Positions 1 to 64,000 of a DNA stretch of 64,000 bases are shown here, piece by piece (within the stretch, counting starts at the first letter, position 1; every line of letters starts with the position of its first letter). Below the pieces are notes generated by a model. The model was not told the origin of the DNA and did not search any database. It worked only from the letters and a program-made list of their open reading frames with translations. The stretch is from contig NC_058368.1 of the NCBI RefSeq assembly GCF_018350175.1, positions 10,788,001 to 10,852,000 of the forward strand, read 5' to 3'. Source of the stretch: Felis catus. Taxonomy: Eukaryota. The translations under genes were made by a program, and so were the position numbers.

Positions 1-250
1 CCAAATGGAGACGTCAAGTAATTAGTCAGCTACATGAATTTGAAGTTCAGGGAGAAGTCTGAGCTGGAGATATGAACTGGAAATCTTCAGCATATAATAA
101 TGCTTAAACCCACGGGGCTAGATGGGTCATCCTGAGACTGAATGCAGTTGGGGGGCAGGGGGAAAGGAGATGTAAGGACTAAACTTGTTCATACCCCAAT
201 ATTAAAAAGTTGAGGGAAAGAGCAGGTAAAGAAGACTGAGACGCAGCAGC
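1..250 (-). mobile_element. L2 LINE fragment (ancient)
   Basis: 'agttcagggagaagtctgagctggagatatgaactggaaatcttcagcatata' resembles the antisense L2 3' region; heavily diverged. Confidence 0.6.
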
Positions 251-278
251 CATAATGGTAAAAGGAAAGCCAGGGGAC

Positions 279-489
279 GGGGTGCCTGGGTGGCGCAGTC
301 GGTTAAGCGTCCGACTTCGGCCAGGTCACGATCTCGCGGTCCGGGAGTTCGAGCCCCGCGTCAGGCTCTGGGCTGATGGCTCAGAGCCTGGAGCCTGTTT
401 CCGATTCTGTGTCTCCCTCTCTCTCTGCCCCTCCCCCGTTCATGCTCTGTCTCTCTCTGCCCCAAAAATAAATAAACGTTGAAAAAAAA
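279..489 (+). mobile_element. Young felid CAN-SINE (SINEC_Fc-like)
   Basis: GGGG(T)GCCTGGGTGGCGCAGTCGGTTAAGCG tRNA-derived head, CT-rich body, AATAAA/A-tail; perfect TSD aaaggaaagccagggga at 261-277 and 490-506; CpGs retained. Confidence 0.97.
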
Positions 490-1249
490 AAAGGAAAGCC
501 AGGGGAAGCACAGGAAGTGGTTCAAACAGGAAAAGAGTAATCAGCTTCTTCAAATGCGGCTGCGTGGTCAAAGGTGATGAAGTCTGAGATTTAACCTCAC
601 TGAAGCGGGTTCAAGAGGGAATGGGAAAAGAAGAACTGGACAGCAAGTTGGGGTGATTTTAAAAACTTCCTATGCTGGAAAAGGGAGCCGGAAAAATGAA
701 ATGGTCGGGTAGGAAAGGTGGGGCCAAGAGAGAGTTTTTACTTTTTAACAATTGCATTTTGTGCACTGATGAGAATGGTCCAGTAAAGAAGGAGAGGCAA
801 GAGAGAGAAGGGGCATTTCTGAAGTGATGTCGTTGGGTAGGAGAGAAGAGATTGGCTCTTGTGCAGAGGGAAGAGCCACAGCTAGGAATGTAATAAGAGG
901 GAGAGTAGGGCATATAGGTGCAGGTATTGGTATATGCAGGGATGAAAACTTGTGGAAGTCTTCCTCTGATTTATTAGTAAAGCAGCCTCAGGAAGATAAA
1001 CCACTTCCTTTTCCCGAGTCTTCGTGAAAGCAGTAAGGGAAGGGGATGAAGAGTTGTGAGCTGCCTGCTGGAGTGTTGAAGAGCTGCCCCGACACCCACA
1101 AAGAGCTTCTCAGCAAAGGCTGATAGAAGTATTGAATTAAAGCATTTAAGGCATTCTCCATCCAATTCTTAGCTCATCACCAAGCTACCTGAACAGAGAC
1201 TTCAGTGATCGCACATGACTAGTTTAAAGAATTAGTCCAGAAAGGTCAT

Positions 1250-1870
1250 AAACAAATTGCAACAACAGCAAAAGCAGCCCCTGTAAGGGAGGAAATCTCA
1301 TTTCCCAAATTGTCACATTAGATTACTGACAATGCCCAGTTTTCAACAAAAAATTATCAGACATGCAAAGAAATGTAGGGAAGTAATGCACGTACAGAGA
1401 ACAACAACAACAAAAAGCTGCCAATAAAGCTGCCCCCGGGGAAGCCAGTATTAGAATTACCAGAAAAAACAAAAAAGTTAAATCAGCTATTTTAAGCATG
1501 TTCAAAGGATTAAAGAAAACCATGTTCAAAGAATGTAAGTGATGTTTGCCAAATAGTGAATATTAATAAAAAAATAGAAATTTTAAAACAGAACCAAAGA
1601 GAAGTTTTGGAGTTTGAAGTAAAAAATTCACTAGAGGGGCTCAATAGCCAACTGAAATAGAAGAAAATAATCATAGAGCTTGAAGATAAATCAACTTAAA
1701 TTATCCAGTCAGGGGAATAGAATGAAGAAAAGAATGAAGAAAAATAAACAGAGCCTCAGAGACCTGTGGGACATTATAAACCATACGCGCATATGCATAA
1801 TGGGAGTTCTAGAAGAGAGGAAAAAGAGAAAGGGACAGAAAGTAGATTTGGAGAAATCATGGCTGAATGC
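1250..1870 (+). mobile_element. Old L1 (L1M) ORF1 fragment
   Basis: Translation 'KKNKQSLRDLWDIINHTRICIMGVLE' matches the L1 ORF1p motif; A-rich sense strand. Confidence 0.85.
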
Positions 1871-2034
1871 TAGATTACCCCAAGGTCTATCTTATTTTTT
1901 GCTTTATCTTCTTGGAAATTTATATTCTTACCTTAAAGGACCATTACAAGTTGCAGAGACCTTATCTGATTCCTACCTTTTGGCTGCCAGCTTCACCAGT
2001 CAAAAATAAAACAGAACAAAACAAAAGGGAAAAG

Positions 2035-2225
2035 AAAGCAGGCTTTGGAGTATGTTCTAATTTGAATTCCAGCTCTATCATTTATTTAGGTGACCTAGGG
2101 CATTACTTGTCTTCTTCAGGCCTCGGTTTCTTCAATTACTAAAATGCAGATAATAGTACCTTCTTCACAGGATTGTTGTAAGCTTAGAAATTATATAAAG
2201 TATCTGGCCCTTAGTAAATATTAAT
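2035..2225 (+). mobile_element. MIR SINE
   Basis: MIR core 'gaattccagctct...ggtgacctagggca...gcctcggtttcttc...aaaatg...ataatagtacct...caggattgttgt'. Confidence 0.8.
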
Positions 2226-2989
2226 AACTTTTTTCCCCTGCCCGTTTCTTGTGGTTAGCTTATCAACCTAAGAGAGTGGTTTCAAAAAAGTGGCAAATCT
2301 CTTCAGAGTGAATTAAACTTTTTCAATTGGACTTAATATCTAAAAATCTATCCTTATCTGGCGGAGTTACAGGGAGAAACTCCAAAGCACTACATCTGTA
2401 GATCCCAGAGCCAGAGGTAGATGCAGAGCTGAGAGCTAAGTAGAGCTAAGTAGAGGCTGAGACTAATAATTAAGAGAGCAGCTAGAATGATCTACTAAAA
2501 TTGAAAGAGCTCAGAGCAGAAACGCCACCATGATGATAAAAGCAATAACTGTGGCTTGAGAGTGAAAGGGAAGTGATCCAGGGCAAAGACTTACAAGAGG
2601 TGATGTTGACTTTTTCCTTTTTTTAAGTGCTAGGGACAGACATGAATTTACTGACCTGACAAAAGCAAGCTCTGCATTTTTTTTCGATTAGGACTTAACT
2701 CTAAGATTTCCAGAATCCTCCATAGAATAGGTATTACCTGTTCTCTAAGGCTTACACCATCACTCTTCATTCTGGCTTTGTATTCTACCTACATCCATAA
2801 GGCCAGCGCTTATGGTCTGATGCCAAGGTTAAAGTCTTAGTCACTGAGAACACACCTCACGTTATGTCACAGCCAGGCTGTAGGAGGCCTGAAGCCAAAG
2901 ACCCCATTCCCTATTTCCCATCTTCTCCTGGCCTTGCCTAGTAACTCGCCTATGTAGCCAACTCTAAGGTCAATCCCAAGTGATTCAGT

Positions 2990-3456
2990 ATGGCTCTTCC
3001 TTGACTTGTGATGGGTCACATCCCAATAAACCCATTATAAATTGAAAATAGCCTAAGTCAAAAACACATTTAATCCTCCTAACCTGGCTTAACCTAGCCT
3101 ACCTTAAACGTGCTCAGAACACTTACATTAGTCTACAGCAGGCAAAATCATCTAACACAAAATCTATTTTATAATGAAGTATTGAATAGCTCATGTCATT
3201 TACTGAATATTGTACTGAAGGTGAAAATCACAGTCGCTGTCTGGGTGTTTGGTTGTGGACCTTCATGATGATGGGCTGACTGTTTGCTAAGGCTGTCCCT
3301 GCCTAGCATCATGAGTGCCCTACCACATATCAGTAGCCTGGGAAAAGACCAGAATTAAAAATGCAAGGTATGGTTTTTACTGAATGTGTATCACTTCTGC
3401 ACCACTGTAAAGTTGAAAAACCGTAGGTCAAATCATTGTTAAGTCAGAGACTCTAT
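2990..3456 (+). mobile_element. Tigger-family non-autonomous DNA transposon (MER47/Tigger5-like)
   Basis: 'cttgactt..gatgggtcacatcccaataaacccat' start, 'cctagcctaccttaaacgtgctcagaacacttacattag' core, 'gttaagtcagagac' end (degenerate TIRs). Confidence 0.75.
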
Positions 3457-3959
3457 GTGCCAGAAACCTCGATCTCATGCCCAAGAACAAATCTTGTTGC
3501 CTACAGATCTGGTGTTCTGCCGTATCAGAGATGAAACTGGGGTGTCTTTGAAGTTGACAATCAGAGTGTGTCATTAATCCCCACTCATCCAGACCGTATA
3601 CCTGGGCCTCTGATTCTTTGCTCTACAACTCATATTAGTTCCATATAGGCTCTTCTCCACAGGTCATCTCTCCTTTCCTGATATTCTCCCCATTTTCTAG
3701 TGACGTTTCTGTTGAGAATAAACACACCGTGCATAGGTTGCTTGTCTGCCTATTGGCAATGCCTAAATTGTGAACTGCCCCACAGCCAAATGCCCATCTA
3801 ATCTAAGCCAGGGTTTGCCATAATGTGGTAACACTGAGTATGGCCTCCACAGTGTCCCTTTCTGTTTTATATCTGGGTTTCCACCTCTTGCCCATGTAGC
3901 CCATGTGCTTTAGGAGAAGCTGACTCAGCTGCCCCCGTTCTAGGGCTCAGATCACTAAG

Positions 3960-4606
3960 GCAACATTTCTCAATCCTCACTGCACATTAGAGTCATCTTC
4001 AAAGACTTTTAAAAACTACCTATTGCCTGGAATCCTTGAAAAGAATGTCTAACTTAATTGGTCTGGAGTGGGACTCAGGTGAGGCATTAGCATTTTTAAA
4101 GTTTCTCAGATGATTTTCGTAGGCATCTGTTATGAATTGAATTGTATCTGCTTAAAGTTTATTTGTTGGAGTCCTAACTCCTAGTACCTCATAATGTTAC
4201 CCTATTTGGAAATAGGGTCATTGCAGATGTAATTAATTAAGATGATATTCATACCAGAATATGGTGGCCCTTTATCCAATATGACTGGCTTCCTTACATA
4301 AAGGGGAAATTTGGACTATGACACATATATAGAAATAATGCCACGTGAATATGAAATCAGAGATCAGGGGGATTAGGCAGAAGCCAAGGAACATCAAAGA
4401 TGACCAGAAACCACCAGAAGCTAGGGGAGATACCTGGAACATATTTCTCCAGAAAGAACCTACCTCATTGTTGATAACTTGACCTTGAACATCTAGCCTA
4501 CAGAACTGTGAGACAATAAGTTATTGTTGTGAGTGCCACCTAATTTGCCATACTTTGTCACTGCAGCCCTCACAAATTAATACAGCAATCAAGACTGAAA
4601 ACCATG
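3960..4606. mobile_element. MER5-type hAT-Charlie element split by an MLT1 insertion (parts ~3960-4127 and ~4585-4606)
   Basis: 'ttctcaa..ctgcacattagagtca', 'ttaattggtctggagtggg', 'atttttaaag' and terminal 'gactgaaaacca' after the MLT1. Confidence 0.6.
4128..4584 (+). mobile_element. MaLR solo LTR (MLT1B/C-like)
   Basis: TGTTATG...TACA ends; 'tatttggaaatagggtcattgcagatgtaatta', 'accaccagaagctagg', 'cagaactgtgagacaataa'. Confidence 0.9.
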
Positions 4607-4841
4607 GGTAGAACAGAGGATTCAGGCACCCAGGTCTAAGCCAAACAACACATGATATTCTCCAGGCCACAGGGGCCACTCCAAAGTTACACCAATGAGA
4701 TGTGAGGATAGATATGTCAAAGACTTCTGTACAAGATGTTCTATTTATAGTCTGCTATATATTATTCCAGAGCTTGTCATCTATATAACTTATACTACCT
4801 TTATCTAATTCATTCTCTTTCTCTCCTTTTTCTCTTATGGA

Positions 4842-4844
<3 letters not shown>

Positions 4845-4923
<79 letters not shown>

Positions 4924-4951
4924 GATGTGTGTGTATATATATGTATGTGTG

Positions 4952-5026
<75 letters not shown>
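4845..5026. repeat. Compound microsatellite (AT)19(AC)16-spacer-(GT)14(AT)18
   Basis: Directly visible dinucleotide tracts arranged as an inverted repeat. Confidence 0.98.
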
Positions 5027-5031
<5 letters not shown>

Positions 5032-5419
5032 CTCAGTTTCACCAGTGTTTTTCAGTCTTGATTGCTGTATTAGTTTGTGAGGGCTGCAGTGACAAATACA
5101 CACACACACCTGTATATATATTACATGTATTTGTAAATAAATATGTACAAAATACATATGTATAAAATACATATATATTTCTTTATAGTTCTAAATTGTT
5201 CAGCTTTGTTCACTTAATAGCATTTTGAATGCCTGTCCACACAGATATCCTTAATTTTTAATTTTTTCATAATTTTTCAAATTATAAATTAATAATTAGC
5301 TTTACTAGCCTCAATTGATGGCCATTAAGCTTATTGCTATATTTTTGCTGCCATGATTCCTTTGTACATATTGTGGCGTACTGTTGAGAATAAATATCAA
5401 GGATTGATTCCTAGTGGTG

Positions 5420-5855
5420 GTGTGACTGCCATAGCTGAATGTCAACCCAAAGCCCATTCTCCCTTTCTTCTTTGCTAACCAAACCCAAATTTTGTGCCCT
5501 GCTTCCAACGCTCAGCTTCCTGAACTCCTTTGCACTTGGGTGGCAAGTGAAAAGTGACCAAGGAGACAAGGTCAATGATATATAAGTGGATGTGGCAGAT
5601 TTTCCTTTCTGTCAAAGCTTACTGTAGGGTGCAGGCCCAGCTGGACATCTTCCTTTTGTCCTTTGACCTTTAAACCTTACTCTGGAATGTGTCTGATATA
5701 GAGACACGTATGTTGGAATCATGAGAATGCAAGTCACATGCCAAGAACAGATTAATGCCTTATTCCACACTTCTTCCTTAGGACAAAAATAAGCTCTATT
5801 TAGTTAAGTCACTAATCGGATTTGGTTGCATGCAGCTAAATAAATCCTGATGGAT
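5420..5855 (+). mobile_element. Ancient MaLR LTR (MLT1J/K/L-like)
   Basis: 'cccattctccctttcttctttgctaac', 3' 'ttaagtcacta...ttggttgcatgcagctaaa'. Confidence 0.45.
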
Positions 5856-6477
5856 ACAAATGGAAATTCTAGGTCAAATGGTACATCCATTTTAGAGATG
5901 TGGCCAAAATGTCTTCCAAAGTGTTACCATGCTCCCTAGCATTACACATAGGACTTCTAGGCTTAACACACAAAGGCCAGCTTTTACAGCTGAGTAAATT
6001 TCACCAGCCCCTACCATTAGTGGGTCTAACTTTCTTCCCCAGGACCAATGTCTTGTGGGGCTATTGATCCAGGAAACACTATGCCTGTGCTTGCTAAAGT
6101 TATAACATGAAGCAATTGTCACAGCAGAATCTGTCAATTAATAAATGCTTAAATTGTTTCCATCTACATTCTTGATCTCATTGGCAAAAATGGTGGCTTT
6201 GCAATTTTGGTATAAAGTGTACAGTGTTTAAAAATAAAATGTACTTGTGGAAGTACAAAAATGTTTTCATTCACTAATGACTAGAATCAAGGCGAGGGAT
6301 TTTACATAAATCTGTCTGATGAGGTTGGATAAACATAATTCTTTCTTTTTGTTAATGATCTTTCCAGTTCTGTTAATGACGACATCAGGGGAAAGCTCTG
6401 GGCCCAGTCTGCTGAGCTACAATGGCCGGGACCATTGTGTCAAAAGAGGACTGGAAGATCAAGATGTGAGACTGAGT

Positions 6478-6612
6478 AGGGCTTCTCAAGTGTCTAGTAC
6501 ATACAAATCCCTTGAAGAAATTGCTAAAATGCAGGTTCTGATTCAGTAGAAATGGTTTGGGGTCTGAAATTCTGCATTTCTAACAGGTTCCCAAGGGGTA
6601 CTTGAACCACAG
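6478..6612. mobile_element. MER5A hAT-Charlie element
   Basis: 'aaaatgcaggttctgattcagtag...ggggtctgaaattctgcatttctaacaggttccca'. Confidence 0.85.
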
Positions 6613-8676
6613 CTAGGATCTTGAAATAAAAGGCAAGGATGTGATGCTCCCCCATCAGAGGTATGTAAGGTGGGCATAATTATCATAATAAGCAGCAAGT
6701 TCAGAACAGCAGCCAGGGAGCTGGTATAACATGGCATCCTTAGGAACAAAGCAGATGGGTAGCCAACAACATATTGCTCCATCTATACCACCAAAAGAAA
6801 TCAAGGATGGATAATCGGAAGGCTGAGGGCAGTTGTCCCAAATAAAACTTTGCAACTTTCTAGACCTAAGCCATTTTTCAGACCTGGGACTCACTGACCT
6901 AGAAGTGAGGCCTGAGAGGAAGGAACCAGCACCACTATGAGTGATAGCTCCCCCAGTCCTTTCCCAAAGGGCTGCAGCCATTTCCTTGGGTTATCATGTA
7001 GTATAGAAGGGACAGTGACACTAGATACTGAAGAACTAGGTATTTGAGTACTGTTGGACACAAGATTTGAGTTGCTATTGATACCCAGGAACCAATATCA
7101 TCAAGAGCTTCCTCATAGAAGTAAGACTCATGTAGATCAGGTGGTACATGGAATCTCAGCCCAGATCTAGTTCCACAGCAGGACAACTTGCCCAATGATC
7201 ATTTCTCTAGTATCCCAGTGTACAATGGGAATGGACATACATGCAGTTGACCCATTTATTCCTTAGTGTGTTGGCAAGAGCTATGGTAGTTGAGAAGGCT
7301 AAGTGGAAGCCTCTGGAAATGCCCCTCCTCCAGCCATGAAAGTAAGTCACAGGAGAAATGGCCGGAATTAGTGCAACCCTTAAAGACCTAAAGAATGCAG
7401 ACCTGGTGGTTTCCTTCATTTCTCATTTCCGTCATGTCTCTAAGTCACAAGACTGGCCCCAACAAAAGTCTGACAAATCCTGGAGAGTGACATGGACTAC
7501 TGCCAACCCAAGGAAGTTTGTAGGTTTAACTGCAGCTGCTGCACTAGATATACCTGGGGATACTGCTCTGAACCATTAAACAAGTGGCCACATGGCTGCC
7601 ATCTCTGAGTGTGGCTCAGAAGAGAAAGTAACTCTGCAGCAGATCCAGGATGCTGTGGAAGTAGTTTGTCACTTGGGCCATACATTCAGGCAAACACTAA
7701 AATAACAGACGAATCTGTGGAGGCAAAAGATATCACATGGGACTTAGGGCAAGCCCTGTGGGAGAATCACACTGTTGACCTGACATTTCTGAAGGTATTT
7801 GTTGCAGAATATTTACACCAATTGAAACATAGATCTTGACATGCTTCTGGGCCTTGAAAAAGACACAGTACTTGGTGCCCATCATCAACTGACTATACAG
7901 CTAGAGCTGCCCATCATGAGCTGGGTTCTGTCAGACCCACCAAATCAGAAGGTCCAGTGGGTCCAGGAACAATCCACTATAAAATAGCAGTGAGATGTCC
8001 AGGATCAGGCATGAGCAGAGCCAGAGGACAAAAGTAGACTAGAAGAGCAGGTGACCCAAACTTGTGTGTCATCCACCACTGTTATACTGGTACCTCTGAC
8101 TCAGCCGATACCTCTGACTGCATGGGCTGGGGGCAGGGTATCCCTGTAACCCACTAACAAAGGAGCAAGAAAACCCAGCTTGGTTAATGGGTAGGTTGGT
8201 GCAGTACACGGGTACAAGATACAAATGGGCTTCTGTTGTACTAGCATCCCTCTCAGGAGTAGCCTAAATGATAGCATGAGAAGAAATTCTTCCAATAGGC
8301 TTTCAGGGATACAAACAGTGGATCTGGTCATTTACTGTGTGTAGAAAGAAATGTAGCCTAAAGAAAGAGTAAGTACAGGATCATGAACAGTAGCAAATGG
8401 CCCGGTTGGTTGGTCGGGGGCTTAAAAGGAAAAGCATCAGAAGATCTGGGATAAGAAGATCTTGGGAAAAGCAAGTGGATGGACCTATGCGAATGGACAC
8501 CAAGTGTAAAGATCTTTGCATTTCGGGTTAATGCCCTCCAGACAGTAACTAGTCAGAACGGGCATATGACACCAGAGCAAGCAGAATGACTCAGCTACTT
8601 GACATGAGTCGTCTGTGTCATTTTTTCCTCCAGTGTTGTAGGATGGAGTGGCTCCAGTGGGGGAGAAGGATGCTAT

Positions 8677-8777
8677 TTTTTAAAAGTAATCTCTATGCCC
8701 AATGTGGGGCTTGAATGTATGACCTTGAGATCAAATGTCACATGCATGCTCTACCAACTGAGCCAACCAGGCACCCC
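8677..8777 (-). mobile_element. Short old CAN-SINE (tRNA head only)
   Basis: Antisense GGGGTGCCTGG..GGCTCAGTTGGTAGAGCATG head; TSD ggaga(a/t)ggatgctat at 8662-8676 and 8779-8793. Confidence 0.85.
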
Positions 8778-8982
8778 AGGAGATGGATGCTATGCATAAG
8801 TCCAAAAACATAGCCTTCCACAACGTAAGACTGACATAGCTCCTGTCACCACTGCATATCCAACCCACCTACAACAGGGACCAACAATGAGCCTGAAATA
8901 AGACATTATCCATCAAAAAGTCTAACCAGCCACTTAGTGGTAAGTTGGCTACCCTGGATCCCTATTACCTTTGAAGGAGTAG

Positions 8983-9410
8983 TGTTATGGGTTAAGTTGA
9001 GTCCCTTGAAAGATATGTTGATGTCCTAATGACTGGTACCTGTGCAGCCTTCTTTGGAAATAGGATTTTGAAATGTAACCAAGTTAAGGTGAGGTTGTAA
9101 GAGTGGGCTGTAATCCAGGTATCCTCATAAGAAGAGAAAAAACAAAGACATAGATACACAGGACAAACACCACATGAAGATTGAGGTATAGATTGCAGTT
9201 ATGCAGCTGTAAGACAGGGAACATCGAGGACTGATGGAAACCACCAGAAGGCAGCAAGAAGCACGGCATTCTCCCCAGAGTCTGAGTGGAAGCATGGCCC
9301 TGCTGACACCGTGATTTTGGACTTCTAGCCACCGTGAGAGAATACATTTCTATTATTTTAAGCTTTCCAGTTTGTGATACTTTTTACAGAGGCCCTAGGA
9401 AACCAATACA
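8983..9410 (+). mobile_element. MaLR solo LTR (MLT1B/C-like) nested in ERV-L
   Basis: TGTTATGGG...AATACA; 'gcatggccctgctgacacc..gattttggacttctagcc'; near-TSD agtag/ggtag. Confidence 0.9.
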
Positions 9411-10535
9411 GGTAGTACTTCATAGTGACTGACAGTGACACATATTCCAAGTCTGGATTTGCCTTCCTGGCTCACCAGCCTCAGCCAACATCATTATTTA
9501 GGGGCTTAGAGTATTTTATACACTGACATAAATATCACACATGACATCACATGGACACCACAAGGGATACAGTTCCTGGCAAATGAGTTCTAGCAGTGGG
9601 CATGTGACCAGAGAATTCACACGTCCTTTCACATACCATACTGTCTGGAGGATGCCAGCCTGAAAGGGTGATAGAAACTTCCTGAAGGTGCAGCTGAAGA
9701 GCCAGCCTTAAAGAATACCTTGTGTGGGCGGTGTGCTGTCTTTCAGGAGGCATGAACATGCTAAATCATGCTGTGACAATATATGGTACTGTTTCTGCAG
9801 TAGATAAATACGTGGGCCTGGGAATCAAAATATAGAAGTAGAAACTGTCCTATTATCATCATTCAATGTCCCACCTGGGAATTTGTTCTCCCTATCCCCA
9901 CAACTTTAGGCTTTACAGATCTAGAAGTTCTGGTTCCTAGAAGGGGAATGCTTCCACAAGGGGACAAAGAAAACATCCAAGTTAGCATTGAGTAGGGCTG
10001 CTGCTGAGTCACTTAGGCTTTTTATACCAAAAGACCAGCAAGCAAAGGAGGAGGAGTAATCATAAAGGCAAGAGTAATTAATGTGGTCATTAGAGGGAGA
10101 GAGAGGTCTCATTACACACTGGTTGCAAAGAAAATATCTTTGACACTTAGGTGACCACTGCAGTAGCTCTTTGTATTCTTCTGTTCAGTTTTGACAGTAA
10201 ATGAACGAGGACAATAACCATTAGAAGTACAAGGTGACCAAGAGCTTAGACACCTCTGCATGAGGTTCTGGGCCACCTTACCGCGTAAGTTACCTACAAC
10301 AGCAGAGATCCTAGTCAAGGGAAAGAGGAATCTGGAATAAGTAGAGAAGGGTGATGATTAGCACCAATTGTGGTCCTGAGGTCAGTTTTAGCAAAGGGGG
10401 CTATACTTCATCCCAATAAACATCCTCTTGAAAATTTTCCCAATAAAACAGACTACCTGAACCCTGGGGGAGCTATTCCTAAATGCACTGAACTTATCAC
10501 ATGAAGCAAATAGATCCAAGCAGTGCAAGGACTAG

Positions 10536-10878
10536 ACTCTAATAGTCCTTCCTCTGGTGCATCACCCAGATCCAGATACATTACTCTCTTGGAACTCCTC
10601 CTGGTTGAATGTAGCTGCTTCATACAATGTTATTGTCTGTTCCTAGAGGTAGCCAATATCCAGTTGTTGAGGATGCCCAATGTCCAGCCTCCCTTGATTT
10701 GATTTTGGAATGGCTAAAGCTGCTACTACAGTTGTATTTCAGTGCAAATTCGGCTGCTCAATCCTCATTCTCTTGTTCCTTCCTCAGTGTTTTTCCATAG
10801 AATACCCTCTAATAAATCCCTGAAGTCAGATCTCAGAGCCCCAGGTAGGCTTCCAAGAGAAACACCCCCTCCCTATGA
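10536..10878 (+). mobile_element. ERV-L 3' LTR (LTR16-like)
   Basis: Follows the PPT-like 'gcaaggactagac'; 'ggtgcatcacccagatcc' start; 'aataaatccc...atctcagag' near the end. Confidence 0.55.
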
Positions 10879-12140
10879 TAGCAGTGGTCTTAGGTCATAG
10901 ATACACAATCAGCTGACAGAACAAAGAATAATCTGAGACTCTTAGACCATGGACCATGGCTAGCAATGCAGACATAGCATTGAAAGGTAGGTAGACTTCT
11001 GGGATAGATAGTTTAAATTAGACCTAAGGGATAGCATCTAAACATCAGATTCCATACCTAAACTCAGCTTGGGAACAGTCTCTCCAATATTCTCTTATGG
11101 GAAAGAAGAAGAGTGGCAGAAATAATACCCATTTGGGAGTTTCCAAAGATGACCAACAGGCAACATTTGATCTGACAGAACATCTGCCCAAGAGAGTGAG
11201 GCAAACCTAGTAATACAGGAGTCTGAACAGTATATGAAATGCAGCTCTTTGAATTGGGATGCTGAGAACAAGTACACTAGATAACTCTTTGTCAAATCCT
11301 GAAGTACTAGGCTTTTGCAAGGTGAGATAGAATTTTCCTCTAAAACTAGAAGGTGCTTATAAAATATGTGCTTCAACTTCAGAGGTCATGGAGCATTGCA
11401 AGGTGAGGCAGGCTGTTCAATTGCACAAATGTGGCTGTCATCTTTGACTCCAGTTGTAGCCATTAAACATAAAAGGAGAATCTGGAATCGCACCTAGGGA
11501 GCTGTTAGATATGAGTGAATACACACAGACCCCTGGGGCTTGGCCATAGATCTCAGGGCAGAGCTTGCTTGACCTTAACTTAGTTTTAAGAAGCCTTTTT
11601 TTTTCTTTTTGTAGGAAAGATAATGGTAAACTTGTAGCCTTTGCTCCTCAGATTAAGAGAGATTTCTTTAAATGTCTATGCAATTGGTTGCTGAAAAGGG
11701 CTGAGCCTTCCTGAGGCAGAGGAAGGCATGTTAAACATGGCAAAAAAAAAATGAGCTCAGGAACATAGGCTGCAACAGCTTTCCCAAAACCAAGCAAGAA
11801 ACATGAGAGAGAAAACTATTGGTTTAGTCTCTGTATCCATTAAGGTCCACTCAGAAAAATAGATAAATAGATATCACATAAAAGGGTTTGGTTTTATAAA
11901 TATCATGGGACTGGAAAAGCAAAAAATTATGCCGTGCTCCCTTGGATATTAATAACTACAGGAGTCCATACCAATGTCAGTTGAGGAAACTTAAATGGAG
12001 AACAGGGGTTACCAGAACCTAGGAGTCCAAGATGGGGCTGTTTAGGACTGGTGTTCAGACCTGTTGTGGTAAGGTTCACACAACTGGTACCCAGCCTGAG
12101 GAAGGATGCTCTGTAACTGATGCCCAAAGAACCTAGGGTT

Positions 12141-12500
12141 CTCAAAGATACAGAGAACACATTGGTGGTTGCCTGAGGTTGGGGTGGAAAGTGGGCAAAA
12201 TGGGTGAAAAGGGTAAAAAAGATACAAATTTCCAGTTACAAAATAAACAAGTCATGGGGACACAATGTACTGAATGGCGACTATAGTTGCTAATACTGTA
12301 TTGCATATTTGAAAGTAGCTAAGAGAGTGGATCTTAAAAATTCTCATCACAAGAAAAAAAATCTGTGATTATATATGGTGAAGGATGTTAAACTGGACTT
12401 ACTGTTGTAATCATTTGGCAATATATACAAGTATTGCATCATTACACGTACACCTGAAACTAATTATATCAATTATAGCTCAATTTAAACACAGAAAAAG
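12141..12500 (+). mobile_element. L1 3' end (L1MA9-like)
   Basis: 'tggtggttgcc..agg', 'aaatttccagtta', 'gctaagagagtggatcttaaaa.ttctcatcac', 'acacctgaaactaat'; degenerate TSD aagaacc(t/a)ag(g/t)gt. Confidence 0.85.
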
Positions 12501-12883
12501 AAGGTGAGGTTAAGAACCAAGTGTCTGTTTCAACTGGAACGAAGCTGACAGAAACTAGAAAATGTAGAAATGAAACTTCCTCTCTTTTTGCCTCTGAGTC
12601 TTCCTGGAGTGGCTCTCAATGGCAGAATCTAATAGGAACTAGCAAACAAGGCCATTTGGGAAGTATAATTCAGTGTTCCAATCCCAACAATCACAGAGAG
12701 GGTGTGGAGCTTAGAGGGAGTGGGTATATAAACAGCCCTGTCTTGTAAGTAGAACTCTGGCAAGGCTGTAGAGACAGTCCAAGTGAGGCTTCAGAGGACT
12801 GCAGCCCTAATCAAGACTGACTGTAACCACATCTCAGCAAGTGAGAGCTGTTGAGTCCAGTTACCTGACAGAAATAGGAGAGG

Positions 12884-15455
12884 AATGGATGCAAAAATCC
12901 TCAGTCAGATACTAGCCAACCAGATTCAACGATACATTAAAAGAATTATTCACCACGCCAAAGTGGGATTTATACCTGGGATGCAGGGCTGGTTCAATAT
13001 CCACAAATCAATCAGTGTGATACATCACATCAATAAAAGAAAGGACAAGAACCACTTGATCCTCTCAATACATGCAGAGAAAGCATTTGACAAAATACAG
13101 CATCCTTTCTTGATAAAACCCTCAAGAAAGTAGGGATAGAAGGATCATACCTCAAGATCATAAAAGCCCTATATGAAAGACCCAATGCTAATATCATCAT
13201 TCAAGAAAGTAGGGATAGAAGGATCATACCTCAAGATCATAAAAGCCATATATGAAAGACCCAATGCTGATATCATCCTCAATGGGGAAAAACTGAGAGC
13301 TTTTACCCTAAGGTCAGGAAGAAGACAGGAATGTCCACTCTCACCACTGTTACTCAACATAGTACTGGAAGTCCTAGCCTCAGCAATCAGACATTCAAAG
13401 AAATACAAGGCATCCAAAATGGCAAGAAGGAAGTCAAACATTCACTCTTCGCAGAAGACATGATACTCTATATGGAAAACCTTAAAGATTCCACCAAAAA
13501 ACTGCTAGAACTGATCCATGGATTCGGCAAAGTCACAGGATATAAAATCAATGCACAGAAATCAGTTGCATTTCTATATACCAATAATGAAGCAATAGAA
13601 AGAGAAATCAAGGAATTGAACCCATTTACAATTGCATCAAAACCCATAAAATACCTAAAAATAAACCTAATAAAGAGGGGGAAAACATCTATATACTGAA
13701 AACTATAGAAAGCTTATGAAAGAAATTGAAGAAGACACACAAAAAAGGAAAAATATTCCATGCTCATGGATTGGAAGAACAAATATTGTTAAAATGTTGA
13801 TACTACCCAAAGCAATGTACATAGTCAATGCAATCACTATCAAAAAAAACACCGTCATTCTTCATAGAGCTGGAACAAACAATCCTAAAATTTGTATGGC
13901 ACCAGAAAAAAACCCGAATAGCCAAAGCAATCCTGAAAAAGAACATCAAAGCTGGAGTCATCACAATCCCGGACTTCAAGATGTATTACAAAGCTATAAT
14001 CATCAAGACAGTTTGGTACTGGCACAAAAACAGACACTTAGATCAATGGAACCCAATAAAGAACCCAGAAATGGACCCACAAATGTACGGCAAACTAATC
14101 TTTGACAAAGCAGGAAAGAATATCCAATGGAATAAAGACAGTCTCTTGAGCAAATGGTGTTGGGAAAACTGGACAGCGACATGCAGAAGAATGAACCTGG
14201 ACTTCTTTCTTACACCATACACAAAAATAAACTCAAAATGGATGTAAGACCTAAACATAAGACAGGAAGCCATCAAAATCCTAAAGGAGAGAATCAGGTG
14301 AAACCCTCTTTGACCTTGGCCACAGCAACTTCTTACTCAACACATCTCTTGAGGCAAGCAAAAATGAATTCCTGGAACCTCATCAAGATAAAAAGCTTTT
14401 GCACAGTGAATGAAACAATCAGCAAAACTGAAAGGCAAGCGACAGAACAGGAGAATATATTTGCAAATGACCTATCAGATAAAGGGTTAGTATCTAAACT
14501 TTATAAAGAACTTATACCCAAACTCAACACCCAAAAAACAAATAATCCAGTGAATAAATGGGCAAAAGACATGAATAGACACTTCTCCAAAGAAGACATC
14601 CAGATGGTTAAAAGACACATGAAAACATGCTCACCATCACTCATCATCAGGGAAATACAAATTAAAACCACAATGATATACCACCTCACACCAGTCAGAA
14701 TGGCTAAAATGAACAACTCAGGAAACAACAGATGTTGGTGAGGATGCAGAGAAAGAGGCTCTCTTTTACACTGCTGGTGGGAATGCAAACTGGTGCAGCC
14801 ACTCTGGAAAACAGTATGGAGGTTCCTCAAAAAGTTAAAAATAGAACTACCCTACAACCCAACAATTGCACTATTAGGTATTTATCCAAGGGATACAGGT
14901 GTGCTGTTTCGAAAGAGCACATGCACCCCAATATTTATAGCAGCTCTATCAACAACAGCCAAAGTATAGAAAGAGCCCAAATGTCCACCGACAGATGAAT
15001 GGATAAAGAAGATGTAGTATATACAATGGAGTATTACTTAGCAATCAAAAAGAATGAAATCTTGTCATTTGCCACAACGTGGATGAACTAGAGGGTATTA
15101 TGCTAAGCAAAATTAGTCAGAGAAAGACAAATATACTACTTCACTCGTATGTGGAATTTAAGACACAAAACATATGAACATAAGGGAAGGGAAGCAAAAA
15201 TAAGATAAAAATAGAGTGTGGTACAAAACATAAGAGACTCTTAAATACAGAGAACAAACTAAGGGTTGCTGGAGAGGTTGTGGGTGGGAGGATGAGCTAA
15301 ATGGGTAAGGGGTACTTAGGAAGACACTTGTTGGGATGAGTGCTGGGTGTTATACACGGGGGATGAATCACTGGAATCTACTCCTGAAATCATTATTGCA
15401 CTATATGCTAACTTGGATGTAAATTTTAAAAAATAATTAACTAATTTTTAAAAAA
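12884..15455 (+). mobile_element. 5'-truncated carnivore L1 (RT to 3' UTR), inactive
   Basis: ORF2 fragments [50 protein letters not shown] and the C-terminal CCHC region; frameshifts and stops; A-rich tail; tgacagaaa at 12866 and 15456 as probable TSD. Confidence 0.97.
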
Positions 15456-15539
15456 TGACAGAAAATAATAAATTGTTGCCTTAAGCCATTAGGGTCTGGG
15501 ATTATTTGTTACTTATAAATGGATAACTGATAGACCCAA

Positions 15540-16360
15540 GAATGAAGGCAAATCCTTCCCAGGGAACAGCACTAGACCCTAATCAAGAAGGACCTCCCAT
15601 TTTCCTGCTTTTGAATGGGAGTGTCTATTGCATGTCTATTTTATACTGAGGCAGGTATGTTGTCTCTTTAGCTTTCAGGTCTTCAAAGCAAAAGGGAATA
15701 TATTGGAGGAACTTTACCTGAAAACTCTCATCTATATCTAGACCTGACTCAGAAAATGAGATCCTGGACTCCAAGCCACTGCCATAATGCAACAAGAGTC
15801 TGAGGGCTCTTATGGTTGGAATCTACTGTATTTGTGGCCAGGGGGCAGGTTGTGTGGCACATTAATGATGGCTGCACATTCTTAACTCTCTTCCTGTAGA
15901 AAAGTGAGATTGGTTTCCCCACTCTTAGAATTAGGGCTGGTCTGTGACTACTTTTACCAATGGGAGTACGGCAGAGTGATGACCATTCTGGGCCTGACCT
16001 CAAAGAGGATCAGCTGTTTCTGCCTGGCCTCCCAGAGCCCTGCCCTAGACCTGACCTGTAAGAAGTACATCACCCATGTGGAGAGGTCATGAGACCACAA
16101 GAGGAGGGAAACAGCCCAGCTGAGTTCAGCCCTCCAGGTGGCCATCAAGGCCACCAGGCATTTTAAGAGTTCAGGTGAATCCTTCAGACCAGACCAGCCA
16201 CCAGTTAACTACCATAGAGTTACCCTTGTAGATGTAACATGGAGCAGAAGATTGTCCCAGCCCAGCTTCGCCCAAGAGATCCATCAAATAGTAAGATATA
16301 AAATAGTTGTTTTAAGCCACAAATTTGGAGAGAAGTTTTTGCTGTAACAATAGATACCCC
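15540..16360 (+). mobile_element. MaLR internal 3' fragment plus LTR (MLT1G/H-like; LTR ~15851-16360)
   Basis: 'atgagatcctggact', PPT-like 'ggccagggggcagg', then TGTG.. LTR ending 'ttttaagccac...aacaatagata'. Confidence 0.65.
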
Positions 16361-17015
16361 AAATGATTTACATTTGTTCTATTTTTGCTAGCTTCCACTT
16401 TATGGCCCTCCCACACCCCAAGAGGGTAAAATTCTGCTTACTCTGGACTTCTTAAATCTCTCCTCAGATGATTTAATACTTTCAATGGTAACCTCTCTAT
16501 TTTACTGCACACAAACAGCATTAAGAAGACCCTAGGTGGATCCCTACTCAATATTCTCTCCCGACTTCTACAATCCTGGCCATACTAGTTTTTCCCAAAG
16601 GCTAAAGAATTTAACTTGGCTGCCTGATTGAAAATACATTATGGTAAACTAGCATTTTTCATTTAAAAGGCAAGAACACACACTGTAAACAAAGAATTAT
16701 TTCACTCCAAAGAATGCTCTTCTAAGTTGGCCATGTGGCCAAAGACTTTTTTTCTTCCTGTGGAATCACTGTGGCTTGGTGTGACACGGAATGATTATAT
16801 TTAGAAAGCACTTACTTTAGACAAGTTTGTCAAATTTGTTCAGTTGTGTACCATATGCTTTTCATTTTGCAATAATCTATTATGAGATTTCTATGTTCCC
16901 TGATTTTCTAGGTAGTCTTTTCTGAATGACAGCATGTTAAAAATTGCAGGAACTATCTTTACTGACTTATAAAGGTTTTTGACTTGTTTTAAATATTGGC
17001 CTCCTGGTGTTTCTT

Positions 17016-17231
17016 TCTTTCTTTTTTTACATTTTTTAATGTTTATTTTTGAAGGAGAGACAGAATGTGAGCAAGGAGGAGCAGAGAGAAAGGGAGACAT
17101 AGAATCCAAAGCAGGCTCCAGGCTCTGAGCTGTCAGCACAGAACCTGATGTGGGGCTCAAACTCACAAACTGTGAGATCATGACCTGAGCTGAAGTCAGA
17201 CCACTTAACCGATTGAGCCACCTAGGTGCCC
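17016..17231 (-). mobile_element. CAN-SINE
   Basis: Antisense SINE; TSD tggcctcctggt(g/a)tttctt at 16997-17015 and 17232-17250. Confidence 0.95.
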
Positions 17232-17261
17232 TGGCCTCCTGGTATTTCTTAGTCTTTCCCT

Positions 17262-17454
17262 GGGACACCTGGTGGCTCAGTCGGTTAAGTGTCTGACTCT
17301 TGATTTCAGCTCAGGTCATGATCTTGAGGTTCCTGGGACCAAGCACAGAGCCTGCTTGGAATTCTCTTTCTCTCCCTCTCTCTTTGCCCCTTCCCCATTT
17401 GTTCCCTCTCCCACCTCTTTCTCTCAGAATAAATAAACTTAATAAAAAAAAAAA
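17262..17454 (+). mobile_element. CAN-SINE
   Basis: tRNA-like head, CT tract, aataaataaac + A tail. Confidence 0.93.
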
Positions 17455-17855
17455 CTTTTGCTGTATATATTATTACCAATATGTATACTGGCTTTTCCTT
17501 CAGAATTGTGTCCTTATGTTTTTAGGCTCCACCTATTATTAAAAGCATTAAATACATATTTGTGAGTAAATTCCCAGGCTTCTCCCATCTATACTGAATC
17601 CTCATCTTTTTTAATAGGTTTTACTGGTGACTCAGATGCAGCTGGGCCAGGACAAACTTGGAAGAGAAGGAACGGCCTTATTCCTACTTTCATATTTCTA
17701 CTAGGGGTTTGACATAAGAGTTCTGGTTTGGGGAGAGAAGGTTTAGGAGTAAGGACAGGCTAAACAGAGAGCCCTCCGACCAGCCAACCAGACAGCAGGA
17801 TCTGATTTATAAAATTAGTGCTACTAACAAGGATCTGAAAATGCCCTTAATAATG

Positions 17856-18024
17856 TAATACTTCTCAACACAATGTGCACAGTGGAATCACCAGGGAAAG
17901 TTTTAAAGGTCTCAATACCTAGGATATACCCAAGACCCACTAAATCAGAATCCCCAAGTAGGATATCAGTATTTTTTAAGTGTCCTCAGGAAATTTTAAT
18001 AAGCAGTCAAAATTGAGAACTACC
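17856..18024. mobile_element. MER5-type hAT-Charlie element
   Basis: 'ttctcaa...gaatcaccaggga...aaatcagaatc...ttgagaactac'. Confidence 0.7.
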
Positions 18025-18720
18025 TGAATGTCAATCTTAAGGAACTAAAACATCTGCCCTCAATTTTGGGAATTGGTAGCAAAAATGACTTGGCACTCAA
18101 GAGTGCATAGTATGAACTGACTTCTGAAGAACACAGATATTAATATGAACAATGACCAAAAGGACAAAGTGGCTAGTGTGCTTGGGGGGGGGGGGCGACA
18201 TCTCAGATGGCCCTGTGGCTCCAGGAATTATCACAGAATTTAATGACTTGAAGGGATCCGTAGGCTTTAATGCTGTAACTGGCTGTTTTTACAGATAAGA
18301 AAAACGAAGTAAGTGGTTCAGGCAGGATGAGGACCTGGGTCTCTTTATTCTTAGGCCAGTGACTTTTCCACTGGCCTCAGTTCATAGCAGCTCAGCGCTC
18401 ACTTTGGGAGCTTATGGAGGTCACATGTTCCTTAAACCCAGAATGACTAGATTTAATTTGCCAAACTCACTCCCAGAGAAAAAATTTGATACAGAGATAA
18501 TATGTGTCAGTATTTTATTCACATCTCTAGGTTTTTTTTTTTTTCCAGGTAGAAAGTACTTACTTCTTTGCTAATGATGAATACTCCCTCTGTCCTTAGT
18601 TTGTATCCATTCCAGAGTATCAAGAACTAGATTATATCTCATTTGGCCATTGAAATCATCCATTACAATTTAGGAGTGATTTCCCTTTTTCCTCATCTTT
18701 TATAAAATATACATCTCTCA

Positions 18721-18905
18721 GGGTGCCTGGGTGGCTCAGTAGGTTAAGTGTCTGACTCTTGATTTCAGCCCAGGTCATGATCTCGTGGTTCATGGAACCG
18801 AACACAGAGGCTGCTTGGGATTCTCTCTCCCCCTCTCTCTGTCCCTCCTGTGCTCGAGCATGTGCACTCTCTCTCCTTATCTCAAAACAGATAAACTTAA
18901 AAAAA
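18721..18905 (+). mobile_element. CAN-SINE
   Basis: GGGTGCCTGGGTGGCTCAG head; TSD atatacatct(c/t)tca on both sides. Confidence 0.95.
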
Positions 18906-20036
18906 TATATATACATCTTTCACTTTTTTGAACTTCATCATTTGCTTCCCAACAATACCTATTTGCCCACATGTATACATACTTTTTCTTCCAATAAATT
19001 ATTAGTATCTCAAAATCTCACATCAAGTTGTTACTCAATGTAGGCTTCCGTATTTGTTGGATTCTAACGTTCAACCCTTTTTATACTTCCACTGTCATAT
19101 TTTGTTGCAATGCGAGGGAAGAGAAAGATTTTACATTTATATAACAAAACTTGATCTCTAACTTAATGGATTTTTCACTGCTTTCTGAACCAACCGGGAT
19201 GTTTCAGCTTCTTTTAAAAAGCATAGGTTTCAAGAGGGCTCTCATATTAAGCTGCTGTCCATGATGAGATGGCTCTGTCATCCCAATCGTTCACTGGCCA
19301 CCCAAAATCTTTCTACCTGACATCTTTCCTCCTTGAAAAACCACCTGGATATCACTATTATGTCAACTATAGTGAAGCATTGTCTCAGCAATTTGTTTCT
19401 ACTGTATAGCTTTGTGTACTGTTCTGGGGGGCTATGGATAAAGTGACCATATCTCCCCAGTGAAAAGTCAGCCCAGGTTAACAGAAGACTAGCATGTTGA
19501 TACTTAGGGCTGCCATAGGAAATCACATAGGAGTGATTTCCCTTTTTCCTCCTCTCTTATAAAATATAAATCTCTCAGGGTGCCTGTGTGGCTCAGTAGG
19601 TTAAGTGTCTGACTCTTGATTTCAGCCCAGGTCATGAAATCATGGGATTTCTTTCCCACACCCCCAGTCCCTCAAGAGGATTAAAAATAACATGATATCT
19701 CATAAACACACCATCGTAATCCCTGAGACCCATATACCAGTTGAAAGACCAAACCCTATGGCTCAAAATACCTCTTTTGAAATGTGTTTTTCTTGTCAAA
19801 ATTTATCTTGAAAAGGAATACTTCCTTAATTTCAGTTTCTTAAATTATCCTAGTTGCTTTAGAGTCTATTAATAATCTTCAATTTCATAACTCCAAATTT
19901 TAGACTGAGTGGAAGTGAATTCTTTTAAAACAAATATTAACAATCATAATATCAATATTATATATGTTATATATTTTTATGTATATACTAAGTTGTGAAA
20001 AATAAAAATGAGCCACCATGTTCATTAACCTTCAGG

Positions 20037-20222
20037 CAGTGTTGTGCTATTAAAGCTTTAATGACAGGCTTGCCAAATAAAAGTCCTGATTTGTAGAATC
20101 TGCCAGTTTCTCTGGTGCAAATACTCCTATTTGATTTCAAATAAACATTGACGTCACTAAACACAGAGTTGGGAAAAGATGTGTAGAATTGATAATTGTG
20201 TGCCAGCTGAGGTAAATCACTG
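20037..20222 (+). mobile_element. MER63A-like hAT-Blackjack element
   Basis: CAGTG...CACTG termini; 'cctgatttgtag', 'aaatactcc', 'tgacgtcact', 'gagttgggaa'. Confidence 0.8.
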
Positions 20223-20320
20223 CAGTCCACATCTAATTTTTTCCTACATCTTCCTATTAGAGAGATTTTTCTTCATTATGTGGTTATCAAATCAGTAGCA
20301 AATAATTTTAGAGATCAATG

Positions 20321-22310
20321 TGGCTATTTGGAGTCCTTTGTGGTTCCATATGAATTTTGGAATTGATGTTTCAATTTCTATAAAACAAAATGTCATTGGG
20401 ATTTTAATGAGGATCATGATAAATCTAGATTGTTTTGGGTAGTATGGACATTTTAACAATATTGTCTTTCAATCCATGAACATGGGGATATCTTCCCATT
20501 TGTTTGTATTTTCTTTAATTTCCTTCATCAGTGTTTTATACTTTTCAGTGTATAAACCTTTACCTCCTTAGTTAAGTATATTCCTAAGTATTTTATTCTT
20601 TTTGATGCCACTGTAAATGAGAGTGTTTTCCTAATTTCCTTTTCAGGCAGGTTGTTGTTAGCATACAGAAACATAACTAATTTCTGTAGGTTGATTTTTT
20701 ATCCTGCAATTTTACTGAGTTTGTTTACTTTAAGTTGTTTTGTGGAGTCTTTAGAGTTTTTTACATATGAGATTATGTCATCTGTAAACAGGGACAAGTT
20801 TTCTCACCTAATTGCTCTGGCTAGGATTTCTAGTTCTGTGTTAAATAAAAGTGTGTGGCATCATTCCTTCATTCATGATATTAGAGGAAAAGCTTTCATA
20901 TGGAACAACCAAACAGTCTTGAGAAAAAGAAAAAAAGCTGGAAGCATCGCACCTCCTGATTTCAAACTATGTTACAAGGCTACAGCAATACAAACAGTAT
21001 GGCATAAAGACAGACAGACCAGTGGAACAGAATACAAAGCCAGAAATAAATCTACATGTATCCGGTCAACTGATCTTCAACAAGGGTGCCAAGACTTCAC
21101 AATGAGGAAAGGATAGTTACTTCAACAAATTGTACTGGGAAAACTGGATACCCACATGCAGAAGAATAAAACCAGACCCTTATCTTATATCATATACAAA
21201 AACCAACTGAGGGGCGCCTGGGTGGCGCAGTTGGTTAAGCGTCCGACTTCAGCCAGGTCACGATCTCGCGGTCCGTGAGTTCGAGCCCCGCGTCAGGCTC
21301 TGGGCTGATGGCTCGGAGCCTGGAGCCTGTTTCCGATTCTGTGTCTCCCTCTCTCTCTGCCCCTCCCCCTGTCCATGCTCTGTCTCTCTCTGTCCCAAAA
21401 ATAAATGAAAACGTTGAAAAAAAAATTAAAAAAAAAAACTAACTGAAAATGGAGTAAATACTTAAACATAAGACCTGAACCCATAAAACTCCTAGAAGAA
21501 AACTAGGGTAAAAGCTTCAGTCTTGGCAATGATTTCATGGATATGACACCAAAAGCACAGGTAACAAAAATACAAATAGACAAGTGGGACTACAGCAAAT
21601 GAAACAATAGCATGAAAAGGCAATCTATATTCCATAGAAAGGAAGAAAACATTTGCCAACTATGTATCTGATGAAGGATTAATCTCTACACTATATCATG
21701 AACTCCTATAACCCAATAGCAAAATAACCAATGACCCAATTAAAAAAAGGGCTAAGGACTTGACTGACACTTGTCCAAAGATCTATAAATGGCCAAAAAA
21801 GTATTCTGGCCAAGTATTCTTGGCCAAAAGTAAATGGCCAAGATGTGGAAACAACTTAAATGTCCATCAATGGATGAATCGATTAAAAAATGTGACATAC
21901 ACACACATATACACACACACATAAGGGCTGAATGAAATATTATTCAGCCCTTAAAAGGAAGGAAATCCTTCAATATGTGACAACATGAATGAAATTTGAG
22001 GTCATTATGCTAAGTGAAATAAGATACTCACAGAAGGAACATGGCATGATTCCACCTATATGATGTATCTAATATAGTCAAACTCATAGGAACAGAGAGT
22101 AAAATGGTGAATGCTAAGGGCTGGGGAAAGGCAGGGAGGGGGATTGCTAATCAATGTGTATAAAACGTTAGTTATGTAAGATGAATAAATTCCAGGGAAC
22201 TTCCATATAACACTGTGCCTACATTTAATGGCATCATAAACTTAAAAATCTGTTAAGGTGGTAGATCTCATGTTAAATATTCTTAACACAACTATAATAA
22301 TTAAAAAGAG
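20321..22310 (+). mobile_element. Old L1 (L1MB1/2-like) with 5' inversion (20321-~20898 antisense, remainder sense)
   Basis: Antisense ORF2 ('tggttccatatgaatttt'...'ttagaggaaaagctttca') joined to sense ORF2 ('AGSIAPPDFKLCYKA'); L1MB-type 3' UTR 'gtagatctcatgttaa'. Confidence 0.9.
21211..21433 (+). mobile_element. Young felid CAN-SINE inside L1
   Basis: Near-identical to the SINE at 279; TSD aaaaac(c/t)aactga at 21198-21210 and 21434-21446. Confidence 0.97.
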
Positions 22311-23059
22311 AAAGAAAATAGATTTAGGTCATATAGTTTTGTTCTGGCTCCATATTTACAAATCGTGAAACTTGAGCTAATTTCTTAGTTTCTTAAAGAT
22401 TCCCTTTCCCTAAGAAGATGCTATGAAGATTAAATAAAATTAGATTATCTTTTAATAGTACTTAAGCAATACGTAAAAAATAATAAGAAACTCGGGAATG
22501 AACTGGTAGAAAAAGAATCCAAATATGGTTAAAACCAAAATTATTCCTTGAAACAAATAGGTCTTTTTTTTTTGCTTTAAAATAAGTTTTTGGAATTGCT
22601 CTCTATATAGAATTTCTTTTTCCATCCTATGGGTTTGGTTTTTCTCATTCAGTTTTTTTGTATTCATAAAGCTAAAGAACCTCACAAGTAGTGTTGTATA
22701 GGTGGGTATTTGGACTGGGGGACCCACCTAATTGTTTTTCTGGTGTCAAGAATAGAAATGCCTGGTGACAAGAGTGGGCCCCTCAGGGGAATCAATCATC
22801 ACAAAACTTATTTCTGTTGGGAGTGTGCAACATGTTAACCCTCACCCTTCTATTTTTGACCCTACAAGTATTCTCTTCTTACTTTCCCTTGTCCATAGAT
22901 TTAAAAATCTACTTTCATAATTTTTGTTTGAAAAATAAAACATGTACATAGGGTATGATATGGGTTTGAATATGATTTGGTGCTCAAGAAAAGAGAAATA
23001 TTTTTCCTCTTTTCCTCTACAGAAAATTTCAGTATCTCAGATTCAAATATTTGCTCTTT

Positions 23060-23240
23060 CACGTAGAACTTTCCCAGTTACAAGGGTCAGAAACTCAATC
23101 CGAAATGGCTTAAATCCAAAATGGCACCATTGGCTCACATCACTAGGAAATCCATTCTGTGACTTAAGGAACAGCTTGATGGACGTGTTCAAAAGATGCC
23201 GTTGAGACACGGCCTCCCTGCCTCCCCCCACCACACACAC

Positions 23241-23295
<55 letters not shown>

Positions 23296-23640
23296 CATTT
23301 CTCAGCTCTATTTGCCTCTGCTTCTCTTCACCCAAGTGGAAGCCAGGCTTCTTGACTATGTAAAAAAAAAAAGTCTTGGCAGCTCAATAGTCTTTGGAGG
23401 TAATAATCTCAGAAAACAAGAGAGATCCCCCATCCAAGCACCTTAATCAATCCCAGAATTAGCCCTATTGGATCAGACATCCAGCCACCCCTACGGGGGA
23501 AATCACAATGTCCATGGAGATAGAGTATTCTATTGACCAGTCTGAGTCATGTGTGTATGCTGACCTGGGCATAGGAAGGTAGGACCCCTTTACAGAGCCC
23601 TCTAGAGTCACCTGGAATAAAGAAACGGCAGCTCTCCCTA
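23060..23640 (-). mobile_element. Ancient MaLR LTR (MLT1K/L-like) containing a (CT)n tract
   Basis: 'agttacaagggtcagaaactcaatccgaaatggcttaa...attggctcacatcact' matches the antisense MLT1 3' end. Confidence 0.55.
23245..23288. repeat. (CT)22 microsatellite
   Basis: Directly visible. Confidence 0.97.
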
Positions 23641-25582
23641 TGCAACAAGAGCAAGGATAACAAAAAGAAAGGCATGATATGCACCGGAGTCACCTAGCCT
23701 AGGTACTCTGCAACCTGGTGGTCATCTAGTCCATGCTCAAACATATCCAGAGTTAAAGAACTCTGTTATATGCTACTGATACTACTACTTATACAAATAT
23801 TAATGGCAATCATTTACTGAATCTTTAGAAGCTGGCTGGCATTGGGTGGACATAGTCCTACAGCAGGAACTCCACATGGCATCCTCAAGCTGTTGTGCCC
23901 AAAGCCAGCAGCTCCCACTACCACATGCCTCAGAAGAATGGGGGTTCTGGACAGAGTCTGTTTCTCACCTGGCTCACTTCCAAAAGAATCCCTGCACAAG
24001 GCACCTGATTGTTAGACCCAGTTCCAATGTTCACATCCTAGTGGCAAGACAGCCTGGGCTTCTGAGTTTGGATGTGTGCACTAGAAAACAAAACAAAGAT
24101 GATGGGAACCAGGAATGACAAGCATCCACTTGTCCCTCTAAGATCTGTATACATTCTTCTTACATGCTTAAACTTTCAAACGTCAACAGTCAGTCTTCCT
24201 TAACATCATGAAAGTGAACAAATCAAAATTCGCTCATCCTGTTTCAAAAGGAAATGATCCAAGAGTCTCTCACTGCATCCAGCTCCAAATTTAGGAATCC
24301 TGGGCCAAATCCATTTCTCACCCAGTTTTCTCACAACTCCATACTGGTACTCTGAAGCCTGTGAACTAAGTTTGTAAAGTTCACCACCATAACACATCCT
24401 ATATATATCAGCAAAATGGAAGAGGTAAAAATAAAGACATTATCATTATATGATACAAGAAGGGAATATGGCCTATGTCATCATCCTCATTTCAGCAACT
24501 GGTTGCTAACAAGTAGTTTTATCACTTTACCAGCTCTTTCTACCGTGGCCAGGCCCCAACCTGTCTGTTGGGAGTCCTTTGCCTAGTGGATGGCTCCAAA
24601 CCTTATTCCTGAGGCATCTAGATCCTTGGCAGTCTCCCTTCTGTATGAGATGCCACATTTTCTTTGCAAAAATTGGGGTATTTCTCTATCTCTGTTAACT
24701 AACTAGATAAATCCGTAATCTATAAACCTATAAACACAAAATAACAAAGTGGAACAGGACAATAATTACTCTACACCCCGCCTACATCAGATGAAATCAG
24801 AAGATCTGACTGAGGGCAAAAGTTTAAGTCACAGAAGGAAGATACTCTATCTACGGTTACCTGGGTCTGTTTTTGGGTTCTCATTCATCTGGTTTCTTGG
24901 AAGTCCTCCAGCCATCTCTTCATCTTCGTCAATTATTAACACATAAACTATTTACATGTTTACATCTCTTTGAGACAAATCAATTTTGGGGGGTAAATTT
25001 CTTTTTTGAAGTAAATTTGTACAAACCCCTGAATACCACAAAAATAAAAGTTTTGGGGTCATCTTTCTACCTTTATTATGTGCTTAAACTAAGTTTTCCA
25101 AAAATCTGCTAAGGGAGAAATTACTATCTGGGAACTTCTTGGAGGCTGTGTCTATTCTACCTTTACCTGCGTCCACAGACCCAATCAGGAACAATTTGGT
25201 CACAAAAGTATACTTCTTATCAATAGAGGATGAAGGTATCAATTATATATCATCAAATATATACTCACATGTATACTATCATATAACAAAAATATTAAAT
25301 ATATATGTGCTATGAGAAACCTCAGAATAAAAAAGAAATGGACATGCATGTGATAATCTAACCAGACTCATTTCTTAACCATTGAAACCATTTTACTATT
25401 TTGACCGGGTGCAGTGAATTTCAACAGAACCAAAAATATAGGAATGTGGCGCTAGTTAATTCCAACTTAAAGGTTTACTCTATTTTATAACTCTATTATC
25501 TAGGAAATCTGTATGTTTCAACAATTATTTTCAGAAAAAGGAAATGTGAGTGCAGTATTATAACTGAAAACTGAAAGTAATG

Positions 25583-25895
25583 TAGATTCGCAATCCCTCT
25601 TCTGATGCCCTTGGAGTCATAGGCGCTTCAGTATTCAGAATTCTGCTGCATGGCTCTAAGGCAGCATCAGTAATTAAATACGCTAACATTTCCATATAGC
25701 AGTGTATGAATATTTACATAAAGCATCGTGAATGAAGACTTACTGTAGCCTCATGTCAAGTAAGGTCAAGTGTTGCGGCCAAGTGAGTTCAGGTCAGATA
25801 AGGTTTTGCAGTCAAATGAATTACACAAAAGATTTTCAATTTTCAGAGCCTATTTTACATTCTGGAAATGTAGGCAAGAGACCGAGAACCTATAC
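25583..25895 (-). mobile_element. Ancient Tigger-type relic (Tigger15a/MamRep434-like)
   Basis: 'agttcaggtcag..aggttttgc..caaatgaatta...ttttcagagc' and a 'caatccct' terminus. Confidence 0.55.
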
Positions 25896-27336
25896 TGAAA
25901 GGAGGAACTTGGTTTTTAAAGAGTTTTACATTGCTGTTGAGTGATTTTCTTTAGGGCTTTATACCGTATCTAAAATGATTGTAAAATGCTGTGATTAACT
26001 TTCATTACCAAAACAAAAACCCAAACCCCTCAATCTTTAAGATCATCCATCCCATACAAATAATAATGTATTGAAAATTAGAGGGAACTATAGATGCTGT
26101 CCATTTTCATCATGTCAAAATCAGTAAAACATCAATGTCGTTCTTTTGAGATTTTGAGTGTTTACAATACGAAAGGAGATCTAACTACATAAAAGTATGA
26201 AACTATGTATGATTGGATGTGTTCTGGTGATAGGCAAGAGGGGGAAAGCTGTAAAGTAAATCCTTCCCTCTCTAATTCTTTCCCACAAATTAAGAAATTG
26301 TTTTTCAGTGGCAGAAAATTAAAAGATTCTAACAATTCATTGCTAATATTTGTAATTTCATTTAATTAGTTCCTTTGCACCCCCAATTCCAGATAACTGC
26401 ATACTTACTACCTCATTCATACCCCTTTTCATTCTGAAATAACTAGAAAAAGGCTCCTGCCTTTCCCCCCACTTTGAAGCAATAAGCTTGACTGTCAGAA
26501 AGGTCCCATGCAGGAAGTTAAACACATCAATCAATTTCATCGCTAACGACTAAAAGATCTAGATAAATCTCCCAATGATATTTTCCTTTCAGTGTAACTC
26601 AGCTCTTACACTGGGGAACCTTATAAAATATATATAAAGCAAAAAGTACACTGCTCCACAGTGAAACTTTGGCAACTGTTTCTAAGCTACTGCCGAAGTG
26701 ATGTGGGGCCACTTCGGGCATTTTTCCGAACCTCCAATATTTTGCCAATACATCAGCATGACACTGAGTTAGAAAGTGAGGTCTAGAGTAGTTGTCTGAT
26801 ATTTCGTTTGAGAGAAAAATGTTTAAATCCCAAACTGAAAACTTGGAACGTGATTTTTTGGAAGCAAATGTGTCAGTGCAGGAGACTTTAAAATATTTAA
26901 ACCTCTCAGCTGGAAATGAGAAATGGGGAAAAAATCGACAAAGATGGGGAGACAAATATAGCGAGATGTTCAGCATTATTTACAGTAGCAAATAAGAGTA
27001 AAAAGTCTAAACATATAACATAAGGAGAAGGCTTCTAAGATCATTGTATTCATCCCATGGAATATAACCATCAAAGCCACCTACAAAAAATAACATGAAA
27101 AAAAATGTTCATAATGTTAAGAAGAAAAAAAAAGGATTCAAAATCTATAATCAAGTATCATCTTGGTCATCAAATATTCCCTCACTACTGAACCATTCCC
27201 AAGAGCAAACACACTTGGTCTGCTACTGACCAACTTGGAAAAAAAAATCCCTTAACCCAAATAGCTATCTTGAGCCCATAAGTCATTTCTCTGCTCCCCT
27301 TTACAATAAATTTTCTTGGAAGATACATATACTTGT

Positions 27337-27566
27337 GGAGCGCCTGGGTGGCTCAGTCAGTTGAGAGTCCTACTCTTGATGCTTGAGCATCTGACTCTTG
27401 ATTTCAGCTCAGGTTGTGATCCCAGGGTCATGGAATTGAGCCCCACATCAAACGCTGTGCTGAGCATGGAGCCTGCTTAAGATTCTCCCTCTCCTCTGCC
27501 CCTCTCCCCCTGCCATTCACATTTCTCCCTCCCTCCCTCCCTCCCTCCCTTTCTCTCTCAAAAAAA
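27337..27566 (+). mobile_element. Older CAN-SINE with duplicated head segment
   Basis: Head has two 'ttgag....actcttgat' units; TSD agat..(c/a)tatacttgt. Confidence 0.92.
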
Positions 27567-27918
27567 AGATGTCTATACTTGTCTCTCCAACCTATTCCAG
27601 TCAGGATTTTGCCCTTGCCATTCCACAAATCCATGGCCTCAATGTTGTCAAATCCATGGATCAACTCTCACTCCTCTCACACCAGCAATATCTGATACAA
27701 GTGATAACTTTCTTCTTGACTTCTAGAGCACTCCTCTGTCTCAATTCTCCTTTTTTATTTTACTGGCCAACCTGTCTCACTCCTCTTTGCTATATTCTAT
27801 TCACTCTCTCGCCATCTAAACACTTGAGGGTCCCAGGGATCAGCCCAAAGACGTTCCTTCAAATACATTCTACATAGTTTAAAATCACCTGGTCTCATGA
27901 CTTTAAATATCATCTATG

Positions 27919-28039
27919 TGGGTGATGGGCATTGAGGAAGGCACCTGTTGGGATGAGCACTGGGTGTTGTATGGAAAACAATTTGACAATAAATTTCATA
28001 TTAAAAAAAATAAAAAATAAATAAAAAATAAAAAATAAA
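27919..28039 (+). mobile_element. Short felid L1 3' terminus
   Basis: 'ggcacctgttgggatgagcactgggtgttgtatggaaa.caatttgacaataaatttcatatt' + A-rich tail. Confidence 0.9.
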
Positions 28040-30644
28040 TGTATATGATGACATATGACATCGCTCTCACCAATCTGTGTGATATCTCTACACATAGCTT
28101 CTACTGCCCTCAACTAACTCCAAATCTCCCATAGTATTCCCACCTCAACAAATGGTTTCTAATTGTGTGGGCCAACAATTTTGAATAATTTCCTGACTCC
28201 TCTCTTTCTTGTACCCTGTATCTACTCCATCAGCAGAGGTGTTTGAGGTTGCCTTCAAAAAAAACCAATCATCTTCCCACTCTCCTCACCTGCACCACTG
28301 CCTCCCAGGTCCAAGCCCATCCCCGCTGCATCTCACCTATTGTTTACAATAGCCTCCTACTGGGCTTGTCCCTCCCACCCCCACTTCCCATTGAGCTCTC
28401 TCCTGTGGTCCTGTCTCAGAGAAGCCACCACCATCTTTGTAAAAGGTTAAGTCAAATCACGTCTTCTCTCCTCTGCTCCCTTAGAAATCTATCCATCGGT
28501 GCCTGATATTGGGGATCAACACTTGGCATTGATTCTAAACCTGTCCAGTACACAGAGTTTAAAACTGCCTTGCAATTATGTTCTAGACAACATTAGATTC
28601 TGCCAATTATGATGAACACAGAAATGATACGGGGGCTATCTAACCACCGCCTTAACTGCTGCTACTGTCAAGCACCATTGTGAATGGTGAGGGTGTTTTT
28701 TGTCTTGTTTTGTTTTCTGCAGCAGCATCTCACTGCCCAGAAACCACCTTGGATGTAAACAGGCAGTTGCAGAAGCAGCAGCTTCCTGATCCCTGACCAA
28801 AGTGCCAACTGTGTGCTCGAGAGCAGATGCTGTGTGGGCCCCTGTCTCTACCTTCCTGATCCTGGCAGAAGAGTAGCTTCCATGGCATATTCTTGTGGGG
28901 GGGGGGGGGGAGTTTTCTGAAAGTCATTCCCAGAGGTCCACTGAGAACCCATTTCTCTAGCCCTTCCAAAGATGTCGTAAGCACCAAACTCATTGTATTA
29001 CATCCTTTTCTCCTTCAGTTAGCCAGAGAGGTTTCCATTCTCCGATACTTATGAACACACCATCACATGAGAAGCAATTCCTAAGTCCTATTCTCACCCA
29101 GGAAACCCTGTATGTTCTGGTGCCCTGATGCCTCTCTAGTCCAAAACCTTTCACTTTCCTTCTTTCTCATTCTGCTCCAGAACACAGGCAGAAAAATAAG
29201 CATACTATTAAAAGAAAATATATATAAAAAAAATAAAGGTACAGCTGCTCAACTGCATTCTCAGTCAGTGAGTGCTATCGCAGACAAATATATTTGCATT
29301 ACCCAGAACAATAACGTGAAATACTAAATAGAACAGCATTCTTTATCCATTGCTGCTCCTAAAAAAAGACTCTGAAAGCTTGCCTCTTCTTGGTGATTCT
29401 TTGGATTTATTCTAGCTTCTTTGAGTCCCTTTTTACCTGCTTAGTCCGATCAGCATGGAAGTCAGGAGTATCATTTCCTTGGTAAGAACACTCTGCTTAC
29501 ATGGCATCCATTTTTTTGTTTTTTATCTTTCCTTCTATGGCATATTCATGTTATTTTAAATAAAAAGTAAAAACAAAAAAAAACCCCTTTTATTTCACAT
29601 GAATTGTTATTAAGGCTTGCATTCCTCATTGCACATTTATGTTGTTATTTATATTTAGAAGAATTTTACATTTGAGTTTGTACAATTTCAACTCACTGGC
29701 TGGTGACCTCCAAAGGGCTAGTCTTATGTAGACCCTATGAATTCCGAACCTGTCATCTGGGTATTTACCTATGAATTTTACCATAAGTCAGCCAATCTGC
29801 TATTCTCTTAGGGCTAAATTCCACAGCCAAAAATCTGCAAATATGCCCAACAACTAAATATGCTGAGATCTGACACGATGGACATTTTAAAAAGCTACAT
29901 TCGTTTATTCTCTTTTAGTTATTAAATTAACAGTGAACTCTAGTACCCTGAATCACAAACTGTATTTATTTATTTATTTTTAATTCATATTTAATTTCCA
30001 AGAAAGAATACATGTATTTATGCTTTAGTGACCTTTTAGATATCAGGATATTATCAAACCTATGGAAAAACACTTTCAATTGGTTTGAATTAGTGGATGA
30101 TTCTGAGTCATGTTCCTCACTCAAAAATAGATGGCTGGCTTTGTTCTCAATGAAGTTCAAATTTAAGAGTTAGAATTGAAATAGATGCTAGAAATATCTG
30201 TATTGCTAGATAGTTGTGTCTTGAGGCATAGGATTTCCTGATTAGGAAAAGGACTGAAATGAAAAGCTTGTGTGATAGGCCTCAGGGACCTATTACCCTT
30301 GAGCTCATTGACTCTTGGAAGGAGAACACTTCCTGGAAGGATGTGGTGTGTGGAGTTCTTAAAGTAGGAGTCCCCCAGCAAGGAGGGGAAGGAAGAGATC
30401 ACTTCTAGCTTTGGGGATTCTGCCATAGTGCTGGTGGAGGCAAAAATACTTTTTGCAGAAAGCTATAAAATAAACTCAGTAAATAAAGTTTTTCAATAAA
30501 CCCGGTAAGTGAAAATTTTCAAGTGACCTAGAAATAATTTTACTGGGGAAAAAAAGGGGCTATATTTCAGCTTTAAATAACTGTCAAAACAAATATGATT
30601 GACTACTTTATAATTTTTCCATTGATTCCATATTGATTTGGTAA

Positions 30645-30770
30645 TATTCCTCATGAGCACAGGTGCAAAAATTCTAAACAAAATGTTGGAAAAACAAATT
30701 CAACAATGTGTTATAAGAATAACATGTCATGACCAAGCAATGTTTACCCTAAGAATAGAGGGTCATATTT
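30645..30770 (+). mobile_element. Old L1 ORF2 fragment
   Basis: 'gcaaaaattctaaacaaaatgttg..aaacaaattcaacaa' (AKILNKML..QIQQ). Confidence 0.7.
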
Positions 30771-31431
30771 GAGAGCAACAATAGTAACGACTGAATTGTA
30801 AGGTTTACATGGGATAATAGACTTACAGCATTTAACCTAGTATTTGAGCCTAATAAACTCTCAATAAATATTAGGTATGACAACTCCCAAGGCCTAACTT
30901 TCTTTTCATGTTTGGAAGCACCAGAAATTAGATAATTTTCTGAGAATGAGGAGGCCGATACTTGAGAGAGATGATAATGTTTTAGATTAGCCATGGAGGG
31001 GCATGAGCTAAAGCAATAACTGTGATGCAACAGAAGGATAGATGATGAAAGCCAGGGGCCTGCCTGACATGGGAATCCAAGGACTGTCACAGCACCAATG
31101 TTCACGGTTTTGCCATAACTTCTGGGAATGCTGGGTTATTTGAATGTGAAATGGTGAAAGGTAGATTTTAAATCCAGGGTTAGATCTTGGCCACTGAGTG
31201 CATCAAAGGATAGTGATGAAGGGAATTGAGAATGCTCATGAGGAAGTAAATAGGACAGATGGTACCCTGAAAACCTGAGCTGGTAAGATAAAGAAGGGAA
31301 GACATGAGGGCTGATGGACTAGAGGAATGTGGAGGGATCAAGGAATTGTAACCTCTGTGACAGTGGAAGAGTAGTTACAAAAGAAATAATAAAACAAGAA
31401 GAAAGGTGGAGGCTGTGGCCATAAAAAGATT

Positions 31432-31825
31432 GTGGCAGAAATTGCCTTGTAACACCTCATCTCCCCCTTCAGTAAGGGCTCTCTTGTAGGCCTGGCACAT
31501 TGTCACTCATATAAAGTCTACATTTCCCAGACTCCAACTTAGGCTAAGTTCTAGCCACTGAGGTACTAGCAGAAAGATTCTGTGGAACTTCTGGAAAGTC
31601 TCCTGGAAAGCAGTGAGGTGAACTCTTTCTCTCTTCTACCTTTTACCTCCTTCCTTCCCCTTGGAATGCAGACATCATTACTTTAGTACAAGAGGCCATC
31701 ATGGCCCCGAGGCCATGTTTTATTTTGTATTTTATGTGAGGGAGATATAAAACCTTATGTGGTTTAAGTTTTTACTTTGAGATTTCTTGTTATTCATAGC
31801 TGAACCTGAATGTAATGCATGCAAT
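31432..31825 (+). mobile_element. Ancient MaLR LTR (MLT1I/J-like)
   Basis: tgtggcaga start; 'tacatttcccagactcc', 'aagttctagcca', 'ttgttattcatagctgaacc'. Confidence 0.55.
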
Positions 31826-31899
31826 GGAATACCAAGCTTAAAGATTTCTCAAGTAAATCACCATCAGGATGTCCAGGCTGTAGCCATGAAAATTATAAG

Positions 31900-32950
31900 A
31901 AGTGTAAGCATATCTGACTATTGACAAGTTTTAAATAATATTACACCAAAATCCACACTTCTGTAAGCTTTCATCAGTTGTCTTAGTGTTTCCCTAACAT
32001 AACATACCAAATAAAATGGATTTATTGTTTTCCCCTCATGACACTTGAAGGAGGAGGTTGTGGCCCCAAGCCATCTTCTTCATAGGCTGCACATCTCCAG
32101 GTTTGTCAAGCTCTCTTTGTGTGCCAAAGCTTTGTCCTTCTGTACCCTCCCGGATACTTTCCTCTGAACATGGTCCAGTATGTCTATTTCTTTCTTTCTT
32201 TTTTAAAATTTTTTAATGTTCATGTATTTTTGAGAGAGAGAGAGATAGAGACAGAGAGAGGCAGAGTGTGAACGGAGGAGGAGCAGAAAGAGAGGGAGAC
32301 ACAGAAACCAAAGCAGGCTCCAGGCTCTGAGCTGTCAGCACAGAGTCCCACATGGGGCTCTAACTCACAAACTGTGAGACCATGACCTGAGCTGAGGTCA
32401 GGTGCTTAACCTACTGAGCCACCCACGTGACCCTGTCCATTTCTTTCTTTCTTTTTTTTTTAAGTGCAAAGTCAACCTGAACAAGGGGCACAGGTGTGGG
32501 TCTGAGCAGGCTATTACCCACCTCATTCCAGATGACACATTTCTGTTACCACATTGCCTTTTTCAGCAGAGACATCACATTTCCCATTCATATGAAACTG
32601 CTTTAACTAGAATGCATGCCTTATAAAAGGCAATAGCAACCCAAGTTGCTATTACAACCACATCTTGCCCAATCTCTACTTGTGTAGTTGATATTTCTCA
32701 AATGCAGGTGCACAGCCTTACATAGCCAGCTCTGTTAAATTTCATCTTGTAAGATGTGATTCACTGCTTCAGCCCATGGAGACTTCTAGGAATCCAATTC
32801 TGCTACCCACTGAATTCCCCATCGTTAAGCCTTGTGTTATACACCATTTTGAGAAGCCTACTCTCTGATCTCAACATAAATCTAAATCTTTGATCAAAAT
32901 GTTGAACAAGTCCATTTGTTCTTGGGCAAGGACCTTCCTCCAAGATGCCA
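31900..32950 (-). mobile_element. CR1/L3 LINE fragment interrupted by a SINE
   Basis: Antisense CR1 motifs 'cctctgaacatggtccagt', 'caggtgtgggtctgagcag', 'ctgttaaatttcatcttgt'. Confidence 0.55.
32200..32433 (-). mobile_element. CAN-SINE
   Basis: Antisense SINE; TSD tgtc(t/c)atttctttctttc on both sides. Confidence 0.95.
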
Positions 32951-33107
32951 TTCATCAATCTATTCATCAGAGTTCGGAAAGTATAATTTGCAACAAGTGA
33001 TTGTTCTCATGATTGCATTCAGGATTTCTTAGCCCAAGGAAAGGAAAACTTAAGAAAGATTCCTAAAATAATTCATTTGGCCACTCAAGGCTTTCTGGAG
33101 TTGGTGG

Positions 33108-33470
33108 GCATTACGGACTGTTTAAGTCTCTCCAAAAGTCATAGGTTGAAGCCCTAACCCGAAATGTGACAGTATGAGAAGGAAGGGCTTCTTAGAAAGT
33201 AATAGACTTAGATTAGATCACGAGGGTGGAGCCCTATGACAGGGTTGGTGCCCTTATAAAAAGAGGAGGAGCCCAGCTTCCTCTCTTTGCCATGTGAGGA
33301 TATAGCAAAAGGGAAGCTGTTTGGAAGTCAGAAAGAAGGCTCCCACCCAGAATCAAATCTCCTGGCTCCTTGACCTTGGACTTCCCAGCCTCCAGAACTG
33401 TGAGAAATAAATATCTGTTGTTTAAGACACTCAGTCTCTAGTATTTGTAATAGCAGCCTTAGTTGCTACT
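33108..33470 (+). mobile_element. MaLR solo LTR (MLT1A0-like)
   Basis: 'gttgaagccctaaccc', 'gagggtggagccct', 'ttggacttcccagcctccagaactgtgagaaataaat'. Confidence 0.88.
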
Positions 33471-34439
33471 GGCAGCTGTTATATGACCATGGATTTCCAA
33501 CCAGTGTCTTTCTCAAGGTGCCTATAGTTTACTATTGTCCAAGCTACGGTGTGTCAAGCTTAAGCTGGATCACTTTTCCTTATGGAAATGACATACATGT
33601 TAAATCAGAGATAAAATTGCATGCCTAAATCCTTCAAGAGGCCACTGGAATATGTGCCTATATGAGGAGGTAATCACAAATGCTTAGTCTATTTTAAGGC
33701 CTTACTTGGGAACTGGGTTGGTGATCACATGAATGTGCCCAGAATTTTTGCCTCTCCATTTATAAGCCACATGGATTTGGATTCTTGTTCCTACTCTGTG
33801 TTTCTGCCAAGCCAGAGAACCTCACTGAACCATATTGTAAAAGATACGGAATTTCAATTTCATACCTTTTCAAAGGCACTTATTCTACTAAAGAAATCTT
33901 TTCCTTTAAAATATTAAAACTGTTAGACTCTCTCATTTTCCACATCGGTACAGCAGGAAACAATTTTAATGTGATACCAATAGCAGGGTGGTGATCTTAC
34001 CTACTTCATTGACTCTTAGGGGCATCCCGACAAAAGGAGAGGCATGGGTGGACTGAAATCTTAGAGTGTGAGGAGAACCCATACTGGTCTGTGCTCTTGC
34101 AAAACAGTTGAGATTCTCAGGCATCCAGAAACTCATCCTCTGATGGTATTCCTACACTGGGGCCCTTTGGTGAGGTGGCAAAGTGATTCCGAAGAAGAGG
34201 AAATCTTCCAATCCAGGATTCCCTGTGGAGATTCAACCTGGTCCCAGTTATGATCCAGGGCCAAAGCTAGGCTAGGAGGCCAGACTAGTAGTCTGCGGCT
34301 TCGTTTCATGTAACTCTCTGCTATAATTTCATGTGGAGATCTTCTCATCTCTTGTGTCTCATGTGGTCTCCCAAGGAAGACTAGCTATGGCTGTTCTTTG
34401 GGTGGTACTTCCCAGTCATGTCTGCATTTTTAATTCTTG

Positions 34440-34672
34440 TTAAACTGTCGTTATGTATCAGGCACACAGAATTAGAAACATAATCATATTTAACAAAAGC
34501 CCTCTGAGATAGCTACGATATATTATTATTCACATGACACGGATGCAGGATATTAAGGTCATATTGGTTAATCAATCTTCTTAAGATCACACAACTAGAA
34601 GCACATGAACTAGGATCTGGACCCAGGTCTCCCTGACCCCAAACTGTGGTTTATTTCACTATACATATTGCT
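34440..34672 (-). mobile_element. MIR SINE
   Basis: 'aagatcacacaactagaag...ggatctggacccaggtct...gaccccaaa'. Confidence 0.65.
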
Positions 34673-35663
34673 CCACTTGCACGGAGCAGCAGGATTCTTC
34701 CATTTCAGTTTTGCTCATGGAATCTGAGGGGTCAGAGCAACCTTGAGAAGGAGACAGACAACCTAAAATATCTGGCCATGCCTAGCACTTCTTTCCGACT
34801 CATGTATGCTTGCTTCTGAATCCACTCATGTAATTCAACTACTTCAAGGCCTATAATTTCTGAGCTTTGATCCTGACCTGACCCGGGGTCGGGGTGGGGG
34901 GGGGGGTGATCCTGCTCACGGGAAGACTATTTGCTCCACTTCAAGGTAAATATCATCAATTTTTTTCTGGTACATATACCACTCATAGTTATGTGTGGCC
35001 TCTGGCTTGGTCACCAATGTGCTGGTCACAGGTAAGTGGCCCCACTCCCTTAGAGAATGCCAAAACCAAGGGTAATCAGGATCAATGTGCAACGTGGGTA
35101 GAATGTTGAAATAGAGGCATTATATTAATTCACATATTTTTCATGGCATATCTGTATCTTGTTCTGAAGAACAAGGAGTTCTTTCTGACATAACCAGACA
35201 GACAGGCATTAATTATTGCAGTTGGAATCCAGCAATAAAAACAGCAAAACCAAAGGATGAAAAAGATAGCAGTTCCAAGAGGCTCAGCTAAGCCAAAGGG
35301 TTCTACTCACCAACAAGACAAGTTTAAAAGCAGCCTGCCTGCCTTATAGTGGTTTGGCTGTTTCTGTCAAATTTTCTTTGGCCTAGAATCACATTTTTCT
35401 GTCATTGCCAAAATCCATTTTAAATACTAACCTAAGTAATTAGGGATTCTCAAAAAGTTCCCTAATAGATGAATACCAGAAGTTTCATGGAAGAAGAGGT
35501 TGTTATTGGTTGCATTCAAATGCTTTCCAAATTCAAAGTGGGGAATGTAAAAAGAAAACCTATGATGAGTTTTAAATTTGAATCCTACAGAGCAGCTCTA
35601 ACACAATAATTAGCCTATTTCCATATCCTGATTGAAAATCTAAATAAATTCAAATTTAGGAGG

Positions 35664-36084
35664 AGCATGAGTTTTCTAGGGCTGCTGTCACAAAGTACTA
35701 CAAATTTAGTAACTTGAACAGAAATTTGCTGTCTCACAGATCTGGAGGCCAGAAATCTGAAATCAAGGTGTCAGCAGGGTTCCTTCTGAGGGCTGTGAAG
35801 GAGGGATCTGTTACAGGGCTCCCTCTTTGGCTTGTAGCTGGTCTTCTCTTCCTTAAGTCTTCATGTAACCTTCCCTCTTTGCATATCTTTGTGCCCCCAA
35901 ATCCCCCTTTTTAGGGCACTAATCATATTGGACTAGAGTTCATCCTAATGACTTCACTTTGATTACCTCTGTAAAGACTCTATCTCCAAATAATGTCACA
36001 TTCTGAGGTTAACTGGGGGTAAAAACTTCAACATATGAATTTGGTGTGTGTGGGGGGGTGGGATACACAATTTAATCCATAACA
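35664..36084 (-). mobile_element. MaLR solo LTR (MLT1B/C-like)
   Basis: 'tagggctgctgtcacaaagtac...tctggaggccagaaatctgaaatcaaggtgtcagcaggg'...'ccataaca'. Confidence 0.9.
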
Positions 36085-36349
36085 ACCTTGTAATTTCTAC
36101 CTCTGCATTTGAATTATAATTCCTGTGTGCTTTTGTTAATGTGATTTATCTTCCTTTTACATAATTAGATTCATGAGAGATTCATCTTTTTTTCCTAAGA
36201 AATCTTGGATTAATCAAGTCTACTGTTTTCACAGTTATTTCTACATTCATTTTATTATTGATTTTTTTTTCATGATCTTCTTACTAATTTGTTTTCATCA
36301 TGATTATAATAAAAACTTGCAAGGCTGTGAATTTACTTCTGATTACAGT

Positions 36350-36970
36350 TCAGGCAATAACTACATGATTAAAACATGAGCTTAGGAATCAGATAACCTG
36401 GGTTTGAATTTTAACTCTGCCACTCATCTCATAGGTGAGATTAAATAAGACGTTTGAGGAGTTTCTGGTACATGATTAGTATGAAATAATTAATTTACCT
36501 GGAGTAGGAAGGTGACAGTGGTAATAGAATTAGCTGTATAATCTTCAGCATATTATTTAGCCTCCCTGCACCTGAAAGTTTTCTCACATGTAAAATATAG
36601 ATATTAAAATTTATCAGAAGCTTTTGTGAAGATGAAATGATACATTTCATGTAGATTCATCCAACATGCATTTACTGAGTACCTACTATATGCCAAGCAC
36701 TACTCCAGGTATGTGGGATAGGTTAGAAAACAAAACAGAAAAGATTGGTGCTCATGCTAAGCTTACATTTTTAACATTAAAGTGAACATTAAAAATGATG
36801 AATGAGGAAATCATATAGCATGTGAAAAGGTGATACAGGCTATGTAAAAAAAAAAAACCAAACAAACAAACAGAATAAGGTAAGAGGAATCAGGAGTGAT
36901 TGGTGGGAGAGGGGATTGTGATTTTAAATAGGGTAGTCGGAGAAGGTTTCCCCGAAAGAGGACACAAGGT
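36350..36970. mobile_element. MIR fragments (+) followed by an L2 3' end (-)
   Basis: 'cctgggtttgaatt..aactctgccact'; 'atttactgagtacctactatatgccaagcact'. Confidence 0.7.
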
Positions 36971-37113
36971 CAAGGTGGGCAAAGCGGAAGCTGTGAAAAC
37001 TGGAAGTGTGCAAGAACAAAATGTTTGGTTGACAACCCTCCTCTACCCTTCATGCTTGCCTTCTGCACACCCCCTTGGCAGCTCTAACAAACAGGAAGTA
37101 TTTGGTTAAACTG

Positions 37114-37472
37114 CAGGGTCTGGCAAAACCACAGCGGTTTTTGTATGGCCCACAAGCTGTGAACAGTTTTCACAGATGAACTTTTCCAATCAATCTGATG
37201 AGAGGGAACACTAACTTTGTACCCCAACTGGGTGAATTAATATTCCAAAATGGGAAGAATTTACTCCCCACAGTAGGCCTGTATTAGACTCGTACTCAAT
37301 TTTTTATTATTCTACTTTGAATGTCATCAGTTTTTTTAAAAATGGGGGCAATGTGTTTTCCCTCCTGTTCTAGGAGTACCAATACAATATTTTTGATTTG
37401 GCCTCTTGGCTCAAAAGGCCAAAAATATTTACTATCTGGTCCTTCACAGAGAAAAAGCTGATCTATTCCTGA
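37114..37472. mobile_element. MER58-type hAT-Charlie element
   Basis: 'cagggtctggcaaa', 'tttttgtatggcccacaagct', 'aaaatatttactatctggtccttcacagag'. Confidence 0.8.
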
Positions 37473-38526
37473 GTTAAAGCAGTCAGCTGTCCCAACTTCT
37501 CACCTCATAATACTCTTTATCCCTGCAAGAACCCTAAGAACCATTCCTTCCCTGCAGTGATAAGAAGTGATAAGAAGTGCAAAGAATCTGCCAGCAGGGG
37601 TCTATTTACACTCACCAGCAAATAGGCCCCTGGGAAAACAAGGAGCTGCTATACCCCTGAGATTCCCCAGATCAGACTTAACTTACCATTATTACATTTT
37701 GACTCCACCTAGAGTCCAGTCCATCACTACCCTCTGGGCAGTCTCCACTGGTCCATTCAGCAGCATGGCTGGCTTCCAAGCCTTCAGGAGGCTGATTCAT
37801 CCTTCTACGTGTATCACTGCATCACGATAATTCAGACAGTAGCTTGGTGTCCCAAGTTACTTTGCCTGGCAGCTGGGCAGTCTTTCCTTAATAGGTCTAA
37901 TGCCAGTTAGTTTACATTGATGCTGTATTAATTAATTTTCTAAGATCCAAATTACGTTAAGAGTCACATTATTGAGCTTCCTTTAGATCTTGCATATTAA
38001 GTAGATTAAACTGACCTCATGCTTTTTCACTATCTACTATTAAGTTATATTCACATATAACTTAATTTCCTCCCCAGTGATCTATTTTCCAACACATCTA
38101 TGCTCATCATAGCATCTTGCATTCAAGTCCCAGTAAGTAGAATTGTAATACGTGAAGATTGGAGAGATAGAAGTCTTCCAGGCAGAGTGTCACGTGCACA
38201 AATGAACAGAGCTATGAGAGTATGTGTTGTGTTGCCTGGAATACAGTATAAGTTTTGATTGGTGACTGAAGCATCAGCTACCAGTTGAAGAATGGTCTAT
38301 AAGATGTGGCTGAGATGATGAATAATGTTATCCTAAGGAGTCTGGATTTTCTTTTGATTGCTACGGGAAAACACTGAAAATTTTAATCAGGTTTATCTCT
38401 TAAAATATTTAACAACCGAATGGAGAATGGATTACAGAAGGGTACAAATACTAGAGCAAAGGTGAAGACATAAGTTGGAGTCCAGAATGTGTTGAAGTAA
38501 TCCTGACTAAAAATAGTGAGGGTGTT

Positions 38527-38746
38527 GGGGCGCCTGGGTGGTGCAGTCGGTTAAGCGTCTGACTTCAGCCAGGTCACGATCTCGCGGTGGGTGAGTTCGA
38601 GCCCCGCGTCGGGCTCTGGCTGATGGCTCAGAGCCTGGAGCCTGTTTCCGATTCTGTGTCTCCCTCTCTCTCTGCCCCTCCCTCGTTCATGCTCTGTCTC
38701 TCTCTGTCCCCCCCCAAAAATAAATAAACGTTGAAAAAAAATAAAA
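38527..38746 (+). mobile_element. Young felid CAN-SINE
   Basis: Perfect TSD aaaaatagtgagggtgt at 38509-38525 and 38747-38763. Confidence 0.97.
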
Positions 38747-38792
38747 AAAAATAGTGAGGGTGTGACCTAAGGCAACATGGGAAGGGGACGGA

Positions 38793-39900
38793 TTAAAGAT
38801 AAAACCTTATTATCAAGACAGTAAAAAGGCAACCTACAGAGTGAAAGAAAATATTTGCCAACTTTATGTCTGATAGGGTTAGAGTGCCCAGGATATATAA
38901 GGCACTTCTATAACCCAAACACCAAAAGATAAACAACCCAATTAAAAAGTAGGCAAAAACTCTGAACGAACATTTCTCCAGAGAAGATACACAAAGGACC
39001 AACAAGCACATTAAAAGACACTCAATATCATTAATCACTAAGGAAATGAAAATCAAATCCACAATGTGATACCCACTGCACATGTACTAAAATGTCTACA
39101 ATTAAAGACCAACAACAACAAATATTGGCAAGGATATCGAAAAACTGGGACCCTTATACATTGCTAGTAGAAATCTATGATGGTGCAGCCACTGTAGGAA
39201 ACAGTTTGGTGTGTTCTCAAACACTTAAACGTGGAATTACCATATGACCCAGAAACTCAACTCCTAAGTATATACCCCAAAGGATGGAAAATAGGAATTT
39301 AAATAGATACTCGTGTATCAATGTTAATTATAGCATTATTCATCCTCAGCTGGGAACATCAGCATCAGGTGATTCAAATTTTTGCCACCCTGAACATGTC
39401 CACCTATGGCCACAAGCATTGATTCTGGGGTTACAAATAAGTTTGAATGAGTAGGCAAATTCGCAGAAAGAAAATTTGCGAATAATGAGGATCAACTGTA
39501 CACACAGTGGAGTATTATCAAACCATAAAAGGAATACATTTCTGATACACTCTATAATAAAGATGAACCTTGAAAACATGGTGCCAAGTGAAAGGAACCA
39601 GGCACAAAAGGATAAATAGCGTATAATTCCATTTATGTGGAATATCTCTAATAGGAACGTTTATAAAGACAAGAAGTAGATTTGAGGTACCAGGGTGTGG
39701 GGAGATGGGGGTAGTTGTTGCTTAATGGGTACAGAGTTTCTATTTGGGCTAATGAAAAAGTTTTGTAAAAAGATAATGATGATGATAGCACCACACTGTA
39801 AATGTAATTAAATGCCATTGAATTGTATGCTTAAAAACAGTTACAATAGCCAAGTTTGGGTTATATGTGTTTTACCAAAATTTAAGCAAAATTTAAAAGA
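38793..39900 (+). mobile_element. Old L1 (L1MB-like) 3' part
   Basis: ORF2 end ('aaggcaacctacagagtg', 'ggtgcagccactgt') and L1MB-like 3' UTR 'taatgggtacagagtttct'. Confidence 0.88.
39344..39498 (-). mobile_element. MER6-like Tigger fragment inside L1
   Basis: Reverse complement 'cagttgatcctcattattcgc...gcgaatttgcctactc...tttgtaacccc...gttcccagctgagg', next to TA. Confidence 0.75.
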
Positions 39901-40020
39901 TTCATTAGGGAAGGCAGTAGTCAGTTGCCTTTGAGGGGCCAAAGGAGGACAAGGGGTTCACACGGACAAGCCTTTAGCTCTCAGCGGAAATAAGTAGTGA
40001 TATTCAAATAACGTTAATTC

Positions 40021-40222
40021 CTATGTTTTGGCTCCCTCCCTCTCCAAAAAACTAAGAACAAACTGAGGGTTTATGGGGGGTGGGAGGGAGGGGTGGGTGG
40101 GTGGGTGACGGGTATTGAGGAGGGCACCTGTTGGGATGAGCACTGGGCATTGTATGGAAACCAATTTGACAATAAATTTCATATTAAAAAAATACAAGAT
40201 TAAAAAATTGTTCCCAACCAAA
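40021..40222 (+). mobile_element. Mini felid L1 insertion (inverted 5' tip, 3' UTR, extra 3' segment)
   Basis: TSD aaataac(g/a)ttaattc at 40006-40020 and 40223-40237; G-rich L1 3' UTR; same terminus as 27919-28039. Confidence 0.92.
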
Positions 40223-41071
40223 AAATAACATTAATTCATCACTATCATTATAATTATTACCTTCTTACCTGACTTCAGAGCTCATTATTCTTAACACTAT
40301 GATGCCATAACATACAACAGGCACTTGCTAATGTCACTGTGAAGGGCCTTAACTGTGTCTGAATCATGGAGAGGATGCAACAAATGACAGTGAATTCCTT
40401 ACACAAAGGAGCCAGGACACAGATTAAGGTGGAAAAATCTGAGATTTTACGGCCTGCCGAGTGAGGTATTAATAAAGCTGAGTAAGCAACTTGCCTCTAT
40501 CAACTAATGCTGCCAGTTTCTTGCCTTTCTACATATGATTCCCTCCATGAAATTCTCCTCACTTTTATATTGATTCAGTCCCCTGCATGGTTTCTAACTC
40601 CTTTCTGTTGCTTTCTCAAGGGGGTCGGGGGGTGGGGAGAAAATCAATTCAGAGTGGCTGGAAGACATTCAGCTTTATCTAAAAGTGATCGATGGCCATA
40701 AATTTCATTTTTGTTATTCTCTTGTTCCAAGAGGCTGAGTTTCAAGAAAGCTTTGCAGAAAACAAACAGATGGTGAAGAGAAACATAAGGTAATAGTTCC
40801 CTCAGGGGGAGGACACGCTCAGGAGAACTCTGTAGATCAGTCAAGGGCACGTTCACGATGCAACTGGGGGAAGTAAACTCTGCATGAGCAAGGAAAAAGA
40901 TTAACAAGGAAGCTGAGGAAAGTAGACTTTTGACCACTGTTCATGTAATATGCATATTTAAAAGCTGAGAATCAGTTATGAGTGTTCAGTGAAAACAATC
41001 ATGTGTGTTAAATGTTGGATGGCCTGGTAACTGCCTTGCAATCTTACGAGGTGGGTACTCCGATTCTTATT

Positions 41072-41282
41072 ATTTTTAAATGTTTATTTATTTTGGGAAA
41101 GAGTGCATGCTCAAGCGGAAGTGGGCTAGGGGCCGAGAGAGGGAGAAAGAGAGAATTCCAAGCAGGCTCCATGCTGTCAGCTCAGAGCCCAATGCAGGAC
41201 TCGATCTCACGAACTGTGAGATCATGACCTGAGCTGAAATCAAGAGTCAGAGGCTTAGCTGACTGAACCACCCAGGTGTCCC
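41072..41282 (-). mobile_element. CAN-SINE
   Basis: Antisense head '...gagatcatgacctgagctgaaatcaagagtc...cacccaggtgtccc'. Confidence 0.93.
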
Positions 41283-42024
41283 ATCTGATTATCATTTTTA
41301 TATTACCAAAGAGAGACAATAGGATATCTTGGAGGAGAAGATCAGAAACATGATATATCTTGAGTTTCTTACAGATTTTCCCTTCTTTCACACATCCCAA
41401 GAAATGTATACTTTGCCATTAGCTGCTGAATCCTTTGAATTTTATGTCGTATGATGAAAAAAGTGATACATTTAGGTATTGAAATAAAATTCTTTAGTTT
41501 TCAATCCAAAGGGGAGAAAATAACAATCTTAGGCAAGTTAGAATGAGAACTTCTCACTGGAAAATTGGGTGTCATATACGTCACATGATACCCGTTTGAT
41601 TTAAACCCTTCGCTGGTGGCAGGGCTGGCCCTGTCCACCGCTGCTCATGAGCTGTACATCAGAGAGTGTTCATTTCTGCCATGTGGCATCTCAGAACCCT
41701 GTTGTACATCCAGAAATGCAGATTTCTTCTTGTACTTGTTACAAAGTCAGACCCTGGGAAGTGCATCAACGGAAATTGTTGGGGTGGAGTGTAATTCACC
41801 CTTAGATGGATGGGCTTCGCTACTTCAGGGTCCCGTGAACAGGCACGGATGCACGTGAACAAGGTCTGGTTTGCTCTTTGGTGGCTTTGAAGGGTGAGGA
41901 GCTTTCCTGAGGGAGAGATAGATTATCTATTGAGCCTCTGGGTGCTCTGTGTGTGAGCATTAGTGTGTGTGGCCAAAATCCTTCCCAACTGCTATCTGTA
42001 AAATATTCCTAAAGCATATAAGCA

Positions 42025-42170
42025 TCATAGCTCACATTTATTGAGCACTGATGAGTACCAGGCACTGTTTTAGGTGCTTTTACACTGTTTCAGGCACCAT
42101 TTCATCCTCACAGTAAAACTATGAGGTTACTATTACTATCCTCTTTTTGCAAAGGAGGAAACTGGGGCCT
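42025..42170 (-). mobile_element. MIR SINE
   Basis: 'catttattgagcact...ccaggcactgtt..aggtgctttt..atcctcacag...gaggaaactg'. Confidence 0.8.
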
Positions 42171-42864
42171 GGACCAGGAACTGGGCATAAAAAAGAATAA
42201 CGTTGGGCATCATCTTTGAGCACACAGGGAGTTTACGGTTAAAGTATTCTTGCAACATACAGAAATTAATGTCTTCTCAAGCATTCAATCACTCCAAGAG
42301 AATCAAATGTGCAAGGAAACATGGAAACCAATTAGCATGACCATAAAAGTCATTTTCATTAGGGTAAAGGGGCCACATGCAAACATGTTTGGAAACAGTA
42401 CAGCTCATTCCATAGCCATATTCTTTCCTGCTTTCCTTTTCCCAGTCTAACTTCACTTTTGTATTTTTGATTACATACTATTTGTGCCATGGGAATCTCA
42501 GGCCATAAAATGAAATAATATCAGTTTTCCATCAAGAGAATAAAAAAATGTTACTAATTTCTCAATAGTCACATTTACTTCTTACAAAATTATTCAATGA
42601 TAAATTTAAGCCAAATACATTGAAGAAAAAAAAAGAGGTAGAAAGTTTCACTTGAATGATATTTTAGTAGTGGTATAAATATCTTTGAGGCAGTATAAGC
42701 CCACTACCCCTCCCCCCATCCACTACATGCTCCCATATGAGGAAAGGGATAGGCGAATGTCACCAGAACAAATTCTGGGGACAAGACTGGAGTGGTAGAC
42801 CAGCCATGGCTTGGGTAGGTACTATATAAGTGGCAATTTCAATCCATCTTCTTCTCTACATCCC

Positions 42865-43320
42865 ATGGTAGAACATTAGTTTGTGGCCTCCAGTGAACCA
42901 TGCCTCCCGGTATTCACAGCCTATGTAGTCCTCTATGGGCTTAGCTATATAACTAGTTTGGGCCACCAGGACAGTAGGAAGTGTGAGATTTGATAAGTGC
43001 TTGCACATTAAGGCTTGAACTCTTGGTACATTCCTTTCTGAAACTCAACCACCAGGCTGAGGAAGCCCAAGAAGTCATATGGAGACAATCATGTGGAGGA
43101 AAACTTAGACCTCTGGTCGAAAACTCCAAATGGTTGAAAACCCCCAGCCTGGGGCCTGAACCAATTGCCACCCATAGGAGTGAGGTCATCTGGACCTTCT
43201 AACCATTGCCAGGCTACAGTCAACACTTCATCCTGCAGAAGAACCAGTCAACCACAGAACCACAAGAAATAACAAGTCATTAGTTTTTTTTTTTTTACAC
43301 CAGTGATTTTGCTAGTGTAA
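42865..43320 (+). mobile_element. MaLR LTR (MLT1F/G-like)
   Basis: 'catgcctcccggtattcac', 'gaggaagcccaa', 'catgtggagga', 'accacagaaccacaagaaataa'. Confidence 0.55.
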
Positions 43321-43798
43321 ACCATCATTGATTCCCTTCTGGATTACTGTGATAACATTGGAAAGAGACTCCTTATACCCAGCCCTCTCCAATGTGTACT
43401 CCAAACTCTAACCAGAAGGATCCTTCTCAAAACCATCAATGGCTCCCCAGGGTCTTTAAAATGGTCTAGTCTATAACATGGAACAATGGAACAATGAAGA
43501 TAATTATAATATGATCCTTACTTATATATCTAGTTTAGTCTACCACTCCACTCCAACTCTCACACGTTATACCCAAAGTGAACTGTGGGCCCTATAGCAT
43601 GAATTAGACTCCCTGGTACAATCCTCCCCATGTCCACCTGATCATGCTAACTCCACTTTGCACTTCAGGATCTCCCCAGGATTCTTTAGCACTTTGCTTA
43701 CCTCCATCATAGCACTTACTTACTACACTGCAACAGTCTCCTTTCTTACATCTCTCTTTTTTAGACTATAGACTATTTGAGGACATGGAATAACTATT

Positions 43799-44145
43799 TG
43801 CTATGGTCTGAATGTTTGTGTCATCCCAATATTCTTATGCTGAAATATTAATGCCCAACGTGATGTTATTAGGAGATGGGGCCTTTGGACTCTGCCCTCA
43901 TGAATCAGATTAGTGTTCTTACAAAAGAGACACCAAAAAGCTCCCCAGCCCCCCTTCCACCATGTGAAGACTCAGCTAGAAGGCATTGGCTGTCAACAAG
44001 GAAGAAGGCCTGCAACAGAATGTGACCATCCTGATGCCCTGATCTCAGGCTTCTGGCTTCCAAAACTGTTAGAAATAAATTTCTGTTGTTTATAAGCTAC
44101 CCAGTCTCTGGTGTTTTGTTATAGCAGCCCAAACAGTCTACGACA
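43799..44145 (+). mobile_element. MaLR solo LTR (MLT1A/MSTD-like) inside an L2 3' end
   Basis: TGCTATGGTCTGAATGTTTGTG...GACA; near-TSD ctatt/atatt. Confidence 0.9.
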
Positions 44146-44554
44146 ATATTTCACTTCTGTATCCAGCGCTGGCTACAGAGGTTGTTACATTTTAGGTGCT
44201 CAGGATATATTTGCTCAATGAATACTATTTACTCTACTCTGCCATCATTCCAAGGTGACACTTGTTTATTTCTCCCAGGCTAATCTTCATTCCCACATCA
44301 GGAAAAGATGGGGAACATATTTCTTCCAGAAGACTGATTTAATCAAGGTAAAACCTTATATTCTGGAATTATGTCAAACAGGTTCCAGAAGTTCAGTCCA
44401 AGGCAAATTTCAAAGAGGAAAGCCAAGACCCAAATGTGGGACTTTGTTCGAGACAAAAGTTTACATCTTGACTAACTTCTGCAAACTCTACTGCAGAGGA
44501 CTCATTTCATATTTGACTTCCTCTGAGACCCCATCTCTTGATCACATAGGTTAG

Positions 44555-44675
44555 ATGTTGCATGTAAGCGATGAACCATAGGAATCTACCCCAAAACCAA
44601 GAGCACACTTTACACACTGTATGTTCACCAATTTGACAATAAATTATATTTAAAAACAAAAATAAATAAATAAAA
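44555..44675 (+). mobile_element. Short carnivore L1 3' terminus
   Basis: 'gtaagcgatgaacca..ggaatctacccc...caatttgacaataaatt' + A-rich tail. Confidence 0.85.
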
Positions 44676-45459
44676 TTGTGGGGGGGGGGGAGGCTTTTCT
44701 CCATGTTGTGGTACTCTGTTTGCTTAGCATTGTATAGTAATTTTCTATCTGCCTTTATTCCTTCTTAGACTTGGGCTCCTTGAATGAAAGAGCTATCTTA
44801 CTCATCTCTCAGGTTTCTAGCACATAATGGATTTTCAAGAAGTATTTGTTATATGAATGAATGACCCAGAGAATGAGACCCAGTGAAAGCAGGTTGAGAC
44901 CAAATGGGGTTGGGGAGGAAGCAGAGTTACCCTGAACATAGGCTGATATATCTGTAGCTGCCTTTCAGGGTTCCTTGCAGATCAGCCCAACTCAAGGGTC
45001 AGGGGTGAGATGAGCAACTCATTCCTGGTTTGGGAACCCCTGGTTCTCCCAGTGGAATTTCCTGATGTGATCTTGTGATTTCCAAATCCATTTTAGCTTT
45101 AGAGGTTTTATAGTAAAACTCCATATGTAAAGTGGGTGAAAGCAGAGCTCTTCTGGTTGAAGTAGCTGGTGAGACCCAGACTCCCACACCCTGGCCCCCT
45201 TTCCCCTTCTAGCTCACTTATTTCTCCCCCTACCACCTCAGCAGCCCATAAAGGTGCTTCACAGAAACCTAGTTTGAGAACCACATTCTAAAGCCTTCTT
45301 AAGATGTGAGTCAAGCTGCCATGACTACTCTTCTGGTCCTTTTTTCTTTTCCTAATGGTGGCAAACACCGGAAATGATGGTGGGCATGCAGCCCATAGCA
45401 GGTAATCTAATGCCTTCGCTGTGCACCTTATATAAAGTTATCCACCTCATCCTCACCCT

Positions 45460-45937
45460 TGCCTCATTTTATGTTCTCTAGCCTACCTTTCTCTCAAGCC
45501 ATTACTGTGGCCACTAGCTTCATGCAAGTGTAGCCAGTCAGCCTCTTCCCAGCTCTGCTGCATACCTCTTGCTTGCTGCCCCAAGACTTCTCTCCTATCT
45601 CTGCCTGTAGGAGCCCACTCAGCCACACTGGCACATGCTCAAACCTGAAACCAAATGAGACAGTCCTAAACCTATGGGGAATAGGAGCTATGGATAAATA
45701 CTGCCATCTTCTGTGATGTGGGTGGACAACTGCAAGGCACATTCAATACATCTCCTCAGAAGATCCCTAAGGGGGCCGAGTCTCAGTTGACTGCAGCAGC
45801 CATGCACTCTAAGATGGGTTTTTCTTCCTTTACTGCTTCGTTCTTCCCCGTTGCCTCAGTGTGGTACCTTGGGATCTACCCAAGATAAACTATTTACACT
45901 TAAACCATAGTCTTGGGAGTCAACCAAGTTAAGAACC
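45460..45937 (+). mobile_element. ERV-L solo LTR (LTR16-like)
   Basis: 'ggataaatactgcc', 'gagtctcagttgactgcagc', 'ataaactatttacacttaaacc'. Confidence 0.6.
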
Positions 45938-46773
45938 TCCTTACCTACTTTATTTTTCTTCTTGGAATTACCATCCCTGATGCATTTTATATTTATTTAT
46001 TTGTCTCCCTCCTCTAAAATATAAACTGCACATGTGCCGAGACTCTTTCTTTCAATGGTATATTACCAATGATTTGAATAGTGCCTTAGTACCTAGTAGG
46101 CACTCAGTAAATATTTTTTTAATTAATCTGTTGAGTCTGTGGCTATATATTTTTGACTCCCTCATTGCCAGGATGGATTTGAATTGTACATGTTCATTAG
46201 TAGACACATGTACCTTTTTAGGGGGACTGGAGTTCAGTGTGGATAGGATACAAGGCTACACAGGTTTCCACTCTACCATAAGAATATATGATCTTTTGTA
46301 GACTGAGAGGCCCTTCTCACAGCAGGCAGCAGGAGACAAAGTAACCATGCACATCAGAGTTCAGATACAACTGCCCTGCGTTATATTATGCCCAATTCAA
46401 CTGGTACCACAAGAGACTAGATGGGGTCATCTGTACTAAATCATATTTGAGCCCTGGGAAGGAATGCCTTGTAGCAGTGAGAAGGCATGGTACATGCCAA
46501 GTTGGGCTTCCAGCCTCTTTTGTTGAAAGAGAAACAGGGCAGAGCTCACCATGGCCATATTGGAATTGGTTTCTATAGGCATGAGGTGAAACAAGGAATT
46601 CTCTCCTGATAATGGCTGATACCACAGGGCCAGATTAGTTTAGAATAATAATAGGGACTTTAGATCTTGACTGCCAAGAAGACTAGGGATGAGCTCCAAA
46701 TCAGGAAGGCCAAAGAGGTAAGAACTAAGAAGCTGCCACCACGTGAAAACACATCAGAATCAAACAGGTGGCG

Positions 46774-47140
46774 GGAAACCACCAACAAAACAATAAGACA
46801 ACCTACCGAGTGAGAGAAGATATTTGCAAGTAATATATCTGATAAAGGGTTAATATCTAAAATATATAAATAACTTATATAACCAAACAAAACCCAAACC
46901 AACACCAAAATATAACCAACACACCCAAAATTAATAATCCAATTAAAAAAATGACAGCAGACAAGGACAGACATTTTTCCAAAGAAGACACACAGATGGC
47001 CAACAGACACATGAAAAGATGCTTAACATCACTAATCCTCAGGAAATGCAAATCAAAACTACAGTGAGATATGACCTTACACCTGTCAGAATGACTAGTA
47101 TCAAAAAGACAAGGAATCACAAGTGTTGGCGAGGATGTGA
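46774..47140 (+). mobile_element. L1 ORF2 3' fragment
   Basis: 'gagaagatatttgcaa', 'cagatggccaacagacacatgaaaagatgct', 'gaaatgcaaatcaaaactaca'. Confidence 0.9.
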
Positions 47141-47892
47141 AGTGTGGCTTCAGTACAGGTGTGGGTCAGCTGCCATCAGAGATCTGGCTTAAATACAGAA
47201 TGAAGAACACAATCGGGCTCATAGTCTCAGAAGTATAAGATTTTGGAATCAACAGGGCGAATTATTTGGAAGTGGAGAATGTGTAGTTCTAAATTGTAAT
47301 AGTTCACTCTTGGTAAAATATTTCATTAAATGCTCTGAAGGCTTATCTCTGTTAATGGCATGGTAAAGCCCCTGTTTAGAGAGACCTTGAAGCTAGTAAC
47401 CATACTGACACTTCATGATTAGGGGCTATTAGAATCCCTTAAAGAGGTGTGTCCCAAAATTGTCTGGAAAACTTATTGGAAATGCAAATCCCAGGATCTT
47501 ATCCAAAGAGTTTGGGAGTAAATAGGGAATCTGCACTTTAATCCAATACCCCAGGCAATGTTGACATAGGCCATTCAAGATTATACTTGAGAAACATAAA
47601 CTTAATAATAGGATTTTCTGGCACAATAGTTTTTTTTTTTTTAATTCCTTGGCATTTTTGAAGGCATACACTTATACATAATTCTATACCCCTCCATCCC
47701 CAAACTCAACCACCTTTATCATGATGCTGGAGGAGCATGGTTTTACATTATATGCCTTTCTTGCTGAAAATCTCACTTTTATTCTGGAATACAGCATGGA
47801 AGAGGGAATTAATTTCATTTCTGTTTTTACCAACTGAGAAAGAAACACATGACACTGTAGCTATCTGAAATCTTTCTAGGAAAAGTATGGAG

Positions 47893-47893
<1 letters not shown>

Positions 47894-47940
<47 letters not shown>
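47894..47940. repeat. (AC)n microsatellite
   Basis: Directly visible. Confidence 0.98.
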
Positions 47941-47942
<2 letters not shown>

Positions 47943-48659
47943 TTAAAAATATTCTAAAGGATCTTTTCAGAAGGTTTTTATACTTTTAATCCAGGTAATT
48001 CCATAAAGACAAGGATGACTTTTGTGAGTCAAACTCATGTCATCATGGGCAGCTAGATGCAAAGAGGTCAACAGAGAAGGCAAAATTAAGAAGCTCAATG
48101 CAGAATCCTGTACCAAAAGAAAAAAGTGCAAAAGAAAAAGGAGGCTAGAGGTTAAAGGAGGTAGAGAGGGCTACATCACTGTCACAAAGAGAAAAACCTG
48201 AGGCCCATGTGCCACTTGCAGCCAGCATTTCAAGGTGAAAGATACAGGCTGGTTGCTTGGCAACTGCATGTTCTTCCTTCCACATACCCTTCAAGTGGCA
48301 CGTGTTCTTTTGTGAGCTCCTTTCCCATTCTTTCTCCCACCTACCAGACCAACCATTTAGAAATCTGTGCTCCACAGAAACTCTAATAATATTAGGGCAA
48401 AAATCACAACTTTTAGTCCTGGGAAATAAGAGTAGAATTCTTTGTTCACTTATGTAAGGACATCTACAATAGAATCCATTCTGAAAACGAGTATTCAGTT
48501 CTGGCCACCACAGTTTATTTAAGAGGAACAGTGACAAATAAAAGAGGAAGGTGAGGAGTTCTTAAAAATATTTTAAATGTAAGAAACGTCTGAGAAAGCA
48601 AATATGACAAAGGTCAGAAAATATGTATATATGTACATATGCACATTTAATCTGTTTAA

Positions 48660-50050
48660 AATTTTTATTAAGACATGCAATATTTTAAGCATTCTATTAG
48701 GCATATCTTTTCACATTTTAACATAGTTGATACAATTTAAACAACAGCAACTCATATTCAAAGGTAGGATAGCATCAATATCATTGAAGCCTTTATGAGC
48801 CTCTTCTGAGTCACATTTCACTCTCTAATATCCTGGGGTAGCTATTACCTTTATTTTTATATTTATCATTCTATTTTTTACTATCATTTATGCTTTTGAG
48901 ATTTTGTAAGTCTCAATATAATAATAAGTTCCTTCAACTTATTATTTGAGAGAGTCTTGGCTCTTCTTAGACTTTGCTTTTTCACACATAATTAAGAATC
49001 AACTTATCCAAATTCTCAAAAAAAAAAAAATGGTGGGATTTTTATTGGAACCTTTTTTGAATCTATCGGCCTATTTGAATAAAAAGTGTTATCATTGTGG
49101 TATGAAATATTCCTATACATGAACATAATATATTTATTAATTTATTTAGATCTTTTTATTATCTGTTAATAAAGTTCTATAAGTGGTCTTACACATTTTT
49201 ATAAGGTTTATTTTAGAATGACTATTATGGACTGTAATAAATTATATACTTTTAAAATGCTATTTTCTGTCTCTACTGTATAGAAATGTAATTTTTGGCA
49301 TATTGACATATATCTAGAAACCTTGCTAAAACCTCCTTTTAAATCTAATAATTTATTTGAAAATCATTATGGATTTTCTATGTAGACAATCATAACTTCT
49401 ACAAATAATGACATTTCCATTTCTTCTTTCCAACTCTTATTACCTCAATTTCTTCTCATCTTGAATTCATTGGTTGGGACCATAATTCAATATTGAAAAG
49501 AAAATAATAAATATCCTTGAATTTTCATAATTATAAATGAAATTGTTTCTAAAATGTCAGCAGTAACAATAATGCTAGTATTATTTTGGAGGATATTCTA
49601 CAGATGTAACAAGTTCTTTTCTATTGCTAGTTTGCTAAGACTTGGGCTGAATTTTACTGAACGTTTTTATGCCTCTATGGGGATGACTATATGGTTCTTG
49701 TGTATGAATATATTAATAAACTGAATTACATGAGATTTTCTACTTACAAATCAACATTGCAATTCCTAAAATAAACCTAAAATAATGTATTTTTATATAT
49801 GTGTGTATACACACACACACACACACACATATACGTATATATGGCTAGATTTGATTTGATTTACCAATACATTTCAAGTTTTTTTTTTTAATCACCATTT
49901 ATGAGTGAGATTTGTCTTCCATATTCCTAGTGTGGAATTTATAAAAACTTTTTACTAGCTTTATAAAATGTATTAGGAAGAATTGTGTGCAACTGGAAGG
50001 ATCTCGTCCTTGAATATGTGGTATAACTTCCTTGTAAAGGCAGATGACTT
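48660..50050 (-). mobile_element. Old L1 (L1ME-like) antisense fragments
   Basis: 'tgggatttttattggaa', 'ccttgctaaa', 'ttttctatgtagacaatcata', 'ctagtttgctaaga'; T-rich. Confidence 0.75.
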
Positions 50051-50255
50051 TGTGTCAGACCGTGTATTCTCTGCTTTAGGCAATCTATCTCATCTGATCC
50101 TCACAGCATGAAGAAATAGAGACCCAAAGAAGTTAAGCAACTGGCCACCATCCCCCAGCTATTAAGTATCTGAGGGGAATGTGGTCTTAGACCACCTGAC
50201 TCCAAAGACAACGTCCCTAACCATTAGATACACAAGTGTTTTAAAATGACCACAG

Positions 50256-50500
50256 ATGAACATATGGAAAGTGGGGGGAGAGAAGAGGGGGAAGCAAACC
50301 ATGAGGGTCTTGATGATAGACAACAAACTGAGGGTTGATTGAGGGAGATGGGTGGGAGACAAGCTTGATGGGTGATGGGCATTAAGGAGGGCATTTGTCA
50401 TGATGAGCCCTGGGTGTTATATATAAGGGATGAATCACTGAATTCTACTCCTGAAACCAATATTTCACTGTATATTAACTAAAATTTAAATTAAAAGAAA
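50256..50500 (+). mobile_element. Carnivore L1 3' UTR fragment
   Basis: 'aacaaactgagggttga', 'gatgaatcactgaattctactcctgaaacc'; TSD taaaat(ga/ac)ccacag. Confidence 0.9.
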
Positions 50501-50994
50501 TAAAATACCCACAGGACTGGCAATGTGCAGACTGATTTAGAGGCCACCAAGAATGACTGCTGATTGGAAGGTTCTCTTACGAGTGACTTACATGAAATAT
50601 GGAATGAGAAACAGACTTTTTAATTAGTGAAACTTGGACCCTGGCTACTCAACTGAAACCTTTCAAATGTAATTTGTCTTGTGTCAAAATACTCTCTGAT
50701 TTATATTGACATATGTATAGCAGGACTTTACATTTCAGAGCCAACAGCTTCAAGAGCCCTTAAAGGCATGGCAGGCATAACTTCCTTGTGGTTTTGGGGT
50801 TGTTGTGTGAGGCTGAGGGGCATGTTTTATGCTGATAGGCCTCTACAACATGGGACTTCCCATTATAAAGGTTTCCCTTTAGAGTTTAGTTAATTGTGCT
50901 TTAGATTTCAAAGTAGGGCTGAGGGGGTTTCACTGAAGACTTTTTTTCCAATATAAACAGCACAACTTCCCAGACTTCTTGGCGTGGTTCAGCT

Positions 50995-51410
50995 GTAATT
51001 GTTGTTGTTTTGACTAGGCATATAAATATACCATTTAAGGGAAACTAGATCAAAACATCCAGCAGATCACTTGGGAGACCATAACAGACAGAGGTTTGTC
51101 TCTGCTCAAGGTAAGGACAGACACTCCCAGAGTACAATCAGATGGTTATGCCCAGAGGTTGCTCATGTGGGGTCTTTACAGGATGGCAGGGAGGCTAAGT
51201 CTTTGGCTTGACTTATCTGTGTAGCTCAAGTCCCTTACATTGCTTTTGGAGCATTATTGCAGAGCACAGCGCCTGAGGAGAGGAGGACCCTAGGATCATT
51301 CTGTCTGTTCTCCTTCTGTAGATGTGCAAACGCAAAGGGCAAGGGGTAAAGTCATTTCCATTGTTATGGAAGCTCTTTTTGCCCTTTCCCATATTAAATC
51401 TATCCAACTC
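50995..51410 (-). mobile_element. Probable old solo LTR, family unassigned
   Basis: TG...CA ends and antisense LTR-like organisation ('accataacagacagaggttt'); weak. Confidence 0.35.
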
Positions 51411-51618
51411 AAATCATGTATAATTTCATACAAAATAAGCAGAAATCTAGGATTAAAACTGAAATAAAGTATCCAGTGGCTAATAACCAGCAACAATTTA
51501 ATTCTTTGTATCCATCTGAATTAGCCATCATCTCTCATCATTGCCAGAAGATAATAAAGCAAGCCTCTCTCTCAGACACTTGAATAAGAACATATAAGGA
51601 AAAGATGAGTAGTGAAAG

Positions 51619-52113
51619 TGAAAGGTTCTATTCAAAGCCCCCTCCTCAGCCAAGCTTACAGATAAAAACTCACAGGTACCTGTGCTTGGCCCTAATTCTT
51701 TGTTTTTCTAGGTCATGGTGTCCCTCATTCTCAGACAATAGTCCACAACTACAAAACATATTCTTCTCTAGCCTGACCACAACCCTCATCCTGGACAAGT
51801 CCTGGACAGAGCCCCTTAGAAACCTGTCACCTCCTGCTCTACCTGGCCAAGAGTCAGCCCCCTCCCCATGCCCACCATTGGCACAGCTACAACACTTTCA
51901 TATCCTTACCAAACCAGACCAATCCAAACCAATCAAACAAACAAACAAAAAAACCCAAAAACGTAAAAGGCACAGCCCAAAAGAAGCTCAGGGCCAACAT
52001 CTCTCTTGATGTCTGACCCCTCTTCTCCCTCGGACACTGAATAAACTCTGTCTTGCTTGTTGCTCTACTCTTTGTGCAATTCTATGCCCTCTGTATCACT
52101 GGCCACCCAAGCA
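51619..52113 (+). mobile_element. ERV 5' LTR (~495 bp)
   Basis: TGAAAGG...CA; aligns to 60064-60799; CCAAT at 51919 and 51929; AATAAA at 52040. Confidence 0.93.
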
Positions 52114-52117
52114 TTTT

Positions 52118-52135
52118 TGGTGGCCTGTATGGGGA
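52118..52135 (+). other. Primer-binding site complementary to tRNA-Ile(AAU)
   Basis: TGGTGGCCTGTATGGGGA vs expected TGGTGGCCCGTACGGGGA; both mismatches are CpG>TpG; begins 5 nt after the LTR end. Confidence 0.85.
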
Positions 52136-52545
52136 CTGGCCATTGCCCATTGACTTGACTCCATCTCAACCAGATCTCCTTGTCAACTAATCTCAAGTCA
52201 AATTTTCATTTTTGGGAGGGCTTTTTGAGATCTTGAGCACTGGATACAATCACCAGGTTGGCTGATTCCCCACCCCAAGGTTCAAGCCATAGTAGGGGGC
52301 TCAGTCAATAATCAACATATTCACCATAGAGGGATGCCTCTTCTAGGTCTTTCCAAAGTTTGGGATGCTCAATTCCTTCCCTCATACTGACCCTTAAGAC
52401 TGGGGGATGCCCCTTTCTCTCAGGCTCGGCAATGGTCAAGGTTTCATATTCTTTTCAGGACTCTGGGTCAAGATGTCTCCCTTCATGGTTTTTCCCTTTG
52501 TTCCCAGTCCTCAAAATCTCCCTTCTCCTTTTCCTAGATTTCCAG

Positions 52546-54120
52546 ATGGACAATACCTTGTCCACTCCTCCCAAGGACTGCCCTCTGGGATGCCTCTTTA
52601 AAAATCTCAAAAACTTCCAACTGGAACAAGATATTCAGCCCAAAGATCTTATTTTCTACTGGAATACAGCCTGGCCCCAATATAAATTAGATGGTCAGGA
52701 GGTCTGGCCAGAAACTCAAAACAGTGAGTTTGTATTGTCATCACCTGGGTAAATGGTCCAGGGTTCCTTATGTGAAAGCTTTTTTTGAACTTACTCATCA
52801 TCCTGACCTTTGTGCTGTTTGCCATATTCTCCTTCTATCTCACCAAAAGACCCCTCTCCCTCTCTCCAATTCTCACAACTCAGACTTCAACACTCCCAAC
52901 CAATCTCCATGTCTGCCTTTCCACTCACCCATAGTCAATCCTCTCTTGGCACCTCTATGCTCCTCTGCAGACTCACTGGCACACCTTTCCCCCTTCAACA
53001 CTTGCCTCCGTGTCCCAATGCTTCTCCAGCCCACACTCATTCTGGCCACTCTTATCAACTTGCTGATGGTCCCACCACCTCTTCAGGAGGTGTCTGGAAC
53101 AGACAGCATTAATCAGGTCCATGTTCCCTTCTCCATGCCAGATATTTCTCCTATAGAATCTAAGCTTGGCTCTTTCTCAACAGATCTCTCCAGATTCACT
53201 AAAGAATTTGAATATCTCACCCTTTCCTGTGATTTATCATGGAAGGACCTGTATGTTATTCTCTCCACCTATACCACCCCAAAGGGCAAAAACCGAATTT
53301 GGTCCAAGGCTACTGAACATGCTGATGATTTGAGCCACAGAAAGCCTGCACAATATGCTCCTGGCATTGCAGTGGTTCCCTTAGTTGAGCCCAACTGAAA
53401 TTACCAACCCTCCTCTGGAGACAAGGTCAAACATGACCACATGGTCACCTGCCTTATAGAAGGCATGAAACAGGCAGCTTCTAAACAGATCAATTATGAA
53501 AGGTTAAGGGAAATCACTCAGAGATCAGATCAAAACCCTGCCCTTTTCCTTACTCAGGCTTCTTCAAAAATTCACCACCTTGATCCTAACTCTCACAAAA
53601 TAAAATTGATCCTGGCTATACATTTCATCTCCCAGTAAGCCCCAGATATTAGAAAGAAACTTCAAAAAGTAGATAAAGGCCCTCAAACCCCTCAATCCGA
53701 ACTACTGACCTGGCCTTCAAGGCCTTTAGTAACAGAGAGGAGGCAATCAAAGAGGAAAGGAGACAAAGAAATAAAAAAAAACAATCTCAGGCTTATCAGC
53801 TCCTGGCTAATGGGAGCTATTGTGGAGAAGTCTTAACCTGCTGGCATGACCCAAACATTCCACAAGCCCCTTCCTGGAGCTTGTTACACCTGTGGTAAGC
53901 CTGGCCACTGGTCTAAACAATGTCCCAATAAAAAACTGCCACCCAAAACCCCTTGCCCCACCTATAAGCAAGGTTGTCCACTGAAAAAGTAACTACCCCA
54001 TCCTCAAAGTAGGTGGGGGAGACCCCGCCTCCAAAAACCTGTCTTTGGGGGCCCAAATAGGGGATATAAGCCATAACTCTGGTGGTAGATCTCTTGGGAC
54101 TTCTTTAGGACATGGGCTGA
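52546..54120 (+). pseudogene. gag: ERV gag (disrupted)
   Basis: PLGCLFKNLK..LIFYWNTAWPQYKLD..WPE; GKWSRVPYVKAFF; VHVPFS; MHR-like ITQRSDQNPALF; zinc knuckle CYTCGKPGHWSKQC at 53882-53923; frameshifts and stops. Confidence 0.93.
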
Positions 54121-54159
54121 CACATCTCAGGATCAGCAAAGGCTCCTGAACATGTCTTC

Positions 54160-54440
54160 CTCACAGCTGAGCCCAGAGTGACTCTCTTCGTTGAAGGTAA
54201 GAACATATCATTTCTTACAGACATGGGAGCAACTCCCCACTGCTCTCCCCAGATTTTTAGCGACACTCTTCTTCCTCCCCCATCTCTGTCATTGGGTCAA
54301 TGGCTTTCTTTCTCATCCTTCAGCTACCTCATTCTTGTCTTGTGCTCTGGGAGATAAATTCTTTAGCCATTCCTTTTTTGTTCTGCCATGCTGTCCTGTC
54401 CCCCTTCTAGGACAAGACATCATGATGAAAATAGCGACTC
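54160..54440 (+). pseudogene. pro: ERV protease (disrupted)
   Basis: EPRVTLFVEGKNISFLTDMGAT (DTG active site, ACG>ATG) and CPVPLLGQD. Confidence 0.88.
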
Positions 54441-55644
54441 ACCTTCAATGGCACCCCATACACCCACAATCCCAATTCTTGGGACTCCTTACTAAATACC
54501 CTGCTCTCACTTTACTCTCTCCAGTTATGACTTTGGTTCCCTCATCTCTATAGGGAACCTCTAAACCAGTTAAGGCTACTCACCTTACCTCCATCACCAT
54601 AACCTCAAGGATCCTACTTTTTTTCCTCTCAAAACCCCAATATCCTCTCAAATCTGAGGACTTGTAAGGCTTACAACCCTCATTTCCAAATTTATTTCCT
54701 CAAATATATTAAAACCTACTAACTCTCCTTACAGTACTTCAATCCTTACAGTCAAAAAGCCAGATGATTCTTACAGAATAAATGGTTCAGGATCTCAGAA
54801 TTATCAATGAGGCAGTTGATTGCATCCACCCCGTCATCCCCAATCCATATACCCTTCTCTCCACCATTACATCTTCCATTATGTACTTCACTGTCTTAGA
54901 TCTTAGAGATGCAGTTTTCAGTATTCCCATCTCCCCAGAATCCCTGGAACTTTCTGCCTTAACCTGGACTGACCCTGACACCTGACACTCCAAATAGTTA
55001 CCATGGTGGACAATTCTCCCCCAGGGTTTTAGGGATAGCCCCCACTTCTTTGGACAAACTCTGGCATCAGATTTCTCTAACCTCTCCCTCCCAAAGAGTA
55101 CTCTTATCCAATATGTGGATGACCTTCTTCTCTGCAACTCTTCTTTGACCACTTCTATTTCTGACAACATCACTCCCCTTACTTTCCTGAACAAAGGTTA
55201 AAGTTTCCTTCTCCAAAGCCCAACTTAATCAACTATCTGACACATACCTAGGATTTTTGCTTATAACAGGACACAAGGCCATTATCTCCCAATGAAAACA
55301 ACTCACTTCTAATTCATAGCCCCCATCATTCAAACAAAAACAAAAACAAAAACAAAAAAAAAAAACAAAACCCAACTTCGTGCCTTCTTAGGTCTCACAG
55401 TATGCTTTAGGATTTGGATTCCCAGCTATGGTCTTATAGCCAAACCTCTCTCTATAGTTTGGTCCTGAACATGAACTTCCAGAATCACATTCCTTTTCCT
55501 CACAGCCTTTCACACTTCAAAACAGGTCTTCCTTTAAGCCCCAGCCCTGGCCTTTATTAATCTTCAAAAGAATTTTCTCCTGTACACAACAGAGAGGGGA
55601 GGAATAGCTCTAGGACTATTGGGACAGAAATATGAACCAGACTT

Positions 55645-55841
55645 GGGACACCTGGGTGGCTCAGTTGGTTTAACATTCAACTTCAGCTCAGGTCACCATC
55701 TCAAAGTTCGTGAGTTTGAGCCCCATGTTCGACTCTCTGCTGTCAGTGCAGGGCCTGCTTTGGATCCTCTGCCTCCCTCTCTCTCTGCCTCTCCCCCACT
55801 CACACTCTCACTCTCTCTCAAAAGTAAATAAACATTAAAAA
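55645..55841 (+). mobile_element. CAN-SINE in ERV pol (first of tandem pair)
   Basis: SINE head, CT tract, A tail. Confidence 0.94.
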
Positions 55842-55856
55842 TATATATATGGGCCA

Positions 55857-55983
55857 GGGTGGCCTGGGTGGCTCAGTCAGTTAAGCATCCTACTTTTGGT
55901 TTAGGCTCAGGTCATGATCTTGTGGCTTCATGGGTTCAAGCCCCACATCAGGCTCTGTGCTGACAGTATGGAGCTTGCTTGGG

Positions 55984-56035
<52 letters not shown>

Positions 56036-56095
56036 CCTTTACCCCTCCCCCACTTGCACTGTATCTCTCTCAAAATAAATGAATAAACTTAAAAA
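55857..56095 (+). mobile_element. CAN-SINE in ERV pol (second of tandem pair) with expanded (CT)n
   Basis: SINE head, long CT tract at ~55987-56033, A tail. Confidence 0.94.
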
Positions 56096-58141
56096 TTATA
56101 TGGACAAGACTTGAAAGCAGTAGCTTTTTTCTCAAAACAATTAGACAACACAGCCAATGGATGGTCTCCATGCCTCTGAGACTTAGAAGCCATGGCCCTA
56201 TTAACTCAGGAGGTTAACAAACTCACATATGGACAACACACAGACATCTTTTCCCCTCACCAGGTTGTAGACATCCTAAACAACAATGCCTATCACTTTC
56301 TCACAAGTTGCTGAATCACACAATACCAAACACTTCTGGGGGACTCTGACGTCACCATTCAAAAATCTACTACCTTAAATCCTGCCACTTTCCTCCCCAC
56401 AACACAGCCAGGAGAACATTCATGCCCAGAGATATTAGAATACTCCCAAGCAATCCAAACAGATCTGGCAGACCTTCCCCCTTCAGACCCAGAATATTTA
56501 TGGTTTATAGATGGAAGTTTAATATCAAATAGAAAAATAAAGGCAAGATATGCAATTACCACAACCACACAAGTCATAGACAGTTCACCCCCTACTACTA
56601 GGGACATTGGCACAAAAAGGAGAGCTCATCACTCTCACCAGAGCTCGTACCTTAGGCAAAGATAAAAGCCTCAAAATTTACACTGACTCAAAGTACACTT
56701 TCCCCATCCTGCAATTACCCCCAGATACTCAGACAACGAAAGCACAACATCCATAAAAAGGGGGCCAGCATGAAAGGACCCTGGATAATATTTCAGGGAA
56801 GACTCATGCTTCCTATAGAACAAAAGGAGGTAATCCTCAATAACATTCATAACTCTTTACATATAGGACCAAGGCCCCTTTACACACTCTTAAGATGTCT
56901 CCTCTGGTGCAAAGACTTACAAACCAGGCTTACCAATATCACCAGGAATTGCCCCATATGACAGTCAGTAGACCTAAAAGGACGCCTTAGACCACTGCCC
57001 TCCATCCTGATCCACCAATTTCGTTGACACTTACTCAGACAAGATTGGCAGCTAGGCTTCACTTACATGCCCAAGCACAAGGAATACAAATACCTACTAA
57101 AACTCACTCTTTCTCAAGCTGGCTTGAAGCCTTCCCCACCATTACAGAAAAATCCTCAGAAGTAACTTGGGTCCTTCTTTAGGAGATCATTCCCATTTTG
57201 GGTTCCCCACCTCCTTACAAAGTGATAGGTATCTTAGTCCCTAGGAATTGTTTACAAACTCCACTCAGCTTATCACTCTCAACACTCTGGAAAAACTAGA
57301 CAAAGTTCATTCAACTCTTAAACAACAACTCACTAAGTTATCCATAGAGCTTAAAATGGGCTGGCCACTCCTCCTTCCTTATGCACTTCTAAAGATATGA
57401 GCTACTCCTAAAGTGCCCCTCTTTCTGAGCCCTTTCAAGCTCATGTATGGCATGAGCTACACCCTGCTACACCCCGACTTAAAAACAGAGCCCCCTCCCT
57501 TGGAAGACTATCTCCCCACAGTAGAAATCACTTGAAAAATACTCAGGGAATATGCAGATCAACACCTCCCAAATCCCTCACCAACCTTCAAACCAAGCAA
57601 ACATTAGAACCAAGCAACTGGTCCTTTTAAAGGAACTCCCAGGTCAAATAAAACCACTTCAACCACAATGGAAGATAACCCTTTCAAATAATCTTTCAAA
57701 TAATGGGTTATCCCCATTGCAGTCAAACTCCTCAGATTCCTTCCTGGATTTACCTCTCAAGACTCAAGCTAACAACCCCACCACCAAAAGAAGACTGCCC
57801 ACCTGCTGAGCCCCTACAATACACCTCTCAGCCTACCAGTGACCTCAAACTGCTCTTCAAAAAGGTAAAAGCCCCTCCATGCCCACACAGACAAGAAACC
57901 TCTTTGACTCCATCCTAGTTGACCTCCAACATTATCCACCTGATCCCTGTAAGGACTTCACCTCTGGAAAGGTATAATCCTTTATTCATACTCTGGCCTG
58001 GAACAAGCTCCTACAGGGAGATTTCATGGAATATTCCTTTAATGAAATCTGTCAATACCTTCGATAAGTCCTAATAACCCCGATTCACCTTCTGCTCTGG
58101 GAAGTCCTCATTCTTGGGATATTGATTATGATCCTTGATCC

Positions 58142-59935
58142 ATGAATGAGAAATTGTCTACTCCCACCAGGATGGAATCACTTTCTCTGCAGATCACTTT
58201 TTCTGGGGCTCCCCCCATACTCTCTATGGCTACTATGAGGGTCCCAAACACTCCGGGGGCACTCACCCTCAACTCCACTCTCCACTCTTCTCAAGCACTT
58301 CACCATCCTTATTTCCAGTCCACCAAGGCAGCCATCTAAACTCTTAACAACAAAAATACAACAGACAAAAACCGTTTGATATGTGCCCCCACCTCCTCAA
58401 CCAAGGGACTGATTCCCATCACCAGCAACTTAACTGACTGGTACCTGCTCAATACTACCTTCCACGTCCAACACATTTCAAAGGATGAACACCTTGACTT
58501 CCATATTAATGCCCAAATTATCACTCAATTCGATAAATTCCTTCTTATATCCAGACCAATTCTATCAGGGATAAAGCCAACACAAACATCACCTATCTGT
58601 GTTAATGCTTCACAGTCTGACCTACAGATGGTCTTCCAAAATGTCTTTAATGATTCCCTAATCTTTCCACTAACCCCTCCACACGACAAGCAAGGACTCC
58701 CTCAAACAGATAGGTGGGGCACTGATTTTTACCTTCACAAACCCAACAACATAACCATACCCACAAGACCCAACACCAAAGCTACCTGGACACTCTCTTC
58801 CACTAGTGATACAACAGACTGCCCAGGCCTGAATAATTCTTGCCCCTACAACAACTCCAACTTCTTCTTCCAACCCAAAAATACACAAAACTGTCAATCC
58901 TATAAAATCCCTGATGGCAATGACTAGAGATGGGACCACACCTAGGGGCATATTAATTTTCCTACCAAATCATATTCAACATCCATAAAGCTGGTCTACA
59001 TCACTCCACTGACAGTGACCATGGTAGGGGAGATTTATCCCATATATGCCCCCCAAAATAAAAGAGTTGGACAACTCACCATATAGCCCTGCATGGAGCC
59101 TGAACCTCGCACCTGTTTTCTCTGCAGCACCTGGGCCTTTCTCTGGAAGGGATACTGCACCCCCATATAGCTAATTCCTGGCCTACACTTTCCCAACTCA
59201 CCAGTCCTCAGACCCTGGCACAGACTGTAACAGACACTCAAGTGAAAACCCAGTTCCTTCTATCCTGTCCTTGAAGAGCTGAGCTGGTGTCTATCCTCTT
59301 CCTCCTTGCGATCTTTACGGGAGCTGAGATGGGCACAGGAGGAATAGCTCATTCTATCCATACATGGGAACTCTCTCTTTCCTTGACTCAGCAAGTAAGC
59401 CACTTGGCTTCCACACTCCAAGCTGTGCAGAGACAGACTGATTCATTCCCTGGCAGGAGTGGTTCTTCAAAAATCCTCAGGCTTTAGACCTATTGACTGC
59501 TAATCAGGGGCTGGTGGGGAGGACGGGGAGGGGCCTTACCACAGGAAGAATGTTGCTTCTATGTAAATGAGTCAGGTCAGGTTTTAGCCTTGATAAAATT
59601 ATCAACTCAGCTAAAGACAATCAAGAACAATATAAAAACTTGGGGGCTGACTGGTTCTCCTAGAAACTAGATATCTGGTTTGGCTCACTCCTTTCCTGGG
59701 AACTTTCTTAGTTATTGGAATAGTCCCTATTTTGGGGCCATGTATTTTAAAATATCTAATCTCCTTCATCCAGGACTGAATATCAACCCTTGGTAGCTCT
59801 CTAAGGTCTCAACAAGCTCACACTTAAGCCCTTGCTTTCAGAACAATCCACCACTAGTATCTCCCTCACTCTTGTCTCTCAGTCAGCTGGGTAAGGAGGG
59901 CTCTTCGCCCCACCTCAGCAGGAAGCAGTTACATA
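58142..59935 (+). pseudogene. env: ERV env (disrupted)
   Basis: SU frame 58142-58927 with one internal stop; degenerate CxxC (NRLIC); FLCSTW..WKGYCT; fusion peptide; ISD LAGVVLQ-N.QALDLLTANQG at ~59450-59512 (frameshifted); EECCFYVNESG; TM WLTPFLG..LGPCIL. Confidence 0.92.
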
Positions 59936-60039
59936 AGAATGACCTTCTCCCATATTCCCCAATCAACGATAATTTCAAATAAAGAGAGGAGAGAGAAACC
60001 AATATTGTGCTGTAGGCTAACTACTGAAATCTAAATTTT

Positions 60040-60063
60040 AAAAAAGAGAGAAAGAGGAGGGAA
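60040..60063 (+). other. Polypurine tract
   Basis: aaaaagagagaaagaggagggaa directly before the 3' LTR. Confidence 0.88.
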
Positions 60064-60799
60064 TGAAAGGGTTGTATTCAAAGCCCCCTCACCAGCCAAG
60101 CTTACAGACAAAACTCACAGGTGTCTGTGCTTGGCCCTAACTCTTTGATTTTCTAAGTCATGGTGTCCCTCATTCTCAGAAAATAGTCCACAACTCAAAA
60201 CATACTCTTCTCTAGCCTGACCACAACCCACATCCCAAATGAGCCCTGGACAGAGCCCCTCAAGAAACCTGCCACCTTCTGTTCTATTTGGCCAAGAGTC
60301 AGCCCCTCCCCACACCTCCAATGAGAAGTACAGCTACAGCCCTCTCACATCCTCACTAAAAACAAAAAAACAAAAACAACAACAACAAAAAAAAAACCCA
60401 GAACAAAACAAGCCTTAAAAGGGCCAGCCCAACAGAAGCTCAGGGCCAAAATCTTTTTTTTTTTTTAATTTTTTTATAATGTTTGTTTAGTTTTGAGAGA
60501 GAGATAGAAAGAGAGAGAGCATGAGTAGAAGAGGGGCACAGAGAAAGGGGGACACAGAATCCAAAGCAGGCTCCAGGCTCTGAGCTGTCAGCACAGAGCC
60601 AGACGTGGGGCTCGAACTCACAAACCGTGAGATCACAACCTGAGCTGAAATACGACACCTAATCAAATGAGCCACCTCCACGCCCCCCAAAATCTCTCTT
60701 AATGTCTGGCCCCTCTCCTTTGGACAGTGAATAAACTCTGTCCTGCTTGTTGCTCTACTCTCCAATTCTTTGCTGCCTGTGTCACTGGCCACCCTAACC
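60064..60799 (+). mobile_element. ERV 3' LTR (interrupted by a SINE)
   Basis: Homologous to the 5' LTR; AATAAA at 60730. Confidence 0.93.
60455..60686 (-). mobile_element. CAN-SINE inserted in the 3' LTR
   Basis: TSD ccaaaatct at 60446-60454 and 60687-60695; empty site present in the 5' LTR. Confidence 0.96.
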
Positions 60800-61943
60800 T
60801 TTAATCCTCTGCTCTAGTTTAGAAGAATAGTTGAAAACATGTTCTATTAACGTAAGTCATGTGGGAAAGATACAGCTAAGTGAATAGAAACTATGCATTT
60901 AATTTAAATATATCTGGGAGTTTTTCTTGTAGATCAAATTACATACATGTGGTCTGTTTTTTCTTTTTTCATTGAACACTTAATATTTGACAAAGTTCTT
61001 CTATTCACTTTCCTACTTAGCTAGAACTCATCAGGTTCAGATTCTTCATTTAACTATGGTTCATGTACTTGTGTCATCCTCTAACAAGTAAAGGGCACAT
61101 TATTGTTGTGGTACTTTGTATACAGTATTTGTGTTTATCTAAATCGGTTGATTAAATAAAGGAGCAGTTGCCAAGGATCTCAATGATGTTGAGTTGCATC
61201 ATTGGGACCTGAGAATCTTAAGAATTGATTCAGTTTTGAAAATCAGGGTGAACTAAGTTCAGAGACTGCTGTTCAGATCAATGGTTCCCTGGTTTGGGCT
61301 TCAGAGCTACATAATTAAAACAAATATAGGGGGAGAGACTTCTAGGATAAACATGGCTGGATCAGTATCTTTTCTCCTCCTGGAAGTCACATGAAGACCC
61401 ACAAGGAGAAAGGGAGGGAAGCACAAACTTTGTTTTGAGGAAAACTAGGATACAGTTATTATCCATACCTCAAAATATATGGAGGGATGCCAAAATGAGC
61501 TCAGACTAGGCAAAACCACTAGAAGTTCAGAGAAAACCATAAAGATGGCTAGATGTCTCAGTTCCAAGAAAAATATACTTCCTTAAGATAAGAAGTCTCA
61601 CTGTAATGTGCAAACCAGTATAGATTGTTTTTATCAGTGGGAGTAAGAACTGGGGTTAGCAGGAATGCTTGAACAAGTCTCTCTGGACACAGTTTGGCTC
61701 AGAGAAGGGAAGAATGAAAGACCAAAAAATAACATGGAGGAACCGTTTTAGCATAAAGCAATTTGTGTGGTAGAGAAGGAGAAAGCATTTAGGATGTGAA
61801 GCCTCGAAGCCTTGTGTCTGAGAAAAATATATTTGGGTGAGTTACAAGAAAAAGTCACTGGAAAAGCATTGAATCAAAGTGTATATAAAATAAAAAATAT
61901 GGGGAAAAAGAGAATATAAGACAAACAAAAATACACACTAAAA

Positions 61944-62134
61944 GGGGCTCCTAAGTGGCTCAGTCAGTTAAGCGTCTGATTCTCGGTTTTGGCTCAGGTC
62001 ATGATCTTGTGGTTCATGGGATCAAGCCCTACATTGAGGCTCTGCACTGACAGCTTGGGATTCTCTCTCTCCCTCTCTCTCTGTTCCTCCCCACCCTCAC
62101 ACTCTCTCTCTCAAAATAAATAAACTTAAAAAAA
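61944..62134 (+). mobile_element. CAN-SINE
   Basis: SINE head, CT tract, A tail, degenerate TSD. Confidence 0.92.
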
Positions 62135-62619
62135 TATATTCATTAAAAAATGTGGACACTCAGCAAATAAAAATCTCACTCAAATATTTCGCTATTTAAA
62201 AGAACGTACAGAAGTAGTGTGTCAGTGAAGAAAAACCACAATGAAGAAATATAGAAATTAAAAGAAAGGAGACTAAGACAACAGGGCATAAAATTAAAGT
62301 ACCAGAACTCAAAAAATAAATAGGAAAAAAATGAAAAGTGTCACAGAAATAAAAATGGAATTAGAATTACTAGAAGAGAGAAGTGATATTGAAAAAGGCA
62401 CTAGTGACACAAAGAATATGTGAAAAGTCAACAATGTAATATGGAAATAAATAAGAAAGATTATACATACAGACACCATAATAGGGAAAGAAGACAGACA
62501 AAGGTGATCCAATTTACTCATAATTAGAGTGCCTAAGGAAGAACTAAACAAATATTTAAAGGTATATATCAAGAAAAATAAATCGTGAAATAAAAGGAAA
62601 CTTGAAATATGTATTATGG

Positions 62620-62664
62620 TTATATTTCAATATATATAATATATATATAATTCAATATATATAA

Positions 62665-62707
<43 letters not shown>
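62620..62707. repeat. (AT)n microsatellite
   Basis: Directly visible. Confidence 0.95.
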
Positions 62708-62710
<3 letters not shown>

Positions 62711-63685
62711 GGTACACTGTGTGTTGGAAAAATTGCCTTTCAACATTCTACATTGAGACACAAAATAAAGCAAACAGACCTTACAGAGTAAAAGTCTCTA
62801 AACTCTAAAAAAAGAAAATATAATATTAAATACACTGGCAACTAAGATAAAATCATACTCTAATAGCAACAAATAAAAAGAAGCACAATTGTACGCAAGA
62901 TACGGGTCTGCAAGGTTGGAAATAAAACAGATGAATAAAGGAGAACCGGACAAATATAAGTGCAAGGTCAATCAAAAAACCAGGTTTACAACCTCAGGAG
63001 CAAACAAGGTAAAATTCACGTTTAAAAGAAAGAATTAAACATGACAAAGAAGAGAACTCTGTAATGCTAATGAAGACACATAATTACAAATACACACATA
63101 TCAAATAATAAAGGTATGATATTCATAATCAGAAAATCGAGAAGAGTGAGACCAGCAACCCAACAGAAAAATGGGCAAGTATACAAAGCATGGTTACAGA
63201 AAAAACTACAAACGACTCTTCAGCATATGAGAATATGTATACCCTCGTTCATAATAATATCAATGCAACTTAAAACTGTACAGGTAAACCACTTTTTTTT
63301 TCCTAGTAGGTTGGTTATAATCCATAAGACTCTGGATTGTGGCGCTGTTTGTGAGGCTGTGGGAAAATAGGTACTTTCATACATTGCTGGTGAAAGTGGA
63401 AATAGGTATAACCCTCCCAATTCATTGCCCTGTGGAGGGCAAAGTGACAGCATCATTAAAACTACCTTGTATTCATCCTCAGAGCTACAAATTCAGCTTC
63501 AGGGAAACTGCCCTGTAGATATACTTGCATGGGTGTGAAATGATAAATATGTCCAGTTATTCACTGTGGCATTGTTTATAGTAGCAGAAGATTGGAAATG
63601 GTCTTATATCCATTAACAGAAGACTGGTTAAATAAATAATAGCTTATTCCTCCTTTGAATTCTATGCTACTATTAAGAAAGAATG

Positions 63686-63797
63686 CTGCTTCCAAGTCTG
63701 TGTCTCCCTCTCTCTCTCTCTCTGCCCCTCCCCCACTCACGGTCTGTATTTCTCTCTCTGTCCTTCTCAAAATAAACAAATACTAAAAAATTAAAAA
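63686..63797 (+). mobile_element. 5'-truncated CAN-SINE
   Basis: Only the 3' half ('tctgtgtctccctctctc...gcccctcccc') plus tail. Confidence 0.85.
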
Positions 63798-63806
63798 GAA
63801 AAAGGG

Positions 63807-64000
63807 GGGGCATCTGTGGCTCTTTTGGTTAAGCGTCTGACTTCAGCTCAGCTCATGATCTCGCAGTTCATGGGTTCGAGCCCCGCTTCTGTCTCTGTGC
63901 TGACAGCTCAGAGCCTGGAGCCTGCTTCAGATTCTGTGTCTCCCCTTCTCTCTGCCCCTCCCCCACTCACATTCTGTCTCTGTCTCTCTTTCTCAAGAAT
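63807..64000 (+). mobile_element. CAN-SINE (runs off the window end)
   Basis: SINE head and body inserted at the tail of the previous SINE. Confidence 0.93.

Follow-up and report, generated by a model that had tools for sequence, protein, structure and literature searches.

Positions 51619-60799 of the window (the whole stretch of 64,000 nucleotides analysed) were found to hold a full-layout class I provirus, in the order LTR, primer binding site (PBS), gag, pro, pol, env, polypurine tract (PPT) and LTR, in which every gene is broken and which can now make no virus. The sequence of its Pol region supports membership in the HERV-H/F (HERVHF) supergroup, as a distant cousin of human HERV-H/F. 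With a probability of about 80%, the locus goes back to a single germ-line integration of an env-bearing class I HERVHF retrovirus into an ancestor of the host, followed by a small spread and by neutral decay ever since.

Structure and state of the provirus

The preliminary description had claimed a complete architecture between these coordinates, and both the coordinates and the gene order were upheld. Pfam domain matches followed the order of the genes: Gag_p30 (E 1e-13), zf-CCHC (2e-8), RVP (0.019), RVT_1 (4e-11), RT_RNaseH (4e-5), RNase_H (0.001), Integrase_H2C2 (2e-4) and TLV_coat (2e-5), several of them falling under the Pfam curated cut-offs. Its claim that all reading frames are broken also held, the longest plus-strand stop-free frame within the element being 235 codons, and the peptides it quoted, including the decayed second zinc knuckle, were all present in the raw three-frame translation. 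The borders stood overall but were corrected at three points: the 5' LTR runs to 52113, the terminal CA of the 3' LTR is lost, and no TSD was seen (up to 13 nt from each end there was neither an exact 4-bp duplication nor one of 5-6 bp, one mismatch being allowed in the latter).

All features given below lie on the plus strand unless stated otherwise. The 5' LTR (51619-52113) is 495 bp long, begins with TG and ends with CA, and carries an AATAAA at 52040, while the 3' LTR (60064-60799), with an AATAAA at 60730, is interrupted by a minus-strand SINE (60448-60688) with a short flanking duplication. With this SINE set aside, the LTR pair showed 86% identity over 480 aligned sites, a divergence of 13-15%. 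Other copies of the family, as represented in sequencing runs, have loose ends at 51624 and 52108, near the called borders of the 5' LTR, and a 6-bp tandem repeat was found at the left border of the provirus.

The gag gene (MA-p12-CA-NC, 52546-54120) contains several stops and frame changes, and its terminal stop is in frame with pro. Two NC zinc knuckles were located at 53882-54000, the first intact (53882-53923) and the second decayed but recognisable. The protease (54121-54450), with a weak domain match, is frame-broken and has a decayed catalytic motif. Sequences for RT and connection (54638-55645) are spread over several frames with stops, with YVDD at 55112 and an A-rich run at about 55330-55365, and are followed by two tandem tRNA-derived SINEs (55646-56100), after which pol homology picks up again at 56102. 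The tether and the N-terminal half of RNase H (56102-56780) end at a deletion of about 250 bp, where alignments to three homologues jump over 95-113 aa within 32-80 bp, and the broken integrase (56780-57900) has, by eye, a decayed GPY/F-like C-terminal stretch. Altogether three SINEs lie within the provirus, two in pol and one in the 3' LTR; SINEs of the provirus look like cat-type SINEC elements.

The env gene is of gamma type (58139-59860, start and end approximate) and includes many stops and frame changes, with seven stops in its main frame. A decayed CXXC region was recognised in SU, and a fusion peptide, ISD, CX6CC and anchor in TM. None of 94 candidates in the env homologue search was scored, a look-up of SU in a sequence atlas gave no usable match, and PDB searches with env pieces returned chance-level matches, the best env-related one being Syncytin-2 (E 1.9). 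A PPT was located at 60041-60063.

The provirus is poor in G and rich in C (15.6% and 28.6%, respectively), with a GC skew of -0.24 to -0.40 over 52-59 kb and a CpG observed/expected ratio of 0.09. No Rfam matches were obtained within the window.

Primer binding site

The presence of a PBS had been described correctly, but its type, atypical for H/F, had been overlooked. The site (52118-52135) matches the Ile PBS printed in Table 2 of PMC1084362 at 16 of 18 positions, both mismatches being of the CpG-decay kind, and by hand count matches the Phe PBS of ERV-Fc at 10 of 18. The usual, although not absolute, HERVHF types (His, Phe, Lys) are absent here. Judged from this match, the primer site is of tRNA-Ile type, neither Phe nor His, an addition of this analysis to the preliminary description.

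Phylogenetic placement

In order to place the element, trees were built from RT and from the connection-RNase H region, with group labels assigned by eye against the alignment of one paper and with neither the cat ERV-Fc sequence itself nor named FeLV/RD114 rows included. The provirus fell inside the H/F set in the RT trees of 74 rows (support 97/84) and 38 rows (100/98), and in the connection-RNase H tree of 44 rows (100/97), each time on a long branch (0.59-0.94). AU tests on RT rejected the ERV-Fc core (p 0.006), carnivore ERV-Fc (1e-4), HERV-W/9 (p 0.011) and gamma-like rows (one wombat and two unnamed; p 0.013), while a position as sister to HERV-H was not rejected (p 0.165); the HERV-H RT rows formed a clade of their own (100/100) with the provirus outside it. 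The connection-RNase H tree likewise set the provirus outside Fc (100/99). For the tether-RNase H stretch, blastx raw scores of bird-like and ERV-Fc proteins were tied and the tree pointed to H/F; for the integrase stretch, the best scores were to ERV-Fc proteins. A HERV-I-like RNase H, hinted at by blastx ranks, was ruled out by the connection-RNase H tree. The Gag search returned 8 of 2026 candidates, too few for a Gag tree. Scans of viral contigs for named anchor sequences yielded one pattern match apiece, and no relative.

The agreement of the two Pol regions bears out the earlier suggestion that this is an old H/F-lineage element of carnivores rather than one of FeLV/RD114/MLV type. Two NC knuckles and low G are markers of H/F (PMC1224870, PMC4724089), and their occurrence here is in agreement with this placement, whereas gammaretroviruses proper (FeLV, RD114, MLV) are marked by an RT of the MLV group and by only one NC knuckle, neither of which was found. 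Of the motifs first cited as H/F-like, the peptides exist as quoted, but the RT motif is non-diagnostic, being near-identical in HERV-W and ERV-Fc rows, and the likeness of SU was judged by eye.

Further likenesses to HERV-H/F were the in-frame gag-pro arrangement and the gamma-type env; by eye the CA resembles the HERV-H row more closely than it does the cat ERV-Fc row, and the SU N-terminus is like HERV-H Env, a comparison made without a statistic. The provirus differs from HERV-H/F in its carnivore host, Ile PBS, very low copy number and position outside the HERV-H rows. With ERV-Fc (cat fcaERV-Fc/LTR5_FC and dog CfERV-Fc; PMC4798954, PMC6407205) it shares the supergroup, a simple genome, C-richness, carnivore hosts and overlapping ages, but ERV-Fc has a Phe PBS, and the provirus lies outside the Fc clade. 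Duplications of 5 bp also characterise ERV-Fc; at this locus no TSD of any length was seen. Among rodent H/F-like sequences (Peromyscus, Spermophilus and Dipodomys proteins, and the mouse 'murERV-Fc' RT row of PMC4798954) the top RT identity was 62% over 198 columns, and a weak sister grouping with the provirus was obtained on RT (93/77, 91/80), but on connection-RNase H the provirus was placed outside a group of rodent and Fc sequences (99/94). Sister status to the rodent elements, suggestive of rodent-carnivore transfer, was thus attractive on RT but not reproduced on connection-RNase H, although the AU test did not reject it (0.248); it is not adopted here.

Old class I cat proviruses have also been catalogued as FcERV gamma1-42 (Song et al. 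2013, via the review PMC4133949) and as the felid lineages I-XI (PMC4373062), among them families of one or two members and LTR distances of 0.13-0.28. The provirus, set beside them by description only, may be one of these, and may already bear a Dfam/Repbase family name. A literature search on CarERV family names brought up no sequence for comparison.

Family size, host and age

In sequencing runs, about 20 LTRs and 2-3 internal copies were recognised at identities of at least 80%, indicating a small family; another copy found in these runs was 83-84% identical, similar to the distance between the LTRs. The flank-LTR stretch had 99-100% of its words in all 20 runs listed as holders (20 of 24 rows, 14 marked as potential sources), from 11 studies and one organism. 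The LTR divergence would translate into an integration age of about 15-55 My, depending on the rate, with 30-50 My preferred, and the ancestor that received it was probably a feliform. A felid host is suggested by the cat-type SINEC elements.

Origin and alternative explanations

Under the preferred history, the source virus would have produced LTR-driven genomic RNA, as in other H/F viruses, read through the gag stop to make Gag-Pro-Pol, carried a two-knuckle NC and a gamma-type Env, and primed reverse transcription with tRNA-Ile. A limited spread would have left the few copies still recognisable, and methylation, suggested by the CpG depletion, would have been followed by neutral decay. More tentatively, the element may represent an undescribed deep H/F branch, Ile-primed and with HERV-H-like capsid and SU, that belongs neither to ERV-Fc nor to the rodent H/F-like clade and entered early feliforms 30-50 My ago.

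An origin from a recombinant virus, in which H/F gag-pol was joined to the leader/PBS, perhaps also the env, of a different class I lineage (for the PBS, a HERV-I/IP-like one), seems unlikely. The Ile PBS would fit it, since the three rows sharing its first nine letters in the table of PMC4724089 are HERVW or HERVIP and none is HERVHF, and so would the mixture of Fc-like and H/W-like features seen by eye in TM and the env swaps documented in carnivore ERV-Fc. However, the PBS has been called an unstable character in HERVHF and commonly switches without recombination (386 His, 57 Phe and 19 Lys among 532 canonical HERVH chains), the SU N-terminus resembles HERV-H Env, and both pol trees concur on H/F. 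It is rather more doubtful that the provirus is a post-integration chimera whose ends derive from two family copies by ectopic recombination, in which case the LTR distance would be copy-to-copy divergence and the age overstated. Such an event could account for the missing TSD and for an LTR distance close to that between paralogues (16-17%), but the gene order is unbroken, the left tandem repeat and the lost right CA point to local indels able to erase a TSD, and the heavy internal decay makes the element old in any case.

The locus is very unlikely to be a diverged copy of the cat ERV-Fc already published: supergroup, probable host, C-richness and the integrase blastx results agree with it, yet the AU test excludes the Fc core and carnivore Fc (the cat sequence itself being outside the trees), the PBS is not Phe, and RT, CA and TM are unlike the cat rows by eye. 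Equally little credence is given to host co-option of an LTR or of a gag or env frame. The 235-codon gag frame does have near-identical translations in other runs (95% and 99%), but such conservation is expected of neutral orthologues in close species, and the frame opens in a different register from that of the true gag start and is closed by a stop; the main env frame, with its seven stops, also speaks against co-option. There is no sign of coding function in the provirus, and we infer that it has none.

The element is mainly a fossil, which shows that ERV-Fc was not the only H/F lineage in carnivores; apart from the unexpected tRNA primer site, which would extend primer choice in the supergroup to tRNA-Ile, it is an ordinary find that touches no open mechanistic question. 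For carnivore phylogeny it provides a presence/absence marker that can be dated. Should the deep placement next to HERV-H be true, the element would help to root the H/F radiation and would testify, from outside the primates, to the virus pool behind the later HERV-H.

Sequences adjoining the element borders

The purine-rich left flank was considered as a PPT belonging to a tandem copy further upstream, a reading left unsupported by 50500-51618, which showed no match to the element and single-copy depth. Just 5' of the PPT lies a short fragment (59990-60045), presumably an L1 3' end, with 79% identity over 29 nt to positions 50453-50481.

Structure and decay of the provirus

A repeat search of the window detected a pair of long direct repeats, offset by about 8.45 kb and aligned pairwise as the 5' LTR (51619-52113, + strand) and the 3' LTR (60064-60799, + strand, with a minus-strand SINE inside) of an old class I provirus, here called the element. 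Between them lie, from 5' to 3', the primer binding site (PBS), gag, pro, pol, env and the polypurine tract (PPT), so the LTR alignment and Pfam bore out the complete layout of the preliminary description. Pfam searches by pieces (retroviral family in 3 of 18 pieces in one run, 7 of 15 in the other) matched Gag_p30 (E 1e-13), zf-CCHC (2e-8), RVP (0.019), RVT_1 (4e-11), RT_RNaseH (4e-5), RNase_H (0.001), Integrase_H2C2 (2e-4) and TLV_coat (2e-5), and a PDB search with the RT core matched MMLV RT (E 5e-29) and HIV RT (E ~1e-6), which puts the retroviral content of the element far beyond chance. Every gene is broken, as had been described for all ORFs: six single-frame pieces carry 2, 2, 3, 2, 3 and 7 stops (some where the frame is locally shifted), the reading frame changes often along the genes, two tandem SINEs (55646-56100) split pol, and ~250 bp of the RNase H are missing. 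The felid label is a putative one, based on SINE types. The diagnostic SINE motifs in the available part of PMC4084570 were absent from all three SINEs inside the element and so were of no use in judging this label.

The 18-base PBS, after a 4-base spacer, matched the tRNA-Ile PBS at 16 of 18 positions (PMC1084362, Table 2, as available) vs. 10 of 18 for tRNA-Phe. This primer site is atypical. In the ERV-Fc table of PMC4798954, all 21 rows have a Phe PBS. PBS use is described as unstable among class I groups (PMC4724089 and PMC1224870, in part). At least three rows in the accessible PMC4724089 supplement begin like this PBS, all HERVW or HERVIP and none HERVHF, a comparison that is weak, since it used just two 9-mers on truncated table cells. 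No target-site duplication was found up to 13 nt from either end (no exact 4-mer, no 5- or 6-mer with up to one mismatch). Directly upstream, a tandem copy of the six bases that open the 5' LTR is present (51613-51624); the left flank is purine-rich and PPT-like, and no viral sequence was found upstream.

Phylogenetic placement

Two RT-core searches were performed, one matching 196 of 836 candidates (120 among the matches listed) and one with 1757 representatives (150 among the matches listed). The 224 of 263 stored RT matches that cover the core formed a quick tree, from which 73 rows (nearly all near-query rows and a sample of outgroups) were taken for a careful tree and 37 for the AU tests (LG+G4). 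Groups were labelled by eye from printed sequences against the RT alignment in the PMC4798954 supplement, several primate-like HERV-F clades remaining without a name and no named FeLV or RD114 being among the rows. The AU groups were drawn from the hypotheses of the preliminary description, with member rows picked after the careful tree was seen.

The element fell within the HERV-H/F (H/F) supergroup on RT (97/84 in the careful tree, 100/98 in the AU-test set), and not outside that clade, the result named beforehand as contrary to an H/F reading. It lay outside the HERV-H clade (100/100) and outside the group of ERV-Fc and its sister rows (99/96; 98/97), and the RT set nearest to it is rich in rodent rows (93/77; 91/80, not starred). 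By AU test, a clade of the element with ERV-Fc (p 0.006), carnivore ERV-Fc (p 1e-4), HERV-W/9 (p 0.011) or gamma-like rows (one wombat and two unnamed; p 0.013) was rejected, and one with HERV-H was not (p 0.165). In the connection-RNase H tree, built on a stretch independent of the RT core (43 rows of sufficient length among 47 candidates, HERV-H not represented), the element was in H/F at 100/97 and outside rodent plus Fc rows at 99/94, a rodent grouping not being rejected (p 0.248). Since both trees agree on H/F, the supergroup placement is solid and upholds the H/F-lineage reading. The element sits on a deep branch of this known supergroup, its long branch limiting resolution so that the order within H/F is weakly resolved; it is not an ERV-Fc.

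The two nucleocapsid (NC) knuckles, the second decayed, and the base composition (G 15.6% vs. C 28.6%) correspond to H/F traits in the parts of PMC1224870 and PMC4724089 covered. By eye, the capsid was nearer the HERV-H row than the cat ERV-Fc row, as far as these are given; its best stored matches, own near-copies aside, were unnamed Gag proteins (42-44%), followed by a horse protein and the HERV-Fc1 cluster (38-39%). The SU N-terminus showed scattered likeness to HERV-H Env and the TM shared features with Fc rows as well as with H/W rows, by eye against the rows available; homologue searches with the element env gave no usable match.

The mouse 'murERV-Fc' RT of the PMC4798954 supplement matches, by eye, the database protein P0130, which fell outside the ERV-Fc clade with other rodent elements in both RT trees; the mouse CA row of that paper looks a true ERV-Fc, and the two rows may come from different lineages. 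Another stored protein, P0010 (Logan, 991 aa), is H/F-like and probably rodent; an in-frame fusion joins its RT and tether to an env C-terminus of W-like type, which suggests a deleted or env-swapped source element.

Age, copies and locus

The LTR-LTR K2P distance was 0.150 (480 sites), or 0.129 without the low-complexity middle (390 sites), giving 14-17, 29-34 or 49-56 My at 4.5e-9, 2.2e-9 or 1.33e-9, rates discussed in PMC6407205 (in the part covered). Relative to the unique flank, depth at 80% likeness was 17-26x in the best LTR bin and 1-3.6x in internal bins across three contig sets; raw reads gave ~23x for the LTR (119 reads). Depth in contigs does not translate into a copy number and more strongly diverged copies escape the count, so a family size of ~20 LTRs and 2-3 internal copies should be read as a rough lower bound. 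Compared with one further internal copy, the mismatches are 57/335 and 92/574 bases. Among 24 runs listed with the holders ranked first, 20, from 11 studies, contained the flank-LTR stretch nearly in full, a distribution that suits a fixed locus, although 14 runs are possible sources of this DNA. Database translations matching at 99% and 95% seem to be orthologues from related species, and one at 58% (P0003) seems to be another copy. P0003 is open through the p12-to-capsid stretch (52847-53344) in the frame that this copy has there; that frame is seemingly off-register, possibly a defect common to the family.

Proposed history and prior description

The observation is real and the initial reading correct. 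By analogy with H/F biology (proviral structure in PMC4798954, as far as covered), the source virus would have been an enveloped, simple retrovirus with Gag-Pro-Pol made by read-through and tRNA-Ile as reverse-transcription primer. A single integration would have given rise to this element, with little amplification of the family, followed by methylation (CpG observed/expected 0.09) and then decay; the element is probably inert today. A recombinant virus, which would agree with this account for gag-pol, is the least improbable alternative, yet unlikely; a chimera formed after integration is somewhat less likely still. That the element is the cat ERV-Fc is very improbable given the AU rejections, and co-option by the host equally so, nothing in the sequence appearing to point to it.

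No description of an Ile-primed H/F element in cats was found in the literature covered, most subscription journals being outside its scope. A review (PMC4133949, in part) cites Song et al. 2013 for 42 cat families of class I; among the in-silico families, 24 have one or two members. Old felid lineages in the available part of PMC4373062 have similar LTR distances; dog ERV-Fc is the subject of PMC3093408, and CarERV families are present in Repbase (both as partly accessible). It is quite likely that the element is already named in a repeat library.

Over the whole window, Rfam gave no match, ten SINE-like copies match the first pol SINE, and no host gene was recognized among 13 stop-free, unspliced frames of at least 130 codons. 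Judging by their translations, 13271-14741 (+) and 20556-21116 are probably broken L1 ORF2 remnants, and a further L1 3' end lies at ~50230-50500; these are ordinary finds.
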